A DNA stretch of 61,139 nt, counting the filler, from Basidiobolus ranarum (lineage: Eukaryota), in assembly GCA_040143965.1 (NCBI GenBank). It is 8 parts of 8 records of this genome, joined end to end, with 100 filler letters (N's around TTAATTAATTAA, not from the genome) between each part and the next. Parts side by side here need not be neighbours in the genome. Positions count along the whole stretch, not along the records: positions 30,674 to 38,222 come from JASJQH010001103.1; 7 more parts are not named here. One strand, 5' to 3'. The position numbers and the translations under genes were made by a program. The notes below the pieces were generated by a model that ran no database searches, had not been told where the DNA came from, and saw only the letters and a program-made list of their open reading frames with translations. This document shows, piece after piece, positions 1 to 61,139 of this stretch (position 1 is its first letter; every line of letters begins with the position of its first letter).

Positions 1-166
1 GCACACATGTTCCTGGGACCTTCCTTAACACATTCTACACGTTAGTTTGTTTACATCTTGACAAAACTATAAATGTCAACTGAATACTCAATAAATCGAT
101 AAGTGAAAACCACCAATTTCTCTAATTCTCCAAACCACTTCCAACAGGCTCCCAAATACTTTAACA
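1..166 (+). repeat. 3' part of a dispersed ~345-bp TG...CA (solo-LTR-like) repeat, cut by the window start
   Basis: Aligns by eye to 54220-54385 (gcacacatgttcctgggaccttccttaacacattct...ctcccaaatactttaaca) and ends in the same TTAACA terminus. Confidence 0.85.
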
Positions 167-448
167 TATACATGCCAGGAAATATAAGTAACAACACGTT
201 TGTAAACTTGTTCGAGTATTAAGAAAACCTACAGTATATTGAATGATGTCATCAATATTAGACTTAGTACTTTGAAGAAATCAGTAACTACTTTAGTATC
301 AATCACAGATATGTCTTTTGAGTCAAGTCGACTGATCAATCAGTTTTAAAAGCATAGTTGCGGAGAGTCATTTAGTTTTATATTGCTTTTAGCAATGGAT
401 AAATGTGACGAATGATGCTGTTTGCTTTGCTGATCGAAGGGTATTTAT

Positions 449-2155
449 TTAGAGTATATAATGTTGATTGAAGTCCAAAACTTTCATCTTATGGCCATGA
501 GGAATATCAAAGGTTGCCGGGTTAGCGTCATCATTACGCTTCCAGGTTTTAATATTTCGACCACTATTGATTATTTCGATAACTCAAGAGCGACGATCCC
601 GGCCTTTGTCAGTAGCCCCATAAGAACCATACCCAGCACCTCCACCGTAACATGATTGCATGGATGAAAAGGGAAGGTAGTAATCATTTATCATGGCCAA
701 CGACTGTCATTTTGACATCACCCGCTAGTGCATAACAGTATTAGTAACTGTACAATGACTGAATGCTGTCCCAAGAGTTTACACTTGCCCGGGGATCACG
801 TGAATTCATTACATTATCTCTAGTGAAGGCAATCATATCAGGTTTCTCAGTCTTTATGATTCGTTCTGCGAATTCCAAAGTCTTCAGGTTCGTACAATTA
901 CTCCACTTGTATATGATCAGGAGGATCAGATTGGTTTCAAATCATAAGCAACGTGTAAGCATACCTCACTAGTGGATGGGATATCATTGCATTCACTTCG
1001 ATGACTAGTCATATCAATATCTGCCAACTGCAGTATTTTGAATGTCCCATCGTGCTGGAACTTTAACTTTGGAACTTTGGGCATTTCTAAGGATTTGATG
1101 AGATATTTAAGAAGTTGTCCTTTCCACATTGAGATTTTGGTCCACCTTGGTGTACCCAAAAGGATCGACTAAATTGCAACCACTTATAAAGGTGATTGAA
1201 TATATAGGGCTTCCTACACCTTTTTTAAAGAAGAGATAAATCGGTTATCCTTCAGTTCCAATATTCAAGTCAGTAGGTAGACGCTCATATCCTGGGATAT
1301 GAGTGCTGATAGAGGCTTTGATGTCGGTGAGAGGTTTTCCTCTATTTTGCTTGTAAAAGAGGTAAACGAATTTACCACCAGCATTGATGTTAAGATCATG
1401 ATCTGAACGAACTCAGCCCTCTTTTTGGCAGTCTTAGTTATCACAAGCCTCAACAGTAATATTTGATATAGGGGCTACAGTGATATATATGATATGTAAC
1501 AATGATAAATTTCATTATTGCACAATCTGCAATCATCTGTTACTTTCGATGGTTTTAGGCTGATAAAAGAGGGAGATTTTCCCCCCTAAAAGCGATAGAA
1601 TGATTATTATGGCAACGGGCTACAATGTCCATTACTCTGGGAAGTGGGATTCTTACTGGCCTCTTCATTTCATTGAAGTTGAATGTATGATATCCATCCA
1701 AGGCATGTGGAGTAACTCCAATTAACCAATAGATTTTGTATCGGTGCACCAGCCATCCGATCATTCGTGTAAACGAGGCATCTCTTGGGTGCCACAGTAC
1801 CTTCATTCACATTCACATCGAGTTTTCTGTAACCACCTGTGACTTTATCAGTATCTTTAAGAAGAATTACATTTGTTAAGGGCTGTGGGCCTCTCTCTTT
1901 GCGGTAGTGAAGGTAAATATGTTTCCCTCTAGCACCTATATTCAAACCCAAAGGGATACAGTACCATGGCTCAGGGAGCTCACAACGGGTACTATCGCAT
2001 GCACTGAGAATAATATCAGTGATGAATCCATCATCAGCATCTTGAATCGGCTTTACTGAATGAGAGTCGGATTGAATGAATTTCGTGTAAACAAATTTAC
2101 CTACAGCAAGAGCTGCAATATGGCAAAGTACAATCAAGATGGTGATTTTTTTCAT
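449..2155 (-). pseudogene. Decayed DCR2-like calcineurin-like metallophosphoesterase with an N-terminal signal anchor and tandem MABP-like repeats
   Basis: Hydrophobic N-terminus, then repeats of the form GYxxxxxDLNxGxxGxxIYLxY (LGLNIGARGKHIYLHY; DHDLNINAGGKFVYLFY; GYERLPTDLNIGTEG*PIYLFF). DCR2/PAP-like motifs follow: LKFQHDGTFKILQLAD, EKPDMIAFTRDN, GDVKMTVVGHD, CYGGGAGYGSYG, RRS*VIEI, IKTWKR. There are several in-frame stops (three within ~1245-1440, TGA at 584-586), frameshifts near 690 and ~1720, and the central GNHD region is absent. Confidence 0.8.
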
Positions 2156-4581
2156 TCTTGTGTACGCCTTGACTTACTGATGAAAGTGCTGCTTTATATA
2201 GAGACATGAATACACTTGGGCTTTGCTTTTTACCCAGTAGACATTATGGTCTCGGAGTGTAGGGAACATCTCACTTTGCGTAGCTAGTGATTGAAGGGGT
2301 TGAACCAACATAATCATTATATAATCTCTCTGAATTACGGTAACCCCAAAATGATTCTACTTGCTTTTTACATGGGTCATTTGGAGGTTTAGTGATATTG
2401 ACACTTGGATAAATATGCTCTAAATATTGATTTTCACTTCCTGGTGAGATAACATCACTTCAATGAGAATTACTCGTATATATGCATCAAGTGTATAGCT
2501 GAACTGTAAAAGTCTTTACTATTGTTGCTCATTAAGTCCAACACTTCTACACAGACTCCTAAGCACATGTAAAACTGAATTTCACTGCTTATCCTACTGT
2601 AGGTCACGAGCTCTGATGGTACTAAACCTACTTACCTTGGTCAGTCCAGCAGAAATCTGATTATCGAGAATAGAATGATTTGAAATAAGCGGCCACACAT
2701 CGATACCAAAGATAGTAGTACGATGACTTCTTCAGGTAACTCATCTCCCAGTATAATCTGATTTCAACCGATGAATTAGCCAGTTTATTGGCAGGATACG
2801 CTTAACCGTCTGTACTGAAAATTAGAAACGCTAAGGATGCGCTACACAGGTCAACCTCAGAGCTTCATCTTACCCCCATAGTTACTCCAAACAGAACTTC
2901 ATCGTTCGTTTTTAGTTTCACCCTCCGACGAATATATACTTTATATATGGACTCAATAGGCATCTTGCAAGCTATTATATCAATGCAGCCCTATACATCA
3001 AGTTTTATTTTTCTCAGCAATAGATAGAGGAAGCTGGCAAACACTCACACAATTATTATACTCTAGTATAGACTACCAGTTAAATGTAGCTATTTCCATG
3101 AATGTTTGGGAGCGTTGGCTAGCATGCAAAGTATTTCGGAATTTCAAAATTAGCAAGTGAGGAGAGCAAATGCTCACATACAGTTGAAAGTTCTGTGGAT
3201 TCTAAATTTAATCCTAACCCTAATCCCAAGCATGGATTGAGAAGAAACATGTCAATTTTATTCTGAACCTTACGTAAATGATTTGAGTCAACAGCTAGGA
3301 AATTAATGAACTAATCAGGTCATTACCCAATGATATTTTGCCCATATTCAAAACACCAAAATAGTATGGCCTACCTTAAAATATTACCAACTATTGAGCT
3401 GAGCTGATCGTGTGTCGTATTTACAGTGAAGGAACAAGCATGATGAAATAAAGGCACTAATAAGTAATGAAACTAGAAGAGGCGACTACATGCCAATTAG
3501 TGCCCTCATCCTAGACAACTGTTTTATCAGTAATTATCTACAATTTACTTGTACCAGTGACTTATTCTAGGTAATCCATCTACAAACAATAACTGGTTGT
3601 CTGCAACTTCCCTGGATGATCATCGAATGATAAACTAATCATATATTTCTTCTAAATTTTCTAAACTCTTCCAATTCATGATGCAGATCAAGAACACTAC
3701 GACATTGTATCAATAACTCATCTACCAAAAGATGGGTATTACCTGTCAGTTAGATACAAGTTTTCCAACTTGTTTTAGTATTCTCTATTTTGTATGCAGG
3801 TCTGCAGGTATGCCAAGTTTTATCCATTAAATGTCGAACTGCTCTGCTATTCACATCACTGAAGTAGCATTCTGGAGCATGGACGAACTATTGAGGTATA
3901 CATTAAGTTAGAACTTTTTGATGGAGCATTTCCATGGTAGGTAATACCAAGAAAACGTACTCCAACTGTGAGTATTAGCTTGAAAAAGAGTATTTGGTAA
4001 AAATCCATGTACAAGTGGGCACCTGACCAATTCTAACTCGGGCCAAAGAAATGACCATTAGAAGTATTTGAGAATGGTACTATTGTATCTGAATATTGTA
4101 CATCAGTATATCTTGGCGAGCTGCATAGCACTCAGAAACTAGCCCACCTAGCCAGGTACAACCAAACCTTAAAGGAGTTCCCAAATGGTTGAGTTTGAAA
4201 CTTGGTGGGAGTATCCCAACCATGTGAGATGATTACTCTTACTTAGCTTTAAAGAGGATAAGTGCGAAATATAAGTTAGGTGTGATGAGTACTTTAATTG
4301 TCCTGATAAACAAGCGACTTACATTTACGCTTATATATACATACGTAAAGCCAACATATGTTTCTTGCAAATAAGCATCAAAAGAAAAGTAAATTATTTA
4401 CAGCCAGCAAATCAACAACTTCAAATATCTTCGTATGAAGGCAAACCAAGTGAAAAAAGAGGATCACATGTAAGTAGTTAAAATAGATGATGGAGTTGAT
4501 TAGAAATCGTAGCATGGAGAAATTCGGTCAAGTTCTATGTTATTGAATTGAAAAACGGGGGCGAGGGATTTTCCTTAGCTT

Positions 4582-6203
4582 CTATCGTTTTAAAAATTCC
4601 AACAAAGCAGACATCATCTCCACTTGACGCTCCTGAATTTTGATTTTCTTTTGTCTATGTCGTTCCCTGCGCTCCAATTTCTGTTTCAAAAGCTCCATAC
4701 GATCTTGGTGCTTCTTTTGCAGAAAGTTCATATATTCTTCCGATCGTTGGGTTTGCGACACGCCACAAGGATGTTCCGGTAAATCCTGCCATTTGCGTTT
4801 TTCCGTGCTTAAAGGCACTGGGCTGTGTCGTGGCGAAATATAGGAGACATCGCTTAGTTGAGAATCCCCATGATTACTCTCCATAGATTCTAGGATTTGA
4901 TGTGCATTGGATTGTGAGTTTGACATGGACAATCCAGAAATATTGTGTTCACCCGTTTGAAACCCACGCGAATTGACCTCGGATCCTCAAAATGAGGTCA
5001 TATTAATATCGCTATAAGCCACTTGGACCGAATGAGTAGGATTTTCTGGGATTGAGCCTACTCCAGAAACTGCGCCGTTTGGTGTGGAGGCTCCGCTGGA
5101 TGCAATCATGCCAGTGCTGCCATTGGGTGTACTGAAGTGAACGGGTTGACCATTGGCAACAACCATATGTTGAGGCGTTGTTTGACCAGAATGATGATTA
5201 TACTGGGGTTGCTGTTGTTGCTGTTGCTGTTGAAGGACATGTTGCATGGTTTGTTGCTGCGCTTGCTGATGCTGTTGAGCCAGCTGTTGAAGCTGTTGTT
5301 GTTGAACTTGCTGCTGTTGAACTTGTTGCTGCTGAACCTGCTGTTGTTGAACCTGCTGCTGCTGAACCTGCTGTTGTTGTCCCTGTTGTGCTGGTAAGGG
5401 AATTTGTTGCGATTGGCTGCCTCCATCATAGCTTACATTTCCTTGCTGAGAGTTATGATTTGGGGGTAGTGTAGGGGAAAGGCCTTGGCCGGGAATAGGC
5501 AAACCATTTTCATCTACAGCTTGATTTCTCATAGAGAGTGGAACTGAGGCACGACGAACTCTTATCACGTTCATATCTTCAAAATAATCATCAGTTTTTT
5601 TTGAACTTCCAGGTTGACTATTATGTTGCAAAATTTCCTAAATAGATGAATAAATAATTAGTCAAGAATACTTTCAACATACCGAGTGACCGATGAAGAA
5701 GTAAACGAGTAAGTACCTTATATTTTCTTTCCAAAGTTTTCCATCGATTTCGACACTGTTCAGCGGACCGATTAAAGCCAGCTTCCAGCATTCTACGGTG
5801 AAGTCTTTCCCATACGGTGGCATTTCTTTTCATACTTTCAAAGTATTCTCTGTGTTCGCCATAAAGTTTTATCAGATATTTGGTTTCATCGTGTCGCCAG
5901 TTTTCACTGTATCTGGAGGTACCTTTGACTGGAGAAGGACTTTTATCTATGAGGGAAGAGTTAAATATAAGTAAGCGATTTCTAAAACCAAAGTTTTCAC
6001 AACATGGCAAATTTACCAAAGCTAGGAATGTTTGACCCGTTCCCTTGAGGAGTTCCGTCGGGTGTAGAACGGAGACCTGAGTGAGATTGGGCTTGAAGGA
6101 CAATGTCTTGAGGAGGACATGGAGAGGCAGAAAGAGCGTTAGCTATAGTGCCCGATACATTAGGAACCTGTGTAAACAAGGTGGAGGAAGATGTAGAACT
6201 CAT
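4582..6203 (-). CDS. Trihelix / Myb-SANT-like DNA-binding protein with polyQ and a C-terminal coiled coil, interrupted by one in-frame TGA at 4987-4989
   Basis: Exons 6203-6017, 5946-5717 and 5637 onward, with GT-AG introns 6016-5947 and 5716-5638. Domain sequence: WRHDETKYLIKL...VWERLHRRMLEAGFNRSAEQCRNRWKTLERKYK..YFEDM. The same frame continues after the TGA to a charged coiled coil ending at 4582. Confidence 0.8.
5205..5387 (-). repeat. CAG/CAA-rich coding repeat (polyQ with QQQQV units)
   Basis: Direct tandem tgc/tgt triplets on the + strand; translates QGQQQQVQQQQVQQQQVQQQQVQQQQVQQQQLQQ...QQQQQQQQ. Confidence 0.9.
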
Positions 6204-7576
6204 AGAGTAACTAGAAATAGGGGACGCCAGCTGGGAAGAGTAGAGTGCGATGGAAACCGAGTGAATGTATTATGGAAGACTAGAAGGGAGTGTAGTGCCT
6301 TCTGATAGAATTTGTTGGCGAATCCTAGTACAGAGTGTTCTCGTTTACTACAGGCTCCCCTGGTAATATCTATTCCAATGAAAGGAGGGACCCGAGTTAA
6401 TCCCATTAATTTATGTGAAGAGTAAATTTATCTTTTCGCGAAGTAAGTCAGATGGATACGGTACTTGTACACAAGATTACAATATCGAATCTGGCCGATC
6501 AAAGAAACCACTCCACCCATACCCATACTTATACCCATACTGCAGTGAATATCCATTTATTAAACTGGCTTCATATCAAGGTCTGGATATGAGATTTATT
6601 ATCGCAACCGAACTGAAGGAGATCAAATGCATAATTTGGGAACAAACGGGACGAGGATGGTGCATCCCTGGATTGTGAATTTGTTTTTTGTTTACGGCAT
6701 GAAAGATGAAGCATTCGTAATTGAGGCTCTGTGGATGCGGATGTCTAGAATCGCTTATGGCCGCGGGAAACGAGTTTTAGATTTAATCACAGTGTTGAGC
6801 AGCAATCACTAATAGTTGACGAGCAACGAGGCATGATGGTTAAGGCCAAGGCTGAAAACAGGTTGTCGCCATACCCGCTTCCGACTCCGCTCTCGAATCG
6901 GTCTACACACAAGCATGTCAAGGAGATGGCTCTATCGAGGCTGCTCTCCATGCTTGTGGTCATACGAGATCACGGAAGGGATCCACATGTAGCGAAGACA
7001 CCGGAACACTGTGCTATCATTCACAATCTAAAAAATATTACGAATCAGTATATTGTGACATACACGGAGATCGCAGAGCCATCTGATTGATCAGATCTTC
7101 TCTGTTATAAGGTATTATGAAATATGGGAATGGAATACGTTTCACCTGCGTTCCATATTTAGCAATCCCATGGCTTGCCGAAATCTGGTGCGAGAATCCG
7201 CTCAATGATCTTGCTGGAACTACTATTCCACTGGTTGAAACTGCTCTTGCTCCTACATATATATGGTAGCTCGCTCATCCACGCGTCACTCCGGAAATCA
7301 CGAAAGTTGGGATGATGCCGAATCAGAATTCCCATCACTGGCCCAAAGGGGACACAATAGATATGTAGATAGTGTTCCTAAACAATCAGTCATTGAAATA
7401 CTGTATTGTAGAAGGAGCACCAATTTCCGATAGATTATTCATGTATACCTACATATCAGATTAGGGTAGCAAGGTTTGACCTCTTTTGGGCGCTACTGCA
7501 TTTTTATTTACACTTCGACCGGTCACGTGGATACTGCAACCACACTCCTTGCTTGCTGACCTGCTATGTTGGCAGC

Positions 7577-7676
7577 NNNNNNNNNNNNNNNNNNNNNNNN
7601 NNNNNNNNNNNNNNNNNNNNTTAATTAATTAANNNNNNNNNNNNNNNNNNNNNNNNNNNNNNNNNNNNNNNNNNNN
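7577..7676. other. Artificial contig spacer (N44-TTAATTAATTAA-N44)
   Basis: Six-frame-stop linker flanked by Ns; an identical spacer occurs seven times. Confidence 0.97.
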
Positions 7677-8635
7677 TAACCAAGAGGAGCGGATAGATAG
7701 TGTACATCCAACTAAACACTCTACACTGTCGAGTAACTCCAGTGTGCTTGGGTTGGAATCGCCTGCACCGCTAACGACACAAGTAAAAGGAGATCTTTTT
7801 GGCTCCCCTGTGCTAAACTTCAGCAAAACCATAGCTGTTTTTGTCAACCCTTTAGATGACGAAGAACCTTTCTGGTGGCCAGCACTGTTAGTCCCTTCTT
7901 CGGAAACCGATGGATCAATGCGTAAACCAAAGCCGGGACAGCACACTGTTAGATATTTTGAAGATGGAACCTACTCACTATGTTGGCCTAAGGAATTTGT
8001 CGTATTTGATCCGACTACTGAGCCATTTACTCGCTTCAAAAGTACCTTTCCTAATTTTCTAGATCATGTTGCGGTACGTCGAGCTATTGCCTACTATGAA
8101 ACAGGACAAGTACTGAATGAAATCAAATGGTTGCGTTGGCAACATAATGAAAATAAGGTAATTATATAGCATCCATTTTATCAACTCGACTTTACACTAA
8201 CTCGAGCCTCTTTATTTGAACCTTTGCTACCATATAGCCTGTATCGCAACGCAGACATGAGGGTAAGACTAGGCTTGTGATATGAACTGCAATGGAAGGG
8301 AGACTGAAATACTAATATCTCCAACGAATATAGATGTTGCCATCATCAAAACATATATGTGTATAGTCGGTGATGAGATTCAGGTGACCAATCTTGAGAA
8401 TCCAGTAAAATCATGGAAGGCGGTTGTAAAGGAGGTCGAGCTACTCAGAAATGAGAAGCATAAAGGGCTACACTATTACGTTCACTATCCAAGAGCCAGT
8501 TCAAAGTAAGCTATTATATGCTCTAGTATGTAGCTGCAGTGCATCTTTTATTAACTGTTTGACTTCCAATGTAGGCAAGATGAATGGATATCCCCTTCAC
8601 AGATTGCACATTACTACCATCGTAGAGCTTTGTAG
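7677..8635 (+). CDS. PWWP-domain + Tudor-knot/chromo-barrel protein (5' truncated)
   Basis: PFWWPALLV...HTVRYFEDGTYS (PWWP-like). After GT-AG introns (8158-8237, ~8263-8333, 8506-8574) the frame reads VGDEIQV...WKAVVKEV...HYYVHYPRASSKQDEWI (Tudor-knot-like). Stop TAG at 8633-8635. Confidence 0.7.
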
Positions 8636-9297
8636 ACCGACATATAGTTCCTGTTATTAAAAATGTCTTGTAATTTTAGGATTTTTATATTATTTTTGCT
8701 CCTTTGAAATTTTATTGTTTCATTTCTAGATTTCACATTTATTCAACATGCGCGCCCTTACATTTCAGTGAAATGGTTGTCATTAATCGAGTCGCAAATG
8801 ATGGTTGAACATAGCATTAGACAAGCTTTTCTCTAATGGAAAATACATTAATAAAAGCCACTTTCATAACCCAATTGACTGCGGTATTGGAATGAGAAGT
8901 GTCAATGAAGTGTATGTAAGATATGTTATCTAACTTAAACATCAAAATGTACAATATGTTGCCAAGTTGGACTGCCGTTTGTCTCGTTGCACATGATTAA
9001 ACTCGCGCATTAATCATACAACTTTATGAAAGAAAAAAGAATAATACGTTGGACTTAGCATTGATAATCATTATTTGGTTGTCATCTATATTTCTATTCA
9101 TTAGTAATAATTAGATTAGATGCTCATCAAGTTACGATATATAGAAGTGATTGTTACCTCATTGATAATCAGCTTTTGGTTTAATAGTATCTTGCTTTCC
9201 GAGTTGCTTTTGTTTTTCTTGCATCAAGGCTTTGTATAGAGGTCTCCTCAACTTTACTTTTTAGATATTCATTTTGAGGTTTTTAGGGCGTCTGAAT

Positions 9298-9795
9298 ATG
9301 GTGGCTGTACGTGAACTTGTTAAGCGCTTAATTGGAGAGAATTCGGTGATGGTATGCTCTACGAATTGGCTCTGCTGAAGCAAACTGAATCTAATGTTTT
9401 GACTTCGTTCCAGATCTTCAGCAAGAGCTATTGTCCGTAAGTTAACTCGCAATACTCTCTTTTTATAACATGAGTTTAACTTGTATCCTCATTTAGTTTT
9501 TGTAGGCGTGCCAAAGATTTATTTGGCAGTTTGAAAGTTGAATTTAAAGCTATTGAACTTGACGAGCACGGTAAATATTCTGTTGATTCGTCAAAAGAAG
9601 TTGTTTGACTTGCTCTAAAAACCATTCTTAGAAAATGGGGATGAAATCCAAGAGTTTTTGAAGACACTCACCGGCCAGAGGACAGTCCCAAACGTATTTA
9701 TTCATGGCCGACATATTGGTGGCTTTGACACATTGAGTAGCGCCAACCAAACTGGAAAATTAAAAGATTATCTGAAGCAGAAGGCGAAACTTTAA
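9298..9795 (+). CDS. Dithiol glutaredoxin (CPFC), 4 exons, absent from the ORF track
   Basis: Splicing three GT-AG introns gives [35 protein letters not shown]...[41 protein letters not shown]...KAKL*. An extra upstream exon cannot be excluded. Confidence 0.9.
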
Positions 9796-10496
9796 TATCC
9801 TATCTATTGCATTTGTTCACTCGACCCTTTCCCTTTGTCCCCTGAATTTAATCTGAGGTGCATATGAGGATGTCGTTTTAAATAAATTACTCAAGCCATT
9901 GGTTTGTGTTTTTATTATCAAGTACTCCAGAAACAAGTCATAATCTAGCTAAATGATGATCTCTACTCAGCTACCTTGACCCCTTGTGCCTTGTTTCAGA
10001 AGGTTTATTAACTTGACCCTTGTCTTCAACTGCTTCTGTTTACGATCATAATCAATCAAGAAGAGATCACGCGTGCTGCTGGCAATAACTTTGATTCATC
10101 TTTCGTCATGCATCAGTGGAATTGTGTCTGCTTGTGTACCTCTTCAGGTGATCTGGTGATAGGAAATTAATATGGGAAAAGAGTCACAAAGGATGTGTTT
10201 CTTGTGTTTCACTCAAAATTATTATTCAGAACCTGCCCGACTGCCCACCTGATCTTAATTCCTCTCATGTCTATTCATATGACCCCTTTCCATATGACCT
10301 TGATACTACTTTCCTTATAAATCGGCATTCATCACACAATAGGAAGCAGTATATCCCTCTTTCTTCACTCTTCCTTACTAACCGCGGCTTCTATCTAAAC
10401 CAAGAACGAAAGCTCGTCGCGATCTAATATTTTAATCGTTTCCACAACAGATCCTCTTCTCCTTCAGAAAGCAAAAACCTTTCTTGACTGATAAAA

Positions 10497-11746
10497 ATGG
10501 GCTATTATACCTATTTTTTAGTAGGAGGTATGCTTCTAACGGGCACGTTAAACACGTTGCTCAACAAAATTCAAGACAAACAATGTGTAGAAAACTGTGA
10601 CGATCCAGACCCATCAAAGCATCAATTATTTGAGCAGCCGGTATGGCAAACGTTGAACATGTTCATCGGAGAAGCCTCGTGCCTTCTCGCTTTCTATTTT
10701 ATCCGACTATCCCAGCGACACCGTAATGCTACCCAAGGGTATGAGGAGATTCCGGGAACCAGTACACCTAGAGTCATTGAAGAAGAGGTGGCTGGCGACG
10801 ATGACTCTGTTATCAAGAAACGACTTTCTTCTGAACAACCTAGCACTGAGCCTTTGGAGGGCTGGAAAACCCTTTTAATGTGGTTACCTACTCTGTGTGA
10901 TATTTGTGGAACAACGGTAAGTCAATTCCATAATTCAAACTGGTAGATAAAATTTACTAAGGTTTCACGGATAAATAGTTAATGAACGTCGGATTGATCT
11001 ATATCTCGGCATCGATTTATCAAATGCTTCGCGGTGCCGTCGTATTGTTTGCCGGAGTTTTCTCCGTTATTTTCTTGAAGCGTACATTGCACGTGTATCA
11101 ATGGTTTTCTTTGTTCTTGGTAGTGCTTGGCGTTTGCATTGTGGGTGCTAGTAGTATTTTATTCCCAGATGATACCCCTGGCCAACACCCCGCTGTCAAT
11201 GCGTCATTCATCGGGGTGTTTATGGTTCTGTTTGCTCAGATCTTCACCGCATCTCAATTCGTCATTGAGGAGAAGATTCTACACAGATATCACATCGTTC
11301 CTGTCAAGGCTGTTGGTTTGGAAGGAATCTTTGGTATTGCCTCTCTAATAATCGGAGTTCCGATCCTTTATTTCTCTATTGGCCAAGGAACCAGGGGCTA
11401 CTTTGATATTCCTGTAGGATGGAATCAAATAATCAATCATCCTCCAGTCTTAATCTCCGGTATATTGATTGCGTTTAGTATTGCTTTCTTCAACTGGTTT
11501 GGTTTGTCGGTTACGCGCACCATCAGTGCCACTTCAAGATCCACCATCGATACTTGCCGTACTCTATTTATCTGGATGGCCAGTTTATCGTTGGGATGGG
11601 AGCAATTCCGTTGGTTACAGGTGCTTGGGTTTATTGTTTTGATTTACGGTACCTTTTTATTCAATGGGGTGGTTGCACCTCCTTTCGGGAAGCCCTCTGA
11701 CACTTCCGAGGAGGCAACACCTGCACCTACTCAGGCCGAAGCATAG
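10497..11746 (+). CDS. SLC35F6-like drug/metabolite (nucleotide-sugar-type) transporter
   Basis: Two exons (intron 10917-10978). Multi-pass hydrophobic protein with FEQPVWQTLNMFIGEASC, PTLCDICGTTLMNVGL, SIYQMLRG, QFVIEEKIL and SATSRSTIDTCRT. Confidence 0.85.
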
Positions 11747-13025
11747 CCTTCCTCTCAATTGTTATCTTTACTTGTTAATTCGAACTATTGTCGATTATTT
11801 AGCCAAGGTGACCCCTAATCAGTAATATTGAATACGAATTAGAAAAGGACCTATATATATCTCTTTGTATATTAGAACTCATTCTGAATAAAATCTTGAA
11901 TCTTACTTTTGGTCGTTTAGTTTATGCTGAACTCCAGCTAGCTCGTGCTCAGCTACCTGAATCTCTACCGTCGGTGGTTGTATAAAGCAGCGCTAAAGCC
12001 ATCCAGTGGTCAATGACGTCACGTACTAACAATATTTAGAATTTCACTAGCTTCAAATACGTTAGCATTTAATCAGGGACTGAGAATACTATTTCATTTA
12101 TTACGATAATCTATCACTCACACTACCTCACATGTTGCTTGAAAACAACCAAGCCCAGGTTGAGCACCACTCAACGATGCGAGGGCTATTTGCCACCGTG
12201 GAATTGAATGCCAGTAAATCTAGAGACTTATTAATATCAAGGATTTCCTCTAATAGAAATCTTGAAGACTTGCAGACCTGGAATTTCAGAAAAAGATCAA
12301 CTTGCATTATTACATCTTGCTGGTAAACAGTAGTTTCTTATATTGATCATCCATGGCACTTCCAACATTAACCCTTGCTTTTTGATGATTCCACTTACTC
12401 ACAATCCTAGATATTGGAAGTAGGCTCACTGTAAATAGTGGGAAAATTGTTTGTCAAAGTCGTATTTGTTTACTGAATCTTTGTTTAGCAGGGAATTGAT
12501 TTGCTCGATTATTCATTTTAAACGTTCAATACTCGATGTTAGCGCCAAGCAAATCGCTCAGGAAGAACTTCCGACGATTATAACAATCGATTATCATGAC
12601 ATCGGTAGTACAACGTTGACGAACGGTAAGGGTACTTGACGTGAGAACTTGTTCCATCAATGGCTTAGCTGTAAGTGAATTTTCAAGGTAATCTTAGAGA
12701 TAGCATATTTCATGATCAGTGTTGAATCGAACTTGTATATTTGGAAGATATTCATCGAATTTAGCCTTTGTTGACATAAACTCTATACAAATAAATCGGG
12801 ATTTGGAGAATTTAATAGATTACTTGAATATCATTTATTTGATACTTGTCATCAACCCCCTTTCCTCGTGATTGCTATCTTACCAATCGTTTTTGCTTGA
12901 TGTTGTTTTGCTTTGGTTATTGATGTTAATTTTTATTACTTTAACTGAATACACGTAACTTACTGATTTCCCATAAGCCTTATCACAATCCTTTTCACTT
13001 TCACTTAATTTTAGACGATATCAAC

Positions 13026-13764
13026 ATGCTCGGTACTTTGAATGACGAGTCAAACAATCACTTGTACACACCAAAAGTTGAAAACACTTCAAAGTTTACC
13101 ATACAACCTGTTACTGAGGAAAATGTGACCAAGTTACGTAGACTTAATAGCGTTCTATTCCCAGTCAATTATAGTGAACACTTTTATCGAGCAGTACTGG
13201 AAACGGGAGAAATGGCCAAGTTAGGTGAGTATTAGCAATATTTGAAAGGAAGGAAAAAGAATGAGGGGAGTCATCCAACATTTTGGTCACATGGACTCTC
13301 TTTTATGAATGATGCCCTTTTCATAATCGAAAAACTAACTCCCTCCGAAATTAAAGCTTATTTTAAGGACACTTGTGTCGGTACAGTATGTTGTCGTCGT
13401 GAAGAAATACCCGATGCTGAGGGACAAATTCAACTGTACATCATGACACTAGGAGTGCTATCACCGTATAGACGTTGTGGTTTAGGTAAAATTGTTAACA
13501 AGTGAGGAGATGCAAGCAAAGAATCATTGATAATTAAATCCAATTCATAATTTAGGATCTATACTTCTTCAGCACATCTTTAAAGAATGTGAAAAGGAAG
13601 AAAACATCCAGAAAATCTATCTACACGTTCAAACTGGTAACGAGGAAGCATTGAAATTCTACGAGAAATTCGGATTTATTAAATCCCACCTAGTTGAACA
13701 TTATTATCGTCGTATCCGGGATCCTAACGCGTTCGTATTGTACAAAGATCTATCCCAGAAATAG
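13026..13764 (+). CDS. NAA50: N-alpha-acetyltransferase 50 (NatE/Nat5, GNAT family)
   Basis: Introns 13225-13356 and 13486-13555. Motifs LNSVLFPVNYSEHFY, LYIMTLGVLSPYRRCGLGS, IYLHVQTGNEEALKFYEKFGF and HYYRRI. Confidence 0.9.
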
Positions 13765-14609
13765 AAATCTGGGGGGGGGAAACTCTTTCTACTCAAAGAA
13801 AGTTTCACCTGATTATTAATCTATATTATGAAATAAACTACTTTGGTTTGTATGTACTTTCTGGTTTTGCCTGTTAAGCTAACAATGTCCATATGGTAAT
13901 GGGCTGTGGTAGTGTAAAAAGTGTAAGATCACCAGCATAACCTACGCCCCCACTTTCCAAATAACCGGATAACCTAAATGATGCCATTTGTCCACCACTT
14001 AGTGTTGTCAAAAAACTCATTCGAAACTACTTTATTGGTGCTTACCGTCAAGCTGGCAGCAGAAAATTATTTGGTACCGCCAACGATATTCTGGAATACT
14101 CCAACCTAAAATCAGAGAGTCGTGAGAAAATGGGAAATTCAAATTTCCCATTTTGACTTTTACTATACTATGATTTGTTATGAACCAGCAAGAATTTTCC
14201 AGATTTGGGCCATTTGCTGAAGAAAGTGGTAGGATCAACACATCAAATGTAGCTGAACGTGTATACAGAGTGCCATTTCCACAATGTCTCTTGTCCCTTT
14301 TCTACATTTAAATATATCATCATGTTACTGTAAATAGAGTCTGACAAATGGGAATTATTAGCATGTACATTTACAATACATATGTAATATATCGCTCAGA
14401 TTTTATGAATGCACCCTACGGTAGATTCAGATGTCCCCATTCCTTGACTGCGCATTCATGGGATACCACCACTGATTCAGTAGCCCAAAATGTGCGTGAG
14501 AGTGTGAATTCATAATTCTTTAAATACTCCAGAGCTCACTGCATTCATTTCATCCATTTATCTCTATTCTCTCACTCCTAGTGCTTTTAGGGTAAATTAT
14601 CGTAACACA

Positions 14610-15249
14610 ATGACTGTCTCCAACGAACTTCGTATTCTTGATACTATCCTCGAAAATATCGGTAACACCCCTCTTGTACGTGTTAACAAAATCGCCAAAT
14701 CTGAAGGACTCGAATGCGAACTGCTGGCCAAATGTGAATATTTTAACGCTGGTGGCTCGGTAAAGGATCGTATTGGCAGACGTATGGTTGAAGAAGCCGA
14801 AAAAGCTGGTATTCTTAAACCCGGATACACCATCATAGAACCAACCTCTGGTAATACCGGAATTGGTCTTGCGCTTGCCGGTGCAGTCAAGGGATATAGA
14901 GTCATTATTACCCTTCCGGAAAAAATGTCTCAGGAGAAGGTGGACGTATTAAAGGCTTTAGGTGCTGAGATTATTCGTACTCCTACTGAAGCTGCCTGGG
15001 ATGCCCCTGAATCTCACATCGGTGTTGCTAGACGTTTGAACAAGGAAATCCCTAACAGTGTCATCCTGGATCAATATGTTAACCCCAACAACCCAATGGC
15101 CCATTATGAAGGGACTGCGGAAGAGATTCTTCGTGCTTGTGATGGTCATGTCGATATGATCGTTGCTGGTGCTGGTACTGGTGGTACTATTACTGGTATT
15201 GCTAAGAAGATCAAGGAAAGATGCCCCAATGTTGAGATCGTTGGTGTTG
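14610..15249 (+). CDS. CYS4: Cystathionine beta-synthase (3' truncated at the contig end)
   Basis: [24 protein letters not shown] (PLP lysine), [32 protein letters not shown] and [10 protein letters not shown]. Confidence 0.92.
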
Positions 15250-15349
15250 NNNNNNNNNNNNNNNNNNNNNNNNNNNNNNNNNNNNNNNNNNNNTTAATTA
15301 ATTAANNNNNNNNNNNNNNNNNNNNNNNNNNNNNNNNNNNNNNNNNNNN
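15250..15349. other. Artificial contig spacer
   Basis: N-flanked TTAATTAATTAA linker. Confidence 0.97.
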
Positions 15350-16083
15350 CTATCGGGCATTGTAAGGGCTTGCTTGTATTGTGGGAACGATGAGAGACCA
15401 TAGAACTCGGCCCATATTTGTTGCAAATTTGAATCGACCATTTTATTTTGTTCCGGAGAAACAAGAGTATGAAGACTCTCCATCTTATCACGACGCTCGA
15501 ACCTCGCTCCCACCAATCCACTCAAGACACCTGTTCTTTCATATTGTGCTGACAGATCACGGATTCCAGCATTATATCGAGAACCACTATTTATAAAGTG
15601 AACTTCGGCGCTCACCCCTAGCAAAGCTGCCACTGCCATTTCGTCATAAGTCAGATAGTCAGTAATCTTAATGGTTCTTTCATTGTCCAACCCAACTACA
15701 TTCCAGTCCTGAGAAACCCCTGGTGTTCCATCTCGAAGTAGAGTTATATCATCCTCTGTCATAAACACTAATGGCCTTTGGACAATTAACCTCCTTAAGA
15801 AAGTGTCTGTAGACATTTCACAGTATAGTTGTTTCTCCTTTTTGCTACCGTGTTTTCTTTTACATTCTAGAAAATTTGTGGCAAGTGTGCGAACTTTAGG
15901 ATGAACAAGAATGCGGGCACTCTTGGCAGAGTCAACGATAGATAATTCTCCTGCTCCGCTGTTGGCGAAGAATTCGAGACGATTGTCCAAGGTGGGCCAT
16001 TTCACGGAATTCTTCTCGAATTCATGGGCTGCACTTAATAGCTCTCGAAGCTCAGCAATATATTCAATAGAATTTGGGTTCAT
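15350..16083 (-). CDS. DUF4804 family protein (MavL/Larg1-like macrodomain ADP-ribosyl hydrolase family), 3' truncated
   Basis: Recognised from memory by the motif order FLECKRKHGSKKEKQLY, FLRRLIVQRPLVF, DITLLRDG, YLTYDEMAVAALLGVS, FINSGSRYNAG, GLVGARFER. No intron in the visible 734 nt; ATG at 16083. Confidence 0.75.
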
Positions 16084-16454
16084 CAAAAGGACACAAGTAT
16101 AAGCCAAACTTAATGTAACCTATATATGGGAGGGCTAAAACAACGCTTAAAGCACATGCTAATAAAATTGGGCGCAACCAGCATAGGGAAGGAATTGATG
16201 AAAATTTTATTACAAACAAGTTAAAACTATATTTGAGTTACATTTTGAATGTATGTTTCACAGTGTTGAATGATCCTAGAATCTATAGGCTACTACAATC
16301 TTAGTATTGCATTAAATGAGGGGCTTTTAATATTATTGAGTGCCTGGTTAGTTAGCTCATATATTAATAATTTTTGAGCATGCCACTTCGTTCAAATTTG
16401 TTTCTATTGCCATGAAATCATTTAAATAATGGCGATTCCATCAAGCTATTCATG

Positions 16455-16676
16455 TGTTGAAATTAGCATTGCCTAAACACCTATATAGTCATATATAGCT
16501 TAGTATTTAGTTATCCTATTTTGAAATAAGATATCACCCATTATTCGATATCGGAATTTACTTAGAAGTTCTCAGATATATAGATTTTTCAAACTTGTGA
16601 TAGAAGCCCCAAACTTTGCACACATGTTCCTGGGATCTTCCTTAGCACATTCTACACGTTAGTTTGCTTACATCTT
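16455..16676 (+). repeat. 5' two-thirds of the TG...CA repeat
   Basis: Starts tgttgaaattagcattgcctaaacacctatatagtcatatatagctta, identical to the start at 54041. Confidence 0.85.
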
Positions 16677-17547
16677 CATGCTTTCAGCATTGTTGTGGAA
16701 CAATAGACTATTTTCTGGTATCAAAAGATATAGTTTGCTTTTCATTATTAAATCCAGGTAGAGCACTTTTTGCATTGGAATACCTGTATCCTATTCCCAG
16801 ATCTATTGCTCCACTATATCCAATGAATTATAAGAAAGCATACATTTGCAAGGTTTGTAAATATAGATTACCTACCTCTAGTGCATGATTGCTTTACCTA
16901 TATAATCCATATGTCATAGTTATATAAGTTCAAATGTAAACTATCTATGCATCATCTCAATGAGATAAATAAATACAAGGAATATCTATACTATCTTAAT
17001 TTAATGCAAAAGTAGGCTGCTTATATGGAGCTTCGAAATAGCTAACATTTACTTACTCTGCTAATAGTGTAGTAATAATGATGAAACAAACCAAGTATGA
17101 TAATAATGGAACTGCTCCACAGTGGAAATCGGATGGTTTGCTTTTTCATAAGATGTCCCAAGATTTTTGATGGCGCACGAGCCTAGTAATGGGTTATGAA
17201 GCTAGATAAAAGTGGTTCTAGATAAAGATTTGGGTGTTACACAACCCCTTTGACGCGAGTACATTTTCCAGCATGGCCGATGCCATCATTGAGAACTTGA
17301 TCGACGAGTAAATGGATTTGTATCTATAAGCATCAATGAACTTATTTGTCAATGAGACTGTAGCTTTAAGATTGCAACAAATATTAATGACAATGCTAAT
17401 ATTCCTTATTCGGGCTGAGATGTTTTATTAGTGACTAATAAAGTCTGAACAAGTCCCATGAATTATGCTATAGTATGCTCTAATTTTAAATACAATTTGC
17501 CGCCAGTAGATTCGCCAGTGGAAATATTTCCAAGCTTAACTGACAAC

Positions 17548-19554
17548 TCATTCAATATCCGAGCCATAATCTGAATCGGTAGGGGTTTTGCAATTCACTG
17601 TTTCCTGGGGAGGTTGCTCAATATTGACAGCGTCATTGTTGTCAGCAGTTGGCTCTTCTACTTTCACTTGCTTCTCCGTTTGTGCTTGCTCCTCTTCTTC
17701 CACAGCATCTTTAGAAGTTTGATTTTCTTTCCTGGTTTTGATTTCCTCGAGAATTTTATTTTCCAATTCCTCTTGGGCTCTACACTCCAATTCCTGTTCG
17801 ATAATGGATTTGGCACCTTTCTGGAATTTCTCTACCAATTCCAGTAGTTTATCCGGTATAATCTCCGGTGTGCGGCGATACAAGACCATACATGTCATGA
17901 CTTCACAAGGCGGAAGGAGTCCTTCTGGGACTTTTTCTTTGAGTATATTTTCGTCCAGTCGAGTTTCAGGGTCTTCCAATACGGAGGAGTACATATTTTG
18001 AATTTGATAGTGCGTACAGTAACCCAACTCGATCTTTAAATCCATGCGACCAGGTCTAATTACGGCAGGGTCGAGTAGCTCTGGGTGATTGGTAGTCATG
18101 ATGATAATGTTCCCATCAGAGAGAGAATGTCCATCTAAATTTGCTAAGAAGGTAGACAGAGAGAATGGTTTGAAGAATCCTTCGACCCCTCCAACTTTAT
18201 TCGATGATTCTCCACTTCCAAGCCTGATTCCGGGTCCTAGTCTCTTCATAAACTCATCCTCGGATGAGATGTGTTTACGAGCATGCAGAACCTTACTTTG
18301 AGTATCGCAGTCTTCAAGCACGATAATTTGATTTGCAGGAACAGAATTGAACGCGCTGTTCAAAGCGGAATCACTGTCTATCTCCTTTAGATTGATAAAA
18401 TACAAGTCGCGATTAAGCTCACTGGAAATAGCATTGATGAGCGATGTCTTTCCAGTGCCGGGCTTGCCATAGAGTAAGATTCCTCGACGGTACGGAAGTC
18501 CAATTCGTTGGTAGAAATCTTTATCAGACAAAAAAGTATCCAAATCATGCTTCAATAACACCTCATTAACTTTATCCAGACAAACCGTGTTGAGACCTCG
18601 GGTCAGACTGAGTGTTTGTATAACTTCCCATCCATAGCTTCCTCTTTCATGTCTAGAGCGGATGCGATCACCCTTTTGCTCTATCAAATGCGCTCTGGTT
18701 GTGGCATGTATGAATGCAATCACCTTATTCATGGTAATATCAGGATCATTCAAAGATTTCTTGTTCAACTCTTTCTTTTCATATGTTGTATCTTGCTTGC
18801 AACTCTTTGGTCTTGTTCCGTCTGGATATACAAAATTGGGACAGTACTCGACTACAATTGATGGCAGAGCCTTGGTTTTCTTTTTCACTTCTCCTTTTTC
18901 TAACCAACTATTGTTGCGGCTTTCCTCTTTCGGCTGATTTTCTTGCTCGGTGGATTCTTTGAAATATACTTTAAATATGTCGTCATTAAAGGAAATAAAA
19001 AGGTTCTCATTGTCTTGTGGGAGAACATTAAACTCGGGAACATGCACTTCGTCTTCATCATCACTACCATGGTAGTTATCAATCTCAGGAACCATTAAGA
19101 AATTTCCTTTTAGTAGGAATTTACTTTGTTCGGAGACAAGCCAAGATAATGACTTGTGATGGGTGTTGACTTCGAATTCCTCATAAATACCCATAAACTC
19201 AGGCTCTATTTGGATACTGATAGAGTCGGCTTTCCTTTTGTCTCTGAAATGGAATATGCTCGCTGAAATATGGCCAGCAAATTTCAAAAGTGCCACAAAG
19301 CCTGCAACCAGTGCTGAAATTAAAAACATATCCACCGCTATATGTCCCGAAGTGCCTATCATAGAAGGAAGCCAGGCCATTAATAGGATGTTCACCTGGT
19401 CACTTGTAAATAGTGAAGTAAAAGGGGACCAAATAGTGTTGAGAGTATCTCCATCGAATGTTGTGCTGCCATTTTCCTCTCCGTAGGAATGATGCACCAT
19501 TCTCATAGTCTCCTCACGCAAAACACCTTTAATTTTCGCTTTCTTCTCGTTCAT
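17548..19554 (-). CDS. BCS1-like AAA+ ATPase (668 aa, intronless, N-terminal membrane anchor)
   Basis: FYQRIGLPYRRGILLYGKPGTGKTS (Walker A), IIVLEDCD (Walker B), SLSTFLANLDG and MTTNHPELLDPAVIRPGRMD (SRH). Confidence 0.88.
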   Translation of the reverse strand: MNEKKAKIKGVLREETMRMVHHSYGEENGSTTFDGDTLNTIWSPFTSLFTSDQVNILLMAWLPSMIGTSGHIAVDMFLISALVAGFVALLKFAGHISASIFHFRDKRKADSISIQIEPEFMGIYEEFEVNTHHKSLSWLVSEQSKFLLKGNFLMVPEIDNYHGSDDEDEVHVPEFNVLPQDNENLFISFNDDIFKVYFKESTEQENQPKEESRNNSWLEKGEVKKKTKALPSIVVEYCPNFVYPDGTRPKSCKQDTTYEKKELNKKSLNDPDITMNKVIAFIHATTRAHLIEQKGDRIRSRHERGSYGWEVIQTLSLTRGLNTVCLDKVNEVLLKHDLDTFLSDKDFYQRIGLPYRRGILLYGKPGTGKTSLINAISSELNRDLYFINLKEIDSDSALNSAFNSVPANQIIVLEDCDTQSKVLHARKHISSEDEFMKRLGPGIRLGSGESSNKVGGVEGFFKPFSLSTFLANLDGHSLSDGNIIIMTTNHPELLDPAVIRPGRMDLKIELGYCTHYQIQNMYSSVLEDPETRLDENILKEKVPEGLLPPCEVMTCMVLYRRTPEIIPDKLLELVEKFQKGAKSIIEQELECRAQEELENKILEEIKTRKENQTSKDAVEEEEQAQTEKQVKVEEPTADNNDAVNIEQPPQETVNCKTPTDSDYGSDIE

Positions 19555-22170
19555 GTTTGTATGTACTTGAGAAATACTTTAAAGAGACGTATTTGGGATT
19601 ATACGACCAACGAGTGAGTTATATAAGAAAATTTAAAGGCCATTTGTGTAGGCCAGATGGGCGGATTCAAAGCATATTACCTTGGTACCATGCAACCGCA
19701 GCTACTTTGCGCAGCAACGCCATTAACCGATGCTTAAATATTGCAATCTGTAGATTCAGTTACAGAAAAGATCTATTTTTCTTATTTTTGGAGTAGCCAT
19801 ATGTTACTCGGTGATTACTTGGTTTTCTTCTACCAAAGCGCATAATTTCTTTTTTGTTTCAAAGTAGCCAGATTCTAGTACCCGATCAAGTTGTTGTTCT
19901 AATGTGGATTGACTTTATTTTTAATTGAAAATGAATGATCGCTATATTTACTTAAAACTTCAATCAATATTGGCGGCCATTAATTGGGTAGAGATACTTT
20001 TAAGGCTGGGAATAAATTTTGAAATGAGGTAACAACTATTGCGGGATTTTTAGAGCATACTTTGTTGATTGGCTAGTTTGGTATGGACATATTTACTACG
20101 TAATTTCAATGACAACTTACAGTAGCATATGATAGCCTGCCCAGTAATGGTATCAGTACTGGTTTGTCCACTTGAGCTTGGAAGTTTCTGGTTTCAAGCC
20201 TCTTCACCTCAAAATGTAAATTCAGTGTATCTACATTTATAAAACGAACTGCAATTATCATATCAATCCTTATCTCATATACTTACGATTCTTTGAATTG
20301 CGGCTTCATATGAAGTATCTGTTCAATTGCACCTGGAACAAAAGACCAATTGCCCAAAAAGGCATTTGCCTATTTTATATGAATTATGTGTACTGTACAT
20401 TATGACTTCGAAATTAATGAACAGACAAACTCATTGTATCTGCTAGACATGTGCTAAACTATCACATCTTCATACCACATTGGGAATATTGGATACTTGC
20501 TCAATATCTCCCAAGTTAAAACTGACATATATACCAACACCTGTCTGTTTCGCTTTTTTGTATGCATTCTTTAAATGACAATATCCTTCCACTCCATTTA
20601 TTAACTGGATATTTGTCATTAAGCTTATGCAGATCCCAAATAGCAGTCTTTGATACTATGGAGATGGTTCCATTACTCTTAGTGATAAGACATACCTTTA
20701 CATTTGTCACAGTTAGTAAGTCAACTTTGAGCTCTATATATTTTTGCACCAAAATTGTGTATTATTGACTATATCTCCAAAGGTTATGCTTTATAAGATC
20801 CAAACCGTTTACATTATTGTTTTGGCCATTATGATCACATGTCTCACATTAACTATGTAGGCTGGCACCAATCAAATATCTCAGTATTAATTGTGATTGA
20901 CTGGAGTTTACCATATTAGTCACAATTATTATAACTTCATATAAATGTTTTTCTCAATTAATGCCTTGAAATGCCTCCTCAAGTGATATACTCTTCTAAA
21001 ATTACTAAATGCTGGCGAAAACATTACTACATCAAAACAAAAATTGAAGGATATTAGTATTAGTTGTCTTGTTGAGATGATTTGGGGTGCCCAGAGGGAG
21101 TTTAGAGATATTGAACTATTGTGAGTATGAGAGATGAAGATTAATCATAACAGTATTCAACTGTGTGTGTATAACTCTAGACCAACTTGAGATGAGATAT
21201 AATGGTTGATAGACCTGAGTTGGTGGACATTTGATTGCTCAGTAGGTGAACAATCTAGACAGGTGGCTAGTGTATCGATATATAACATACTCATATTATA
21301 TATGAACTTCTCTTTAGTTTATTAGGATTGAGTTTATGTCTAAGAACCGAAATTCTGATCCTCTCCTCAAGTATGCTTTTCCGAACCATAATACTATTGT
21401 GAAGAGATGCGGAAGATTTGCTATATATTTATGATTGCATTCATACAATTCTGGCTAAACGTTTAATGTCAGTTGGAAGGACTAGAATACTGAATAACTA
21501 CAAATAGTATGTTAGAATCTTGGCCAATTTTCATCTGGTACAAATTCCATAACGAATATACTAGAAATACCATTCCTGCTTATAAAATTTTATTTCAGGT
21601 GTCAGGTGGTGACTCTTCTATCACGGAGTAACTGATAGAAATGTCCGAGTGTTTGAAGTCCACGCAGCAACCAAATAAGCCATTTTTCTACGGCATTGTG
21701 TTCCTTGCTTCATTCATACCATATACCCGAACAAAAATACCGCAACTAAGTGAAGTCTAGATGAAGCTCAAATTATTTTACCTGGAGAAGTCCCCAATTA
21801 GCAATACATATGCCTTTTCCGTCAAGTGCACGCTTAGCCTATAGGTATTACAGAATCAGAAATATCCATATCGGACAATTGAATATTTGCTTTTACCACA
21901 ACTTAAAACGCCATAACAACAGTAGCAATATGGGGTTAATTTTATACTAATATAGTAACACTAATTACTAACAGTAACGTCCGCCTAAAAGGAAAGTTGA
22001 GTCCTGATTTCGTGATTTATCGGAACTGGGTTTTACTAGAATGGGCTGATCAAATTCTACTAAATGCGATAAGTGGTATAAATATCTTACCCCTTGATTG
22101 TAATCCCTATTCACTAAACAATTCTCTCTAAACTTGATTCAATACATTCCATTCAAATATATTTATTACA

Positions 22171-22325
22171 ATGTTTGGCCGTTCTACCAATGAGGTAAAG
22201 AGTTCAAGTGACTCTTACCAAGACGGCTTTTCCGTCTACGCAGTCTTGTGTGTATTCATCGCTTGCCTTGTATCATTCAACAATGGCTAGAACACTTCCG
22301 ATACAAATATTATTCAAGCCTATTT
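22171..22325 (+). pseudogene. 5' fragment of a GLUT-like sugar transporter with a premature stop
   Basis: MFGRSTNE...GFSVYAVLCVFIACLVSFNNG*NTSDTNII resembles the TM1 motif SFxxG(W/Y)NT. TAG at 22288-22290 sits where TGG would be expected, and similarity is then lost. Confidence 0.5.
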
Positions 22326-22675
22326 ACCTGACTATAAATCTACAATTGTAATCAATTACATTATATATTAGATTGAGATACACGTGCTTCGATATAACCT
22401 TCAGAAATTGCTTTTATTATATAATATTCAGTTTCAATTGCTATCTACAATGATTAAGTAGAAGACCGCAGAGAGAAAATAAGTACTATTTTTCTGGTAT
22501 TGTGTATAAGAGAATATTTGTTGAGCATTTGCAAAATCCTATTATTTTCAAATTCATTATTTATTTCTTTCTATATATGATATATTATATAATAAACGCT
22601 CTGTATGCATATGCTGATTCTAGACGTGGCTTAGGCATCCTCTATAGCAACAATATACCTCTCTTAAAGCTCGCT

Positions 22676-22916
22676 CTAAACTGATGGGCTAGTAGTAGTA
22701 TCTTTATCATGATGACCAGTAATCTCCTCAATGCTACGCCCTTTAGTCTCAGGCAAGAAGAAGAGAACTCCAAAGAAACCAACGATACAGCAGCACACGA
22801 AGATCAAGAATACATAGCCATGCATAGTGTTCTTCAATGATGGGAAGAAGAATCCCACAACGAAGTTACCGAACCAGTTAAGACCAAGAGCACAGGAAGC
22901 AACAGTTGAGACAGCT
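22676..22916 (-). CDS. MFS sugar transporter, C-terminal end only
   Basis: ALGLNWFGNFVVGFFFPSL...YVFLIF...FFLPETKGRSIEEI (sugar porter PETKG motif); runs off the contig. Confidence 0.88.
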
Positions 22917-23016
22917 NNNNNNNNNNNNNNNNNNNNNNNNNNNNNNNNNNNNNNNNNNNNTTAATTAATTAANNNNNNNNNNNNNNNNNNNNNNNNNNNN
23001 NNNNNNNNNNNNNNNN
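22917..23016. other. Artificial contig spacer
   Basis: N-flanked TTAATTAATTAA linker. Confidence 0.97.
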
Positions 23017-23127
23017 TACAGGTAAGGGATGTCTGGTTATTGCGCACAAGATGATGTTTTCGGCTAACCGTATTGCCAAATTAGAATTTGGAGAGGATGA
23101 GAAATCGAGTGATACTGTTACACATAG

Positions 23128-25488
23128 CTAGTTTGGATGAAAATAATTACCTGACAGTTTGGCGATCTTATTTTCAATCTGAATTAAGTTGCAAAACGTT
23201 TCAGTTTGCGGATTGTTGAATACTCGTTCTAAAAAGGTACGGTACATTAGTATTCATGACCTAACTGAAGATTCTATCTGGAGTGGGGAAAGTGCCATTT
23301 AAACTGGGGGAATCCTTACGTAAATCAACACGTTCAGCGCTGTGCAAGGCCAGAGACTTCATAGGAGAGAAAGGAGGTGCGATTACTTCAAAGTTATCAG
23401 GAATCTTCAACGCAGTAGAGTTTAGATTTTCCTGAATCCAGGAAAAGTTCTTTGCTACACTTTGGCTCAGCGTATGTCGATCGGGCATAGGGGTTTGATA
23501 TCTGGAAAGAGTCAGATATTCCTGTGTGCTCTTGGTAATAGCTAACCATTCCGCATCGTATCGAAATTCTTTGGGTACATTTGGGTCACTAGGGATATCA
23601 ACCACCTGTGACGAAGAATCAGCATCAATAATTGTCGTAACAGAAAAGAGGATTTAGAATGTGAATTAACATACCTGGAGAAAATCACGTCGAGGTAGAC
23701 ACTTGTCCAATGCCAAGAACTTTGTCGTTGGGGGCTGATCGTCCGATAAAATGGAATGATTCTTTAACGGAGCGTCAGAAGGAATAGCATTAGACTGCAA
23801 TTGTGGTACGCTATCAGCTTCAGCATCGGAGTCATCTAAATTGATCTCATCAGGATTCGTCATTACTCGAATTTCGGAAGGCTTGTCCTGTTCGTTTTTG
23901 CTGTTTACGTCATTGTCTGAAGCAAGATTGGTAGCGGATATCTTACTCAAGTGCCCTCCCTCTACACTAGAAGTATGTGAATGCGCATCATCTACCGTCG
24001 AGCCATGCGATAGGATATCTGTGTGGCCTGCAGAAGCCTCCGGCTCATCAAATGCTTCGTCGAGCATGATCTCCTCTGGATTGCCAACCTCCATTGTATT
24101 AATCTCCTCCTCCAAGATGATTTCGTCTGGGTTTTTGCATTCAAGCAGATCCAACTCATCCAATGTAATTTCGTCCGGATTCTTAGTCTGCAACCCATCC
24201 AACTCTACATCTAAAATAATTTCATCTGGATTCTTAGTCTCTGTAGGACTCAACTCCTCATCCAGCATAATTTCGTCTGGGTTTTGTGGTAATTGAACAT
24301 GTGGTTGAGCATCGTGTGAGCTTGACCTAGTTGATCGAGATGCTGGTGGAAGCTCGTGTCCGATTGAGGACCGGTGTCGAACAAGGGCCGCGAATTTGAC
24401 ATGTAAATGTGCGGAGAACCAGTATCTGGGCATTATGGTATTCAAGATGTCTTCATTGGCTGGGCTACCCAGAGTGTTCGTTCTGACCTTACAAGAATGA
24501 TCGCATTAATGAGATGACTTCGTGACAGCACTAATAATAGACAACCCAGAAGACTTACTTCATCACGGAAGAATGGTTTTCTCCTGAGCAAACTGTGGAC
24601 ATCTCCGTGTTGCTCGATTCCTCGGGGCCAGTCATGCGATAAAAATATATCCAATGGTTGTTTGATCTAGAGGTGGGGTGAAGAAGTTTAACGAACTCGT
24701 ACATAACAGGTGTCGACGACATGGAATATCCTGTTACCTGTAAAAGCTTTTCAATATCATAGCGACGGACATGATATACACTTCTGAGATCTTGAGCTGT
24801 GTATGGAGGTGCTTCATGGTGTCCTAAGATTCAATTAATTTCGTAAGTAACAGAACATAACATGATTAGAAAGTGAATCCAGCAATCAGATTCATACCTT
24901 TAAAGAAATCCTCCCTCTTATAGATCCCTGAAAGTCCACCTATACGAAGACCACCAAAGTTGATGACCCCAGCTGCACCTAGATAATAGATATTTTTGCA
25001 GACCCAACCACCATGATACCTAAGCAAAGTAATACCATGAGTAACAAGCACAAGGTAGGCTCTTCAGCATGAGCGGCTATCGTTTATGGTACGTACAGTT
25101 CGGTTAAATAGTTACTAGCTTCGTGATTTCCGCCTATGAAAATGGTGGGTATTGGGGCAGTTTTCAAACCTGTGTAATACTCCCAAAATGTCCCTAATTG
25201 ACGATATTTCGGAGGACAAGAAAGACAATCCATATCGGCTTCATTTCGAATTGACTTGAATTAGAAAAATAATAAACGGATTAACATAAGAGAAACCAAA
25301 CTTAGAGTTAACGAAAACCCATTGTTCTTGGCCAAGATCACTTAATAAGGGAAGGTCAAGAATACCTGAAAATCACCACATATCAATAATAAATCTACAG
25401 TAACTCCTTCTACTTCTTGTAAATGCTCAATTGTAGCATAGATTTTATCTAGTTCGCCATGACAGCAACCTTCAATCGCGACTTTCAT
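23128..25488 (-). CDS. DBR1: RNA lariat debranching enzyme, multi-exon (last exon boundary uncertain)
   Basis: [105 protein letters not shown] and NPQTETFC. Confidence 0.93.
23838..24290 (-). repeat. Six NP(D/E)EIxL(D/E) peptide repeats inside DBR1, five at a ~48-nt period
   Basis: [50 protein letters not shown] and [10 protein letters not shown] in ORF 23666..24445. Confidence 0.85.
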
Positions 25489-26228
25489 GATGACTTTAGA
25501 ACTGGTATTTCTACGGAGATTTATTTACTCAGTTAATTACTGAATTCTTATCTTTTATATACTTTATTGTTAAAAAAAAACTCTCGTCACTTTGATTAGA
25601 ATCCTCCGATATAACCTTACATTTATACAGGTTGATCAGAAGTAGTGCCATAGTACAACTATCAACCACCTTGACTTTCATTGGCTTAAAATGGATTTCT
25701 TAGTCATGCAGCTTCTCTAGGCATATCCAGGAGCTATAGGATGGTAGTAAGGGCTTGACACTAATTATCGGTAACTCAGAGTATCGACAATTATTGAGCT
25801 CGTTATTCAGCGATATTTCTTGTTTCAGGATGTTGTTTTATGACGAACCCGTGGATTTCAATGATAATAAAAATATCGAAATATAATCTCTTTCGGAGTG
25901 GACAGATTAACCCAAAACAAGTACCGCATACTTACCGCATTGTGGCATCATATCCTTTAGATAACGAGATCATAAACTACCACTGCCTACAATATATGTT
26001 AAGAAGGTATTGGTGCACTAAGCAAAATTCAGCAATAAAAACGAGTTGAAAAGCTACGAGAAGAGAATATCTGATTTATATAATGTATTTGATGAAAGAG
26101 AGTGAGAATATAAATCACGATGAGACCAATTTGCCTAGAGGCACAATCCTTGTTTTCTCTCTCACCGTGAAGATGCAAAGAAAAGAACCACGCTTTCGGA
26201 ACCAAGAATTCAAGTTAAAAGAACGGCA

Positions 26229-26595
26229 CTAAGGTTGTCCACCCATAGCTTGCTGGGTCATACCTGAGAGCTTATTACCAACTAATTGGTTAACTTGGAA
26301 GAACTGAGCGACACAGTTGTCAATGCAGGTGTTTTCTTCACCAGTAAGGTCACCACTCTCGTACTTTTTGCTTATGCATTTCTTGTGGCAAGAATCGATG
26401 ATTCTAGAGAGAATAAAGTCAGTCATTTCGCGTATGTATCAAGACACTAGCTAAAATTATATAGTTTTCTGGCTCTACTTACCGGTTGTAAAGGTCAGTG
26501 ACCATATCCAACTCATTCTCGGCCATGGCAATAGCCATGGGGTCAAAACGGTTGTTTTGAGGTTGTTGAGGACCGCGCATACCACCGAAATTCAT
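26229..26595 (-). CDS. TIM10: Mitochondrial intermembrane-space small Tim chaperone Tim10
   Basis: Intron 26482-26404; AENELDMVTDLYNRIIDSCHKKC...CIDNC (twin CX3C motif). Confidence 0.88.
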
Positions 26596-28854
26596 TTTTA
26601 ATGCTTTATGAGAGTGTAAGCTTGTGTCAAGTACCTGAAAGAGGAATATAAATTCTATTCTGTTCACTTCCAGCAAAGTAACTCAACCAAATCAAATTCA
26701 TCATCAAATGAAAAAGGTTTTTTCACGAAAAATTTGACAATCATTTTATGGGGCTCTTACAGTCATCGATGGGTCCCTTCATTTACTTACACAAACTCTG
26801 CATGAATAGGCACCGCTAAGCTGATTCTGACTAGCTATTTTGCCTAAGCTTTGTAATAGAACTAGAACTGGCCTTTCTAACGTACACTAATGGAAGAGCC
26901 TAATATTCTTAAGAAATACATATGTGAATGCACATTATTGCAGACCAAATAAAGTGAAGGCCAAACAAGTTGCAAGGTGCCTTTTGTTGAGTATTGGACC
27001 AATCTCAGATATTTTTTAATCCAACTATATATGTTTAAGCACAAACTAATTAATACGGTGGAGGCTAGTAAATCACCTTGTCTTATTCTTTTAACATCAT
27101 ACTTAGCCTATGGAAATCCGTCTTAGTAGTCATATATTGAACTATTTTATTTAATATTTATGTACTGAATATTTCCTATGTCAAAATCATAACACATATT
27201 TTGAGTATGTGTCAGAATTGTGAATAAAAGATAAAATTCGCAAACTCATCGAAAACCCTCCAGGTTTTTCTCCCGCCATCCTTCGTACCTAGCAACATAT
27301 TTGTATTGCTGTTTCTTCCCATGGTTATTTTCAATTCAATAAAACAATAGTGCAAATCGCATATTTCTTCTAATTATCCCAAACACTTCCAATTCATCTT
27401 AAAAACTTACAACACCACCAACGTAATAGTTCTATAACAGAAAGTACTCAAAAATCAGTGATTTAACTAATTTATTAGCTGTATTCCTATACAATGTACC
27501 AAGTTTGACGAATCTGGTTGCAACCCTGCTAGACAACCATCAAAGTGTACTTGGACAGTTCAGTGAGGGGTACTTTAGGGCTATTTATGGATATGGTATA
27601 AAAAAGATTGAATATTATTAGTGTAAGCATTTCTAGTAATGTATTTCAGAGGTATCTGGAACCACGCAAGACAGAAAGCCGTTACAAGCATTCAGTTCTA
27701 AACCTCATTGGAATATGTCCATGTTATATTCTTATTCTCAAAAATAGATACCTTGGTCAATTGATTTACCCCTGAATACCTGTCGAACTTGTGTTGTAAA
27801 TAGCACATCCATTTTCGTTGACTTCAATATTTACAACAATAGACACTACTAGAAACAGTACCAATAACAATCCACTTTACAATCAAATTTATGACCTGAT
27901 AATTCTACTATATGTTGGATATTTCAGATGATCCTACCAGGGTGGGGCATTGCTCTTATTACGGAATTTAACAATGCAGACTGGAGATTCAAAGTGCGCA
28001 TTGGAGTTGTTCTTAAAGCATAGCATTAGCTTATCTCCAATATAATATTTTATTCCGTAATGATGCATTCTACTACAATCCTACTAGCACCAATATCATA
28101 TAGCCATACAAAGTAACCCACTCTGAAGAATCCAGATGGTACACCGATCTCTTTTCTCAAGTATACGATGCTTACCTATAAGGTCTAATGGTTTGCTTCT
28201 CCCATAACCATTCAAACCGTCTTAGATCCATGCGTTCCATGGTATGTCTCACGTCAACAACTCAACTTTTTTATAGAGCAGTGAAATACTGTTGTCTTGC
28301 TTTAGTCCCACGTATTTTAGCTACAGATCGGTGAAGGTAAAAGATCAACTTTCCCAACTTGGGCAATATCAACACACAGTTAAAAAGTCTTTATGAATCC
28401 ATCTAATCGATGATCAATTAATTGATCCGATGGGTGAGAATCGATAAGAATCTTTCTTGATAGCACGTACGTCATCAGTGGTTCTGTGAAACCTAGATCG
28501 AGTTGCACTACAAGTGTCCCTGAGGTTTATGCTTAGTGCTACATTGTTTATAACTAAGGCACGCACAGATCTTCACGCTTATTACTTTGCAGGTCAGCAG
28601 TCATATATGTTGGACAAAATACTGTAGAAGAGGTTGATTTTATTGATATCTGGTTTTTAGTCTAAAAGAACAAGAAACCCTATGAGAATAAGCAGCTCAA
28701 CATGATGTATTTCAATGCTGGAGATGTATACAAACTTATATTAGTAAAGATGCAGGGGTAAATTCTGTTACGGCGGTAGGAAAGGGCGATTGGTAATTCA
28801 GTAAAAGAAAATGGATTGGAGTTTCCTTTGCGCTGCTTTGGTAGCAAGAGGTGT

Positions 28855-29358
28855 TTAATTGGTCTGGGTGCAAATTTGACTGTCAGCCTTGGTATTTAAA
28901 ATAAGACCAACAATCAGCCCGTAGAGACCCAAAACTTCGGCGAAAATAAGAATCAAGATCATACCAACGAACAGACGAGGTTGTTGAGCGATAGAGCGTA
29001 CACCAGCATCACCTACAACACCAATGGCAAAACCAGCAGCGAGACCAGAGAGACCGACGGAAAGACCAGCTCCAAGTTGAATGAAGCCAGAGAACAGAGA
29101 CATATTGTATGTGAGGCCACTAGATACTAGAACGGATACAACCAGACCGTAAATAGCAATAATACCGGCCATAACAACTGGGACAATGGCTCTCATAACG
29201 AGATCAGGACGAAGAACACCCATAGCAGAAAGTCCAACACCAGACTTGGCGGTACCATAGGCAGCGCCAAATGAGGCAAAGACGATGGCCGAAGCACAAC
29301 CCATGGCGCCGAAGAAAGGAGCATATACAGGGCAATAAGGAGAGATAGTAGCAGACAT
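28855..29358 (-). CDS. VMA3: V-type H+-ATPase 16-kDa proteolipid subunit c
   Basis: [36 protein letters not shown] and [23 protein letters not shown]; intronless. Confidence 0.95.
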
Positions 29359-30573
29359 TTTTGAAGGTTTGGAGCAAGTAGTTAAAGATTAGGACCAAGT
29401 TGCTGAAGAGGGTAAGAAGATGAAGCAAGCTGGATATCCACGATGTGGAGAGTTATAAAGTCTTGAGTAACACCATGGCCTACGAATATTGAACTCATCT
29501 CTCCCGATGATAGAGGATATGATTGGCTGTTTTCCAAAGATATGCAAGGGCTGGTGATCCCTTGTACAATCCGTTGTATTGGAAAGAAAGAACATAGATT
29601 ATGATTCAATAAAATGGTTGTCTGTAATATTTGCCAAAATGAATCTTCGCCACTGGATTTGCTACACTGGTGCTTGTTGATTCGTTCTTACCTTATGGGA
29701 TCTATATTGTCCGGATGAAATGATTACTATTGGGCCTGGATTTTGAATTTATCGAACCTGGGTGTCACTGTCAGTTCGCCCATAGCAAAGCAATGAGTGA
29801 TTGCTGGCCCAACTTTCCTTCTGCCTAATGGATTTGTGGATATTGGCTGACGTCGTCGAACAAATTCTCTTATATTAATCCCTCGGAGCCAATCAACACA
29901 TGAAAAGCTTTAACCATGATTAACGTCCAATGGAGCGCCTGCGAGCTTCGAAAGAACTGTTACACACTTGAACTCGGATGAGATTAACTTCGTGTAGCTA
30001 AATGAGCTCTGGGTGATATATCTTTATTTGATCGGAATTGGAGTGGGGCATCGCGGGCTGATGAGCTGACTGACTAGATTCGATCTGGGAGACCGTTGAA
30101 AGAGCGAAAAGAAGGTTTGCTACAGGATCTACATCGGCAGAGCTTATCAACTGAACCCCCGGCCGAAAGGAGTAAGATGTGCATATACTTATGCATATAT
30201 TTGTATGGCGTAGACTGATGCCATTGCAAAGAACAATGACAGCATTTCCAATCACCAAGGTTGCAGGAATGCAGCTATGTAACCACACTACGCTGCAACG
30301 GTGATAAGGCATTTGGAGGATATATAGCCTATGAGATGGCTAGTTTGATGGTCCATTCCACGGTTCGATTAAGATGGTCATTATACGAAGGCCGATTGCC
30401 ATTATTGGGAAGTAAGAAAGGCTCCAGATGAGGAAACTCTTGAACTCCATTCAACCAAGACCTGAAATTCTGCTTTCCAAGGATAGTGCGACAAGAATGT
30501 ATTTTTGAGGCTGTGTTGCTTCTTATTTGAGACTCAACGCGCCGAAGTTGAGCTTTTTGGTGTGCTGATGGCT

Positions 30574-30673
30574 NNNNNNNNNNNNNNNNNNNNNNNNNNN
30601 NNNNNNNNNNNNNNNNNTTAATTAATTAANNNNNNNNNNNNNNNNNNNNNNNNNNNNNNNNNNNNNNNNNNNN
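30574..30673. other. Artificial contig spacer
   Basis: N-flanked TTAATTAATTAA linker. Confidence 0.97.
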
Positions 30674-30958
30674 CCACCCCCCGTAGTCATCTCAAGATCC
30701 ACCCCCAGCTCCCCCATATCTTCCACCACCATTTCCCCCTTACCTACCACCCGTCGCAGCACCTCCATATTTCCCGCCTTCACCTTCTCCATTACCGCCG
30801 TAGTCACCACCGGATCCACCACCACCACCATAAGAGACACCTTTCCCTTCACCAGTACCAGCATAGTCCTTGGTATTATATGCACGCTCCAATACCGCAG
30901 CGTTAACCATGGCTAAAGTAGAGGCAGCGAAGATGATTTTAGCAGATGAGAATTTCAT
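30674..30958 (-). CDS. Secreted glycine-rich (YGG-repeat) protein, either a short peptide or pseudogenised
   Basis: Signal peptide MKFSSAKIIFAASTLAMVNA, then G/Y-rich repeats. TAA at 30740-30742 and TGA at 30692-30694 interrupt a frame that stays Gly-rich to the contig end. TATA-like tataaata near 31021-31028. Confidence 0.6.
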
Positions 30959-31535
30959 TATTGGATTAAAAAAGACAGAGAAATCTTTGTGATATGAATA
31001 AGCTTAATGATCAGATAGGCTATTTATACTATTTGGTATATTTCTAATTAAGTAGGTGTGTTGTTGATCTCGGGAGTTAACCAAGGGGTAGGTAGTAATA
31101 TGTTGAACAATGTACCTTGTTTCTGATGAATGTTATTTGATCAGAGAAGGATTCATAGTAATCACCATGATTTTCACTTAATTAAAATTGATCGTACAAG
31201 TGAACCATTTCTGAGACATGCAGTTGATCTCTTGAGTTCTCACTAGTTGGAACTGCTTATACCACATGGTTGTAAATAAATTTGTAAATGAATCGAACCT
31301 ACATCAAACTGATGCAAGGATGAAGAGGTGAAATTCTACGAAAAATGTTGCAGGCACAACGTTGCAGCAATGTAGAATGGGAACCGTAGGTAATTGTGTA
31401 TGCGTAACTCAGTGTTTGGAACATAAACCAATGCACTCATCATTTGTTTATTTACTCTGACATGTCTCGCAGAATTTATTGACCATTCCATTTCACTACA
31501 ACTAAAATACAAGGATTTATGGGAGAATCTGTGGA

Positions 31536-33815
31536 TTAGAGTTGATAAAGTAATGTAGTGTCAAACATTCGATATCGCTTCACTAGCCCACCATCTTCAT
31601 CTGTTACTGTGTACGATTTTATACAGCAATCAAACCAAAGTCCATTGTACGGCGTTAACCGAGGGCCATCCCATAATTTACGGAATCTTTGTTGAAGTGC
31701 ATTCCTCGTCTCTTGGTCTGCATATAAGCTACAGAACAATGAAGAGACTTAGATGTATATCGAAATCAAACCATACAATTCGTAAGACTTACTTGGTTGG
31801 TGGTAGACCATCAAAGAAATTCCTCTACATAGTTGGTCGTGGTTAATAAAAGCAGTCTCGGGAATTGGGGATGAATACGTACCGCATCTTTTCCGTACAA
31901 ATACACGGGTAAAGTGGACCGAGAACGATCTTCAAGCAGTAGGGCAAACATATAGATGAATGAGTATTTGCTCATTGCGAAAGAGCATTCAGGGCATTGT
32001 GTGAATTGTTCACGAGTAGGAAGAAGGCTATTCAACATTAAGAATTAGTTGAGAAGGGTCATGTGGTGGTGATGGTGATAGTGACTGGTGGAGATCTACC
32101 TTTTATTACAGTTGGTACAATAGGGCCTCGCGAAATCTTCTATTTTCTCTGGCATGTAGTCGGTAAGACGTGCTCGGATCCGGAATTTCCCATTTACCTA
32201 TAGAAAAGCAGTAAGCTACGAGTAACAATGGATATCAACATTTGGCTATACTTCAGTATGGTTGATTATGTCATCTATAGAGGTGGGAATCTGCGATGTA
32301 TGCTTGATGACTAGACATATATGTCAGAGAAACGCACACTAGGATTAGAAAGGTGGGGACTATACCAGTGATCTGATTATTGTCGAGGCCGATTCCTTCG
32401 GCGATGTTTCTTGAGAACTCTATGTTGGCTTCATGTAGAAACTCCTTTTTCTGTCTAATATGTGGGTCAATAAAGATTCGATATCAGTAGAGGGAGAAGG
32501 GGCTCATCTTTAATACCGGTTCAAATCAGCAACCTGTGGATGGGACTTGTCAAGAAGCATCACATTCGGTTCGCTGTTCTGGCGAGCGCGTTTATCTCCA
32601 TGCAGTTTAAACTCTAAATAGCCCATTGGAGATATCTTTGCATTCAGATTTCGCATCAGAACGTAGCTACCAATTGATAGTTTTTCTCCTATCTCTACAT
32701 TCTCATCCCATAGTAAGCATTGAACAACTCTAGGGCCATAGACTGCATATGGGTCCTCAATATTCCTCGAGGTCACGCTAACATTTACCAGTAGAGATTC
32801 AGATTAGGGCTATCTAGAACCAAAGGTTGAACTTTAGAAATATATGATTCGGTCACTTACGGTAAACTATGGTTTGTTGTATAATCTGTCAGCTGTATCT
32901 CAATACAAGAAGGAAAATGTCCAGGGGAAACTTTGACGACCTTTCAGAGAAAACGGGAAGAAATTGAATATTAACACAATCCTTAAAAATACTATAGCAA
33001 TGGCGTCGTATACTTCTCCAATAAAATCAAAAAAAGTAAGCGGTTTAACTTGTGAAAGTTTCAAGGTCAATCGCTGAGATCTTGGTGGTATATATTCTTT
33101 TATAACAGGTACGGAGAGAGGAGCATCTTTGGCCAGCCACCATTCTTTCATCCATTGAGCAATTTTAAAATCACACTCGTGTGAAACGAAATTACTCGAT
33201 TTTGTAAAAGCTTCAGAATTAAGTGCACCATCGAGTACCATCCAGCTAGAACTTTTTGTAGATATGGCTTGAGTTTTATTCCCAAAAGGTTGAATCTAAG
33301 ATAAAGATACTTAGAGTCAGTAACATTACTCCCTCCATTCTTCACTTAAAAAAGTCAAAAAACGAACGAATTCCTTACTTTCACCTCTTTACAGAACAAT
33401 ACATCCCCTATTTTCATAACCTTAGGAAGTAATTCCACAGAAGACTTGAAATAGTTAATTACAACCGCTGAACCACCGGCAGAATCGGATTTTGGATCAG
33501 TGATAACAGTAGATCCCACATAGTCTGCAAAATAACTCAACTTTGTCACAACTAAGGAAGAAATATTTCATACTTGATTAATAGCTAACCAGTTCCACGG
33601 CTTTTTTTTGGTGACTTAAAGCTAGTTACGATCCCAACCAAATTCGCATAGTTTGAACGAGGTCGCAATTCAAGAAGAGAAGCATAACCTAATTCCCCTC
33701 TCTGTATATGTATATAAAACACCACGATATCATATTAATGTAAATTTGAAACTCTCAGAAACTGTATTGGATTTCTATTGACCTCGTACTCGTTTCGAAT
33801 CTCTGTAAAACTCAT
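31536..33815 (-). CDS. POT1: Protection of telomeres 1 (OB-fold telomere end-binding protein), multi-exon, start codon uncertain
   Basis: OB1 NLVGIVTSFKSPKKSRGTDY...ITDP...LPKVMKIGDVL; OB2 LSQVKPLTFFDFIGEV, LTDYTTN, CLLWDE; C-terminal KFRIRARLTDYMP, CxxC...CPEC, FALLLEDRS and WFDCCIKSY...RYRMFDT. Confidence 0.85.
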
Positions 33816-34091
33816 TTGAGAGCTTCCGCTACTAAGGACGCTATATCACCGGTCTTCGTGTAATCTAAGGAATTTTTGTTCATCAGATGGGATACGAATC
33901 TGGTTGAATGTTTGTTTGTGTGAATTTGATATAGTGAAGTGATTAGATTGGATTGGATTCTCGTCCACTAGAATTAAATTCCAAGATATATGAATTTTAT
34001 TTATGTCAATAAATTACAACATTTCTGATCCAGCATCTGATACCTCGAACAGATGAGAATGTTTACAATTTCAAATGGAAAGTCAAATCAG

Positions 34092-36286
34092 TTATTGCTC
34101 AGCTTTTGGGCTGAACTCGACAGTACACGCAGATCCATCACAAAACCTCTCCATTTCGGGATCTTCTTTATCACCTTTATGGAAATCAACACTCTCCACG
34201 CCATTGGCCATTTCATGGTATTCATCTTCAGTAATAGCTTCATAGGGCATCTGAGGGTAAACACCAGCGGGAATACGAGGAAGGAAGGAGATTCCTTTGA
34301 GTTGGTATTGGTAGTAGTCCAGAGCATGTTTCATTTGTTCACCTTCTGTTTCAGGATCAAAAGTAACAGTACAACTAACTTGGTTGTCCGACCAATAGCG
34401 TTGCAAAAATGCAGTTAGACTGAGTTGCTCCCACATCGACACCTCCCTCAACCCACGCAGCCCTTCGCCATGATCGATGGGAATCTCGACTACATAGGTG
34501 CTCTTTTCCCATACATCGTCTTCAACCTTGTATCCAGCCTTTCGCAGGGGCTCAATCAACTCTGAAGTCTTGGAAATACGTACACGTCTGATACAATAGC
34601 GGGATTCAGGATAATGAAGACCGGGGGTAGCACCTGCAAGAAGCGATACAGTTCCAGATGGTTTAACGGTGGTGGTTTTGATGGAATGTGGAATGCAGAA
34701 CCATTTGGACAGTTTATCATCGACTGCCTGAACCTGGGCGTAACCCTCCTCGCACCACTTCTTGAACTCGTGAATACCATGCTTGCTAATGAATTGAGCA
34801 ATACCACTCAACCCAGTACCGATACGTCGATTACGTAGCATGACTCGGTTAGTTTCAGGCCAGTGGGTTTTGCCCAGTGTAACGGTCTTAGCATACATGA
34901 AGGCCAGTTCGATTGTTTCGAGGAACTCTTCTAGATTCTCATGATTGTTGGGGAAAATCTCCACTAAACAACAGAGCTCGAATGATTCCAAGGTTTGTTC
35001 TAAACAAGGATTTCCACCCAAGGCAAGATGATCCTTCATATCTTTGGGGTCGTCCATCCGTCCATAGTTCTGAGCATTCTCTAGCCAAGCAAAGCCAGGC
35101 TCTCCATTTTGTGCGGCTCTGCTGCAAATGTTGGTATAATCCATGCCCAGACTGGCAAATACTGAGTTATTGCTGGTCCAGCCGTACTCAATACGATGAG
35201 GATTTACTTCGTAATTTTTCAGATCGACATACTCCTCGTCATTTGGATCTCCAAAGGCAATCTCTGCAGTTCTACGAATCTAAGATAAAGTTAGTATTCA
35301 GTTCAATCACATGATAACGTTCAATCGCATGTTCTTACGTTGCCAGACACCACGCATTTACCAATCAGATTCATGATATCGACGATGGTGGTAACTGAGA
35401 TTGGTGCGCCGATATTCTTCTCCAGAATCTCTCGTACCTGCTTATGAAGATCCATGAGAGCGGAGGAGCCAGAAGAAACTCCGCCAAAGCCTTTGATGGG
35501 AAGACCAGCTGGTCGGATTTTCTCATAATCAAATTCTTGTACCGCCATACTTGGGTCGAAATACGACTCTATAAGAAGCTCCAGCGATTTAACCCATCCC
35601 TCACGAGAATCTTCAATAACGTAAGTCTCAGTATTGCTGCGATCAGGGCTAGTGATATTGATATGTCTCTCTTTGGCAATAGCTGCGCCTCTTGTATCGA
35701 AGCCCACACCCACACCAAGCATGGAGGCATCCATAAGGAAGGTGAAAGGACGACTGGGCTGGTGTTCACCATCGAACATGCAAGTAGTGCTTACAAATGC
35801 GCAATTATTTAAGGCAGTGTAAATGCCACGCTCCTCAGTCAAGGGGGATCCCATTGCCCAAAGCCCTCTACCAGGTGGAAGGAATTTCATATAGAAGATG
35901 CGATCGAACATCTTCTGAGCGGTGATTTGAGCAGCAGCAGAGTTCCAACCCAATTCATTTTGCTCCATATGACGCTTTTGCATATTGAATGTACCATTGA
36001 CTACTCTCTCAACTGTTTCGTACCTGAATGAAAGTGGGTTAGACAAAGTGAGACTATTTCACTGAACACACACACAATTATACCATTGTTCACGCTCTCC
36101 ATTCTCCTTGAGACGAGAGTACGTTCTTTGATACACGATATTGCCCAAACCATTGAACCCAAATGGTGCCTTTTTGTGCTTATACTCGTCAACAAACTCG
36201 GAATCCAATTGAAATTGTGTCTTGTGCTTGTGACTGCTATTAGCAGCAGTTGAAGAGACAGCTTGAAGGTTCTTTACGGCACCCAT
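34092..36286 (-). CDS. nrdJ: Class II adenosylcobalamin-dependent ribonucleotide reductase (monomeric RTPR/NrdJm type), ~691 aa, two spliceosomal introns
   Basis: Exons 36286-36084, 36023-35339 and 35279-34092; introns 36083-36024 and 35338-35280 are GT-AG with ctaac branch points. Motifs PFGFNGLGNIVYQRTYSR, KFLPPGRGLWAMG, ALNNCAF, DSREGWV, GFGGVSSG, VSGNIRRTAEI, NGEPG, GGNPCLEQTLESFELCCLVE, RNRRIG, TTVKPSGTVSLLAG, SDNQVSCTVTFD, YPQMPYE and a C-terminal CDGSAC pair. Confidence 0.95.
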
Positions 36287-36350
36287 TGCTTTGTAATAAT
36301 AATAGAAATATGAAGTTGTAATGATATTAAACACTCCTTGAGCGAGGCCC

Positions 36351-36360
36351 TATTTATACA
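36351..36360 (-). promoter_or_regulatory. Candidate TATA box of the class II RNR gene
   Basis: Reads TGTATAAATA on the minus strand, ~65 nt upstream of the ATG; motif match only. Confidence 0.45.
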
Positions 36361-37910
36361 TGGAGGATGGAGTAAGGCGGGACTAGTTCAGGCTGTACAG
36401 GTTATTTCTCCTAAATGAATCTTCAATGCTTGCCGCAGTCATTTCAACCGCTTCACTGGAAATCATCAATGACTTTTCTCCTTTTGGAAACTGTCTAATG
36501 CTGAGCTACAGCGCGACGGTCTTCGTGTATTTGACGTGTTTTTACTAAATCAGGTCGGTATTTTCCGGTAGCCATCTCGCCAACCAGCTACCCAAAGTGT
36601 GATTCGCTATGTTTTTCATGTTATCATTTGTAATAAATGATCGTTGTGAGAGGAAACAAAAACAAGCGAAGTCTTTGTGGACCGAATTGTAGGGTTAGGT
36701 ATCAAAAGGATCGTTACCCAAACAATGAGATGGTAAAAGAACTAGAGCAAGTGTGGTGAATACCGTTGTTGTTGTAAATCATAACACTTTACTGGTCTAG
36801 AGCCGTCTTCTCCTTTGATTCATCTCTGGGCTAGATAGATCTACCTACCCGAAGTCATTATTGCTTTTTTTCTATCTTGATAACTGTCAATTATGCCTAG
36901 ATGATCAGTGAACATTCGAGAATCCCACTTGTCCTTATAGAATTGTTGACTGAGAAACCAAGGAGACAGTTCGAGTAGTTCTGGTACTTTACATACTAGT
37001 GCGACCCAACCCAAGTAACTTTGCTATTTTCTGGTGTGAATTTCATAACCAAACTCAAGTTAGATTGTCAAATAGTTGGAACTTTAGCCCTAACCCTTCA
37101 GATATCATCGTTGAATGCCTAAGCTTCGTAAATTGTAATGTATTGACTGTTATTAGCTATTTATCGCTATTTCATTGACACGTGATTGCTGGATTGTTTT
37201 ATTATCTTAAAATTTTCTTGATGTTGTGAATAAATATCGTAAAGCTTATCTCAATAAATACTCATTCACATGGTTGATTGGGTAGAGAATTACTGGAAAA
37301 GAGTTTCCGATTTAGGTTGTGGAATATATAATCATTGCTGACAATATTTGCATTGTAGTGGAAGTGTCCTGCTCCTACCGGATATTTCCAATACTGTATA
37401 CAATGACCGCTTCTATCTCTTCGATCAGAAAGTACAACATATACTTAGAATCGCTACTCATCACGTGTTAACGTATATTTTCAAACCGCTTACATGCATT
37501 GTTGGATATTTGCCAAAGCAAATACTGTTCTTTCTTTATAACTAGTAATGTGTAGGTTTTGGATTATACTTATACATGTATAGCTTGATTTATTCTGTCT
37601 AACTGCAAGGTAGGTGATATTGATAATTTTACGATTGGATGCTTTCGAAAGAATCCTGAAAATATTGGAAGAATTTAAGATGTGTGTGAGTTTTAAGATA
37701 TGGAATTATTATTAGTCCGATAGATACTTTTTATTTAACTATATTTGCACATTTGTAGCTATTACTAAATAATCAATGAAATTATGCTTTGAACATTTGT
37801 AAGAGTGAAGTGATTAACTTTAACAATTTTGAACTTTCAAATCCTACTTGACAAATTATTGCCTATTTCATATATTGATTTTGTTGAAAATGACTTAGCT
37901 TATGCATTAA

Positions 37911-38222
37911 TTTTGGGAGCCAGTGAAGGTAGTCTGGAGAAATAGAGAAATTGGTGGTTTTCACTTATTCATTTGTTGAGTCAAAAGTTAATATTTTTAG
38001 TTTTATCAAGATGTAAACAAATTAATGTGTAGAATGTGTTAAAGAAGGTCCCAGGAACATGTGTGCAAAGTTTGGGGCTTCTAGCACAAGTTTGAAAAAT
38101 CTATATATCTCAGAACTTCTAAGTTGGTGTCAATATTCTAAGTAAATTCCTTATGAGAATAATTGATAATATCTTAGTGAATTATAAGATAACTAAGTAC
38201 TATAAGCTATATATGACTATAT
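37911..38222 (-). repeat. Inverted copy of the TG...CA repeat, running into the contig end
   Basis: Reverse complement of the repeat (gaaggtcccaggaacatgtgtgcaaagtttggggcttctagcacaag; aagctatatatgactatat). Confidence 0.85.
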
Positions 38223-38322
38223 NNNNNNNNNNNNNNNNNNNNNNNNNNNNNNNNNNNNNNNNNNNNTTAATTAATTAANNNNNNNNNNNNNNNNNNNNNN
38301 NNNNNNNNNNNNNNNNNNNNNN
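38223..38322. other. Artificial contig spacer
   Basis: N-flanked TTAATTAATTAA linker. Confidence 0.97.
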
Positions 38323-39610
38323 CGTAATTTGGCAATACTAAATCAGGTAACTTGGTACGGGCTGGCACAATATCTCCAATAAAATCATTGTGTCCAATTG
38401 TGGTGGGATAGTGCCATATTGTTCCTTATAGTGTCCGATCGTGTGTTATAGGACCCAGCCATGGTAATTGATTGCGCCAGACAGTGTACTAGCAGGCTGG
38501 ATTGAGCAGCACAATCTGACCTAGTCCAATGGAACAAGTGTAATATATACAAATCCAATACTTGCAGTCTGCACATTGAAATAAATGCCTTATCGAGTGG
38601 ATAGTGATGGGATTCCAGGTTAATGTGGTTGTATCCTGAAGTTTTCAGGCATTTTCCAAATGGATTCAAACTTTGATTCAATCTCATATGGCTCATTCAG
38701 TTTGAATTTCCACTATACAGCTGACCAAGTAGTATTGGAATGTTGTTGAGTAGTAAGAGCAAAGTGCTTAGTGGGAAAATCTGGCTTTGGCTGTTCTCCT
38801 TTAGCACAGTATTCTTAGGCTCAGAGCTTATCCCAAGCTTGTCATTCTAGTATCTATTTGATGAATTGATATCAGTGAGAATGTTGAAAACCAACAGGGC
38901 TCTTGATGTAAAATTGTGGAGATTAGTGTTGTATTGGGACTGTGGTAATGTGTATGCATGGTAGATTGAACTCTGTTGATCCTACAGAAGCTACAGCAAG
39001 AGAGTGTATTGTGCCCATGAAAACCTCCAAGTCTGGTGATGGTAGGAGTGCCACCAATACAACTAATGATAGTAACTCTAAAAAGATAATCACCCATCTG
39101 AACTCATTTGAGCACTATTCAAATTCCCTAATCAAAGGCTCCAAGAAGCTATCTGTAAGCACTTATGATTTTGGTCAAGATATTATGTATAGTAATAAAA
39201 TATTGTAACATATATACTGTTTGGAAGGAGCAAGATTTTAGTTTATTAAAATTATTGGCTAGCAAGCATTTCTGATGGTGTATTTGTTTAATTAGAAACC
39301 ATCCAGAGTCAACACAAATGCATCATTGTATGTGTTTTCAAAAAAAACTTGAGTTTTCAGATTCTGGTAGTGAGATCCATTAAGTATATTGATAATACCA
39401 TCAGCTTTATGGTGGGTACTTTAGTACTGCATCAATGATTTATATTTGGGTGATTTCATCAAAACTTTAAAAATAGGAATCAATGGTTTACATGCTGAAT
39501 GGCTGCAGTATTTTCCTGGTTTGGTGATTGGCCATCATGTGAACACAACTTCTAGTATTTAAAATCATGTATGAAAGCCCAACCATTTGGACATGAAGGT
39601 AGTTTAACAA
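38323..39610 (-). mobile_element. Degenerate CACTA/EnSpm-type (Transposase_21-like) transposase remnant, copy 1 (boundaries approximate)
   Basis: Fragmented translation: LTLDGF, AC*PIILIN*NLAP, YLFRVTIISCIGGTPTITRLGGFHGHNTLSCCSFC. Many stops and frameshifts. 39361-39609 is homologous to 43187-43443. Confidence 0.65.
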
Positions 39611-41849
39611 CTAAAGAGTTCATTTAACAAGAGCTTTAAACAATTTTGTTGATGCATGAGATGGATTTTGTTGAAAAAGAACACCCACTATGTGAGGGTG
39701 GTATTTTAGGTATATTCTATCAATATCATCAGTGGATTTTGAGACACTGTCACAGATGAGTGATTGGGGAACTACAAGATATTTCTGGAAATGATGGCAA
39801 ATTTGGTTTGTTACAAGTTGTTACAATGCAATTTACAGTAAGTTTACTATCTGAAGATTTCATTGCCATTGAAAAAGCATTCAAAATATAAATCAAAATT
39901 GGCTACCAATGAATATCTTGCAGGCTAGAATTGAAAACTATGCGCAAGAATGGAGCACTTAATTGGTAATCAGTCCAGCAATGAAATGTCAACTTTGGAA
40001 GGTTGCGTTAACATGCCTGGAAGTAACTCAAGTAACAATTAATTATTAATCAACTTAACAGATGTGTTCCTTTCTACTAATAACACAAGTCAACAGATTA
40101 CAATCCGCTAATTGCATGGTTAATTAATAGTTAAACAATGTTTTATAGGAACACCATCAAGACTATCAAGTTCCAAAATGCATACTCTGCCAATTATTGA
40201 ACACCCCTCTGTGGATAATTTGGTTAGAAACACTACAGCTAAGAAATTCTTAGATGGAACACTGTAATGGTTTGCATGGTATTGTAAGTTGAAACTACAA
40301 AGTTGCTATACAGGCTATCATAGGAAATAATTCTGAAACATTGCAATTAATGCAACATTTTGAAGCAGCTAGTTAACAGTTAGAGAGTCACTCAACTATG
40401 ATACAAGACCTTTGGAATGCTCTACTTGAGCTACAGCAACATGATGCTCCCTCTGTCCACTTTTTTATGGGATTTCAATCTATCCCACACCATATATATG
40501 AACATCACCACGACAATCTAGCAGAGCAGTTTATGTGTGAGACCATTAAGCCTACTTGAAAACCCATAATAGCTTGGGCACATAAAAGTAGAAAACCCAT
40601 AGGAAAGCCAGCAAACAAAAAGACTCTCAATTTCAGAGCTGGAGTCACTTGCACTGATGACAAATGGTTTAACATTGTGGAAACTGGGTGAAATCTTGCC
40701 CAAAATGACTCTGAGTTGAGCCAATGGTTGAAAAACCAAAAACCAGGTGCTACTCTGAAAGTTCTTGACTTATTTCATATTGCTTGTCCTGGTTTGGCAA
40801 GCAAATGGCAATTGGCCTGATATAGGCCCAATCATGAAATATCTCAAAAATGTACTCAATTGTTGACTAGGAGAAGAAATAAAAGCAGCTAAAGATGTAC
40901 TCAAAGAGCAGAAGATTAGTAAGCCCAAGAGAAAAACACAGGAGCCAGTGAGTTTTGGCTCCACTGTCTCACTTACCTAATTCTTCCACCATTACAAAGA
41001 TCTGTATTTCTAGAGTCAGTTATACAAGCAGATATACTGGCAATAAGGCTTAATCTTGATATATCTCCAAGCATACCAGTTAGAGGAGTGCAAGAGTGGA
41101 AGTCTATCCAACACCTGGCATCTCTCAAAAAGCTATCACACCAGTAAATAAAACTCATGGCTCACCAAACTTAACTGATACTACTCAAAGGGTCAAGATT
41201 AGCACCAAACTTAAAGCCATGCAACAAGGCAACCAAACACCACAAAGTACATTAAGAAGTGTCATGCTACAAGGAGGTAGAAGTGGAAGTGCTTGAAAAG
41301 TATATTCAAAGTTATTATGGGCAAAATGCAGTGCAAGTATGCAGAAAGTTTCTTCACAAGATAAACATTGAACTGGACTTTCAGTCTGAAGTTGACAATG
41401 CAGATATCTGAGAAAACTCAACACAAAGTGGCATCATATTGCTGGGTATCTGCCAGATAGCGCAAAGAATATTGATTTGGCAACTTTAATACCATGGCGG
41501 GCTTTGATTGAGATATTGATACAAACTCATGTTGTAGATGAGCTAAACCTTGGGTATGAAGAGCTCTACAAACATATTTAAGAGAATATATCAAACAAAC
41601 TAGGGTTTTCAAAGGTGACATATGGGCATTCAAGAGGTCAATATGTAAAATTTAGTAATGTTTTTTACACATGTGTTGATCCACAGTTTTCTGCCACTGT
41701 AGCCAATTATGTGCAACTATTTTGCAAGATCTATAAATTTCACTCCTGAATCTAAAAAATGATCAAAATTAAGTCTAACTTGACAATTTTACAATGGTAA
41801 GTAAATGGTCAATCCAAAATGGATTATAATTGTGATGGTTTTTGTGCAA

Positions 41850-43450
41850 CAACAATCTTCAGATTTGGTTAGGGGCTAATACTGATGATGTTACATAGAG
41901 CATGATTTCATCAAGAGTATGCTCCACTGGGATCTCCAAGTGTATATACCATGAGCTCATAATCTCTGAGCATTGTGAAAGATGCTGCAGGGAAAGTATT
42001 GAATACATGCACAAATTCAGTCTATCTTCTTTAAAGCTATAATAGATTTCTCATGTTCAATTACAAAACCTTCACAGAATCACTGTATCTGCCCCAGATC
42101 TGCCAATTTGAGTTGATGCTATAAGAATATATTAGCCACATCCACAAAGAACTCAAAATGTTGCCAATACTTATGAGGCAAAAATCTTTTCACAATTCCA
42201 CTCAGATGTATATACATTTAATACTTCCAGTCTTTGCACTGGAATATGTGTCTGATTAAGTAAATGTTGATGGAAGTTCTAGTAAATAAAATGGTATCTT
42301 GAAGTTTTCAAGCATTTTCCCAATCATTACAAACATTGCTCTTATCATGTATTGCTCTTTCAGATTTAATTTTCCATTACATAGCTGAGTAAGTAGTATT
42401 GCCATGTGGTTAAATAATTAGTGCATAGTGCCAAATAAGAAGCTCCGACTTGAGCTATTCACCTCAGGCAATATAATCTTAGGCTTACAGCTAATCCCAA
42501 ATTTGATGATCAACTGACTATTTGGTGAATTAATAGCAGTTAGCATGTTAAAATCTGACACGTATCTTGATGGTAAAGTTGTGAAGTTTAGTTTTCTTTT
42601 TGAATAGCAGTAATATGTATGACTGGTAGAGTAAACTTTGTTTTTGGACAGAGTGCACCATTGTAATTGTTTCAGGGTGTAAGCAGCAGCTATAGCTGCA
42701 ATGTCTTAAGGTTTTGTGAGGTGTCCAAAGGATGCAAAAACCACAGTTAAATAGCTTTAGGATGCACTATAATGTGGTTCTGTCTCTTGTCTCTTGGGTC
42801 TTTGTGAAAGGGAATCAAGCCTCCAGAAATGTTTAAGGACTGCTAAACCACAATGCAATGTCCAGCTTTCTTATTAATAATATACTGGTGCCTGACAAAA
42901 GAATATACTGGCTTCACCATCCTTTGAGAATGATCAGATAAAAAGGGTATATCCTATCAAAAACAACTGTAAACTCAGCCAGCAGGGTCTTGAATGAAGA
43001 TGCACTAGTAAGGATTTATCCAAGGATATGAAAAGTTCCTTGCCTATGCAGACAAAGCTTGGGAGAAGCTAGTTGGAATTATTGGCCAGCAAGCCTTTCC
43101 AATGGTAAATTATATAGTGAGTTACCAGCCAGAGACAGTGCAAATTAATGATCATACATGTTCTCAAAGAGACCTTGACTCTTTAGATTCTGGTAGTCAT
43201 ATCCATGAAGTATATTGATAAAAGCATCAGCTTTATGGTGAGTACTTTTGTATTGGATCAATAAACTATATTTGAGTTTCTTCATTCAACCTTTAAGACA
43301 AGGAATCAGTAGTATATATGCTTAATATGAAAAATATTTTCCTGATTAAGTGATTGCTAATTATGTGCAATTAGTACATGACTTCAGGTACTTCAGATCA
43401 CCAGTAAAAGCCAAAAACCATTTGGACATGAAGGTAGTTTACATGCTGAG
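41850..43450 (-). mobile_element. Degenerate CACTA/EnSpm-type transposase remnant, copy 2 (boundaries approximate)
   Basis: Fragmented translation: SCPNG.LAFTGDLKYLKSCTNC, YILLIPCLK, HGYDYQNLKSQGLF, ACWPII, HFEFFVDVANIL and EIYYSFKEDRLNLC...LQHL...EIPVEH. Confidence 0.6.
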
Positions 43451-43519
43451 GGATTCTAAGTCATGCAATTGACAAGTGTTTTCCACTTTTACCAGGTCTC
43501 TGACAAGCAGCAGTGTCTG

Positions 43520-45560
43520 TGAGGCTGGTTCATATATATCTCCCCAGCAAGCTCACCATTCACAAAAGTAGCTTTAACATCCATGAGTTTAATAATAAAC
43601 TGATATTTGTCTGAAGTTGAGAATCAAACTAATCAAATTAAACTCTGCCATAGGAGCAAAAGTTTCTGTAAAATCTATTCCTGGTGTTTAGGGATAGCCT
43701 TTTGCTACTAGTCTAGCATTGAAACTGTCAATATTGCCTTCAGAGTTGTATCTAACTTTATACACCCATTGGCAGCCAATTGATTTAATATCATTGGGTA
43801 AGTTGGTTAAATCCAAGTTTGATGATCAATCAAAGCTCAGCACTCATCATCCACTGCAGATCTGTAGACAAAACTATGTTTGAAAGGTCAACAGGAACGC
43901 TATTTTCTTCATTGTTTTAGCTTGAATTGATTTAACTGATTGGATCAGAAGAAAATTGACTTCATCATCATCCAAGGTCATTTTTTGGTGAAAATGTTTT
44001 AATTCCATTTAACAAAACATTCCTGTACTTGGTTAACTTTGAAAATTTGGCACCATAAAGTCTGTAGGACTTAATTTTAGAGCAATAACCAAGAGATATG
44101 CATTTTTTACTCTTTGGATCAAATTCAGACTGATTTGTGGGTGTAATTTTGACATAAGCAATGCATCCCAAGAACCTGAAATATTTTACATCTGGTTTAA
44201 CTCCAAACCAAGCTTGATATAGTGCAGAAATAGACAGACTTCCTGTAAAACTCTTATTTTTCAGATACACAGCTGTGGCAACAGACTGCATCCACAAGTT
44301 ATGAGATAAATATTGCACATTTACCATATATTCTGCTATTTCTGTTATAGTCCTGTTAGCTCTTTCAGCAACTCCATTTTTTTGCAGTGAATAGGGGGCA
44401 GAGGTTATAGCTCAATTCCTTTATTTTGCAAAAGTGAATAAATAGTGTTGAAGTATATTCTTCACCATTTTCAGTACATTTTTTTGTTCATTGTTGTTCC
44501 AGTTTCAATCTCCCCTGTGCTAGAAAATCTCTCAAAATAGAGAGAGCTTCTGCTTTTCTCTCCATAAAGTAGACCAAGTGTCTCTTGCATATTCATTCAT
44601 GATGTTACTAAATATCTTTTTCCACCTAAAGATATATTTTGCATAGGTCTACACAAATCTAAATGGAGTAGATCCAATTTTTTGACAGATTAAAATAAAC
44701 CGGAGCTCTTGAATGGTTGCCTGGCTTGTTTTCCATATATACAACCCTCACTAACTTCCAGTTTGGTTGGGAGGTTAAGTTGAATTCCAGAAATTAGGCA
44801 GTTTTTAATCTTTTACTCAAATAAACAAATCCAAAATGGTCAAATCTCTTATGCCATAGTTGAATGGTTTCTTGATTGGAATAACTTCAATTTACAAACA
44901 AATCTGTTGGACTATGTGCGAGTTTGTATAGGATCTGATTCTTTTCTTAACAAGCTAAATAACTCCCATATTGATCAGTAATGGTGCACCCTGACTTATT
45001 GATGTTGAATTTTCAGTCTTCTGAGGTGCTATGCATATAAATATTAAATTTTTGGCAATATCTGGAAAATGTAGTACATTGTGAAAAGTATTCACTTTCT
45101 GTTCAAAAGCTCCAGTTAAATTGACTAGAATTGTTCCCATTGCAATGGCATCAAATGTGCAGTGATCTCACATGAATACTTTTCTAATTGGTATTTCTTC
45201 ATAATCCACACACATATGTTTTCAACTGTCAAATGTTCCGAGGCTTCAGAAGCAATATACCACATCAGAGAATCCTTCTTTCTAGTCTTGAACAGAGCAT
45301 ATATGAACAAGTGATCTTCTGATGCAACCACATCTTCAGATTCAGGACATTTTTTTTTGCAATTCTTGTAGAGCAATCTTTGCTTATATGGCCAGTATTG
45401 ATACAGTAATCACAGTAAGTGTTACTTTTCTTCTTAAAGTGGTTTTGGCCTTTATATGAAGGTTTCCCATAGCCTATTAGAGCATTTTCTTCATTCTTTT
45501 GGTTGGATCCTGATTTGCATAAATCTTCATCCAGAAGTCTGCTAAATAGTCATCTAGAGA
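43520..45560 (-). mobile_element. Degenerate Ty1/copia LTR-retrotransposon gag-pol remnant
   Basis: Copia domain order: Zn knuckle CDYCINTGHISKDC (~45375-45420), protease WYIASEASEHLT, pre-integrase LWHKRFDH, integrase LHLDLC...NGVAERANRTI...FGVKPDVKYFRFLGC, then RT PIGCQWVYK...ARLVAKGY..GIDFTETFAP...MDVKATFVNGEL..EIYMNQP, where it breaks off. Confidence 0.9.
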
Positions 45561-45867
45561 TAGTGGTCTGGATGAACCTGATATTAGTGATAAGCATCCT
45601 TTGCATTCAACTTTGAGAAAACTTGAACTCCAGAGAGTGAAGAAAAAAAGTTATTAATCCTAGAGATGGGAAATTTTTTTTCAGTAGTAGCTTGTTTAGA
45701 GGTCTGGGATCTAACAAGGTACATTTGGCATAAGATTTCCTTCTGTCTCATTTGTGGGAGCTAAAGTCACATGGCTGTTGATCTCACAGTGAGGAACTGG
45801 ACAAGGACTGGAAACAATGACAAGAGGCTAGAAGGCAGGAGAGTGATTTGGTGTACACCACAAGACA

Positions 45868-45967
45868 NNNNNNNNNNNNNNNNNNNNNNNNNNNNNNNNN
45901 NNNNNNNNNNNTTAATTAATTAANNNNNNNNNNNNNNNNNNNNNNNNNNNNNNNNNNNNNNNNNNNN
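45868..45967. other. Artificial contig spacer
   Basis: N-flanked TTAATTAATTAA linker. Confidence 0.97.
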
Positions 45968-46400
45968 TAGTAAAAGTGTAGCAAGTGAAGTTAATGTCTA
46001 GTAATCTTAAGTAAGATAGTTTCAAAGAATCATTCAAATGAGACCAATAGCACATATACCTATCTTTAAGTAAGTGAAGAGAAACATTTTACTGAATCAT
46101 TAATTTTTTCCTTGAACAGTTCTTTATGTTATGAAAGTGATTCCACCAATCCTGAAGGCATCAATGCAGCAACATTTGAAGCAATACTTCCCCCAAAACT
46201 TTCACAATTTGTACAATGTTAGTGAAAAACCATGTCTAGATCAGAAATAAATCCTGAAGGGGTTATGTTTTGTCTTCCACATAGTAGCAAGTATATGCAT
46301 CAAAAATTGATCTACTCAATGAAGTAATTATGATGGCTAGTTCGCATTAAATGTACTAGATTGGTGAAAGGGAGGATGCAAATATTTGTATATTGTACAA

Positions 46401-46496
46401 TTGAGAATAATGGGTAATATCTTAGTGTAATATAAGATAGCTAAGTACTAAGCTATATATGACTATATAGGTGTTTAGGCAATGCTAATTTCAGCA
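46401..46496 (-). repeat. 5' fragment of the TG...CA repeat (inverted)
   Basis: aagctatatatgactatataggtgtttaggcaatgctaatttcagca is the reverse complement of the repeat start. Confidence 0.8.
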
Positions 46497-48269
46497 TATA
46501 TATTATTCAATTTTAAACCCCCAATACTAAACTGTTGACTATGCAGTCATTGGGACAAGCATAGAACTTAGTATTCCTGTACATGCCAGACTCATATTTT
46601 TGACTTTCAATAGTCTCAGATGTACAAGTGAGAGATTTTAGCTCCACTAGCTATTACTCCCACTCTCAAAAATTCTTTTGCCACCTCATTCCAGTCATTC
46701 ACCTTGTATGCCACTTATCAAACTGTTGGAGATAAGCTATTGAATCAAGCCCGTTTGGGTGCATAAATCTGTAGTTACAAGGGCTACAGAACACGACCCC
46801 TTTGAGGTTTATTTCTGAGACATTCTTTTTTACTAGCATTTAGTAAATTATAAAGAGGTTGGGAAAAATAGTATCTCTAAAGTCACTTTTACTTTTCATT
46901 GATGGCTGAGAAGCAGTATTTTCTTTGTATATGTGAATTTAAAATTGTTATTAATATGTAAATTTTTAGCATATTGATTATTTGCTATTTTGGTAAGCGC
47001 TTGTGTACAATTTATTGATTGTGAGAGATTTACTTGGTGCTAGCCAACAAGATTTATATAGGACATGTAAAGACCATGGCTAAAGCCATAATGTTAAAAC
47101 TTGGGCTCTTATATGATGTAGAATTCAGAAATATAACTGATAATTTACAATTTTAGTATAAAAAACAAGTTGGCTTAAAACTGAATCACTCACTGCACTG
47201 AATATAGGTGTGTATAATATCACCAAGATTGGTAGAAGCACTTTCACAACATGAAGAAATATCATTTGGACTCTGCTTAAGCAGTGTGACAAATAGCATA
47301 TTAAAGCATGGAGTAAATGACGAGATATTATCATTTGAAAAAATGGATGCAAAAAAATGAATCAGTTTTGAGCGATAGTGTATATACAATCTACCCTGCT
47401 CCATATTTCCCATATATCCTATACATTAGATCTGTTCCGTCAGACTAAGGTTTCAGATCTGCGGTTCAAATAACAAAGTTAAAATGCTCCAACCTCATTG
47501 TGGGAGTGCTAAACAGTACCGGATTAAGCAGGATCAATCTTAGAGCCTTTTATCCAGCACTATATACCGCATCATGTGGCAATACAAGATGGAACAAGCT
47601 CATTATTGCTAAGTCACCAACATTTCCCACTCGTGAATACACGAGTATTTATGTGCTTAGACATAATTAGTTCTCTGTTCTTGGATTGTTTGCGTACTCA
47701 TTAACTCCGACTTCACATGGATGGTTAGTACACTATGGATAACCCCGTATCAACAAGTATTCGATTTGGGTTTCTAGAGTGAGTGGTACAAGTAACAAAG
47801 CTAAAACAGTATAAACTTGATTCATATATTGCTAACTAGAGAATGTAGCTTATTGCAATCAAAGCCTAGTAACACTTAACAAAATCACACATCGTAGAGC
47901 ATGTGAAAATATATTACGGATTATTTTACTCTCAGAGTGATATTGGATAAGCAGTGACTATGTTTAACATAACGATATGAGATAAATTCCACGTTTCTCT
48001 ATTTATTACTACAGGAAATCATATCTAATTGCAGTCCGTATCAAAAGAATAATGGCAAGTAGATGTGCTTAAGTTTATTATCATAATAGAATGAACAAAA
48101 TGCTGGATTCAAGGTTAATGATGGCTCTGGTATATACTGTATTGGGGGGAGTTATCTTTTGTACTAAAGCACAACAGCATGCTTATTAGCTCTAAAATAT
48201 ACACGCTAATCGGAGAAAAAAGATGGAATCAGGAAAGAGGTATAGGAAGTTAGCAAAGGCTAGGTATCA

Positions 48270-49541
48270 TTACTTGCGTCGTTTGGTGCAAGTATAGCGC
48301 ATGGGATATACATTAGAAAAGGCTTCCACATCTTCAACATCTGTGTTACCAGGGTGGGTGTCCTTCAAATTACAAAGACCATTGGCAAATGACCATGATA
48401 TGCATCGAGAATCCCTTTCACATCTTGATCGACACTCGTCCATGTGCGTAGTATTAACTTCCTCATAGTCACCACCAAGGCGAACTAGTTTGTTAGCTGC
48501 GTTATGGTTCAGATGCTTGTAACGATCCATAACATCCGAATAGGTAACAAATCCATTCATCTTCTTTTCGGTTTCATATAGTAATTGAATTTGCTGCGGC
48601 AGTAAATGGTGGAAAGTAATTGGTCGTGTACATGGATTCTGCTCTAGGAAGGGAAATTTCATATTTGGGGGAGCTCCGTTAAAGTCAACTTGAGGTGTAA
48701 TTAATACTCCAGCATCTCTCAAGCAAAGAGCCAGACGAATATCACCAGCCCAACAGTCTCTGTATCGATCAATACAACTTTCTACTATCTTCAACATCTT
48801 CTTCATGGCTCCACTGGAGACAACTATTCCACTGCCTCCATGAGCGAAGTTGGGACCGTCTCCGAAATGTTGGATTCCATCACAGCCAGTGAAAACGCTA
48901 CTTAATCCAAGATAATGAGGTTTAGAAGGGTCAAGTTTTAGACTTTTGATGCGATCTCTAAGATTGTCAAAGAACATATAGGTGTCATCGTCGATCATTA
49001 TATACCATTCGGCAAGTGGAAATTTCTCATATAGAAGACGCATGCCGGGAAGATTTTTATGTGCATCTAATTTCCAACCTATACTTTCTTGGTTAACTAC
49101 AACGCCATCTTTATCTCGTCTTTTTAGCTGATGAGTAGTGTTCTTGGTATGAGAGATAGTCTCGAATTCAGGACTACGACGAGACTTGGGAGGGTTATTA
49201 AGGGTGCCCGTATATACATCGTAAACAGGAATGTCACCGAGGGAGACTTCCGACGATTCAGCAATTAAAATGACATTTCTAACATCTCGGAGAAAAGTGT
49301 TGGTTTGAATTGCGCAACGCTCCGCAACGACTTCCAAACCTGTTTTAACTGCGACAGCAAATTCGGGATATGCTTCAGAAGAGCTTTGTAATTGCTTGAT
49401 TGTTGATTGGCTCTTGGATGTGAGATTATTTACTGAAGATGGATTGAAAGGAATGGGATAAAAAAAGAAATAGAACAGTGAGAAAAAGAGACTAAAAAAT
49501 AGTATCAAAAATACTAGACGCACCGTTTGTGTTGAAGTCAT
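48270..49541 (-). CDS. GT31 (Fringe/C1GALT1-like) type II membrane glycosyltransferase with a C-terminal PAN/Apple-like domain
   Basis: N-terminal TM, AVAVKTG, GWKLDAHKNLPG, EWYIMIDDDTY (DxD), FAHGGSGIVVS, AGDIRLALC and PITFHH. The C-terminus reads ECRSRCERDSRCISWSFANGLCNLK. First ATG at 49541. Confidence 0.85.
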   Translation of the reverse strand: MTSTQTVRLVFLILFFSLFFSLFYFFFYPIPFNPSSVNNLTSKSQSTIKQLQSSSEAYPEFAVAVKTGLEVVAERCAIQTNTFLRDVRNVILIAESSEVSLGDIPVYDVYTGTLNNPPKSRRSPEFETISHTKNTTHQLKRRDKDGVVVNQESIGWKLDAHKNLPGMRLLYEKFPLAEWYIMIDDDTYMFFDNLRDRIKSLKLDPSKPHYLGLSSVFTGCDGIQHFGDGPNFAHGGSGIVVSSGAMKKMLKIVESCIDRYRDCWAGDIRLALCLRDAGVLITPQVDFNGAPPNMKFPFLEQNPCTRPITFHHLLPQQIQLLYETEKKMNGFVTYSDVMDRYKHLNHNAANKLVRLGGDYEEVNTTHMDECRSRCERDSRCISWSFANGLCNLKDTHPGNTDVEDVEAFSNVYPMRYTCTKRRK

Positions 49542-51149
49542 GATTTTGTGTAAAAGAAGCACGAGCAGCTCTCAGATATATATTTGCTTTTTTGCCAAGT
49601 CCCTAGATCGGACTCCCATGGGAATAGCCGCTTCTAAAAGTGGGGCATGCTCTTGCCATATCCACTCCTTGTCAGGAAATGGGAGCAATATATATGATCA
49701 TTATAAATGCAAACAGGCGCATGGTCCAAGATATTGGTGTTAATCTTGTGGGTATGTTGATAGCCTGGAATGTACTACGGTGTTGCCGGGAATACCTGTC
49801 GGGAATACCCACTCTTTTCTTTCCTTCTACCAAACATCTTAGTTTTCTTATCAGCCGTATCATTCACTGGCTATAGTCACTGGCCACAAAATCTAAATTA
49901 GAGATTGCATTACACACTTTGTGTTACACGCCCGGTGGTGCCATACTCAAAGATGTGATACAGTTCGTAGCCAAGATGCTATTTGAACTGAATTGGGCGT
50001 TGAATGTACTCTGTCTATTCATGCCAATTTTAGTAATTCTTGTTACACAAACCCGGTGATTCTACAATACAAATATAAAGTGTAAATAGTATCCGTTCTG
50101 GAATAAACCAACATCGAGCCAGGTGGACATTATTGGTTACTTACTAACAAATCAAGAATCAAGAAGTAAACATTTGCTATTCAATCCATAATACGATGCT
50201 ATTTTCGCATTAATAAAATTACCAAATTAGTATGTTCCATAGTTTTCAGTATCTGATATTAACCTTAACCCTAGCCCTTACCCAGGATCTTCAACAATGA
50301 TGATGTCTTGAATCTCGGCAATGAGCATAACTGATGCAACGTGTGTAGCGGATGGTATCTTAATTTGGTGACTCAAATTGAAGATTCAACAGTGCTGATG
50401 ATTTCAAGTTGTATGAGTGGCTTATACCCGGTTTTCTCTCATTCCAGACTATTCCTGTACTTACCTACGCTATCAAACAACCTAAAACTTACATTACCCT
50501 TGCTTGGTGCCAAAGAACATACAATGCTACTCATGTCTTAGAATTTACCATCAATTCTGGATAGTAGCAGTAGTATTCTATACACAACATTTGGAAGCAA
50601 AGTTCGAGCTATCCTAATGTGTTGATGCCAAGAAATGGGTTTACTAAACAGAGATTATATTCCGAATGACGTCTTATTAGATCTGGAAAAGATAATCACC
50701 ACGTGATGAGATACAATTTTCAGGAATAACATTGACATAAAAACGTGGAGGTAAACATGATGGCATATTGACAGGTGCGGCAGGGTCTAATCTCATCACA
50801 GTTGATGAAATTACAACAAAAACTTAGTAAGATCTTCTCAATTAGAGATTTTTTTATGTTCACTTCAGCAACGAATTCGATCAAAACAGTCTATGTAACA
50901 CATAGGCTCACGATAATCTTGACTTCGGCAACTACGGTCACTAAATCACTCAACTACTAACCGCTCAACTTCGTTTATACTTATGTGTTGGTTGAACGAC
51001 ATCATTTGACGCACTGCCGATTGTCGTAATATCAAAACGTTTCATCTTTGGTATAGAGGAGCGGTAACTACTGTTTATTTTGAATACTGCTATTCCACGG
51101 AATACGGACATCAATAGAAAAATTCAATATTCATTGTAGTGGGTTAAAT

Positions 51150-52064
51150 TTAAGCCTTATTGGTAAAGACGGTTTGAAGTTTATCGTAACCAGCTAGTAC
51201 ACCACCACCTGCAACGGCACGAAGAATATTAGCACCAGCTCCCTTGAAGAAGGATTTATACCCTTCCTTTTTGATAATTTCGTTGAAGCATTGAAGGGAG
51301 GAAGCGTATTTAACAGCTTCACCAGAAGTCATCATCATTCTTCTACGAACAGTATCAATGGGGTAGCCAGCAAGACCAGCACCGATGGTGATACCCCACC
51401 CCAACAAGAACGAGGCAAGGAGAGAGTCTTTGAGGTTTCCAACGAGTAGAACAGGTTTAAAAGAATCGTACATACCGAAATATAAACCACGATAGACGAT
51501 GATACCGACACAAGAAAGATTGAAGCCTCTGTACAAACCAGCGATTCCATCGGATTGGTATGTCTTACGATAGACATCTACAAGACCATTGAATTGCCGC
51601 TCTCCTCCTGCCTTGACGGATCTGGAGTCATTAGCTAGACGGGTACGGGCGTAATCCAAAGAGAACACAAATAAAAGAGAAAAAGCACCAGCCGCACCTC
51701 CAGAAGCAATATTACCGGCGAACCATTTCCAATAGCCATCTTTGTCCTTGTTGTATCCGAACATTTGCTTAAAGTAATCCTTGAAAGCAAAGTTCAATGC
51801 TAGAGTAGGGAAGTAACGGATGACATTAGCCACATTTCCTCGCCAGAGAGATATGGTGCCTTCCTCCTTGAGGACACGTGAGAAGCAGTCAGAAATACCC
51901 TTGTACGGATTTGCTAGACGACCATTCTTGATCATCTCATCCTGGTTCTGGATCAGTAATTTGACACGTTCAATTGGAGCAGCAGCAGTTTTAGAGACAG
52001 CAGCAGATACACCACCCGTGAGAAAGTCCAGAGCAAAGTTCTTTTCAGATTTCTGAGAAGACAT
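51150..52064 (-). CDS. AAC: Mitochondrial ADP/ATP carrier (304 aa, intronless)
   Basis: [42 protein letters not shown] and the RRRMMM signature; ATG at 52064. Confidence 0.96.
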
Positions 52065-53511
52065 AGTTAAAATAAATAAGAAAAGCGAAGGCTGTAGTTG
52101 TTGAGTTGTCTGAAGCAATTGAACACTATTTAACTCAAGGAATGAGCAGAAATTACCGGTAATCCGCTTGACAGATCCGCAAATATCCTGCAACATATAG
52201 TAATTAGTATTATAGAAGAGTTCAATTCCATTTCTTTCCGAATAATGTAATACCGACCCATTCAACGTAAATTGGGATTTGAAATTTGTATATTTGTTAT
52301 GTTGTGTGTCTTCTTTTTTAGGCAGTGGCTAAAACATTGTTTAAAAACTGGGGTTGTTTGTGAGATTAAGTGATATACCTGACTTGGGTTGAGTTTGAAT
52401 AGTCAGCTGTTGTACCCAATCTGAACATCCCCAAGTGTCTCTCATTCATACGCAATGTCCCCAAATTACTCCTCAACATAAAGGGCTGGTTGAAATTCCT
52501 GGAGGCATATGGGAGATGGATAAGTGTGTATTCATTACATACTGGCTTCAATATGAATATTCTAATGAAGGAGTTTGCAGTCAACTAGTAGGCTAAGAAC
52601 AAGGAGCATAGCAATATAAAGACATCAAAACAACCCAACCATCTACGCTGTTTCACATATTTTTGTTGTGCATGATATATTGAACAAGCTTGGTCGGAAT
52701 CCTTGTCATCAAATCAATTCCATCGAGCTTGTAGAAATAAATAAAGAACTCCATCTGAAATGTGTTAAATGGGGATGCTCGGAAGCAGTAATTCGGAACA
52801 GTAAATCTTTCAATGGCAAGTGACCACTGCCAAATATCATGTGCCTGCAGTTCACAAAGATCTGCGTAGGACCTATCTCCACAGCCGCAGTAATGCACAA
52901 CCGCAGCAATCACGAAGTATTGGTAAGTGTAGTTAGATTTCTACATTTGCATATCAACGGAGATTTAAATCGAGTGGAGCGGTATCTACCGGTTTCTGGA
53001 AGACTAGTGAGTATATTTGATGAAAAGGTATAGTGTTAGATTGGTATTGATACCAAGTATTGAGAATATCGCAATCCGAGTGAAAGTATGGAATGATCGA
53101 GTAACGAAAACTAAGAGCAGTTAGGGATTTGGTCATAGCCTACCCTCTTTGACTACTAATTATTTTTGTAGTTTAGAAATGATCAAGATAATGGCAACCG
53201 AGCCCATGAGAAAATTGGTTGGGTTGAATTTAGTGCCACTTATGGAATTTCTACTACGATGTGGTTCAATACCCTAATGAGAACTTCCGATGCCAGAAGG
53301 TTACATCCTTTCGCCCTACATTTCCCGCTAATAATGAGGTAAGAATATCCCCATTCTGAGGTAAATGAAAATAATACCCCAATCATGATTCAAAATGATG
53401 TCTTTGGATGATATTCAATTCAAACTGCCAATGTATTTGTTAGTATTCATATACTTACAATATATGCTTTGAATAATTACACTCTGCTTGAATTGTCGTG
53501 ATGCTACTTCA

Positions 53512-53611
53512 NNNNNNNNNNNNNNNNNNNNNNNNNNNNNNNNNNNNNNNNNNNNTTAATTAATTAANNNNNNNNNNNNNNNNNNNNNNNNNNNNNNNNN
53601 NNNNNNNNNNN
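53512..53611. other. Artificial contig spacer
   Basis: N-flanked TTAATTAATTAA linker. Confidence 0.97.
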
Positions 53612-53718
53612 GACAAAACTATAAATATCAACTTTCTACTCAATAAATCAATATGTGAAAACCACCAATTCCTCTAATTCTCCAAACCACTTCCAACAGG
53701 CTCCCAAATACTTTAACA
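53612..53718 (+). repeat. 3' end of the TG...CA repeat at the contig start
   Basis: Near-identical to 60-166 and ends in ctcccaaatactttaaca. Confidence 0.85.
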
Positions 53719-54040
53719 GAAACAACAAAAGAAACAATATGATGAAGTAAACTCTTGACAGATTGGGGCTATTCTTAAAATTCACCAACTACACAATTTC
53801 AAGATACTCAAAGTTGTATCAAATTAGCTAGAAGTCCCATGTTTTATAGTAAAAGTAAGCCTATAGATAATAAACATCATTTTATTAGAGAAACTATAGA
53901 GGAAAAATTTATTGACTTGACTTATTGTTCTAAGAAGACATGATTGCTGATACACTAACTCAACCATTAGCTAGACACAAATTTGGGAAATTTAGACCTT
54001 CCTTAGGATTAGTTTATACAGCTATTTAATTCAGAGAGAG

Positions 54041-54385
54041 TGTTGAAATTAGCATTGCCTAAACACCTATATAGTCATATATAGCTTACTATTTAGTTAG
54101 CTTATATTTCACCAAGATATTAACCATTATTCTCAATTGAAGTTTGCCTAGAAAATTTTTACAAACTTAGAAACTCTCAGGGATATAAGTTTTAAACTTG
54201 TGCTAGAAGCCCCAAGCTGTGCACACATGTTTCTGGAACCTTCCTTAACACATTCTGAATGTTAGTCTGTTTACATCTTGACAAAAGTATAAATGTCAAC
54301 TTTAACTCCATAAATCAATAAGTCAAAACCATCAATTTCTTTAATTCCCCAAACCACTTCCAGTAGGCTCTCAAATACTTTAACA
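54041..54385 (+). mobile_element. Full-length copy (345 bp) of the solo-LTR-like repeat
   Basis: Begins TGTTGAA and ends TTTAACA (imperfect terminal inverted repeat, TG...CA). Internal TATA-like ctatatag/catatatag. No target-site duplication is visible (gagag / attta). Confidence 0.65.
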
Positions 54386-55450
54386 ATTTAATCTTTTACA
54401 AACTTTTCCCACTTTTTCATGAAAATGGCTTCATAATCTGTGTTGAACTGCTTGTGGAGTAGAGTGCCAGAGTCTGTTTAAACATCAGTTGGTTGTACTC
54501 ACTGTTGCCTACAATGACAGAACTCTAATTACAGAGACAAATAGGGCAGTTGACAAAAGAGTTGATATATCAAGGAGTGGTTGACTATGCAAATAAACTT
54601 TAATTCAGAGTATTCTTTGAGAGCACCAACTTCTTGCATAAAATCATATGTTTTCATTAATAAAAACCAGGCTTAAAATACTAGTAGTTAAGTTCAACTG
54701 CAGATTAAAGTTTTTGATATTTTGAAAAAGATATTTCCACACAGGCCATGCTCTTACCAACTCTATGACCTTCATATCAGACAAGCTAAATGACCGCATC
54801 ATTGAGTTTCAGGTATAATACTCACAAGCTTAAGACTATTGATTTGTTAATTAAAGTTGCAGCCACATACTGTAAATTAAGAATAGTATTCCTTATATAT
54901 ATAAGTAACAAGTGAACATATCTATGACCAAGAGTAAATTAAGAAATGAAAAATTGTGAGTCAAGAGTACATAGTTGAATGTGAAAGCTCTAATATTATG
55001 GCTTAGTACCCAAGTATTGATATATTTTAATTAGCAGAATGTACCTAGAATGTGGAGACCATATTCTCATAATACTAATTCTGATGTTTCTGGAGCTTCC
55101 ATTATAGCGGATGTTATGAAAATGAGAATTGGGCATGTCTACTATACAGCTACTGAAAAGGAAACTGATGTTCTGACATCTATTTCCAAAGTTATTCCAT
55201 AAAGCGGCACTTTACGTTTCGTAAGTAAATATACTACTCTAAGATTGCCACAAATTGGTTATGTATACGTGTACCAAACTTGAGGTGGATCAAAAGCCAA
55301 ATGTACAAAAGAAACAGGTATCGATAGAAAATATAACCTCAGCGTGCTTACAGGAAGTGGTCCATGTATGAATTTGAACTAAAAACTCCTTGAAACAAAG
55401 ATTTATTTGTATAATATACAAGGAAGTAACAATAAAAGTGATATCAGAGA

Positions 55451-58400
55451 TTATTTAGAGACATAATTATCTAAGTATTCATAAAAGTCACTGGCATCGG
55501 ATTCACGACGATTGGATTGTTGGTTAGCAATACGTTCCCATTCAAGCCATCGATTCATAGGCACAGAATTATTATCGAATTCACCATCTTTACTTCCGTG
55601 ATCTTGGCCACTCTCAGAATCCCCTTCAACCTTTCTTGTTTGCCCCCAAGTGAAGTCGTCGAAATGCCAATAGGCGTAAGAAGGGAGTACCAGGTTCCAG
55701 ATGGGTAGTGTCAGTAGATAAACTATCATATACCATAAATATATAAACCTTCGTGTTGTGGAAAGAATCAACAACGCCGGTAGACCTAGCACTAAACTGA
55801 GCAATATTAAGGGAGTAACAGGAGGGGACTTGACCACAAAGGAGAGTACAAGTAGATATATGGTAAAGATAATGGCAGCTGGTAACACCACGGTTCCTAT
55901 CAGTTCCATGAATACGAAGAACTGCATGGAGAAACAGAATATCCCACACAAATCTCTGACTAGTACCAATTCTAACATATTATGAACTGTGGAATTGATC
56001 CAACGTCTTCGTTGGGAGAGAAGGATTGCGAATGTATCAGGTACAACCGTTTTACATATTGCCTGAGGTACAAAAAGCATTTTTCTCTTGGGGAAAGTCT
56101 TCAGCATTAATGTAGTGAGGTATCGATCCTCTCCTAGTAATAAGAGATTCTTTTTGTGAAGCGTATCGACCACATTTTCGGAGTAGTGTTCAATTATGTC
56201 GGGATTTGCCAGAATTGGCACCCAGAAACCGTTCGGACCCTTTCGTGTCTTGATCCGATACATGGAGAAGCAGCCAGGTAGACATGTAACGCCACCAAAG
56301 ATCGATTCAAAGGATTTAGACAAATGGTGGGATATGTGATATTCAAATACTAGTTGACAAATCTACATAGTTAATACTACTTCCAACCATGACCGCTGCG
56401 GTACTCACTAACCTTGCATCATTGTAACCCAGCTGTCGTTTTTGTTGGCGATCTTGGTCTCACCACAACATCCCATCACTAGGTCTTCTCGCGCCATACA
56501 CGCAGCCATATGGGTAAGTGAATCTTTGTGGACCTTTGTGTCAGCATCGACCTGCAAAAGATTGTCAATAAAGCACAGCAATATGAATGCAAAACCTATA
56601 AAAATTCCGACCATCATCAATAGTTCGTATTTATCAGGGCTGATTCCACAGGTTTTCCACACCATATTGAACAGCTCATACTCAAAAGGGCTCATGCGCT
56701 CGTCAAACATCACCTTCTGAAAGAAACTCATTAGCATAATTTGACTATCTCTCTTGCCTCGGTTTCCAGGTTTACTGCTATTGCTTTCTTCCGGTGTACC
56801 CCATTTTATGATAACAATCATGGGCACTTTGATTCCTTTGGAAGCACCATGTTCGTACTTGTAAAACCCCGCATAGATTTTTGCCGTATTGTGACGCTTT
56901 TGACCATCAGCTATTGCAACGTAAGAGTATGCCTGAACATCGGGAAATGGCACAATTTCATCACCAAGCATTGTCAGACAGATGTCTGGCGTAGACATTT
57001 CGTTACCAGCTCCGGTGATCTGGCCATCAGCAATCACCAGAATCAGCTTGTGTGAAACTGGATAGTGAGTAGTAGCAAGAGATTCTAATGTGGTTCGGAG
57101 CCCCTCTTTCCCTTCTGAATAGCAGGTTACCAGTAGAATGCAATGGAGCGGATCGAAATTAATAAGCGGATATTCTGGTTCATCTTGGTCTGACTGAGCG
57201 GTGATTTGTGGTAAAGGTAAGCATGGAGAAGAGAATACTGGATAAGTACTTTTTTCACTGATATAGGATTCGGCCCCAATGTTGAAGAGGCAGATGTGTG
57301 ATGCATTTCCTCTTGTTCAGGTTGATTTGGCTCAACTGCATCACTTGATAAGTGATAAGAAACTAGATTTTCGTTGTTGTTTTGTTTGATATGGTTCTTC
57401 CTTTTCGTCTTTGGCTTTCTACCTGGTTCAGCCCCTGGTAGAGGAACAGTATATCTGGATACCTGAGGTATACTTCTGAATAGAGACTTCTTTCGCATCG
57501 CCTCTTTCTTGCCACTGCTTAAATATAATATAAGTAAAAGGTTGAAAAGGAGCTACTCTTCATGTACATACCTTATTCGAATATCATTCGTATCTGCCCA
57601 CATCTCCAGCTCTTTCTCACGTTTTCTTCGTTGCTCAAAGCTTTCATTGGCAACTGCCCCCATTCTCCAACTTACAACCCAGCCAAAATACACAGCTAGA
57701 AGAAATCTTATCAATACAATAGCTACAATAGCCATCAGGCTCAAGATAAGAAGGATGTCAGCGAGAATGCATCCGATGGTTTTTGAGTCCACCACTCCGA
57801 CTTTGATGGTATCAAGTAGACATCTACCAAGCTTTGGGTTCCGATTGAGGAAGAAAGTGATATCTTTCCCACCCATCTGAGGATTGGTCGATATCAACTC
57901 CAGCATGTCCGCGGGAAGGTTAAAGTCCAGGGGAGATATCCAGCGAAGACGATCGAGATCAAGTACGTTACTGTTCCACAAAAGAATCTGTCAATGAGTA
58001 CAGGTGACAACACAGGTGAATAGAAGAACAGATGTGAATCCTCTTTATTATGAAACAACATACCCGTCATACACCACTAAACTTGAATTAGTCATTTGAA
58101 TGTCGGACCAGTAATAAAACACCTCGCCAATAAACGCCTGGGCCAGGCAGTTGGTTAAGTATTGTGTGGTTTGATGACACCCTCTTCCGCTAGGATTTGC
58201 AGTTGGGTTAACAAGGATGGTACCATTGAAAGCGTTGTTTTCGATGGGTATGCAAGGGAAAAGAGAATTGGTTTTTCGTGAAGGGGAAGGAGAAAATACC
58301 GATTTAGCTTGGATGATCTCTTTGCAGCTACCTTTTTCTTGTTGGAATAGAAAAGAAAGATCTTTTCCATTCATGGACTCCATACTGCTCAACGGGCTGT

Positions 58401-59234
58401 GACTCACAAACGACCCCTCAGGAATAGCTGGGTGTTGAAATCCATCCAAATTATATACTTTACCATCAATAATTCCCTTGGAACCTCCTATCTCGGAGAC
58501 GTGATATTGAACTGGAGGAAATCCACAAATCAGTTCGTTGAAGCCGAAAGTCAAAAATGCCACGCTAAGAATTATAAATACTATTATAACGCATAATGTC
58601 ACTTTTTCTCTCCAAGCCTGCTGTATATCAGGACTCTTCATTCCTTTGGGAAAATGTTTCTTGGTTAGTTATGAAATAATAATCGTAAGATCGTATGTCT
58701 GACCTTACCGCATTTTTTTAAACAACATCCCAATATGCAGCACGTTAAGGTTCTCGAACAGCACACCCAAGGCTTGGGTAGATTACGTTTCCAACTATGC
58801 TTTTTCTCTGGTGAAATCGAGACTTCGCGACGAATAGAGTCTGATCTCCCTAGGACACTTACACCTCGCCTCATCTTTCTAGAAGGATTTGATTGTTCTA
58901 AAGTATTTTCTTTCTGTTCTAATCCCTTTGCTATGGAATGAGTATGGAACTGTCTGTGCTTCTTGTCAATCTTTTCCCTATCAAGCCTTACAAAAGAGGC
59001 TCTTTGCCCAATCTTTGACGTTATCTGTGACCCATAAAGAATGGATAGGCGTTGGTGAGATATGTTTTCATTCTCCAAACTAAGTCTGTTTTGAATATAA
59101 GGAGTAGGGAATTCACGTTCTTCTGTGCCTATAGGCTTTGGATTTTTATCCAAAGTCGGTGCAGTTGACTCTGGTTCAATTTCTTCTTCTATATCAGTGT
59201 TAACGGTAGACCTTTCTTTCAAAGGGAGAGTCAT
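55451..59234 (-). CDS. Class IV (division 2, yeast Chs3-like) chitin synthase, multi-exon
   Basis: [102 protein letters not shown] and [12 protein letters not shown]. Several GT-AG introns; a frame change near 57250. Confidence 0.93.
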
Positions 59235-60321
59235 GTTGGGAAATATGGAATATTTATGAGCTCACTAGGACGACCAGCGACAAATCAACTAAATTATTTT
59301 TCGGTGGTATTGTTGTCTGCAACTGCTTTTAAACAGTCATTCAGGAAAAAAAAGCTGGGGCAAATAGAAACCAATGTGAAAAGAAGGTTTAAAGGAATTC
59401 TAAAGTAACTAAGCTATGATAAAGAGGAGTATAGTCTTTAAATGAGCAAATCAACTATAACCACTGGTAAATGTATCCAACAACCTTTGAAATATGAGTT
59501 TTACATTCTGTGTTTTCTGCAACAATAATCTCGTGCGTACACTCCGGGAAATATCTTCTGCAATATCTAACAAGCATATCGAATCTTGCAGGTCTTCGGG
59601 TAAAATCTATGTTATGATAGAGTTGGTAATAAGGTGTCTTATCAGTAACGTTACAATATTGTTGTTACACATTTATTAACTCCAACCCTATAGTATAAGG
59701 GCTGTTTCATAGAAATTACTTTACTTTCAGAATATAATGTTAGGTAACGTTATATCCATCGTTTCATGATCTGCAGCAGGCCAGGAAACGTCTGTTAAAA
59801 TTCTAATTTGGACGATTATTTTTGAATAAACCAAAAAGATGTAGGACTGCCAGGGGAAACAACAAGTAACAAAGATACATTGCCGTAAGTAGCCCAGCTA
59901 TCAGGTTTCCTCGGAAACTTTAATCTAAAACACGTTCGGCGCCTTCAAGAAGTTGGATTCTTCGGAGAAGGTAATTTGACATTGTGTCTATAGAAAACTC
60001 AATTTGTTAAAGATGAGATTAGGAATGCTTAAATACTAAAAGCATCACCACCAGGTGCTTATGGGAGTGATTCGGAGGATATTAATTTTGAATTAAACAT
60101 AATTTTTGATTCAACAATGATTATGATACCTTGAAATTCAAACCAATCATCTGGAACTATCACAAACTCCCTCAAATCTCAAATAATTCCCCCTCCCCCT
60201 TCTAAGACCTAAAGGGGAGACAGCGCTAACCCCATTCGATGACATCAACCAAGATTTCGATATAGTTATTGTAATACACCAATTCTTCCTCTAATTCCTC
60301 TTTATCAAATTGAAAGAAATA

Positions 60322-61139
60322 ATGTGGCTCTCACGTTCGGCATTGTGGATCGCATTAATCTGTGGCTTAGGTTCGTTAACCTTATCGCCCGTACATGGTC
60401 AAGAAAAGGATTGTACCGTCGTAAATTCCGATACGAAAGAGTTCTATGATTTACGTCCATTGATAAAAAAATCCGGGTAAGAATCTACTTATGTGAATTG
60501 ACTGTTTAAATAACTGAAGGAAGTTTATTAATAATACCATTAAAAACCGGAACTTTATAGTGAAGACTGGACCGTAAAATCTATTGATGACCATACATAC
60601 AAGCTAAATGTTTGTCATGAAATCTTGGACGGTACAACTGGTATGAGGGAACCAGGTGGTGTTGGTTCTTTTGTTAGGAAAGATGTTAAAGGCATTTCAC
60701 TTGGGTAATATTGGTCATTCCGACCACTTTTCGTATCAATAAGAAAAGTAGGAATTGACTAATCTTTTGAAATACTCCTCTTTTAGGAAGCAAAATTCTT
60801 CTCCACTTATTGCGGGTAATCATCAAGAAAAAGCGTCAAGCTTATATTTTATTTATATAACTCATACTTGATTCATTTTAGAAAACAGATTAAGGCTTCA
60901 GTATAAAGATGGAGACGAATGTCCGAACAGCCTACGACGTCGTAGTACCCTCATATATTTGGAGTGTGACAAAACCATCCAAGGCTTGGTACGTTTCCTA
61001 AAAGCAACAACGTGTGTTTAACTATATTCTTACCTGGTCGGGTCAACTAGGGTGCTCCAGAATATCTCGACAATATTGATGAATGTACCTACATGTTCTT
61101 ATGGAAAACTCCACATGCCTGCCCTACTGCTCAGGGTGG
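60322..61139 (+). CDS. Mannose-6-phosphate receptor (MRH) domain protein, Mrl1/CD-MPR-like, 3' truncated and absent from the ORF track
   Basis: Spliced product: signal peptide MWLSRSALWIALICGLG..., then CTVVNSDTKEFYDLRPL, YKLNVC, ISLG, LRLQYKDGDECP, RSTLIYLECD and DECTYMFLWKTPHACP; four short GT-AG introns. Confidence 0.85.

Follow-up and report, generated by a model that had tools for sequence, protein, structure and literature searches.

The stretch of Basidiobolus ranarum DNA analysed here (the window; 61,139 nt of the assembly GCA_040143965.1, linkers included) carries a gene, nrdJ, whose predicted product is a monomeric adenosylcobalamin (AdoCbl)-dependent class II ribonucleoside-triphosphate reductase (RTPR/NrdJm). 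Judging from its structure, neighbourhood and phylogenetic placement, nrdJ is very probably a native nuclear gene of Basidiobolus, attributable to B. ranarum by its neighbour, and vertically inherited. The placement also makes it one of several paralogues predicted to have arisen within Basidiobolus, from an NrdJm that early fungi already possessed. The class II ribonucleotide reductases (RNRs) of non-Dikarya fungi, including the five-member Basidiobolus family, are already published (PMC8085122) and annotated; thus, nrdJ is an ordinary representative of a known kind, because that survey lists in its Table S1 five class II RNRs in B. meristosporus, the highest count of any fungus in the table, together with cobalamin-handling genes. 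The earlier note on this DNA had called such an enzyme rare, rather than unprecedented, in early-diverging fungi, which was right but understated in view of these copies and of a 90% identical orthologue already named in the databases.

Gene structure and genomic setting

The minus strand from 36286 to 34092 gives a gene model of three exons with an intact frame of 691 aa and no frameshift (Table 1). Retention of either intron brings an in-frame stop, as seen from the stop-to-stop ORFs. The junction at intron 1, EREQW-YETVERV, corresponds to EREQWFETVERV in the annotated B. meristosporus protein P0001, the shared pattern being EREQW-(F/Y)ETVERV, and the match to PF17975 resumes across this intron from profile position 41 to 43. 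The junction at intron 2, VVSGN-IRRTAE, reads VVAGNIRRTAE in P0001 and VVAGN-VRRSAE in the Lactobacillus leichmannii RTPR (1L1L, residues 316/317), and this intron contains a branch-point-like TACTAAC. Thus, the intact monomeric NrdJ of about 691 aa and the two canonical introns that the earlier note had described are borne out in full, the junctions reproducing the P0001 sequence.

Table 1. Features of the nrdJ/POT1 contig, in window coordinates
Feature	Position	Strand	Remarks
Left linker, N44-TTAATTAATTAA-N44	30574..30673	.	Left edge of the nrdJ/POT1 contig
POT1 (protection of telomeres), multi-exon	31536..33815	-	Same strand as nrdJ and downstream of it; profile and P0241 match
AATAAA, polyadenylation-signal-like hexamer	33996..34001	-	90 nt after the stop codon; consensus match only
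nrdJ exon 3	34092..35279	-	395 codons and TAA; catalytic barrel, NPCLE (thiyl Cys), ELCC, C-terminal CDGSAC
Intron 2	35280..35338	-	59 nt, GTAAG..TACTAAC..TAG, phase 0
nrdJ exon 2	35339..36023	-	Rest of RNR_Alpha, ALNNC Cys (C119 equivalent), monomer-specific insertion domain
Intron 1	36024..36083	-	60 nt, GT..AG, phase 2, in-frame TGA if retained
nrdJ exon 1	36084..36286	-	ATG at 36286; residues 1-67 and 2 nt; start of RNR_Alpha (PF17975 profile 1-41, E 6.1e-12)
TATAAATA, TATA-like element	36351..36358	-	72 nt before the ATG; consensus match only
Right artificial linker	38223..38322	.	Right edge of the nrdJ/POT1 contig

A TATA box had also been claimed for the gene, and the TATA-like element is indeed present upstream of the ATG; as evidence it is weak, because TATAAA occurs in 62 copies on both strands of the window, i.e., about once per kb.

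The window strings separate contigs together by means of the artificial linkers, and nrdJ and POT1 share one N-free segment of 7,549 nt, 30674-38222, a length equal to that recorded for the contig of the POT1 protein P0241 (below). Therefore, the claim that nrdJ lies on the same contig as POT1 holds for this segment but not for the window at large, POT1 being the sole linkage evidence for nrdJ; the chitin synthase, the V-ATPase and the other genes of the window were dropped as evidence of fungal linkage, because the linkers place them on other contigs. The contig bearing the two genes is short (7.5 kb).

The neighbour itself is real by profiles (POT1PC, E 2.2e-12; the POT1 domain, 22.6 bits; OB_POT1A, weak) and by the protein P0241 (509 aa), assigned to B. 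ranarum by its source, which matches the queried exon at 100% identity and was mapped exon by exon from the ATG at 33815 to 31539. The distance of about 280 nt given earlier for the two genes is exactly 276 nt, counted from the nrdJ stop to the POT1 ATG over N-free sequence, with nrdJ upstream. The GC3 of nrdJ (0.44-0.46) compares with 0.36-0.44 for exons of the remaining window contigs.

Elsewhere in the window, no B12-related or class I RNR gene was found among the 39 ORF pieces scanned (12 and 27), of which 38 come from the 69 listed window ORFs with a length of 85 aa or more; this selection passed over antisense ORFs that overlap others and the ORFs profile-scanned earlier for nrdJ and POT1. 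The ORFs antisense to nrdJ or upstream of it gave no Pfam match in any of eight, the four antisense ORFs over nrdJ included. Neither a cobalamin riboswitch nor any other Rfam family reached its gathering score in the whole window, and none appeared at E <= 1 within 33700-37300.

Family assignment and catalytic residues

The assignment to the monomeric class II enzymes is carried by the profile TIGR02505 (RTPR), which matches exon 3 with 194.9 bits (E 2e-57, profile 277-723) and exon 2 with 128.7 bits (E 2e-37) over two stretches, the better one being profile 177-276. The two exons were scored separately and match colinearly; their piecewise sum of 323.6 bits falls slightly short of the cut-off of 340.05, which applies to a whole protein; the orthologue P0001 exceeds this cut-off with 354.3 bits. 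The Pfam families RNR_Alpha, RNR-II_ins_dom and Ribonuc_red_lgC all pass their gathering scores, with PF17975 (E 1.3e-21) and PF21995 RNR-II_ins_dom (45.9 bits vs a cut-off of 27, E 7.5e-12) in exon 2 and the barrel PF02867 (E 2.7e-08) in exon 3. This insertion domain, PF21995, imitates the dimer interface and discriminates monomeric from dimeric NrdJ. The dimeric class II models miss their cut-offs (TIGR02504, 60 bits vs 399.95; NF006417, 39.8 bits vs 961), as does the class I large-subunit model TIGR02506 NrdE_NrdA (14.4 bits vs 341.05), and no ATP-cone is among the Pfam matches of the nrdJ protein.

The L. leichmannii RTPR, the reference among monomeric class II enzymes for both structure and mechanism, aligns with E 3.3e-59 (exon 3) and 8.2e-24, exon 2 covering residues 50-316 of 1L1L, and the whole is colinear over 1L1L 50-738, with the catalytic residues and the insertion domain in common. 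Residues C119, N406, C408, E410, C419, C731 and C736 of 1L1L are all aligned to identical residues: ALNNC lies on SLNNC, whose last residue is 119; GGNPCLEQ on GTNPCGEI (404-411); the first Cys of ELCC on C419; and CDGSAC on CEGGAC (731-736). The expected cysteines named in the earlier note are thus all present, residue for residue. In the L. leichmannii enzyme we take C408 to be the thiyl-radical cysteine on the finger loop, flanked by N406 and E410, C119 and C419 to be the redox-active cysteine pair, and C731/C736 to form the C-terminal CxxxxC tail, which passes on reducing equivalents. Of the 35 eukaryotic rows in the tree described below, all 35 keep LNNC, NPCxE and ExC, and 26/35, among them the window protein, keep the CxxxxC tail.

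The reference enzyme differs from the window protein in being bacterial and intron-less, and the similarity is moderate and divided into four aligned stretches. An insert of the PF21995 kind has been described in eukaryotic NrdJs (PMC3019208). With the usual eukaryotic enzyme, class Ia NrdA/RNR1, the window protein has in common the PF02867 barrel family and a chemistry based on a radical at a conserved cysteine; unlike it, the predicted enzyme would work without the NrdB radical subunit and with cobalamin instead of the di-iron tyrosyl radical, and would be indifferent to oxygen, as reported for class II RNR activity (PMC3605638).

Relatives, paralogues and alternative readings

The closest relative is P0001 of B. 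meristosporus CBS 931.73 (699 aa), 90% identical over 664-672 aligned columns (91% in exon 3, 89% in exon 2), with the same N-terminus MGAVKN, the same junction sequences and the same motifs. It differs in its N-terminal low-complexity stretch and its C-terminal tail, both longer by a few residues, and in the tail motif, CDGASC vs CDGSAC in the window protein. P0001 stands in the databases under two names, 'PFL-like glycyl radical enzyme' and 'ribonucleoside-triphosphate reductase'. Among the protein matches of both length classes none exceeds 91% identity to the nrdJ protein, in a collection clustered at 90% where the window's own protein may sit inside the four-member cluster of P0001. Unnamed metagenome and MAG proteins follow at 60-67% identity; the isolate bacteria among the best 80 loci of an alignment-based scan of prokaryote genomes are 50-55% identical; for the cultured phages the maximum is 46.7%, all 1224 records lying below 60%.

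A careful maximum-likelihood tree (47 rows x 679 columns, 1L1L and all Euglena sequences outside it; UFBoot/SH-aLRT) joined the window protein to the B. meristosporus A copy (P0001) with 100/100, within a Basidiobolus clade (88/98), a fungal clade (98/98) and a clade of all eukaryotes (96/94), and a quick tree of 60 rows recovered the same clades. The phylogeny that had been proposed as a check thus places nrdJ inside the fungi and, with the dictyostelids, inside the eukaryotes, in an eukaryote/environmental clade separate from the bacterial L. leichmannii RTPR, itself outside the tree. The NrdJ proteins of Euglena gracilis and Dictyostelium discoideum belong, like the window protein, to the eukaryotic NrdJm group, although to different supergroups; they occur alongside class I RNR or replace it and rely on external cobalamin, according to PMC3605638.

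At least two further paralogues, P0121 and P0125, are found in B. ranarum. Two of the Basidiobolus clades, A (with the window copy) and C, each contain both B. ranarum and B. meristosporus and have long stems, that of clade A amounting to 0.30 changes per column; because each clade occurs in both species, the A/C duplication predates the species split. Clade C has a tail C-x10-C in place of C-x4-C, and since this difference is conserved in both species, the Basidiobolus paralogues diverge in a functional region.

These paralogues bear on what nrdJ does. The old duplication, the two long stems and the altered clade C tail would suit an active enzyme sub- or neofunctionalised among the Basidiobolus copies (for a life stage, hypoxia, an organelle, or with a changed preference of substrate or reductant) rather than a general back-up RNR; we consider this improbable for the window copy, whose tail is canonical, whose catalytic residues are all retained and whose sequence gives no hint of a changed activity. 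A decaying or silent paralogue, intact by chance while class I RNR and the other NrdJ copies cover the function, is a good deal less probable still: the several copies in the genus and the long clade A stem would allow it, but the full frame keeps all of the catalytic residues, the splice sites, the branch-point-like motif and the TATA-like and AATAAA-like elements are in place, and the 90% identity to the B. meristosporus orthologue exceeds the 83% found for POT1 in the single exon that was compared. That DNA of a bacterial or phage contaminant, or DNA transferred horizontally very recently, was misjoined to fungal DNA can practically be dismissed, as the earlier note had judged, since the mostly prokaryotic and viral distribution of class II RNRs, the 60-67% identical metagenome proteins and the shortness of the contig are outweighed by a frame that requires two spliceosomal introns, an orthologue in an independent Basidiobolus genome, the nested position in the fungal and eukaryotic clades, the B. 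ranarum POT1 on the same N-free stretch and a base composition resembling that of other exons. The native origin and vertical descent of nrdJ are thus favoured because the gene nests in the Basidiobolus, fungal and eukaryotic clades in turn.

Proposed mechanism and role

For the mechanism, the residue roles are presumably those of the established RTPR. Homolytic cleavage of the Co-C bond in AdoCbl would generate a thiyl radical on the cysteine of NPCLE, which would take the 3'-H from an NTP; the electrons would come from the cysteine pair of ALNNC and ELCC, to be re-reduced by the C-terminal CDGSAC tail with thioredoxin. The inserted domain PF21995 would replace the dimer interface and bind the allosteric specificity effector. 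Physiologically, such an enzyme may back up class I RNR independently of oxygen and iron. Basidiobolus inhabits the gut, and the cobalamin may be obtained from bacteria, for example in that habitat.

Scavenging of B12, the supply of dNTPs under hypoxia or iron limitation and the presence of adenosylation machinery may be proposed for B. ranarum only by proxy, from the gene counts of its sister species: for B. meristosporus, Table S1 of PMC8085122 gives three CblAdo transferases, two MetH, one MM-CoA mutase, one MeaB and one CblD, with a CblC count of 0. According to the same survey, class I RNR is present in every genome that it analysed. The role of class II RNR alongside class I in eukaryotes is 'enigmatic' in the word of the authors of PMC3605638, by whose account the Euglena enzyme was the sole eukaryotic one studied earlier, the Dictyostelium homologue was insoluble, and the development of hydroxyurea-treated Dictyostelium was not rescued by AdoCbl. 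The literature searched contained no enzyme assay of any fungal class II RNR.

It may be speculated, tentatively and as a reading that we regard as rather unlikely, that in Basidiobolus the ancestral fungal NrdJm was retained and increased in copy number as an adaptation to the B12-rich, oxygen-poor gut, with the clade A copy specialised (hypoxia- or stage-specific, hydroxyurea-insensitive, iron-sparing). If true, such a specialisation might matter for growth in tissue, the fungus being an occasional human pathogen. As a discovery nrdJ carries little weight, the family being already published and annotated. Nevertheless, the compact and canonical three-exon gene would lend itself well to a first biochemical test of a fungal class II RNR, and would also be suited to asking whether the B12 supply alters the hypoxic growth or the hydroxyurea sensitivity of an early-diverging fungus.

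Contig composition and the nrdJ gene model

The window is divided by seven identical linkers of 100 nt (N44-TTAATTAATTAA-N44), which carry stop codons in every reading frame of both strands, and the internal segments between them decrease steadily from 7,573 to 7,544 nt; therefore, it represents a chain of size-sorted contigs, not a single molecule, and a gene neighbourhood over a linker is meaningless. The nrdJ contig is the N-free segment 30674-38222 (7,549 nt), where nrdJ and an intron-rich POT1 gene follow each other head to tail at a distance of 276 nt, in agreement with the figure of about 280 nt in the earlier note. The neighbour gene matched the Pfam family POT1PC (E 2.2e-12) and, more weakly, POT1 and OB_POT1A, and the 509-aa B. 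ranarum protein P0241, named in the sources 'hypothetical protein K7432_012539 [Basidiobolus ranarum]' and 'Protection of telomeres protein', was mapped on it exon by exon from the ATG at 33815 to 31539, with 100% identity in the queried exon. The contig carrying both genes most likely belongs to B. ranarum.

The spliced nrdJ frame gives a product of 691 residues, and the gene model reproduced exactly the coding span, the length and both introns read earlier from the sequence. Read-through is blocked in both introns, as judged from the stop-to-stop ORFs; the independently annotated P0001, the 699-aa orthologue of B. meristosporus CBS 931.73, is matched across both exon junctions, and the Pfam RNR_Alpha match is continuous over intron 1, passing from profile position 41 (exon 1) to 43 (exon 2). 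The claimed TATA box is present as TATAAATA, though this and the AATAAA are consensus matches only, since TATAAA occurs about once per kb across the window. Pfam matches were found in none of the eight antisense and upstream ORFs at nrdJ. No Rfam family was detected in the nrdJ region at E <= 1, nor in the whole window at the gathering score, and therefore no cobalamin riboswitch at these thresholds.

Coordinates of the features located in the window
Feature	Position	Strand	Remarks
Linkers	7577-7676, 15250-15349, 22917-23016, 30574-30673, 38223-38322, 45868-45967, 53512-53611
nrdJ coding span	34092-36286	minus	ATG at 36286, TAA at 34094-34092
nrdJ exon 1	36286-36084	minus	gene model
nrdJ intron 1	36083-36024	minus	60 nt, GT..AG
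nrdJ exon 2	36023-35339	minus	gene model
nrdJ intron 2	35338-35280	minus	59 nt, starts GTAAG, TACTAAC inside, TAG at end
nrdJ exon 3	35279-34092	minus	ends in TAA
TATA-like TATAAATA	72 nt 5' of nrdJ ATG	minus	consensus match only
AATAAA	90 nt 3' of nrdJ stop	minus	consensus match only
Chitin synthase gene, large	55454-59261	minus	Chitin_synth_2 E 1.4e-146 and 1.5e-97, CHS4-like domain; separate contig
Retroelement polyprotein fragment	43971-44411	minus	retroviral polymerase SH3-like domain E 5.5e-17; separate contig

The other contigs carry a chitin synthase, the V-ATPase c subunit, DBR1, a mitochondrial carrier and the retroelement fragment, which show that the assembly is fungal; lying on other contigs, they were rejected as linkage evidence for nrdJ. 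Short introns, each near 50 nt, interrupt the chitin synthase gene, and no long intact frame was found around the retroelement fragment. On the nrdJ contig, a short ORF (30743-31003, minus strand) starts with MKFSSAKIIFAASTLAMVNA, proceeds into a glycine-rich low-complexity stretch and reaches the contig end; it had no Pfam match, and its product looks like a secreted glycine-rich protein.

Protein family and catalytic residues

The nrdJ product contains, each above the gathering score, the Pfam domains RNR_Alpha (PF17975), B12-dependent RNR insertion domain (PF21995) and RNR barrel (PF02867), and its top NCBIfam model was TIGR02505, the adenosylcobalamin-dependent ribonucleoside-triphosphate reductase. 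The exons, scored separately, gave colinear matches of 194.9 bits (exon 3) and 128.7 bits (exon 2), and the 90% identical P0001 reached 354.3 bits, above the cut-off of 340.05; the NCBIfam models of the dimeric class II and the class I RNRs scored far under their cut-offs. The sole solved relative by sequence was the L. leichmannii RTPR, PDB 1L1L (E 3.3e-59 and 8.2e-24). Counted along the alignments, ALNNC corresponds to C119 of 1L1L, NPCLE to N406, C408 and E410, the first cysteine of ELCC to C419, and CDGSAC to C731 and C736, positions which we take to serve as in RTPR for the thiyl radical, the redox pair and the C-terminal shuttle. Thus, the monomeric class II identity proposed in the earlier note is borne out, with all the expected cysteine motifs aligned. 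The motifs LNNC, NPCxE and ExC were each found in all 35 assembled eukaryotic rows, and the CxxxxC tail in 26 of the 35. The gene encodes an apparently functional, canonical NrdJm of a Basidiobolus fungus, and the enzyme would follow the established RTPR mechanism, because the residues of this mechanism are completely conserved.

Relatives, phylogeny and Basidiobolus paralogues

With the exon 3 query, 5408 of 8000 scored candidates of 693-2000 aa were matched at E <= 0.001, and 5058 of 8000 candidates of 217-692 aa at E <= 1e-100. Among the scored candidates, P0001 was the top match (91%), followed by further Basidiobolus paralogues (67-70%); the fungal matches included Calcarisporiella, Umbelopsis, Glomeromycotina, Endogone, Kickxellales, Gonapodya, Allomyces and Blastocladiella, and the other eukaryotic ones ichthyosporeans, amoebozoans, heteroloboseans, oomycetes and chlorarachniophytes. 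Numerous metagenome proteins matched at 60-67%. The 1224 matching records of cultured phages were each below 60% identity (maximum 46.7%). In the prokaryote genomes, relatives were encoded at 375 of the 399 pattern matches, those at 60-66% being MAG contigs of scattered taxonomy, while the isolates among the best 80 loci (Flammeovirga, Algivirga, Psychroflexus, Flavobacteriaceae) reached 50-55%. The nearest non-eukaryotic relatives (loci L001-L012, proteins P0126-P0240; 60-67%, 645-690 aa, intron-less) were found in marine and other metagenomes and in MAGs labelled archaeon, Anaerolineales, Flavobacteriales, Rickettsiales, Pelagibacter and Nanoarchaeota; phylum labels this scattered point to carriage by a mobile element or a virus, or to contigs binned wrongly.

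The phylogeny proposed earlier was run with bacterial, phage, amoebozoan, oomycete and fungal rows. The 60-row tree of the quick search comprised the window gene, 42 of the 240 listed proteins, 14 of the 80 loci and three phages; the 47-row careful tree omitted 13 of these rows, namely the phages, Bradymonadaceae, Env_136, Env_145, Env_216, a Rickettsiales MAG, a partial B. ranarum protein, Umbelopsis PMI, Glomus cerebriforme, Cyclobacteriaceae and Algivirga. In the careful tree (UFBoot/SH-aLRT), the window gene was joined with its B. meristosporus orthologue (clade A) at 100/100, all Basidiobolus rows at 88/98, Fungi at 98/98 and all eukaryotes at 96/94. The fungal subtree approximates the species tree, with the zoosporic lineages and an aphelid basal, then Kickxellales, then Mucoromycota with Basidiobolus; the deeper order among the eukaryotic supergroups had low support (38-57% bootstrap), and the placement of the environmental sequences as sister group of the eukaryotes is likewise weakly supported (45/33). 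Both Basidiobolus species are represented in clade A as well as in clade C, and therefore the duplication is older than their split. The tree fits vertical descent with lineage-specific duplication, but not contamination or recent transfer; the nesting of the gene within Fungi and eukaryotes upholds the earlier view that bacterial contamination is unlikely. Every detail of the earlier observation was confirmed, and its structural interpretation is supported by the gene model, domains, 1L1L, POT1 and the tree.

In the POT1 exon 32903-33295 (minus strand), P0242, the POT1 of B. meristosporus, is 83% identical versus 90-91% for nrdJ between the same species, which suggests, as a rough yardstick from a single POT1 exon, that constraint is stronger on nrdJ than on POT1. 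The C-termini of the clade C paralogues P0006 (B. meristosporus) and P0121 (B. ranarum) bear a C-x10-C tail, FCDW[GS]PYMFDSAC, where the canonical redox tail is C-x4-C; as it is kept in both species, an error of annotation is unlikely. In the oomycete rows the tail is CxxC, and such altered tails may reflect a different reductant partner. P0006 (879 aa) also has about 180 extra N-terminal residues ahead of RNR_Alpha, which may represent either a true fusion or an error of the gene model.

Published knowledge and the possible role of the enzyme

In PMC8085122, 59 non-Dikarya genomes were surveyed, and every analysed genome has a class I RNR; among the rows listed in its Table S1, at least 24 class II RNRs occur in at least 13 genomes, with the highest number, five, in B. 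meristosporus. For this species, three CblAdo transferases, two MetH and one each of MM-CoA mutase, epimerase, MeaB and CblD are given there, with CblC at zero, and a clade of fungal class II sequences adjoins Fonticula and oomycetes. According to PMC9457484, early-diverging fungi widely have cobalamin enzymes, and Dikarya are without them. The accounts of eukaryotic monomeric NrdJs in PMC3019208 and PMC3605638 state that among eukaryotes the Euglena NrdJ alone had been studied earlier, that the Dictyostelium NrdJ proved insoluble and has an enigmatic role, and that oxygen makes no difference to class II activity. A search of the openly accessible literature turned up neither biochemical work on a class II RNR from a fungus nor a paper on Basidiobolus and RNR.

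The nrdJ finding is already known, because a 90% identical orthologue has been annotated and the five-member family of the genus published. The enzyme may act as an oxygen- and iron-independent back-up RNR running on scavenged cobalamin, a role supported only by the cofactor-handling genes that the survey lists for its sister species B. meristosporus. What value nrdJ retains is as a convenient gene with which to begin enzyme assays of class II RNRs from fungi.
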